Shown piece after piece: positions 1 through 53,358 of a DNA stretch of 53,358 nucleotides. Location: positions 4,137,241-4,190,598 of the forward strand of contig NC_068995.1 in assembly GCF_001194135.2 (NCBI RefSeq), given 5' to 3'. The position numbers were made by a program, and so were the translations under genes. This stretch comes from Octopus bimaculoides. Its lineage: Eukaryota. Each line of letters opens with the position of its first letter. The first letter of the stretch is position 1. The notes beneath the pieces were generated by a model. The model was not told where the DNA came from. It made no database searches and worked only from the letters and a program-made list of their open reading frames with translations.

Positions 1-38
<38 letters not shown>
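1..38. repeat. (TA)n microsatellite
   Basis: Direct reading; one of dozens of (TA)n/(CA)n/(GA)n tracts in the window. Confidence 0.95.
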
Positions 39-42
<4 letters not shown>

Positions 43-814
43 AGTGTGTGTGTATGTATACATGCATGTAAGCACCTGTATAACTGCACACTAAACCTGT
101 TTAGAAGTGTACGTGTGTCCGTATGTATAATCATACGTGTGTGGATTTGTGCTTTTAGGATATTTTCGTGTACGTCTGTATCACTATACAACAGTATCAC
201 TATTATTTATTCTACCTCTAGGTATTTTATATATACACGATGTTTATGTCTACTTTTGGAGTAATGCCAGTCGCTTAATTACGGTTGTAATGTCTATATA
301 GATTAGCATCTTTTTTTTTCAAAAAAAGTTTTTCTCGATATATTTTATTTTCTGTTATTATTTTTTATACATTATTTCAGAATGTAGGAAAGAAAACGTT
401 TCAATAAGTATGTTTGCTCTATAAAGAATCTTTAAAAAAAAATAACTTTAAACGAATTTTAAAAAAAATATGTTGATTTATGTTTCGCAAGAGGGTCGGG
501 ATTAATATTTCGTAAATGAAATATTCATGGTTATTATTATTGTTATTGTTGTTTTTGCTTATTTTTTTGATCTGGTACGAAGTAATGTTTGGAGCGGGGA
601 GGATTTCTGCTCGCGACATTATATTTTGTAATTAAATGAGGGGAATATTTGAAGAAAATTACAACTACGGAAAAAATGCCTTGCAGTATTTCTTGTGTCA
701 CTTTATATTTTGTGTTCAAATCCCGCCGAAATCAATTATTACTTTTATCCCCTCTAGAATTGATAAAATAAACTATCAACTTAAAACTAAGGTTCATAAT
801 AGCAGGCCGTGTTC

Positions 815-815
<1 letters not shown>

Positions 816-850
<35 letters not shown>

Positions 851-1345
851 GAGTGAGAGAGCAGCGCATGCCATCAAAGTGACACTGGGGTAAAATATAT
901 GAAGCCCAGTATACCGATCATGACTACCTGTCTGATAAGGGTACACCAGGCACATGCATAACAACCACATGTGCGCGACATGGTGATCTTATAGCGCATG
1001 ACCTTGCAGAGGGGACCAGTTAGAATTGTTTTCATGTTGAGTAGCCCATCCCACTCAGAAGCACCCATGTTTCCAGTTGTGTATTATTAAAAATTCCTCT
1101 CAACACATGGCTATGACGCTCCCCCACTACTTCTGCTCGTGATCAGAGATGCACATATCGTCATCCACCAAGGGACATGCTCAACTGGTTACGGTCAAAC
1201 AACTGACAAGCAAATCTGTGGTATTAAGCAGAATATTTGCTGTAGCCCATCTTTTATACCAAGGCAAAACAATGTACATGGTGACAGTTCCGATCAGTTA
1301 AGATCAGAAGCCATGTGAACTAGTACCTGGTATTACATCGGGGCC
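816..1345 (-). mobile_element. Interspersed repeat, probable 3' end of a non-LTR retroelement with an (AAT)n tail
   Basis: A GC-richer ~500 bp block ends on the minus strand in a clean (AAT)n run (plus-strand (TTA)n at 816-850). No ORF; family not assigned. Confidence 0.45.
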
Positions 1346-1784
1346 TTTATATTGCATCAGAGCATTTATGGTATTGCATCAGCGCTTTTATATTGCATTA
1401 TTGTTATCATTGTTGTTGATGTTGTTGATGTAGTTGTCGTGTGCTAAATTCGCTTTTCAACTTTGAATCTGAACTTCGGCTCCAAAGAGTCGAGGCTATA
1501 TACTGTAAAACGTTTGTTCAATAAATGTAACATTTGTACAGAATCACCATTGTATTTTGGGAAAAAGAAATATATTGATTTCTAACGAGAAAAGTAAGTC
1601 TGATCGAGTAAATCGATCTAATACTTGAATGATTCTTTGTTTTATCGAACTTCTCGACAGACAATATTTATGTCGCAGTTTCACATATGTATGACTACAA
1701 AATTATTTCGTTTGTAAACATCAGATTTTATACAGTAAAATATGTGCAAACTACATCTTTGTTGAATATGAGAGTGATACCTAA

Positions 1785-1985
1785 CATGATCACAAGACCA
1801 GAACATTTTAGGGAAGGGAGTTATCGATGAAACCGGCCTAATACTTGATTGACACTCTGTCATCTACCCGGGAAAGAGCAAAATGCAAATTTGACCTTAA
1901 GGGGATTTGAACTCAGAATGTAGAGATAGACTAAATACTGCAATTCATTTTACATTCAACTATTTCTGTTAATTTACCAACATTT
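1785..1985 (-). mobile_element. tRNA-derived SINE, family A (degenerate)
   Basis: Minus strand contains ttctgagttcaaatcccc (B-box-like) followed by aggtcaaatttgc; the tail matches other copies in the window. Confidence 0.6.
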
Positions 1986-2285
1986 TGTTAAATATAGTAA
2001 GAAACCGTCTGACAATATAATATAAAGTTTAATTATTTATAAAGCTATTTAAATGTATATTCCTGGAATTATTACTTATGAGTTGGGGATAAGACAGTTG
2101 TTTGTTTGTTCGAAGAGATATTTAAAAAAATTTTCTGCTGTTGATGTTCTTGTTTTGCTGTTAGCATATTATGGAATGTTTCATCAATTAAAATTTCAAA
2201 AGCTTAAGGACAAAAGCACGTAGACTTGCCTGCATTGGATCGACCAGGGCTAATCACTGTGAAATTCATTTTGATGATGCAGTTT

Positions 2286-5200
2286 TCATCGCACTGGAAT
2301 TTCAACGTCTCTCAGATCAGTTTTATCACCATGATTGTCTTCTTTCGCTGTTGAACTCATTAATCTTTGAGAATTCTCAATGGCATCACCAGAATGTGAC
2401 AATGTGTCAGCATGTTTTTCGTACGGGTTCTCGATTTTTCCTTTATTAACTCGGACAGCGTTAATTTTTCCTTCTTTGAACTTATTTGAAGAGGGTTGTG
2501 ACGAAGATCTTCGCGATATCACTTTGGATGTGAGATCGGTTTTACTCGACCCTAGTGAAATCTGTTCTCCATAATCAGTTCTATTTGTGTCTTTAAAATT
2601 ATTAAAGCTATCACTTTTCATCGGTAAAGCATATAAAACATTTAACGGCATATGAAGACTTTTTTTAGATAATTTCTTAGAGGGCTTAACTGAATTTGAG
2701 GGATTATGGGCATTAGGCAACTCTATGACTAGGGACGATGGATCTTGAATTCCTAAATACCGTTTCACTAACATTGTATGGCTGAAGTTCCGTTTATGTA
2801 GAGAAATCGTATTAGAAGGTTTTGCTGCCGTACGTTTAAACTTTTGGCGCCTTTTAGCAGCAAACTTACGATTAGCAATTAAGTAATTCCTTCCCACAAT
2901 TCGTTTACCGACAAATAAGGGATCCTCATCTCGTTTAGCTGATAACAAGGTATATCGATTTCGTTCACTATCTACTAGGGGATATTTAATTGTTTTACTT
3001 ACAAAAGAAGGCCCTGAATATCGCTTAATCCCATGAAAAAAATTTGACCGCAAACGTGAAATTTTATCTGCTGAAGATTCATCTTCTTTTCTTCTAAAAA
3101 TAGGTTTATTTATAGTTACTGATTCTAACTCCCGTTTATCATTAGATACTTGCTGATCGCCTTTTAGAGAATTTTTATTGTGTGTAACTAAATTCATAAG
3201 GCGCAATTTTCGTTTGCTTACAAGACCAGGGTTGTACTTTGACTTACCATTAACATATTGGGAAAGTCTATTTCCAAACTGGGTCTCACTAAACCCTCCT
3301 TTACTGAGTAATTCTGTGACGTGCTCACGTTTGCCAACAAACAAAGAATCTTCCTCTCGTTTACCGACAAACATGGGATCTTCTCTTTTACCGACAAACA
3401 TAGGATCTTCTCTTTTACCGACAAACATAGGATCTTCTCTTTTACCGACAAACATGGGNNNNNNNNNNTTACCGACAAACATAGGATCTTCTCTTTTACC
3501 GACAAACATAGGATCTTCTCTTTTACCGACAAACATGGGATCTTCTCTTTTACCGACAAACATGGGATCATCTCTTTTACCAACAGACATAGGATCTCTT
3601 TTACCGACAAACATGGGATCTTCCCTTTTACCGACGAACATTGGATCTTCTCTTTTACCGACAAACATAGGATTTTCTCTTTTACCGACAAACATGGGAT
3701 CTCCTCTTTTACCGACAAACATAGGATCTTCTCTTTTACCGACAAACATAGGATCTTCTCTTTTACCGACAAACATGGGATCTTCTCTTTTACCGACAAA
3801 CATGGGGTTTTCTCTTTTACCGACAAACATGGCGTTTTCTCTTTTACCAACAAACATATGATCTTCTCTTTTACCAATGAACATAGGATCTTCTCTTTTA
3901 CCGACAAACATGGGGTCTTCCCTTTTACCGACAAACACAGGATCTTCCCTTTTACCTATAAACATGGGATCTTCTCTTTTACCGTCAAACATGGGGTCTC
4001 CTCTTTTACCGACAAACATGGGATCTTCTCTTTTACCGACAAACATGGGGTCTTCTCTTTTGCCAACAAACATAGGATCTTCTCTTTTACCAACAAACAT
4101 AGGATCTTCTCTTTTACCGATAAACATAGGATCTTCTCTTTTACCGACAAACATGGGGTCTTCTCTTTTACCGATGAACATGGGATCTTCTCTTTTACCA
4201 ACGAACATGGGGTCTTCTCTTTTACCGATGAACATGGGATCTTCTCTTTTACCAACAAACATAGGATCTTCTCTTTTACCGATAAACATAGGATCTTCTC
4301 TTTTACCAACGAACATGGGGTCTTCTCTTTTACCGACAAACATTGGATCTTCTCTTTTACCAACGAACATAGGATCTTCTTTTTTACCGATGAACATGGG
4401 ATCTTCTCTTTTACCAACGAACATTGGGTCTTCTCTTTTACCGATGAACATGGGATCTTCTCTTTTACCGACAAACATGGAATCTTCTCTTTTACCGATA
4501 AACATAGGATCTTCTCTTTTACCAACGAACATAGGGTCTTCTTTTTTACCGATGAACATGGGATCTTCTCTTTTACTGACAAACTTGGTATCTTCTCTTT
4601 TACCGATGAACATTGGATCTTCTCTTCTACCAACAAACATGGGGTCTTCTCTTTTACCGATGAACATAGGATATTCCCTCTTACCAACAAACATATGATC
4701 TTCCCTTTTACCGACAAACATGGGGCCTTGTCGTTTACCGATAAACATGGGATCTTCTCTTTTACCAACGAACATAGGATCTTCTCTTTTACCTATAAGC
4801 ATGGGATGTTCTCTTTTACCGACAAACATAGGATCCTCTCTTTTACCGACAAACATGGGATCTTCTCTTTTACCAAGAAACATAGGCTCTTTCTCTCGTT
4901 TACCAACAAACATAGGGTCCTCTCTTTTACCGATGAACATAGGATCTTCTCTTTTACCGACAAACATAGGGTCCTCTCTTTTACCGATGAACATAGGATC
5001 TTCTTTCTTACCGACAAACATAGGTTGTTCTCGTTTACCAACAAATCTAGGCTCTGTCTCTCGTTTACCCACAAACATGGGATCTCCTCTTTTACCGACA
5101 AACATGGGGTTTTCTCTTTTACCAACAAACGTGGGATCTTCCCCTCGTTTACCCACGAACATGGGATCTCGTTTACTGACAAATTTAGGGTCTTTTTCAT

Positions 5201-7126
5201 GTTTCCCGACATTCATAGGCTCTTTCTCTCGTTCATCAGCAAACATGGGATCTTTCTCTCGTTTGCCAACGAACACAGGATCTTCCTCTCGTTTACCGAC
5301 AAAGACCGGATCCTCCTCTCGTCTACCGATAAACATAGGATCTTCTCGTTTCCCGGCAAACATAAGTTCTTTCTCTCGTTTACCAATAAACATAGGGTTC
5401 TTCTCTCGTTTACCTACAAACATAGGATTCCTTTTACCGACAAACATAGGCTCTTTCCCTCGTTTACCGATAAACATTGGATCTTCTCGTTTACCAACAA
5501 ACATTGGATCTTCTCTTCTACCAAGAAACATTGGGTCTTCATCACGTTTACCTACAAACATGGGATCTTCCTCTCGTTTACCAACAAACATAGGACCATT
5601 TCCCCGTTTCCCGACAAACATAGGATCTTCTCGTTTACCGACAAACACAGGATCATCCTCTCGTTTACCAACAAACACAGGATCATCGTCTCGTTTACCA
5701 ACAAACATGGGATTTTCCTCACGTTTACCGACAAACATTGGATCCTCCTCTCTTTTACGACCAAATACAGTCTCTCTGGAAAATGGCGCAACGAAAGCTG
5801 AGGGAAATGATGCCGGCTTTTGTCTTCCCGTTAAAAGCGTATCGTTATTTCGGAAAGAACGAAATATTAGATCCGGATCATGTATATTAGTATATACAGA
5901 TCTTGAATTTCGCTTTCTGGGAAATAACGGATGATCGTTTTGTCGTTTGCCTGCCAATGCAGAATCATAATGAAATCGTTTGCTTATAATAATGGGACCA
6001 TCTGGTTTGTTTAAAAATGTGTGATCCCGATATTGTTTTCCTCCAAATAAGGGCTCACCATGGAATGGTTTACCTGTATATATTACATTATCATCGTATA
6101 TGGGATCGCCTGGCTTGTTTGATATGTCCTGGTCTAGATAATCATGTGTAGGTAACTGATTATTATAACCTCTTTTTCCTACAAATAAGGGGTTATCATC
6201 TCGTTTGCCTACAAAAAGAGGATCATCATCTCGTTTGCCTACAAATAAAGGATTTTCTAGTTTTTGCTCACGATAATTCTGTTTGCTTCTAAATAAGGGA
6301 ACTTGTGTACCTGCTAACAAGGGATTTTCCTCCGAACGTCGTTTGCTTACAAATAATCGATGGTGTGAATTCTCAACGGAGAGAGGGTATTCACTCTTTT
6401 TACCTACAAACATGGGGTCTGGATTTCGTTTACCAACAAAAAAGGGATCTGAATCTCGCTTACCAACAAAAAAGGGTTCTGCATTTCGTTTACCAACAAA
6501 AAAGGGGTCTGAATCTCGTTTGCCTACAAAAAAGGGGTCTGGATTTCGTTTACCAACAAAAAAGGGATCTGAATCTCGCTTACCAACAAAAAAGGGTTCT
6601 GAATTTCGTTTACCTACAAAAAAGGGGTCTGAATCTCGTTTGCCTACAAAAAAGGGGTCTGAATGTCGTTTACCTACAAAAAACGGATCTGGGTCTCGTT
6701 TACCAACAAAGAAAGGATCTGGATCTCGTTTACCAACAAAGAAAGGGTCTGGATCTCGTTTACCTACAGAAAAGGGGTCAGAATTTCTCTTCCTAACATA
6801 TAAAGTGTTTGGATCCCTTTTACCAATGAACATGGGGTCTGGATCTCGTTTACCGACAAATAAAGTGTCTGGATCCTTTTTACCTACAAAGAATAGATCT
6901 GGAACCCGTCTACCAACAAAGAAGTGGTCCCGACCCCGTTTTCCTACAAAAAAAGGATCTTGATCCCTTTTTCCCACCAAAAATGGATCTGGGTCCCGTT
7001 TTCCCACAAAAAAAGGATCTGGATCCCTTTTGCCTATAAACATGGGGTCTGGATCTCGTTTATCAACATATAAATGATGTTGGTCGTTCCGTTTACCTAA
7101 CAACATTGTGTCCGGATCCTGTTTAT
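2286..7126 (-). CDS. Exon C: PXFVamide (Mytilus inhibitory peptide-type) precursor cassette, ~116 repeat units of [DE]x(x)PxF(V/I)-G-KR
   Basis: The 4.8 kb ORF is uninterrupted apart from a 10-N gap and consists of KR-flanked, Gly-extended peptides (DPDPFFV, DDDPLFV, EDPMFV, EDPMFI). Acceptor ctccacactttctttgcag|AT (AG 7128-7127), phase 1. The PxFV-amide C-terminus is the established signature of molluscan MIP/PXFVamide peptides (e.g. GSPMFVamide). Confidence 0.95.
3330..5760 (-). repeat. 27/30-bp coding tandem repeat, PMFV block (~88 units, EDPMFVGKR type)
   Basis: Plus-strand unit ttaccgacaaacatgggatcttctctt (27 nt); mostly 30-nt variants in the 5' part of the exon (higher coordinates); gap at 3459-3468. 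Confidence 0.95.
6395..7120 (-). repeat. 30-bp coding tandem repeat, PFFV block (~24 units, DPDPFFVGKR type)
   Basis: Plus-strand unit such as gaatctcgtttgcctacaaaaaaggggtct, repeated in exact 30-nt register. Confidence 0.95.
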
Positions 7127-7711
7127 CTGCAAAGAAAGTGTGGAGAATTTTCTTATTAGCTGATTTCATACCATTACTTTCTTTATATTATCCTTAATTA
7201 ATCTAGAATATTTCATATTTTTGTTGATATTCTTGTAACTAATTATATTTGCCAACGTGAAACAGTAACGGAAAAATATTTATATCAACGGACCAGCTTC
7301 GACGAATGACAATGTTTTGGCTATTTTTCTTTTAAGTTCTGGCGCATTACATATTCCATTTCGTTTTATACCTTCAGCTTTTCATCGCACGCTTCGGGGA
7401 TTTTCGTTGAATCTTCATATTTTCGTCCCACTGCATTATTCACGAAACGTTGAGTAAAATTCTTTGTTGAAAACATTTTTTCTCAGATCTTTAGCCAGGA
7501 AAAAAAGTGGTTTCATATGTGTTACTGCGTAAAGCATTTAAGCATAATGCAATAGCTGATTCCCTGATGTAGACTCTGTAACCATTCTAATTGCTATGAT
7601 GGTAGGTACTTAAAGGCACTAAATAATCTGTGATATTAATTTTGATAGATATAATTTGACTCCCGTGATTATAACTTATGATATAGTATTGTCTATTACT
7701 TTGCACTTATG

Positions 7712-7717
7712 TTTATT
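7712..7717 (-). terminator. Candidate polyadenylation signal (AATAAA) between exon B and exon C
   Basis: Plus-strand tttatt at 7712-7717 is AATAAA on the minus strand, ~720 nt after the exon B stop and upstream of the exon C acceptor. The hexamer is common in AT-rich DNA. Confidence 0.3.
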
Positions 7718-8436
7718 GCACAAAAGAATATGTTCTTCGCTATTGTTTGAAATGCTTGTCAAGAAGTTCTATCATTTTTCCAGTATGTTTTGGTGATATT
7801 TCGAATGAGAAAATTGTGACAACTATACCTGTAAACACGAAAAGGATGAGATATTCCATCACCCAAGACATCTGCGCAAGTATAGTATTAAGGTTCACCA
7901 AATGGATTGTAAATTGGAATATTAAAAGCCTTTTGTACGAAGCCAATCCATTTAAAACAGGGTTTGTTTTTTCTTTAAAAGGACAAATTCAGAAAAAAAT
8001 TGAATAAATTTGAAATTGCTATCTTGAGTCAAAGATCGCTGAAATGAATTGTGGAACGAATTTGGATATTGAATCCTATTAGCTAAGAATCTATCCTAAG
8101 AGCTACCTGCCAGCAGATTTAATTTGATGTTATTGGACATTCCTGAAACATTATTACCATTTGATCCACTTGTGTGAAGCATTTCAGTTACACCATTTAA
8201 CGTTGTTTGGAACGATTGTCACTTACCATTATTGAAACTTCCCCATATCCTGATGCCATTCAGATATTTCCAACGAAAAAAGGAGAGCAATAGTTTACCT
8301 TTTTCTTTCTAGATGACATTTTAAATGCTCAGACTATAAATTAAATCGCTAGTAATTTTCTGCAAGAAATGGTTTTCCCGCGTGTTTTTCTATCTATATC
8401 AGGAATATTAGCGAATCTCTAGTGTACACTCCAATT

Positions 8437-9218
8437 TCACTTACCGATTAATACAAAATATTTACCTTTACGTCTGAAAGTATTCCAAATTTTAAGATCA
8501 AGCAGTTTAGCTAAGGTTTCAGTAGCATTGTGCCAAATTCTCGGGTCCAACATTTCCAAATTATTCTTACCTAAAAATTCCATTGGACGCTTATCAAAGT
8601 AATCCAATTTTCTTTTCCCCAAAAATTCCATGGGGCGCTTTCCTAGGAATTCCATACCTCTTTTTCCAAGGAACTCCATTGGACGTTTACCTAAAAATTC
8701 CATTGATCGTTTTCCAAGAAATTCCATTGGTCTTTTCCCTAAGAATTCCATACGCCTTTTTCCCAAGAATTCCATCCGTCTTTTACCCAAGAATTCCATT
8801 CTTCTTTTATCATCTAAATCATCTGCTCTCTTTCCCAAGAATTCCATGGGACGTTTTCCCAAAAATTCCATAGGGCGTTTACCCAAAAATTCCATCGGTC
8901 TTTTTCCTAAGAATTCCATTGGTCTTTTTCCTAAGAATTCCATCGGTCTTTTACCAAGGAATTCCATCGGCCGTTTACCAAGAAATTCCATTGGTCTTTT
9001 ACCGAGAAATTCCATCGGCCTCTTTTCAAGACCTTCATCTTCGTCATCAGTATAGGCAATGAAAGGATCATTCATTACCGATTCATCTGGTAGCGCTACT
9101 TCACCGTTATCTTGCGTATGACCACTAGGGATGTTCAAATAGGAACTGCCTACAAGTGGCTTCATAACTGTGTCCTTCACTGCGTTTTTGACAGACTCTG
9201 AATCAGCGGCATTGTAAT
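8437..9218 (-). CDS. Exon B: EFLamide (xMEFLamide, TRH-type) precursor cassette, 17 copies (12 PMEFL, 3 RMEFL, 1 SMEFL, 1 GMEFL)
   Basis: The ORF has tandem KR-xMEFL-G-KR units (dibasic cleavage plus Gly amide donor) after an acidic pro-region. Acceptor ttgtgtttctttgtatttctag|AT (AG 9220-9219), phase 1; joining to exon A recreates GAT (Asp). The 3' end is ambiguous: stop at 8439-8437, or phase-1 donors after 8466 (G|GTAAAT) or 8445 (G|GTAAGT). Confidence 0.92.
8567..9026 (-). repeat. 24-bp coding tandem repeat (KRPMEFLG)
   Basis: About 19 in-register 24-nt units: 17 peptide copies plus 2 acidic same-length units, with synonymous variation at third positions. Confidence 0.95.
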
Positions 9219-10569
9219 CTAGAAATACAAAGAAACACAACAAATCAACGCAAGACATTCACACTACACCATGAATACCAGAGAAAACAGCAGCACCCAC
9301 AGCATCAGTATCGGGGGCAACAGCAGCAGAAAGACCAAAAATAGTAACCAATCATACAAAACTTAGCAAAACCTTAAACATTCTCTCCTCCATTTTATCT
9401 TCCATTCTACATATCCTCTCTGTACGCGCACGCGCCCGTGTGTGTGTTTATGTTTGTAATGTAAGTTTGTGTCTAACAGATTCCTCGAAAACAATCTGAC
9501 TAAAATGTCCAGTTAAAACATGGCGATGTAAAAATCAATAACTTCCATAAATGTTTGTCTGAAGATACGGATGTTCATTAGATCTGCTTGAAGCTACAAG
9601 TTTGGTTTTCGGTTGAACGAATTAAATTACTTATATCTAGCCCATGCTACTCACTACCTTTCTACTTTTCTCCCGTTCGTTAGTATACTTATATACATGT
9701 GTNNNNNNNNNNNNNNNNNNNNNNNNNNNNNNNNNNNNNNNNNNNNNNNNNNNNNNNNNNNNNNNNNNNNNNNNNNNNNNNNNNNNNNNNNNNNNNNNNN
9801 NNNNNNNNNNNNNNNNNNNNNNNNNNNNNNNNNNNNNNNNNNNNNNNNNNNNNNNNNNNNNNNNNNNNNNNNNNNNNNNNNNNNNNNNNNNNNNNNNNNN
9901 NNNNNNNNNNNNNNNNNNNNNNNNNNNNNNNNNNNNNNNNNNNNNNNNNNNNNNNNNNNNNNNNNNNNNNNNNNNNNNNNNNNNNNNNNNNNNNNNNNNN
10001 NNNNNNNNNNNNNNNNNNNNNNNNNNNNNNNNNNNNNNNNNNNNNNNNNNNNNNNNNNNNNNNNNNNNNNNNNNNNNNNNNNNNNNNNNNNNNNNNNNNN
10101 NNNNNNNNNNNNNNNNNNNNNNNNNNNNNNNNNNNNNNNNNNNNNNNNNNNNNNNNNNNNNNNNNNNNNNNNNNNNNNNNNNNNNNNNNNNNNNNNNNNN
10201 NNNNNNNNNNNNNNNNNNNNNNNNNNNNNNNNNNNNNNNNNNNNNNNNNNNNNNNNNNNNNNNNNNNNNNNNNNNNNNNNNNNNNNNNNNNNNNNNNNNN
10301 NNNNNNNNNNNNNNNNNNNNNNNNNNNNNNNNNNNNNNNNNNNNNNNNNNNNNNNNNNNNNNNNNNNNNNNNNNNNNNNNNNNNNNNNNNNNNNNNNNNN
10401 NNNNNNNNNNNNNNNNNNNNNNNNNNNNNNNNNNNNNNNNNNNNNNNNNNNNNNNNNNNNNNNNNNNNNNNNNNNNNNNNNNNNNNNNNNNNNNNNNNNN
10501 NNNNNNNNNNNNNNNNNNNNNNNNNNNNNNNNNNNNNNNNNNNNNNNNNNNNNNNNNNNNNNNNNNNNN

Positions 10570-10610
<41 letters not shown>

Positions 10611-11087
10611 TTGTCTTTGTACGTGTCTTTGTGCATGTGCTTCTGTCTGACTATACATGATTTATTTGTAGGTTTGGAAGCCAATCAATTGTTTCGCGTG
10701 AAGGGAACTTCAAGGTTCATCAAGCGTATCACATGGAAGTTTCAATATTTTGTTTTGCTACGAGTAAGTGCAGAGGCTGTAGTGTTGTAATTTCGGTCGT
10801 ATCTCGAAATATCACATCTATCTCACACTCGTACACACACAAAACAGCTATCATATTCTCACATATGAGCAACGGTTCATATATATGTGTGTGAACACAC
10901 ACATACAAACACACTCACACACACACATTAATTGTGGGTGTAGAAAACAACCAATGGTTTCATGCGAAGAGATCATTGCACTTCTTCACGCGTGCCACAT
11001 AGAATGTAATGGTAGTCATCAGCAAATGTTGCTTGTTACGCCACAATGTAAGCTTACATAAATATATATATATATATNNNNNNNNNN

Positions 11088-11141
<54 letters not shown>

Positions 11142-11190
11142 ATTAAAGAACCAAATGAGAGCTGACAGAGAATTGCTTGAAATTACATAC
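9219..11190 (-). other. Intron between exon A and exon B (GT...AG, phase 1), containing an 867-N gap
   Basis: GTATGT at 11190 and tttctag at 9219; phase-compatible; contains microsatellites and the gap at 9703-10569. Confidence 0.7.
11088..11138. repeat. (GA)n microsatellite in the A-B intron
   Basis: Direct reading. Confidence 0.95.
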
Positions 11191-11272
11191 CGATGAGATG
11201 CCCATTCTTAACCTGTCCCCAAACTGAGGCAGATAGAATTACCACAATGTACACAGACAAGTAGATCCTCAT
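11191..11272 (-). CDS. Exon A (first coding exon): signal peptide of the neuropeptide precursor, MRIYLSVYIVVILSASVWG/QVKNGHLI + 1 nt
   Basis: ATG at 11272-11270. Basic n-region (MR), hydrophobic core (IYLSVYIVVILSA), small-residue end (SVWG). Strong donor ATC G|GTATGT (intron starts 11190), phase 1, matching the phase-1 acceptors of both downstream peptide exons. 82 coding nt = 27 codons + 1. Confidence 0.82.
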
Positions 11273-11300
11273 TTCTAATGTAATTTGCTGCTTGAAGCTT
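11273..11300 (-). other. 5'UTR part of exon A, preceded by a splice acceptor
   Basis: Minus strand reads ttgtctttgttttcttttattgcag|AAGCTTC (AG at 11302-11301): long polypyrimidine tract plus CAG, 28 nt before the ATG. This implies an upstream non-coding exon. Confidence 0.7.
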
Positions 11301-11587
11301 CTGCAATAAAAGAAAACAAAGACAAGGTAAGTAAATTTATCAATTTCTCTATAATGTATATATATACTAGAGTATACTACTCGTGACTCTTGGGTCACTG
11401 ACAGTTCAAGTTATAAAACATTGCAGCTGATTTCATGATTAAGGTTTTATCGATTGTTTATCTGGAATGTCTTTCTTGTTCCACCTGGAACGTAAATGAA
11501 AATCAAAGCAGATGTGTTCCTCTCTAATCTGTTACGAATGAAGTCGTACATATATTTTTGCTCACGATTCAATAGAGAGTCTCTCTT

Positions 11588-11796
11588 CTACAAATCGTCG
11601 CTGCTCATCTCTGCGGCAATATTATTTGGCGTTGGTAAGTTAAAGTGAGTAATTCTTTTGCCCAGGTCATTAAGTTCGTCTTCAAAATACGGAGGATATC
11701 GATAATAATTTCTTTCGCTAATCAAAAGACTAAAGTTTTTTTCCCTTTCAGGGTTATGTTTCTTTCGGAATATTTTCCCAATTCGCAACGGTTTGG
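11588..11796 (-). CDS. Possible terminal coding exon of an unidentified upstream gene (xKPLRIGKIFRKK...YFEDELNDLGKRITHF...SSDDL*)
   Basis: Acceptor ctgcttgtctgtaatttaatacag|CC (AG 11798-11797), phase 1; 69-codon open, non-repetitive frame with GK, RKK and LGKR motifs. No upstream partner exon was found. Confidence 0.3.
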
Positions 11797-13103
11797 CTGT
11801 ATTAAATTACAGACAAGCAGACACGCAAGCAAGCAATCACAAAATTTTAGTTGTATGTATGTATGTATGTATGTATGTATGTATNNNNNNNNNNNNNNNN
11901 NNNNNNNNNNNNNNNNNNNNNNNNNNNNNNNNNNNNNNNNNNNNNNNNNNNNNNNNNNNNNNNNNNNNNNNNNNNNNNNNNNNNNNNNNNNNNNNNNNNN
12001 NNNNNNNNNNNNNNNNNNNNNNNNNNNNNNNNNNNNNNNNNNNNNNNNNNNNNNNNNNNNNNNNNNNNNNNNNNNNNNNNNNNNNTTCGATTAAAACTCT
12101 TCAAGGTGGTACTCCAATATGGCTGCCATCTAATGTTTGAAACAAGTAAATGATACCCTGAAGGAAAATAACATCTTTGTTCAAGGTGAGAAGTGAACTT
12201 AGAACATAAAGGGTTATATTTAAAAACCACTTGATATTTTGTCCGCCGTTCAAAGCCATTTCCATTTCCCAACCGCATCTCCTGGTTTGGAAGACGGTTT
12301 TCTCGAAATTGTCCAATTATGGTTTATTTCATAATACAAGCTTAATTTGTATTTTATAAGTAGCCGGAAATTCCTTTTCAAAATCGACTAAAAAATAAAT
12401 AAAAATGAAACAAAAAAAAATTGAGAGAAATATCAAAAAGATTTTGATTTAAGAAAATATTTTTCTCTCAATGAAAAAACTTCAATTTTTTTTTTATTTC
12501 AAAAATAAAACAATTTAACAATAGAACGATTAACAGATAATATTCAGATTAAACATCGAACTAAAGAGATATTCCAGTAAATCTATAATGCCCCTTAATC
12601 ATTTTCAATTCAATGTAATAATTCTAAGTTAAGCGTCTATTTAAACTAAAACCCGTTAATCCTCTAATCTCATCTCAGGACTATAATCCTACATTATTGA
12701 AGAAATCTCTGTCTCACAGAAGTCTTAATTGAGCTCATGTTATTTTCATTCATTTATTCATTTAGTTTTTGGTTTATTTTTATTGTCCTTTTGTTAGTTT
12801 TCTTTAATAATCAGGTTCGATTCATTTATTTAGTTATACAATTCTACCAATTTTTTTTTATTAACTCATATATAGACCAGTGTATGTGCTTACGTGTGCG
12901 CAAGCGCACGCAAACTCAAGCACAACCACCGCCACTGCCACACATACAGTTGTTTGATTTATCTTCGTTCCGGCTCAACTTAGAGCTCGAATGATTTGCT
13001 TTTCAGAAAAGTACAGAAATCACTTGTTTACACAGAAACGTTCACATTTATACACACCTATATTATTAAGGATAAAGAGCCTTATTCGAGTTATATAGAC
13101 TTT

Positions 13104-13312
13104 AGGGGCCGTTTTCTCGGTTTCTGTTGCGTGTATATTCCCTAGTGGACAGGACGCCGGTTCGTGGCAGGATTACTCATTTTTTGCCGGCTGAGTTGAA
13201 TAGAGCAACGTGAAATGATGTGTTTTGCTCAATAACACAATCCGTCGCGAGGTACAGGAATTGAAACCACAATCTTACGATCATGAGTCCAACACCCTAA
13301 CAACTATGCTAC
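13104..13312 (-). mobile_element. tRNA-derived SINE, family B
   Basis: Minus head tagttgttagggtgttggactcatgatcgtaagattgtggtttcaattcc (A/B box), then ttgagcaaaacac. The same head occurs at 31328. Confidence 0.65.
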
Positions 13313-14510
13313 ATACCTCCGCTGATTCATATAGATAGAGCATTAGGTAGATAGATTGAAATACTCACTTATACATTATATATATAGATTCCCACTCACA
13401 CCCACACACACATACACACACACACACTCACTCACACACACACACACACATACACACACACACNNNNNNNNNNNNNNNNNNNNNNNNNNNNNNNNNNNNN
13501 NNNNNNNNNNNNNNNNNNNNNNNNNNNNNNNNNNNNNNNNNNNNNNNNNNNNNNNNNNNNNNNNNNNNNNNNNNNNNNNNNNNNNNNNNNNNNNNNNNNN
13601 NNNNNNNNNNNNNNNNNNNNNNNNNNNNNNNNNNNNNNNNNNNNNNNNNNNNNNNNNNNNNNNNNNNNNNNNNNNNNNNNNNNNNNNNNNNNNNNNNNNN
13701 NNNNNNNNNNNNNNNNNNNNNNNNNNTATATATATTTTTATATTTATATATATATATGTATATATATACATACACATATATACGTATATATATTTATGTA
13801 ATATATATGCATATATATACATATGTATACATCTATGTGTATACATATGTATGTGTGTGTGTGTTCAAAGAGTAAGACAGACAGACAGACAAAGATTGAG
13901 AGAATAATTAGGGACATAACTAGATTCTTTATCCCAGCTTGGGCAGATGTAGTTATTGGGGAAAATTAATTTTTCTTCACGATCCAAGCCAGAAATATAA
14001 GATCATTGCTTGTAGAGTAAAGTAATTAGGAGTCGTAGATAAATGTTTTGTGGAGAACTAATACGATATGCTATATATCTGAATGATCTGGTCTTTGTAT
14101 TGGTCGTCTGCCGATCAGTCAATCATATCTAATTCCACTAATAAAACCGAGGCGGCAGAGGGGCATTCTGAGTAATAGTGGATGTTCATTTAGATAGAAA
14201 TTATTCAGGCCTGAATAGAGTAACGAAAGTGTTATGGACGACGAGATCACGCAGATGGCTTTCACACCTTGGGAAAACAATAGAATATGTAGAATATGAG
14301 AAAATAGCGCAATTGCATTGGAGTAGAGGGAAGTCTCTTACGACGTTGCTTGAAAGAGTTTAGTGATCGATGACTATGTCAAGGTAGGGGAGAAAATCGA
14401 TGGTGTATGGATGGGATGAGGTACAAAAAAGTAGAAGCGATTATCTAGTCACCTTCTTCGTAAGAGTGCACTAAGTGGTGCTACTAAGCACATGTTTATA
14501 TATATATATA

Positions 14511-14548
<38 letters not shown>

Positions 14549-14608
14549 CATGTATATGCACATATATATATANNNNNNNNNNTATATATATACATATACA
14601 TGTATATG

Positions 14609-14639
<31 letters not shown>

Positions 14640-15384
14640 ACACATGCAATATACATATATATGAATATATATATACTAATATATATATATGTATACATAT
14701 ACGTTTATAATGTATAGATATGTGAGCGTGTATATATGTATATATATATATGCATGTATGTATATGTATGTATATGTACGTGTGAATTTATGTATAAGCA
14801 AATCAGAGATTTAACTAAATGTAAGCCTTTCAACAAACACCTCTCAAGATCCTGGAGCAACGTATCACGTCTAGATCGAACGACTCAATCGTTAGCTTCA
14901 CAGAAATAAACATTCAAGCAGAAACTAAAATTCCGACTTAACATTTAACCTAGTGACATACATACTTTGATCTCATTATACTTTATAACGATGAACACCT
15001 TGATAAATTCAAATTTTTTTTTTGTCTCATTTCGATCATGCCAAATGAATCATTATTTGAATATTCAAGTGAAATAATTGCACGTTCTGTTCTTCACTTT
15101 TAACGCACTTTTAACGCATAATCTTCATATCATTATAGTTTATTTTAATTCTCTATTTAATACCATGTATTTTCACCTATATAACCTGTGAAACATCGCA
15201 GTGTAACAGTTTCCGCTTGTTTCTTCCCATCCCACACTCCCTTAATCAGGTGTATATATGTGTGGAATTATGTATGTATGCATTTATGTATGCATGTATG
15301 TATGCATGCTTGTATGCATGTATGTATGCATGCTTGTATTATATAGGTATTATACATATATATGTATGTATAAATATGTATGCG

Positions 15385-15417
<33 letters not shown>

Positions 15418-15455
15418 TATGCTCAGAGATTATCTTTTAGACAGCTATTCCAACC

Positions 15456-15512
<57 letters not shown>

Positions 15513-15725
15513 NNNNNNNNNNNNNNNNNNNNNNNNNNNNNNNNNNNNNNNNNNNNNNNNNNNNNNNNNNNNNNNNNNNNNNNNNNNNNNNNNNNNNNNN
15601 NNNNNNNNNNNNNNNNNNNNNNNNNNNNNNNNNNNNNNNNNNNNNNNNNNNNNNNNNNNNNNNNNNNNNNNNNNNNNNNNNNNNNNNNNNNNNNNNNNNN
15701 NNNNNNNNNNNNNNNNNNNNNNNNN

Positions 15726-15756
<31 letters not shown>

Positions 15757-16292
15757 TAAAGCCTTTCTCCACAGCTACTTCTAACTATCGAAGAGAAATA
15801 TGTATATTAAAATACTATTCATGTTATGATTTTCCCCCAAGATGGCAAAAATCAGTATTGCATTTCGTATATAAAAGTATATGAAAACAATAATCTATAT
15901 TGTGGAAACTATTGGAGTTAGTCGTTCGATAAACGCTTTGCATCAGATGATCTTAAAACTTGAAGTTGCAATATACTTAGGTTTACTCCTGATCATTAGG
16001 TAAAGACATCTAAATTGTAGCACTTCGTCCTATCATTACCCACTATATGCTCAAACACACACACACACACATATATATATATAATCGGAAATCTTCAACG
16101 GTTCCATAACTTCCGTCTTGGCTATGACTTTGGAGTCCTGGTAATACGTTACAGCACTTATCCAGCGTACACTAGTCGTTTAGGTCACCTGTGAACTAAA
16201 CCCCCATATATATATGTGTGTCTGTGTGTGCGCGCCTGTGTACGTATATATGTATATATGTATATATGTGTATATAATATATATGTATGTAT

Positions 16293-16327
<35 letters not shown>

Positions 16328-16353
16328 TTAGGGAAAAGAACCAAGGTTCATGA

Positions 16354-16399
<46 letters not shown>

Positions 16400-17465
16400 G
16401 GGAGAGCGAGAGAGACACAGAGAGAGTGCAATAAAAAAATACCTCACAGATGTGAGTGTACAAAACCTTTTAAAAGAAGATAATTCTCTGCAGCAGATTT
16501 GTAAGAAGATTTCTGCTGTAATCAATTCTCACTTTAATTTAATTTAATTCAAATTAATTTGTGTTTTATGACGTGAACTATAGAATATCGGCTGCCATGT
16601 TCAAAGTGAAGCAGCCTTTCATACAAATAACTGTAAAATTCATCCACGTTACACAAGTTTCAAACAATCTGTTCCAATGTATATTTTATATAAATATAAC
16701 AAAGATATTTCTTGTGTGTGGACAAATCATGCGTTTTATCGTTATTAAGTTTTCGATAAACATAAATTGAACTCACGTTTATAGATTTCCCTTCCTATAT
16801 ATGACAATTTTATTTTCTTGTCTTTTCGTTTTAACCATAATTATTTCATTATATTTATGCTGTAAACATTTAATTAATCAATAGCTATTTATCCTTATTA
16901 TTCATATGCCATATAATAATTTACATGAACCACGATAACAACAAAAGCAGCCACATTTTCTACAACAAAAATGATAATATTAACAAGATTAAGAGAAGCA
17001 GTAACGACACATCTGAAGCCGTTTGAATCGTATTTGAGTTTATGTACGTTGTTTTTGCTTCTACAATTAATGTTCCAGGTGTTGTTCTTCAATGTTGTTG
17101 ATAATACTACTGTTGTTGTTCTTGTTCTTGTTGATTATGTCGTCATCGTTATCGTTGGTACAGTTGTTGAGTTCTAAACACACACACATACGCACATGCC
17201 GATATATGCACATTCCTAGACACATGCATGCATACACATACAGGGTGCAGTGGGAAGAGAGGTTGAATAGCAGAAGGTAAGAAAGCGAGAAGGAATGAAA
17301 GAATGAATGAATGAGTGAATGAATGAATTGAAAGAGTGCACCCCCTTTGCGATAAGCGTGACACCAGTTAAGCACTATTGCAAATGCAATCGAATTGGCC
17401 CACCCCTATCGAATTTGCTAACCTTGTGTCAGAATATGAAAGGGATTATTATTATGCTATTAATA

Positions 17466-17680
17466 GCAGCGAGTTGGCAGAATCGTTAGCATGACGGACA
17501 AAATGCTTAGCGATATTTTAACTGTCTTTACGTCCTGAGTTCGAGTTCCGCCTAGGTAGCTTTTACCTTTCATCATTTCGAAATCGATAAAATAAGGAGT
17601 TAAGAACTTGGGACGATGTAATCAACTTGCATCCCCGCCCAGCGCCCCCCCAAAATTTCAAGCCTTGTGCGCATAGTAGA
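17466..17680 (+). mobile_element. tRNA-derived SINE, family A
   Basis: gcagcgagttggcagaatcgttagc...ctgagttcgagttccgcc...gccttgtgc matches multiple copies in the window. Confidence 0.8.
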
Positions 17681-17734
17681 AAGAGATAGTATGTCATTAA
17701 TTAACTTCAATGAATGATATCTATATATATAGAG

Positions 17735-17771
<37 letters not shown>

Positions 17772-17988
17772 TATTGAGGCAATGCGATATATATTATATA
17801 TTTATGAACGCAATATAATACATATGATATAGGAAAATGAAAGGAATAATACTCCTCGCCTTTCATATTATTTCCGACATTTTTATGGGAATAAAGAAAC
17901 AAATGCATGTTTAATTAAAACTTCCACGTACAATTATCGCCCACATCCCCTCATCGATAAGAACATTATCAGCAGTGATATTAATAAC

Positions 17989-18020
17989 AATGATGATGAT
18001 GATGATGATGATGATGATGT

Positions 18021-18065
<45 letters not shown>

Positions 18066-18118
18066 GGTGGAGGAGGAGGAGGAGAATGAAGATGATGAGG
18101 GGGAGGGGGAGGAGGACA

Positions 18119-18161
<43 letters not shown>

Positions 18162-18165
18162 CGAT
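17989..18165. repeat. Compound (GAT)n/(GAG)n microsatellite
   Basis: Direct reading; source of the poly-M, poly-I and poly-S ORFs. Confidence 0.95.
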
Positions 18166-19246
18166 GTTGATCATGATCATTCGCTCTCCTGCATTGCTAT
18201 CGCTTAGTACACGCATCTCGGTGATAATTTTGTCATATGTCCATTGTTCTGTTTCAAACCGAAAAACACATGGACATCGAAAAAAAAAAAAAGAGACAAG
18301 GTGCAGCTTTATGTGTGTGTGTGTGTTTAAAATGAAAGAGGTGGGCGACTAAGAGCAACGTAATCAATAGTAATATAATCAATAATATTTAATTTTATCC
18401 TTCCTTTGTTTCAATATCTTTTGTTTCCTTTTTTATTATACATACATATTTGTTTATATTATCTTTCATCTTTATTTTAATTATCTGCCTTTCGTTCCCT
18501 TTGAGATATGATTTTATTGGATTTAAAAATACGAAACAGAATATAAGTGCGTGTACGTGCGCGTATCCGCAAGTATATNNNNNNNNNNNNNNNNNNNNNN
18601 NNNNNNNNNNNNNNNNNNNNNNNNNNNNNNNNNNNNNNNNNNNNNNNNNNNNNNNNNNNNNNNNNNNNNNNNNNNNNNNTATATATATATGTTTGTATGT
18701 GTGTGTCTGTCTGTCTGTGTGTGTGTGTGTGTGTGGTTGTGTATTATTTTCTATATGAAATTATATAGTGAGAAATGGTAAATATGGAAAGCTTTGATAA
18801 CTTGCAAAGTAAAATTTAATGATGCATTGTTAAAATAAATTTATGTACAAATGATGTGTATGTTAATTCTTTAGCCGAGTAAACGTAGTGCTTCGTATAG
18901 ATTAATGGATTAACGGGAGTGATGAGTGAGGTAGGAGGAAAAGCGAGAGACAGTCAGATTCATCCTCATACACACATTAATGTGTGAAAAATATTTACAC
19001 ATCTATCTATCTCTCTCTTTCCCTCTCTCTCACTCCCTGTGTACACACACATACATACACATGCATATATACATGCATATATATATTTTTTCCCTATTTT
19101 CTATTTCCTCTCTGTGTTTATTTCTATGTTCCTTTCTGTTGAAGAGCATAGGCTCGAAATGTAAAAGACTCACTTCCCGAGCGTAAAACTAACACATCTG
19201 CCTGTTGTTTACACACCCGTCTTCGCCTTTTGTTTTTTTAAAATTC

Positions 19247-19286
<40 letters not shown>

Positions 19287-20302
19287 CATACATACATACA
19301 TATGGAGCAATAAATAATTGTCATCTGTACGGCCATATGGAGCAATAAGAGAAATAAAATGTGCAAACTCAGATGTTTGGAAGATAATGGTGTTGTATAT
19401 GACAATGTATTTTGTCTTTAAGAGCAAGTGGTGAAATGATGTTCCGATCTTATTCAGAGAATCATGTTCTACTCAAGTGACACGGAATGCATGTGATCAG
19501 TGTATGCACAAACACAAAATACATCTCTCTCTCCTTACAGAAACTTGCTGTCTAAAAACGATTCTATTAAATTTTTGTTAATTAAATATTAATAGTAATT
19601 GTATAAAAAAAAACTTCTTAAAATACTTCGTGTAGTGCAGATTGTAACTAATTTTAACAGCAAAATCTTATATGGACCTCCAAGGGTAATATTTATCCCC
19701 AACGACCCTATGGAACCCGATTGAAAACCATTGATCTAAAGCGTCCACAAATTCGCCGTCATCAATATAGATCACGAGATGAGCAAAGGTCTCTTGTGGT
19801 CTTTCAGCTCACTCGTCCATTTTGAAACTTTCTTTGTAAGTCATGAATCGCTTTAGTAAAAACCTGTAAATTGCAGATTGCCCGTTCTTTCTTTTCTCAC
19901 TCACTCATCTCGGGATATCGCGAGTGTATATAACAAACAATATGTAACATTTCTTGTTGACAATCATGATTGGATTCTTTCCTATTCTTCAATTTATTTA
20001 GTCCAATCAAACATGTTAATTTGATTTGATTTTCAATTTGCTTCTTTCCGGTCGTCTTCTCTTCCAAAATAAAACAAAAGAAGAAGAAAATAAAAACGAA
20101 AGGAAAAATAGCAGAAGAATGGTTATTCCGTGTTGAGGTCACTTAGAATCGACTGATCATTCTCACCAACGCTTGATTAGTTCTTCATTACCCGAATGCC
20201 TGTTTTTGATTTCTGACATAAGAAGAATTGTTGAACAAAAGAAGAGGTTTGCGTGCATGTATCGCTGGGTGTGTGTATGTATGTGTGCGTATGTATGTGC
20301 GA

Positions 20303-20352
<50 letters not shown>

Positions 20353-20423
20353 CATTCTTGAAGTTGATTTATTTCCTTCATACAACTTCGGTGAGCGATG
20401 TAAATGCAATTTTCGAGGCGTCT

Positions 20424-20424
<1 letters not shown>

Positions 20425-20479
<55 letters not shown>

Positions 20480-20480
20480 T
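20425..20480. repeat. (TAT)n microsatellite
   Basis: Direct reading. Confidence 0.95.
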
Positions 20481-20640
20481 AGGTGGTGAGCTGGTAGAAT
20501 AGCTTGCACTACGGGCGAGATGCTTAGCAGTATTTCGCCCGTTACTACGTTCCGAGTTCAAATTCCGCGGAGGTCGATTTTGCCTTTCATACTTTCGGGG
20601 TCGATAAATTAAGCACCAGTGAAACACTGGCGTCACCTCC
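20481..20640 (+). mobile_element. tRNA-derived SINE, family A
   Basis: ggtggtgagctggtagaatagc...ccgagttcaaattccgcggaggtcgattttgcctttcat...ggggtcgataaattaagcaccag; sits next to a (TAT)n run. Confidence 0.8.
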
Positions 20641-20866
20641 CATCAAATATGAGAGGAACAAAACACCCATGTTTCCAAAGGTGAATTATCCAAACGTATG
20701 TATATATATATTGATAGATACATATCTATCGATAAACGTAATTGGAGTAGCTTCCAAGAATGCGCTGTATATGCAAATTAGGTAATCCAATTTATTTAAG
20801 CCTTGTGAAATATTTTGACAATGGGTTGCTAAGCGTAGAGTGTCAAATAAGTCTACTCACTCAATG

Positions 20867-20905
<39 letters not shown>

Positions 20906-20915
20906 NNNNNNNNNN

Positions 20916-20953
<38 letters not shown>

Positions 20954-20960
20954 ATAGACG

Positions 20961-20994
<34 letters not shown>

Positions 20995-21234
20995 GTTCAT
21001 ACGGACTTACGCATAAGAACATACACATTTATAGGCGTATGTGCGTGTTAGTCTATGCGTCTCTATATATTTGTGTATAAACAACTTTCATTTACTTTTA
21101 GCGTTAAACTAATACAGTATTTGTTCGAACGTTCCCTTCTGTATTTCATCTTTTTTGTTTTTGTTCATTGCCTGCACAATACATACATGCACATCACACA
21201 ATCTCTCTCTATCTCTCTCTCTCTCTCTCACTCT

Positions 21235-21310
<76 letters not shown>

Positions 21311-21619
21311 TGTATGTGTATGTGTATATATATAGATATATAAATACATATATATGTATGCATGTATGCATATATGTATATATATATGTATGTGTATCAT
21401 CTTACTTTATATTACCTGAAAAATCTATATTCAAATTACTACAATTTTATTCGAAATCACTGCCTGATAAGTGCCTTGGAAGAATGACAACACCATTCTG
21501 AAACTCATGCATTCTTAGCCAACAAATGAAATTATATATATTGAACTTCACGTGTTGAGTTCTATTTCTCAGAGCAATAAACAACACAACATTATATATA
21601 TACAGAAACATGTGTATGT

Positions 21620-21700
<81 letters not shown>

Positions 21701-22018
21701 NNNNNNNNNNNNNNNNNNNNNNNNNNNNNNNNNNNNNNNNNNNNNNNNNNNNNNNNNNNNNNNNNNNNNNNNNNNNNNNNNNNNNNNNNNNNNNNNNNNN
21801 NNNNNNNNNNNNNNNNNNNNNNNNNNNNNNNNNNNNNNNNNNNNNNNNNNNNNNNNNNNNNNNNNNNNNNNNNNNNNNNNNNNNNNNNNNNNNNNNNNNN
21901 NNNNNNNNNNNNNNNNNNNNNNNNNNNNNNNNNNNNNNNNNNNNNNNNNNNNNNNNNNNNNNNNNNNNNNNNNNNNNNNNNNNNNNNNNNNNNNNNNNNN
22001 NNNNNNNNNNNNNNNNNN

Positions 22019-22091
<73 letters not shown>

Positions 22092-22414
22092 CATATATAT
22101 ATACACACACACACATATATATACATACACATATGTGTGTGTGTGTGAACGTATATATACATACTGCCTAAAGAGAAGGATGTACGAGTCAGTGAATGAA
22201 TGGATGTGTGCCTATGTTAATAATTATGTTCATATTAAAATGTCGCCTGCTGCAAGATCAGCACCGTCTCCTACACTTCAGAATTCATTCACAGTCTCTC
22301 TTTCTCACACACATACATACATATACAGATATAGTGATATAGAGACGCTCATACGGATACATATATGTAGTCACAAATTCATCATATATATATTTACATA
22401 TAGTTGTATACTTA

Positions 22415-22450
<36 letters not shown>

Positions 22451-22587
22451 TTTATCTAATGTCTATCTACTGATCTTTGTATATGTATCTTTCTACCTAT
22501 CACTTTCTCTCTCTCCCACTCTCTCTCTCTCTCCCACTCTCTCTCTCTCTCCCACTCTCTTTCTCTCTCTCTCTCTCCGTGTGTTTG

Positions 22588-22685
<98 letters not shown>

Positions 22686-50050: not shown

Positions 50051-50409
50051 ACCTTCCCAAGAGAATCTTAGTAATAGACATTTAAAGTATTTACTCAAAT
50101 AATTATTTCACGAAAGTTTGATCTTCAGTTTCAATCAGAAATTATTCTTTCTTTTTTCTGGTGGCAATGGTGACAAGGGGCGGAGAGTGGTTACGACTAA
50201 AAGGACTTAAGACAGATAGATTTCTCGATGTCCAAGACTTCGTTTCCCTTTTCAAGCTTGGAAACATGGCAGTGTCACTTGATTATTTTTCCTCTTGTTT
50301 AGGTTCTTTAAATTCTAGGAAGAGAGATTTTCTTCTATCTTGATAATTACTTCCTTAAAATGAAAATGCAGAGAACTAAAATACTCTCCTACACTCTGTC
50401 TTCCTCTCT

Positions 50410-50410
<1 letters not shown>

Positions 50411-50492
<82 letters not shown>
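50411..50492. repeat. (CA)n microsatellite, ~40 units
   Basis: Direct reading. Confidence 0.95.
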
Positions 50493-50496
<4 letters not shown>

Positions 50497-50625
50497 TATA
50501 TTTACACACACATATATGTAAACATATCTATACACATATACACAGAGTATGCATTAAATCTTTATATACAAATTACACAGATATGCACTCACATACGCAC
50601 AGATATGCACTCACATACGCACAGA

Positions 50626-50679
<54 letters not shown>

Positions 50680-51334
50680 GCCTCTGGATATTTAATGTCA
50701 CTAATAGCACAGAAATGTAGATGACAGTCTCTGTAGGGTGGGATCGAAACAAGATTCATCCGATATCGATTCCATTTCTACCTTTATTGCATGACACGCA
50801 ATTAAGGACATAATGTTCAATGAAGCAGAACACATTGGGATTTTTATTTCATCACGTGATCACAGTAGGAAGTTGTTAGGGATGTTAGCTTTTAGTGAGA
50901 CTATTCCCAAAGGTGATGGGTTAGTGTTAGCGAAGGGGGATGGGGTTAGATGCACATGCGTGTCTGTCGGCATACACACACACACACACACACACTAACA
51001 TACGCATATGTGTATGCAAACTTCTATATACAATTAGTCACACACGCGCGCACGCACATATACATTTCTGTAAAGCCACATACGTACATTCATCATTAAC
51101 ATACACGCATATTTGTACATAAACCCATCAATTCCGTTGATCATACTCTCATATACACATACATACATACGTCCACATATTTTTACACACTTGGAGATAT
51201 ACACACATATATGCGCACACTCATGGAGGCACACGCATACGCACACACACACATTTGTATACAAAGAGACACAATCACCTGCGTACATATATTCTAATAC
51301 AGATAAATAGACAAAAACATATTAACATAATACG

Positions 51335-51382
<48 letters not shown>

Positions 51383-51394
51383 TATTCAAAAGAA

Positions 51395-51545
51395 TTCCAA
51401 CTCTGTCTGTACATAACTGGTACTTATTTTATCAACTCCAAAGGGATGAAAGGCTAAGCTGATCTCGGTTGAATTTGAATTCAGAAAAGACGGAAGAAAT
51501 GCCGCTAAACATTTTGTCCGGTGTGCTAACGATTCCGCCAGTTTG
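51395..51545 (-). mobile_element. tRNA-derived SINE, family A
   Basis: Reverse complement reads ctggcggaatcgttagcacaccggacaaaatgtttagcggcatttcttccgtc-tttctgaattcaaattc. Confidence 0.72.
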
Positions 51546-52714
51546 CCACTTTTGTCCTAAATATACACAAGATTTATTAACAGATGCAACACTGCACAGA
51601 AAGGGACTATTCGGCGCGGCTGTTTCGACGCTGAAGAATTGTCACAGCTGATTGGACATTCAAGTTGTTTATGTGACAGCAATTTTTGGCACTAGAGGGA
51701 AGCACACCTACGCACCTACACAGAGGAATATACATGCATATGTTATTGTATATATAGGTAGAGAGTGTCAGAGATAGATGGAGAAAGAAGTATTACATAC
51801 ACACATATTAAATGGTCTTAAGACAGGGAGAATAAGAGAGAAGGGAAGAGAGAGACAGAAATAGAGAAAGATAAACAAAGTGCTAGAAGGAAAAACTGAA
51901 ACATAGAAACTATGTTTTGATTTTGCTCGATTAAGATATGGCTGAGGGCTAAACAGCTTCAGCTCAGCAGTTATAAAAGCAACATCAGGAGCAGTTACAA
52001 TAACAACAAAAACAGCAGAGTGCAACTATTATCTTCTCAGCAGGAGGATACAAACTGACTGAGCTGCAGATCGATATATCGATAAAGGTCGAACGGCAAC
52101 GTTATTTTTTCTCCACCCTTACGTAATAATAGCCCAACCCGACCCCAGCGTTAACCCACTGCTACTTGGCGTTGCTATTGATAGCTTAATCGATCAGTAA
52201 GCGATTCAGGAAATGAAATGAAGTAATAATAATAATGTGTTGATCAGGATGTTAAATGAAATGTAAGAAATAAAGCAATGAGACAAACATATTACTCACT
52301 TTGACTTTCACTTTCGCTTCTCTACCACTCTATCTTTATTTCTCTCTCTCTCTCTCAATCTCCCTCTCTCTCTCTTTCTAACTCTTAAAAATATGTAAGT
52401 CTAAGCATATATATGTATATATATACATACATATAAAAGTGCATACACAGAGACATGGTGATGATGTCGATGGCGATTATGATGGTGACGATGATAATGA
52501 TAATGATGACGCTGATTATGTCTTGAAGAGGATAACAATGTTGATCATGATCCATATAAATATGTATGTGTATGTGTATGTGCCTGTGTGTGAGAGCGTG
52601 CGTATATATATATATATATATATTTACATGGATATGTACAGTCATATGTATATATAGGGTAAATACATATATACACACATATATGTATATAGATAGGCGG
52701 ATACACGCACATAC

Positions 52715-52799
<85 letters not shown>

Positions 52800-53096
52800 C
52801 GTATGTATATGTTTACATATATATATATATATATCTTTCCTTAACCGGTAACCTATTGACCTATTGAAAATGTTATGATGATATTAAATATTAAATGATT
52901 AGGGCCGAACGTTGTTGTATCGTTCACAAATTCACTTCATACACACCTGCCTGGTGAGTTGAACAGACAGCGAGGAGCCTTGTGAAGCTAAGACTCACCA
53001 TGGCCTTGAAGCCACCAGTAACATGTAAGTTGGTAGGCGACACATACATGCATGCCTACACTTGTATAGACATATACAAATAAAGATATATACATA

Positions 53097-53178
<82 letters not shown>

Positions 53179-53358
53179 TGTGTGTATATATATATATATA
53201 TATATACATACATACATATATATAAGTATATATATGTATATATATATATGTGTGTATATATACGTATATATCTATATCTATATATATATATGTGTATGTA
53301 TATATACTTTAGTCGAACAAATCCATAGACACACAAATACATACACTTATATGTATAT

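What the first reader, a model, noticed from the sequence alone, without database searches (positions are those of the whole stretch)
2286..11300. One signal-peptide exon can feed two different neuropeptide cassettes (EFLamide/TRH-type and PXFVamide/MIP-type)
Seen: neither large peptide ORF has a signal peptide, and both begin right after a polypyrimidine-AG acceptor in phase 1 (ag|AT at 9218 and 7126). A short upstream exon (ATG 11272) encodes a typical signal peptide and ends in a phase-1 donor (G|GTATGT). Exon B also has two phase-1 donors at its end. Every join recreates GAT (Asp) in frame: A-B gives ~287 aa (EFLamide only), A-C ~1640 aa (PXFVamide only), A-B-C ~1891-1898 aa (both). Known: shared-leader alternative splicing of peptide cassettes occurs in the Lymnaea FMRFamide gene, insect orcokinin A/B and mammalian calcitonin/CGRP. 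I also recall that annelid (Platynereis) FVamide and EFLGamide are linked as splice forms; this needs checking and, if right, the arrangement would be ancient in spiralians rather than new. Inference: a splicing switch lets neurons release a TRH-type peptide, a muscle-inhibitory MIP-type peptide, or both.
Basis: partly seen in the sequence, partly recalled or inferred. Interest (0 to 1): 0.92.

Follow-up and report, generated by a model that had tools for sequence, protein, structure and literature searches.

The report
Shared-leader gene for two neuropeptide cassettes
One gene uses a single signal-peptide exon and then splices in either an EFLamide (TRH-type) exon or a very large PXFVamide (Mytilus-inhibitory-peptide-type) exon; RNA data confirm this, but the same design is already known in oysters, snails and annelids.

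Summary
The core observation holds and RNA supports it. Exon A (11303-11191, ATG at 11272, signal peptide, phase-1 donor) is joined to exon B (acceptor 9218, 17 xMEFLG copies) or to exon C (acceptor 7126, at least 107 PxFV/I-Gly copies). Both joints appear in public RNA runs, and usage differs strongly between samples.

Three details are wrong.
- The donor used by exon B is TTAG|GTAAGA at 8571, not 8466 or 8445.
- Exon C is not a terminal exon. It has a GC-AG donor at 2230, 56 nt after its stop.
- Both exons splice on to the same downstream exon, which begins GTTAAAATAACACAC and lies outside the window.

B and C are therefore alternative internal cassettes. The main EFLamide precursor is 244 aa and ends PMEFLG, with the stop codon made at the junction. 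The 287-aa read-through form is minor, seen in one run. No B-to-C joint was found in 14 runs (12 RNA), so the combined precursor is unsupported.

The arrangement is not new. It is published for the Crassostrea gigas MIP/fulicin gene and for annelid FVa/EFLGa genes. I rebuilt it from three gastropod loci with the same phase-1 leader exon. What differs here is the cassette order (EFL before PXFV) and the shared 3' exon. This is a new member of a known kind.

The parts
11191..11303 (-). Exon A: 31 nt of 5' UTR, then ATG at 11272 and 82 coding nt. It encodes the signal peptide MRIYLSVYIVVILSASVWG and then QVKNGHLI. Acceptor cag|AAGCTT at 11303, donor ATCG|GTATGT at 11191, phase 1.
   Evidence: Sequence. 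RNA contigs and 157 raw reads cover exactly 11191-11303 and leave the genome at both ends. The upstream exon (AGAAGAAAAGTTTTGCAAAGAGCCACAGTT|) is not in the window.
9219..11190 (-). Intron between A and B. It contains the N gaps 9703-10569 and 11078-11087 and TC/TA microsatellites.
   Evidence: Skipped by the 11191>9218 joint (CT..AC on the + strand, i.e. GT..AG).
8571..9218 (-). Exon B, the EFLamide cassette: 648 nt, phase 1 in and phase 1 out. It holds 17 copies of xMEFLG (12 PMEFLG, 3 RMEFLG, 1 SMEFLG, 1 GMEFLG), flanked by KR except the last copy, which ends at the exon's 3' end. Donor TTAG|GTAAGA.
   Evidence: Raw-read depth falls to 0 below 8561. All reads carry the exon D letters from 8570 on. 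Single contigs A-B-D appear in X25 and X31.
7426..8570 (-). Optional 3' extension of exon B, when the 8571 donor is read through.
   Evidence: X16 has one 1173-nt contig over 7426-8598 at depth 176.8, against 1057.7 for exon B and under 3 on the far side. In other runs this stretch sits at background level.
2230..7126 (-). Exon C, the PXFVamide cassette: 4897 nt as assembled, phase 1 acceptor, stop TGA at 2288-2286, then 56 nt of UTR and a GC-AG donor GCAG|GCAAGT at 2230|2229. It holds at least 107 short Gly-ended peptides (51 xMFV, 20 xMFI, 15 xFFV, 5 xLFV, 5 xVFV and others). EDPMFVG occurs 31 times and EDPMFIG 16 times.
   Evidence: The 11191>7126 joint is. High-depth contigs end at 2229 and continue TTAAAATAACACACATACACACACAGA in X25, X13, X16, X31.
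3459..3468 (.). Assembly gap of 10 N inside the 27-nt repeat array of exon C.
   Evidence: Not bridged by RNA or DNA contigs. The frame is kept for 10 nt or for 10 nt plus any multiple of 27.
7127..8570 (-). Intron between B and C, 1444 nt and gap-free. This fixes the order and orientation of B and C within one assembled contig.
   Evidence: The DNA run X15 covers 6632-9300 in one 3087-nt contig with no differences.

Best explanation
This is one neuropeptide gene on the minus strand. A constitutive exon A supplies the start codon, the signal peptide and eight further residues, and ends in phase 1. The spliceosome then includes one of two internal phase-1 cassette exons.

- Exon B (648 nt) gives a 244-aa precursor with 17 xMEFL-Gly units.
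- Exon C (about 4.9 kb) gives a precursor of at least 1640 aa with more than 100 PxFV/I-Gly units.
- Both cassettes are spliced on to the same downstream exon D, which starts GTTAAAATAAC and lies outside the window.
- In the B form, the stop codon is created at the junction (G|GT TAA). The last PMEFLG therefore ends the protein and can be amidated directly.
- In the C form, the stop lies 56 nt before the junction.

Inferred from standard prohormone processing: cleavage at KR, removal of the basic residues and amidation of the C-terminal Gly would release PMEFLamide (fulicin/EFLamide/TRH-type) or EDPMFV/Iamide and DPFFVamide (Mytilus-inhibitory-peptide type).

Inclusion differs sharply between samples, so the choice is regulated. 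Cell-type regulation is likely but inferred. The gene is the counterpart of the MIP/fulicin (FVa/EFLGa) gene of other molluscs and annelids.
For: - Sequence and frames.
- A>B joint in X1, X13, X2, X25, X16, X31 and in raw reads (18 in X34, 88 in X35). A>C joint in X3, X13, X2, X18.
- B>D: raw-read depth is 0 below 8561. Every read differs from the genome at 8568 and carries at least one further difference. Contigs continue ...CACACATACACACACAGA.
- C>D: the same 27 letters follow 2229 in four runs.
- DNA control X15 has the assembly sequence through both donors, even depth of about 11 and no joints. The joined forms therefore exist only in RNA.
- Shared 5' exon: the same upstream letters occur in X1, X2, X13, X25, X35. 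In X13 the exon A contig depth of 85.9 is close to 52.2 (A>B) plus 27.7 (A>C).
- Sample-specific use.
- Homology: exon C best matches 'MIP-related peptides-like' of Gigantopelta (E 1.8e-59). Exon B matches gastropod and oyster fulicin-type precursors.
- Same architecture rebuilt exactly (NCBI product lengths 1025/255, 486/487 and 467) from three gastropod loci, each with a phase-1 leader exon.
- Published for the oyster and annelids (PMC8398477, PMC3890597).
Against: - Exon D and the 5' UTR exon are not in the window. Their genomic position, and therefore strict cis-splicing in the order A-B-C-D, is inferred.
- The A>C joint rests on assembled contigs from four independent runs, not on raw reads. 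The raw-read runs barely express exon C.
- Sample identities are coded, so 'cell-type or tissue switch' is an inference from between-run differences.
- No peptide or receptor data are available.
- Contigs drop rare variants, so a low-level A-B-C form cannot be excluded.
Confidence: 0.85

Rival explanations
1. A single combined precursor (A-B-C) carries both peptide families, so the same neurons release both.
For: With the real donor at 8571, B>C would stay in frame and give 1856 aa. The 1444-nt B-C intron is a normal size.
Against: No joint from 8571, 8466 or 8445 to 7126 appears in any of the 12 RNA runs and 2 further runs. Where both forms are abundant (X2, X13), the contig at the C acceptor runs only into exon A. 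In X13, X25 and X31 the exon B contig runs unbranched into exon D.
Confidence: 0.04
2. There are two overlapping transcription units with separate promoters, so promoter choice rather than splicing regulation decides which cassette is used.
For: The 5' exon lies outside the window. A minor alternative upstream exon was seen (4 of 93 reads at 11302 in X35). In the C-only runs the upstream exon could not be read.
Against: Both forms contain the identical exon A. A single unbranched contig joins exon A to the same upstream letters in runs expressing both forms. Its depth in X13 equals the sum of the two forms.
Confidence: 0.08
3. The break at 8571 and 2230 is a genomic difference between the assembly and the sequenced animals (a structural variant or misassembly), not splicing.
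For: After the junction, 9 of the first 10 letters of exon D (GTTAAAATAA) resemble the intron start (GTAAGAATAA). This first looked like a point difference.
Against: The DNA run X15 matches the assembly through both sites without joints. Low-depth unspliced contigs with the assembly sequence coexist with the high-depth joined form in the same RNA runs. The same foreign letters follow two sites 6.3 kb apart, each exactly at a consensus donor.
Confidence: 0.02
4. Exon B is mainly a terminal exon with its own polyadenylation site, as in calcitonin/CGRP, and encodes the 287-aa product.
For: X16 shows read-through from exon B down to about 7426 at roughly 17% of exon B depth.
Against: In raw reads from X34 and X35 depth is zero beyond 8561. 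In X2 and X25 the read-through is about 0.1% of exon B depth. No poly(A) tail was observed.
Confidence: 0.1

Closest known systems
Crassostrea gigas MIP/fulicin gene LOC105328755 (PMC8398477, Fig. 3)
   Same: One gene and one leader. Alternative splicing gives either Mytilus-inhibitory-peptide (PxFV/Iamide) precursors or a fulicin (xEFLamide-type) precursor. Peptides from the fulicin precursor were detected by mass spectrometry.
   Different: In the oyster the MIP cassette comes first, and the fulicin sequence sits out of frame in the 3' UTR of the MIP transcript. Its isoforms arise by an alternative 3' splice site or by exon skipping. Here the EFL cassette comes first. The two cassettes were never seen together, and both join a common 3' exon.
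Annelid FVa/EFLGa precursor genes (Platynereis dumerilii, PMC3890597; Capitella teleta, cited there and in PMC8398477)
   Same: FVamide and EFLG-type peptide regions sit in one locus. EFLGa-positive cells are a subset of the FVa-positive cells.
   Different: In Platynereis the EFLGa region follows the FVa stop codon on the same mRNA. No spliced EFLGa transcript was found, and stop-codon read-through was proposed. Here clean alternative splicing gives each cassette the signal peptide. Annelid peptides end in Gly-amide (EFLGa); here the prediction is EFL-amide.
Gastropod loci: Babylonia areolata LOC143299843 (L006) and its paralogue (L008); Gigantopelta aegis MIP-related gene (L007)
   Same: Each has a leader exon ending in phase 1 after the signal peptide and two phase-1 cassette exons. 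The EFL exon starts with AT, so the junction codon is G|AT = Asp, as here. NCBI already annotates both products from one start in the two Babylonia loci.
   Different: The order is PXFV then EFL in all three loci. Peptides are xYEFLamide, FNEFVamide and NPMFVamide. Whether they share a 3' exon was not tested.
Hemipteran and locust Prohormone-4/EFLa gene (PMC7294237)
   Same: An EFLamide exon is reached by alternative splicing from the leader exons of another prohormone.
   Different: The partner is Proh-4, not PXFVamide, and that paper judges it an insect-specific novelty. It carries a single EFLa copy.
Lymnaea FMRFamide gene and vertebrate calcitonin/CGRP (from general knowledge, not tested here)
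   Same: A shared signal-peptide exon is spliced to alternative peptide-coding exons in different cells.
   Different: Calcitonin/CGRP uses alternative terminal exons and poly(A) sites. Here the main forms share the 3' exon. The peptide families are unrelated.

Membership tests
Spiralian MIP/fulicin (FVa/EFLGa) two-cassette neuropeptide gene | A single signal-peptide leader exon is used by both products | tested here: met
   RNA joints 11191>9218 and 11191>7126.
Spiralian MIP/fulicin (FVa/EFLGa) two-cassette neuropeptide gene | A cassette of repeated PxFV/I-Gly units between dibasic sites | tested here: met
   At least 107 units in exon C. The best database match is 'MIP-related peptides-like', E 1.8e-59.
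Spiralian MIP/fulicin (FVa/EFLGa) two-cassette neuropeptide gene | A cassette of repeated x-E-F-L/V-Gly units (fulicin/EFLamide type) | tested here: met
   17 xMEFLG units. Matches gastropod FNEFVG/YEFLG and oyster YSEFLG precursors.
Spiralian MIP/fulicin (FVa/EFLGa) two-cassette neuropeptide gene | Leader exon ends in phase 1 and both cassette exons are entered in phase 1 | tested here: met
   Window. Three gastropod loci rebuilt to the annotated product lengths.
Spiralian MIP/fulicin (FVa/EFLGa) two-cassette neuropeptide gene | Cassette order PXFV upstream of EFL, as in the oyster, annelids and three gastropod loci | tested here: not met
   Here the EFL exon (9218-8571) lies upstream of the PXFV exon (7126-2230) on one gap-free stretch. 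I treat order as a variable trait rather than a defining one, but it is the clearest difference.
TRH-type (EFLamide/EFLGa) neuropeptide signalling | The peptide activates an orthologue of the TRH receptor | not testable with these tools
   Known only for Platynereis EFLGa (as cited in PMC8398477 and PMC7294237).
TRH-type (EFLamide/EFLGa) neuropeptide signalling | C-terminal E-[L/F]-[L/F/V]-amide core signature | tested here: met
   MEFL-Gly followed by KR or stop. The signature is as stated in PMC8398477.
Mytilus inhibitory peptides | Inhibitory action on muscle | not testable with these tools
   Functional property; only sequence was examined.
Mutually exclusive exons selected by competing RNA pairing (Dscam-type docking and selector sites) | Complementary intronic sequences between a docking site and a site next to each alternative exon | tested here: inconclusive
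   The inverted-repeat search of 1-11400 found only TA microsatellites. Part of intron 1 is an 867-N gap and the C-D intron is outside the window.
Alternative terminal exon / poly(A) choice (calcitonin/CGRP type) | Each peptide exon ends its own transcript | tested here: not met
   Both cassettes splice on to the same exon D. Only a minor read-through of exon B in X16 resembles this type.

The most novel reading that the evidence does not exclude
In this lineage the ancestral PXFV-then-EFL gene was rearranged into EFL-then-PXFV. It was also converted from 'skip the first cassette or stop in it' into two strictly mutually exclusive internal exons flanked by common 5' and 3' exons. An in-frame combined product is possible (1856 aa) and the intervening intron is of normal size. 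Its absence would then imply a still unknown active mechanism that enforces exclusion and switches neurons between a TRH-type and an inhibitory peptide.
Probability: 0.3. Interest if true: 0.5.

Novelty: new member of a known kind. Interest (0 to 1): 0.3.

Why it matters
The result gives a corrected, RNA-backed gene model for a large neuropeptide gene. It includes the true EFLamide precursor (244 aa, with the stop codon built at a splice junction) and a PXFVamide precursor with more than 100 copies.

It shows that the shared-leader MIP/fulicin design extends to this genome, and that the phase-1 leader exon is conserved with gastropods.

This supports alternative splicing as the general way EFL-type peptides obtain a signal peptide. 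The Platynereis study left that point open and tentatively explained it by stop-codon read-through.

The reversed cassette order and the shared 3' exon are modest evolutionary curiosities. Exon-specific probes designed from these coordinates would let the two peptide populations be mapped separately. A probe against the common exons would confound them.

Tried and rejected
- Searched the window for exon D (TAGAATAACAC... and variants) and for the 5' UTR exon, with mismatches allowed. Neither is present.
- Tried to fetch transcripts or genomic flanks for the 244-aa and 287-aa products with the look-up of encoding contigs.
- Tried to identify the organism of contig L001 through the run index.
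- Looked for PacBio or Nanopore runs to get full-length isoforms and to cross the array gap. None is served.
- Pfam scan of both products gave only repeat artefacts (PWWP_KDM3B, NUDIX-like, with no passing stretches). I disregard these.
- Rfam scan of 1-12000 found nothing.
- Inverted-repeat search for docking and selector pairing found only TA microsatellites.
- Protein searches returned no near-identical proteins, so I could not check whether the source genome's public annotation already lists these isoforms.
- The Ostrea edulis isoform P0023 could not be located on a contig.
- The nemertean Tubulanus EFLG gene (L005) has its signal peptide and EFLG repeats in one exon and no FV cassette within 56 kb. 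The linkage is therefore not universal in spiralians.
- Literature searches for cephalopod descriptions of this gene structure, or for peptide names such as PMEFLamide and DPMFVamide, found nothing relevant.
- The organism of the window was not identified by any tool. Runs are coded 'organism A'.

Full report
**What is in the sequence**

The gene lies on the minus strand.
- Exon A holds an ATG at 11272 and encodes MRIYLSVYIVVILSASVWGQVKNGHLI. This has a charged start, a hydrophobic core and a small-residue VWG|Q site, so it reads as a typical signal peptide. I judged this by eye; no predictor was available.
- Exon A ends after 82 coding nt at ATCG|GTATGT (11191), in phase 1.
- Two open frames without a start or leader follow pyrimidine-rich acceptors: ttctag|AT at 9218 and ttgcag|AT at 7126. 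Both are phase 1.
- The first frame carries 17 xMEFLG units. The second carries at least 107 short Gly-ended units, mostly xPMFV, xPMFI and xPFFV, between dibasic sites.
- Tandem Repeats Finder gives arrays of 24 nt x 18.7, 30 nt x 22 and 27 nt x 88.

**RNA evidence for the joints**

Public runs of the same organism (coded A) were laid on the window.
- The joint 11191>9218 appears in contig runs X1, X13, X2, X25, X16 and X31, and in raw reads (18 in X34, 88 in X35).
- The joint 11191>7126 appears in X3, X13, X2 and X18.
- Exon A itself begins at an acceptor at 11303. It is preceded by the same upstream letters in X1, X2, X13, X25 and X35.
- In X13, which expresses both forms, the exon A contig is unbranched. 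Its depth of 85.9 is close to the sum of the two joints (52.2 + 27.7).
- That upstream exon is not in the window.

**Corrections to the gene model**

Exon B does not end at 8466 or 8445.
- In raw reads, depth is zero below 8561. Every read differs from the genome at 8568 and has at least one more difference.
- Contigs continue with CACACATACACACACAGA.
- The explanation is a consensus donor TTAG|GTAAGA at 8571|8570, spliced to an exon that begins GTTAAAATAACACAC.

Exon C is not terminal either.
- In four runs its high-depth contigs stop at 2229 and continue with the same letters, TTAAAATAACACACATACACACACAGA.
- They leave at GCAG|GCAAGT, a GC-AG donor 56 nt after the TGA at 2288-2286.

The DNA control supports splicing.
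- Run X15 has even depth of about 11.
- It has single contigs identical to the assembly across 6632-9300 and 2100-3389, with no joints.
- The joined forms therefore exist only as RNA.

The resulting model follows.
- B and C are alternative internal cassettes between common exon A and common exon D.
- Exon D is not in the window.
- The main EFLamide precursor is 244 aa. Its stop codon is made at the junction (G|GT TAA), so the protein ends in PMEFLG.

**Other isoforms**

- No joint from exon B into exon C was found in any of the 12 RNA runs or the 2 further runs. This holds even where both forms are abundant. The in-frame 1856-aa combined product is therefore unsupported, although assembled contigs can hide rare forms.
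- In one cDNA run (X16), the stretch 7426-8598 is covered at 176.8 against 1057.7 for exon B, and under 3 beyond it. This points to a minor form that reads through the donor and ends near 7426.
- Elsewhere this stretch is at background level.

**Regulation**

- X3, X7 and X18 contain the PXFV exon but no EFL exon.
- X1 contains the EFL exon, with the PXFV exon only at background.
- X2, X25 and X31 have EFL far above PXFV. X13 has both.
- With a shared leader and shared 5' exon, this fits a regulated splicing choice.
- The sample identities are coded, so tissue or cell-type specificity is an inference.
- A search for complementary intronic elements that could enforce exclusion found only TA microsatellites. 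Parts of the introns are gaps or lie outside the window.

**Assembly gaps**

- The 867-N and 10-N gaps at 9703-10569 and 11078-11087 lie in the A-B intron. Spliced RNA bridges them.
- The 10-N gap at 3459-3468 is inside the 27-nt array and was not bridged.
- The written 10 N happen to equal the 10 nt needed to continue the unit in frame. Any number of whole missing units also keeps the frame. Copy number is therefore a minimum.

**Comparison with what is known**

Published cases:
- The oyster paper PMC8398477 describes gene LOC105328755. It makes long and short Mytilus-inhibitory-peptide precursors and a fulicin precursor by alternative splicing, and cites the same arrangement for Capitella.
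- Conzelmann et al. (PMC3890597) describe the Platynereis FVa mRNA. An EFLGa region follows the stop codon, no spliced form was found, and read-through was proposed.

Loci fetched here:
- Babylonia areolata L006 has a leader exon ending in phase 1, a PXFV exon (NCBI product 1025 aa) and a fulicin exon (255 aa). I rebuilt both exactly.
- A second Babylonia locus, L008, gives 486 and 487 aa from one start.
- Gigantopelta L007 has the 467-aa MIP product. An unannotated EFL cassette lies 456 nt downstream, with an in-phase acceptor.
- In all of these, the PXFV cassette comes first and the EFL exon starts with AT (junction Asp), as here.
- A Logan contig of unknown origin (L001) also has PXFV followed by MEFLGKR.
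- A nemertean EFLG gene has no FV cassette.

In the window the order is reversed, on a gap-free stretch.

**Literature on cephalopods**

I found no paper describing this structure in a cephalopod. A PRQFVamide homologue of Octopus bimaculoides has been cloned and used for in situ hybridisation. No tool named the window's organism.

**Verdict**

The feature is real and well supported. The combined precursor is unsupported. The arrangement belongs to a known, ancient spiralian gene type. I rate it a new member of that kind, with a reversed cassette order and a shared terminal exon as its own traits.

Noticed in passing
window 2230-2288: The stop codon of the PXFVamide exon lies 56 nt upstream of an exon-exon junction, and the donor is GC rather than GT (GCAG|GCAAGT). 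That distance is borderline for junction-dependent mRNA surveillance.
   Followed up: partly
window 7426-8570: In cDNA run X16 this stretch is covered at about 17% of exon B depth and stops abruptly near 7426. This suggests a minor read-through form with its own 3' end.
   Followed up: partly
window 11302-11303: In X35, 4 of 93 reads leaving exon A upstream carry different letters (TTTCAAAGTTTACAACAGTTGAACTCTTTT on the + strand). This could be a minor alternative 5' exon.
   Followed up: no
window 8466, 7030, 3143, 7639, 8265, 9065: Single-base differences recur between runs. 8466 C>T changes Gly to Ser in the read-through tail only. 3143 T>C is present even in the DNA run, so the assembly base may be a minority allele or an error.
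   Followed up: no
window 778-1332 and 1888-1998: RNA contig depth reaches thousands to tens of thousands, with many unrelated loose ends. This looks like a dispersed repeat copy (a (TTA)n tract at about 815-850 flanks it). It gave no Rfam match.
   Followed up: partly
window 11400-53358: No convincing long open reading frame. The DNA is very AT-rich and dense in TA, CA and TC microsatellites, with 14 further N gaps. The 5' UTR exon of the gene was not found here.
   Followed up: partly
L006 and L008 (Babylonia areolata, two chromosomes): Two paralogous loci both keep the leader + PXFV + fulicin design. Their signal peptides are alike (13 of 24 identical). This points to duplication of the whole two-cassette gene in this snail lineage.
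   Followed up: partly
L007 20764-21429 (Gigantopelta aegis): An EFL-type cassette (14 YPEFV/IGKR units) lies 456 nt after the annotated MIP-related gene. An in-phase acceptor at 20797 would give a 232-aa product from the same leader. No such product was listed for the locus.
   Followed up: partly
L005 10001-45880 (Tubulanus polymorphus): The annotated isoform X1 joins an EFLG-repeat exon, which has its own signal peptide, to a prokineticin-like cysteine-rich C-terminus 36 kb away. This may be a second case of an EFL exon sharing a gene with another secreted product, or an annotation fusion.
   Followed up: no
L001 2-568 and 1785-2351 (Logan contig, organism unknown): One transcript contig carries the end of a PXFV array, a stop, 1.2 kb of spacer and then a MEFLGKR cassette without a leader. 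This is the same layout as the oyster and Platynereis transcripts.
   Followed up: partly

What the first reader, a model, noticed from the sequence alone, without database searches (positions are those of the whole stretch)
8437..9218. 17-copy xMEFLamide cassette: candidate cephalopod TRH-type ligand
Seen: 12 PMEFL-G, 3 RMEFL-G (after KRR, possibly released as MEFLamide), 1 SMEFL-G and 1 GMEFL-G, flanked by KR (the last copy ends in GK-N). Known: EFLamide peptides of annelids and arthropods activate receptors orthologous to the vertebrate TRH receptor. Inference: this is the octopus TRH-type precursor, embedded in a MIP/PXFVamide locus, and it could be missed if only the dominant A-C isoform is annotated.
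Basis: partly seen in the sequence, partly recalled or inferred. Interest (0 to 1): 0.72.

Follow-up and report, generated by a model that had tools for sequence, protein, structure and literature searches.

The report
Octopus fulicin-type (EFLamide) neuropeptide exon
This is a real but unannotated exon of an Octopus bimaculoides neuropeptide gene; it encodes 17 copies of a five-residue amidated peptide (mostly PMEFL-amide) and is the octopus version of the molluscan fulicin / arthropod EFLamide family, the invertebrate counterpart of TRH, so it is a useful annotation fix but not a new kind of system.

Summary
On the minus strand, 9218-8437 is one open exon with 17 xMEFLG copies (12 P, 3 R, 1 S, 1 G); chance expects 0.00. 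Across the copies the MEFLGK core shows 321 synonymous and 0 non-synonymous codon differences.

The window is Octopus bimaculoides. The exon lies between a signal-peptide exon (11272-11191) and a giant exon (7126-2286) encoding at least 109 PxFV/I-amide (MIP) copies. All junctions are phase 1 (G|AT, Asp). The deposited gene model (1246 aa) equals signal exon plus MIP exon and skips this exon.

The best matches are gastropod fulicin precursors and mussel exons carrying xMEFLGKR. In a whelk, a second gastropod and mussels, the fulicin exon shares a gene with a MIP exon. Published work shows the same for oyster and annelids.

The literature treats fulicin, EFLGamide and EFLamide as TRH-type ligands. 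PMEFL-amide has already been detected in cuttlefish, filed under "PRQFVamide".

The one unusual feature is that the octopus EFL exon lies upstream of the MIP exon, not downstream. Expression of the exon and receptor activation remain untested.

The parts
11191..11272 (-). Exon A coding part. ATG at 11272; encodes MRIYLSVYIVVILSASVWGQVKNGHLI plus the first base (G) of a split Asp codon. Donor ATCG|GTATGT, phase 1. Predicted signal peptide shared by the alternative products.
   Evidence: Sequence read. Hydrophobic core has a Kyte-Doolittle 9-residue mean up to 3.0. The start of the deposited gene maps to this ATG (mapping checked).
8437..9218 (-). Exon B, the finding: the fulicin/EFLamide-type exon. 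Acceptor ...tttgtatttctag|AT, phase 1. It holds 260 codons plus the TGA stop at 8439-8437.
   Evidence: Open for 273 codons in a 35% GC genome. The same G|AT (Asp) phase-1 junction is found in gastropod and mussel fulicin exons.
9019..9218 (-). N-terminal acidic spacer of exon B (DYNAADSESVKN...DDEDEGLEKR).
   Evidence: BLASTP finds no significant similarity to the mussel spacer.
8827..9018 (-). Repeat block 1: 8 x PMEFLGKR, giving PMEFL-amide.
8611..8802 (-). Repeat block 2: RMEFLGKR x3, then P-, S-, P-, G-, P-MEFLGKR. It is separated from block 1 by the spacer ADDLDDKR (8826-8803).
8563..8586 (-). Seventeenth copy, PMEFLGKN, after the spacer KLDYFDKR (8610-8587). Its Gly codon carries a donor-like site TAG|GTAAGA (cut 8571|8570, phase 1).
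8437..8562 (-). Tail NLEMLDPRIWHNATETLAKLLDLKIWNTFRRKGKYFVLIGK plus TGA. It ends IGK-stop as gastropod fulicin precursors do (...YTEFIGK-stop). A second donor-like site TCG|GTAAGT (cut 8445|8444, phase 1) overlaps the stop codon.
2286..7126 (-). Exon C: giant MIP/PxFVamide exon. Acceptor tttgcag|AT, phase 1. It encodes 1613 aa including a 10-N gap at 3459-3468, with at least 109 Gly-extended peptides (48 ...PMFV, 20 ...PMFI, 13 ...PFFV). Stop at 2288-2286.
   Evidence: The deposited products (1246 aa and 389 aa) cover it.
8270..8283 (-). A lone PFFVG-coding motif (...KKKVNYCSPFFVGNI*) in the B-C intron, in the same frame as exon B but separated from it by several stops. Possibly a relic MIP copy.
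   Evidence: it is the only match to the PFFVG-coding pattern outside exon C, and shuffles gave 0.00. One search gives the translation.

Best explanation
Exon B is the octopus orthologue of the fulicin (mollusc) / EFLGamide (annelid) / EFLamide (arthropod) exon of an ancient two-peptide gene that also encodes the MIP/PxFVamide peptides.

Proposed mechanism:
- Transcription starts at exon A, which supplies the signal peptide.
- Splicing A to C gives the annotated MIP precursor. Splicing A to B gives a precursor of about 288 aa.
- Prohormone convertases cut that precursor at the KR sites.
- A carboxypeptidase trims the basic residues.
- Peptidylglycine alpha-amidating monooxygenase converts the C-terminal Gly to an amide.
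- The products are 12 PMEFL-NH2, 3 RMEFL-NH2 (or MEFL-NH2), 1 SMEFL-NH2 and 1 GMEFL-NH2.

The precursor most likely ends at the TGA after ...IGK, as in other molluscs. Because exon B is symmetric (phase 1 at both ends), an in-frame A-B-C product is also possible. By orthology the peptides should act on the cephalopod TRH-receptor-type GPCR.

Shown here: the repeat structure, selection on the peptide sequence, the splice-phase architecture, linkage to the MIP exon, similarity to fulicin precursors, and absence from the deposited gene model. Inferred: use of the exon in mRNA, processing of the precursor, and the receptor.
For: - 17 copies against 0.00 expected by chance.
- 321 synonymous and 0 non-synonymous codon-pair differences in MEFLGK.
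- The top protein matches are gastropod precursors containing FNEFVGKR (the fulicin sequence, from my own knowledge; the oyster paper treats fulicin as the EFLGa orthologue) and PYEFL/PYEFV copies, at E = 1.6e-39 to 6.9e-27. Mussel exons with xMEFLGKR also match. One mussel cluster contains Mytilus coruscus CAC5401040.1.
- In Babylonia areolata, a 1025-aa MIP product and a 255-aa fulicin product share the same gene start. The MIP exon is followed by a fulicin exon in L007, L008 and mussel L001.
- The signal-exon donor and both alternative acceptors use the same phase-1 G|AT junction in octopus, whelk and mussels.
- Exon B ends IGK-TGA, like gastropod ...EFIGK-TGA/TAG.
- The 1246-aa deposited model equals A + C exactly.
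- Literature: the oyster MIP/fulicin gene is alternatively spliced and its peptides were seen by mass spectrometry, with fulicin equated to EFLGamide and TRH-type. Platynereis and Capitella carry FVa and EFLGa on one transcript. EFLa receptors are TRH-receptor orthologues. PMEFL-amide is present in Sepia hemolymph.
Against: - I could obtain no octopus transcript or peptide evidence. The genomic ORF is not on record, and the spliced product could not be looked up.
- Similarity to fulicin precursors rests on the short repeats. The non-repeat spacer and tail give no significant BLASTP alignment, and Pfam has no model for the family.
- The exon order is reversed relative to every other locus examined, so strict positional orthology needs a rearrangement.
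- No cephalopod receptor has been tested. The cuttlefish literature files PMEFL-amide with PRQFVamide-type peptides.
- An 867-N gap lies between exons A and B.
Confidence: 0.8

Rival explanations
1. PMEFL-amide is functionally a divergent member of the MIP / PRQFVamide (P-x-F-V-amide) group. Under this reading it is a PMF(V/L) copy with one inserted Glu, it acts on the same receptors as its exon-C neighbours, and it has nothing to do with TRH-type signalling.
For: Exon C contains PMFV (48), PMFI (20) and even PMFL (2) copies, so PM-E-FL differs by a single residue. Both sets sit in one gene. Cuttlefish workers filed PMEFL-amide under PRQFVamide prohormones. Conzelmann et al. regard FVa, FLa and fulicins as related.
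Against: The E-F-L-amide ending matches the protostome core signature E-[L/F]-[L/F/V] quoted for the fulicin/EFLGa/EFLa family. xMEFLGKR also occurs in mussel fulicin exons that lie beside classical GAPMFV/GSPMFI MIP exons, so the split between the two exon types predates cephalopods. Exon B shares the IGK-stop ending with gastropod fulicin precursors. None of the 17 copies has the P-x-F-V ending.
Confidence: 0.12
2. Exon B is a cassette exon that is always spliced onward to exon C through one of its two phase-1 donors. Octopus would then make one fused mega-precursor (MEFL-amides plus PxFV-amides) instead of a separate fulicin-type precursor.
For: Both donor-like sites (TAG|GTAAGA at 8571|8570 and TCG|GTAAGT at 8445|8444) are phase 1, like the exon C acceptor, so A-B-C stays in frame. 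The second donor removes the stop codon. No strong polyadenylation signal lies close to the stop; the nearest are ATTAAA at +313 and AATAAA at +719.
Against: In all other molluscs examined the fulicin exon ends at a stop directly after G or GK, and octopus keeps that IGK-TGA ending. GGTAAGTGA can arise from a synonymous change of GGC AAG TGA (the Babylonia sequence). The phase match has a one-in-three chance expectation per site.
Confidence: 0.2
3. Exon B is a decaying or unused relic (a pseudo-exon), or an independent small gene using its own ATG at 9258 (MSCVDLLCFFVFL...) as a makeshift signal peptide.
For: It is absent from the deposited annotation. The ORF does begin with an ATG followed by a short hydrophobic stretch. 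A PFFVG relic in the next intron shows that decay products exist in this locus.
Against: There are zero non-synonymous against 321 synonymous differences in the core. Acceptor, dibasic sites and amidation glycines are intact in 16 of 17 copies. The same peptide is detected in cuttlefish. The leader MSCVDLLCFFVFL is simply the translated polypyrimidine tract, and other molluscs use the shared signal exon.
Confidence: 0.05

Closest known systems
Crassostrea gigas MIP/fulicin gene LOC105328755 (Mar Drugs 2021, PMC8398477)
   Same: One gene with a shared signal exon produces a Mytilus-inhibitory-peptide (PxFV/I-amide) precursor and a fulicin precursor by alternative splicing. The fulicin peptides end in -(E/D)FL-amide and were seen by mass spectrometry. 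The authors equate fulicin with annelid EFLGamide and TRH-type signalling.
   Different: In oyster the fulicin sequence lies downstream of the MIP exon, sitting in the 3' UTR of MIP transcripts, and is reached by exon skipping or an alternative 3' splice site. In octopus it lies upstream of the MIP exon. The oyster peptides are (F/Y)S(E/D)FL(M)-amide; the octopus has 17 copies of xMEFL-amide.
Gastropod fulicin precursors (Achatina fulicin FNEFV-amide; Babylonia areolata LOC143299843 isoform X2; Batillaria BaRGS_021556)
   Same: They carry tandem X-X-E-F-(L/V/I)-G-KR pentapeptide copies. The precursor ends ...EFIGK-stop. The phase-1 G|AT junction follows a signal exon shared with a giant NPMFV-amide exon.
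   Different: Position 2 is Y/N/A/T rather than Met. The gastropod tail carries extra conserved peptides (YSEWLG, NPEFIG) that octopus lacks. The exon order is MIP then fulicin. No significant similarity exists outside the repeats. D-amino acid at position 2 is known for Achatina (my own knowledge) and unknown here.
Mussel (Mytilus and relatives) fulicin-type exons, e.g. within Mytilus coruscus CAC5401040.1
   Same: They have the same xMEFLGKR core (A/N/T/Y/G-MEFL) and the same acceptor phase. They lie 1.2 kb from a MIP exon encoding GAPMFV/GSPMFI.
   Different: They have only 5-6 copies and end in GDW(I/M)G-stop. Order is MIP exon first. The spacer is not alignable.
Annelid FVa/EFLGa precursor (Platynereis, Capitella)
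   Same: FV-amide peptides and EFL-type peptides are encoded by one locus or transcript. The EFLGa receptor is a TRH-receptor orthologue.
   Different: The annelid peptides keep an extra Gly (EFLG-amide). The EFLGa region follows a stop codon, and read-through was proposed. Order is FVa first.
Arthropod EFLamide (EFLa)
   Same: The C-terminal -EFL-amide is identical, and multiple paracopies are common outside pterygote insects. The peptide is classed as TRH-type by receptor orthology, and the Locusta receptor is activated by it. Unnamed marine metatranscriptome proteins with APGMEFLGKR copies matched the query.
   Different: There is no linkage to FV-amide peptides. In Hemiptera and Locusta the exon is spliced to Prohormone-4 instead.
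Sepia officinalis 'PRQFVamide' prohormones with PMEFL-amide (Zatylny-Gaudin 2016, as cited in PMC5736919)
   Same: The mature peptide is identical, PMEFL-amide, and is reported present in hemolymph.
   Different: The cuttlefish precursors were incomplete and were classified as PRQFVamide-related, not as fulicin/EFLamide/TRH-type. No gene structure was given. I could not read the primary paper.

Membership tests
Fulicin / EFLGamide / EFLamide (protostome TRH-type) precursors | Tandem short peptides with the core E-[L/F]-[L/F/V] at the C-terminus, followed by an amidation Gly and flanked by dibasic cleavage sites | tested here: met
   17 x X-M-E-F-L-G, of which 16 are followed by KR and all are preceded by KR. 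The signature is as quoted.
Fulicin / EFLGamide / EFLamide (protostome TRH-type) precursors | Sequence similarity to bona fide fulicin precursors | tested here: met
   The top hits are gastropod precursors containing FNEFVGKR and PYEFL/VGKR, at E 1.6e-39 to 6.9e-27. The score comes from the repeats.
Fulicin / EFLGamide / EFLamide (protostome TRH-type) precursors | Homology outside the peptide copies (spacer or tail) | tested here: not met
   BLASTP of the octopus tail against the Batillaria tail gives no alignment. The octopus spacer against the mussel spacer gives E = 17. This is usual for neuropeptide precursors, so it does not argue against membership.
Fulicin / EFLGamide / EFLamide (protostome TRH-type) precursors | In lophotrochozoans: co-encoded with FV-amide/MIP peptides in one gene, behind a shared signal-peptide exon | tested here: met
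   The order A (11272-11191), B (9218-8437), C (7126-2286) is on one strand, and all junctions are phase 1 G|AT. The same architecture occurs in Babylonia; L008 and mussels show the MIP-then-fulicin exon pair, and mussels the same acceptor phase and, per the literature, in oyster and annelids.
Fulicin / EFLGamide / EFLamide (protostome TRH-type) precursors | The precursor terminates directly after a final Gly(-Lys) | tested here: met
   Octopus ends ...VLIGK-TGA. Babylonia ends ...EFIGK-TGA, L008 ends ...EFIGK-TAG, and mussels end ...GDW(I/M)G-TAA/TGA.
Fulicin / EFLGamide / EFLamide (protostome TRH-type) precursors | The exon is used in mRNA and the peptides are made | not testable with these tools
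   No transcript data were reachable. Indirect support: PMEFL-amide is reported in Sepia hemolymph.
Fulicin / EFLGamide / EFLamide (protostome TRH-type) precursors | The peptide activates a GPCR orthologous to the vertebrate TRH receptor | not testable with these tools
   Shown only for Platynereis, C. elegans and Locusta in the literature. I did not search for the octopus receptor.
Fulicin / EFLGamide / EFLamide (protostome TRH-type) precursors | D-amino acid at position 2 (Achatina fulicin and fulyal) | not testable with these tools
   Chirality cannot be read from DNA. Position 2 here is Met.
MIP / PxFVamide (Mytilus inhibitory peptides) | C-terminal P-x-F-(V/I)-amide | tested here: not met
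   None of the 17 exon-B copies has it. Exon C has at least 90 such copies. Exon B is in the MIP gene but is not a MIP exon.
Deuterostome TRH precursors | Repeated Q-H-P-G (or Q-x-P-G) units giving pGlu-His-Pro-amide | tested here: not met
   No such unit occurs in the exon B translation. The link to TRH rests on receptor orthology only, as the literature states.
Sepia 'FLGamide' / orcokinin B-like peptides | C-terminal FLG-amide (needs FLGG) and a DS(L/I)GGG domain | tested here: not met
   There is only one Gly after FL and no GGG anywhere in exon B.

The most novel reading that the evidence does not exclude
In the octopus lineage the ancient FV-amide/EFL-amide gene was rearranged so that the EFL exon moved in front of the MIP exon and became a symmetric phase-1/phase-1 cassette. 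This would invert the splicing logic from 'skip the MIP exon to reach fulicin' to 'include or skip the fulicin exon'. One pre-mRNA could then yield three products: MIP only, fulicin only, or a fused precursor releasing a TRH-type peptide and about 110 inhibitory peptides from the same vesicles.
Probability: 0.2. Interest if true: 0.5.

Novelty: new member of a known kind. Interest (0 to 1): 0.36.

Why it matters
- It identifies the likely endogenous ligand for TRH-receptor-type signalling in cephalopods, where almost no peptide-receptor pairs have been deorphanised. The ligand is a five-residue peptide that is easy to synthesise.
- It suggests that the PMEFL-amide already seen in cuttlefish hemolymph has been filed under the wrong family (PRQFVamide instead of fulicin/EFLamide).
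- It exposes a gap in the O. bimaculoides gene model. Single-cell and bulk expression studies that count this locus as one 'MIP/PRQFV' gene would merge two different transmitter phenotypes.
- It extends the FV-amide/EFL-amide shared-gene arrangement to cephalopods, with a reversed exon order. That makes it a small but clean case of how alternative-splicing logic can change while the products are kept.

Tried and rejected
- **Pfam scan** of exon B and its relatives. Only spurious repeat-driven hits (PWWP_KDM3B and similar) appeared, and Pfam has no family model.
- **BLASTP of the non-repeat spacer and tail** against mussel and gastropod counterparts. Not significant. My by-eye alignment of the octopus tail with the gastropod LSEELLRQLV... 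segment is therefore dropped.
- **Taxon of P0004-P0008.** I first took these for decapodiform cephalopods. Cluster look-up showed they are bivalves (Mytilus coruscus is a member), so I corrected this.
- **Transcript evidence.** No other octopus or cuttlefish protein with this exon is in the protein collection.
- **SRA run numbers** of the Logan contigs appear in no paper in the library.
- **Polyadenylation signals** after the stop (ATTAAA at +313, AATAAA at +719) are uninformative in an AT-rich intron.
- **Possible duplicate of the exon B tail** about 215 nt downstream. Only 18 nt at 89% identity, E = 0.07, so it is not supported.
- **Second EFL exon downstream of exon C.** None in the 10 kb examined, although 2.2-kb and 0.5-kb gaps remain.
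- **Sepia 'FLGamide'** is orcokinin B-like and unrelated.
- **Zatylny-Gaudin 2016** could not be read.
- **Not run.** I did not use the representative-library HMMER search or the third homologue search. Any protein sharing the EFLGK/FLGKR words had already been collected.

Full report
**1. The observation**

The feature is on the minus strand. Translating 9258-8437 gives one open frame of 273 codons. It holds exactly 17 X-MEFL-G units: 12 PMEFLG, 3 RMEFLG, 1 SMEFLG and 1 GMEFLG. Each is preceded by KR. Sixteen are followed by KR and the last by KN.

- A degenerate DNA pattern for MEFLGK matches 17 times in the 53-kb window, all within this stretch. One hundred dinucleotide-preserving shuffles gave 0.00.
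- Tandem Repeats Finder sees a 24-nt array of 18.7 copies.
- The copies are far from identical at the DNA level. Leu uses five codons, Gly three and Phe two. Yet across all copy pairs the MEFLGK core shows 321 synonymous and 0 non-synonymous codon differences. This indicates purifying selection on the peptide, not a recently amplified satellite.
Base 9218 is the first exonic base after the acceptor tttgtatttctag|AT, and 8437 is the last base of the TGA stop.

**2. Where it sits**

The window is Octopus bimaculoides, assembly GCA_001194135.2, chromosome CM046615.1. Three coding exons lie on the minus strand.

- **Exon A (11272-11191)** encodes MRIYLSVYIVVILSASVWGQVKNGHLI, a typical signal peptide. 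It ends ATCG|GTATGT in phase 1.
- **Exon B (9218-8437)** is the finding.
- **Exon C (7126-2286)** is a 4.8-kb exon. It has a 27-nt array of 88 copies and a 30-nt array of 22 copies. It encodes at least 109 Gly-extended peptides ending PMFV (48), PMFI (20), PFFV (13) and similar. These are Mytilus-inhibitory-peptide (MIP, PxFV/I-amide) peptides.

Both B and C begin with AT after an AG acceptor. Either one therefore completes the split codon G|AT (Asp) left by exon A.

Exon B also offers two donor-like sites, TAG|GTAAGA at 8571|8570 and TCG|GTAAGT at 8445|8444. Both are phase 1.

B and the start of C lie on one gap-free stretch (3469-9702), so their order is not a scaffolding artefact.

The deposited gene has a product of 1246 residues running from the exon A ATG to the 10-N gap inside exon C. 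That length equals 82 nt of exon A plus 3656 nt of exon C, so exon B is not in the model. The part of exon C after the gap is annotated as a separate 389-aa protein.

**3. Relatives**

A search of about 5.8 billion protein clusters with exon B returned 13 hits.

- **Gastropods.** The best hits (E = 1.6e-39 to 6.9e-27) include Batillaria attramentaria, and a further hit is Babylonia areolata 'isoform X2'. They contain FNEFVGKR, which is the sequence of fulicin from Achatina (my own knowledge). They also contain many PYEFLGKR/PYEFVGKR copies and end ...YTEFIGK-stop.
- **Bivalves.** The next group carries A/N/T/Y-MEFLGKR copies. I first took these for squid or cuttlefish. Cluster look-up showed that one cluster contains Mytilus coruscus CAC5401040.1, so they are bivalves. 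The xMEFL-amide motif is therefore shared by mussels and octopus.
- **Unnamed sequences.** Weaker hits include unnamed proteins from ENA, JGI and marine metatranscriptome (merc) collections with APGMEFLGKR or APGMEFVGKR copies, and an unnamed protein with a signal peptide and nine GSEFLGKR copies. These look like EFLamide-type precursors, but their taxa are unknown.

**4. Conserved gene architecture**

- In Babylonia the NCBI annotation gives two products from the same gene start, one of 1025 aa and one of 255 aa. The first uses an exon with about 70 NPMFVGKR copies. The second uses a fulicin exon 5.9 kb further downstream.
- A second gastropod contig (L008) and a mussel contig (L001) show the same pair, MIP exon then fulicin exon, 4.6 kb and 1.2 kb apart.
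- In Babylonia the signal exon ends in phase 1 with G, and both its alternative exons start with a two-base completion of the codon. The Babylonia and mussel fulicin exons use the same G|AT Asp junction as octopus exons B and C.
- Every fulicin exon stops directly after a terminal G or GK. Octopus ...VLIGK-TGA matches gastropod ...EFIGK-TGA/TAG.
- Outside the peptide copies I found no significant similarity, and Pfam has no model. Orthology therefore rests on the repeat motif, the gene architecture and the linkage.

**5. What the literature already says**

- In the Pacific oyster, one gene (LOC105328755) yields long and short MIP precursors and a fulicin precursor by alternative splicing. The fulicin peptides, (F/Y)S(E/D)FL(M)-amide, were detected by mass spectrometry.
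- The oyster authors equate fulicin with annelid EFLGamide. EFLGamide activates the annelid TRH-receptor orthologue, and they give the protostome core signature E-[L/F]-[L/F/V].
- Platynereis and Capitella encode FV-amide and EFLG-amide peptides on one transcript.
- Arthropod EFLamide is treated as TRH-type, and the Locusta receptor responds to it. A 2025 paper lists mollusc fulicins among TRH-type peptides.
[quoted passage not shown] The peptide is therefore already known from a cephalopod, under another family name.
- I found no open paper that calls it fulicin, EFLamide or TRH-type, or that gives a cephalopod gene structure.
- The Sepia 'FLGamide' family is orcokinin B-like and unrelated.

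**6. Most likely mechanism**

Exon A provides the signal peptide. Splicing A to C gives the MIP precursor, and splicing A to B gives a fulicin-type precursor of about 288 aa. Convertase cleavage at KR, carboxypeptidase trimming and amidation of the C-terminal Gly would release 12 PMEFL-NH2, 3 RMEFL-NH2 (or MEFL-NH2), SMEFL-NH2 and GMEFL-NH2.

The seventeenth copy (GKN) has only a single basic residue after the Gly, and it coincides with a donor-like site.

I think the TGA after IGK is the real end of the precursor, because that ending is conserved in gastropods. An in-frame A-B-C fusion through the GTAAGT that overlaps the stop cannot be excluded.

The receptor is inferred from orthology only. 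Expression of exon B in octopus is inferred from selection on the sequence, from the intact processing and splice signals, and from the cuttlefish peptide.

**7. What is different**

In every other locus I examined, and in the oyster and annelid descriptions, the FV-amide part comes first and the EFL part second. In octopus the EFL exon comes first.

No second EFL exon was found in the 10 kb downstream of exon C, although two gaps remain there.

A lone PFFVG-coding motif sits in the B-C intron at 8283-8270, in exon B's frame but cut off from it by stops. It is the only match to that coding pattern outside exon C, and shuffles gave 0.00. It may be a relic of the rearrangement.

The copy number, 17, is also higher than in the mussel exons (5-6).

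**8. Verdict**

It is not a new kind of system. It is the cephalopod member of the known MIP/fulicin (FVa/EFLGa) gene, and its main peptide has already been seen in cuttlefish. What remains useful is the annotation fix, the reclassification of PMEFL-amide as the candidate TRH-type ligand of cephalopods, and the reversed exon order.

Interest is moderate to low (0.36).

Noticed in passing
window 8270-8283 (-): A lone PFFVG-coding motif (...KKKVNYCSPFFVGNI*) lies in the intron between the EFL exon and the MIP exon, in the same frame as exon B but separated from it by stops. It is the only match to the PFFVG-coding pattern outside exon C, and shuffles gave 0.00. It may be a decayed MIP copy left by the exon-order rearrangement.
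   Followed up: partly
window 2286-9218 (-) compared with L001, L007, L008: The exon order is reversed in octopus (EFL exon, then MIP exon) relative to whelk, a second gastropod, mussels and the published oyster and annelid genes (MIP/FVa first). No second EFL exon was found in the 10 kb downstream of exon C, but 2.2-kb and 0.5-kb gaps remain there.
   Followed up: partly
window 3459-3468 and L006: A 10-N assembly gap inside the giant MIP exon makes the deposited annotation split one precursor into two proteins (1246 aa and 389 aa). The real product is about 1,640 aa or more, with at least 109 PxFV/I-amide copies and an unknown number lost in the gap.
   Followed up: yes
window 9219-9258 (-): The open frame continues upstream of the acceptor to an ATG at 9258 (MSCVDLLCFFVFL). 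This is the translated polypyrimidine tract and looks superficially like a short signal peptide. A prokaryote-style ORF caller would report a false 273-aa 'gene' here.
   Followed up: partly
P0031 (Mytilus coruscus CAC5401040.1); L001 1785-2351: The deposited Mytilus coruscus model fuses the MIP exon and the fulicin-type exon through retained intronic sequence (...GSPMF|LILVIMLEEKD|DLGDSDAV...), so it is probably a mis-spliced prediction. Mussel fulicin exons end in GDW(I/M)G-stop, which resembles the single QGEWV-amide reported for the oyster fulicin precursor.
   Followed up: no
window 8226 (-): A third strong donor-like site, ATG|GTAAGT, lies 211 nt downstream of the exon B stop. If it were used, exon B would keep its stop codon and exon C would become 3' UTR, which would mirror the oyster arrangement.
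   Followed up: no
window 11300-53358: The remaining 42 kb upstream of the gene holds no convincing coding ORF of 110 aa or more. It is rich in (TA)n, (CA)n and (GA)n microsatellites that flank nearly every assembly gap (17 N runs, 10-867 N).
   Followed up: partly
window 8630-9055 (+): The antisense strand of the cassette is also open for 141 codons (MGRFPRNSIPLFPRNSIG...). This is a by-product of the 24-nt periodicity and is not evidence of a gene.
   Followed up: no
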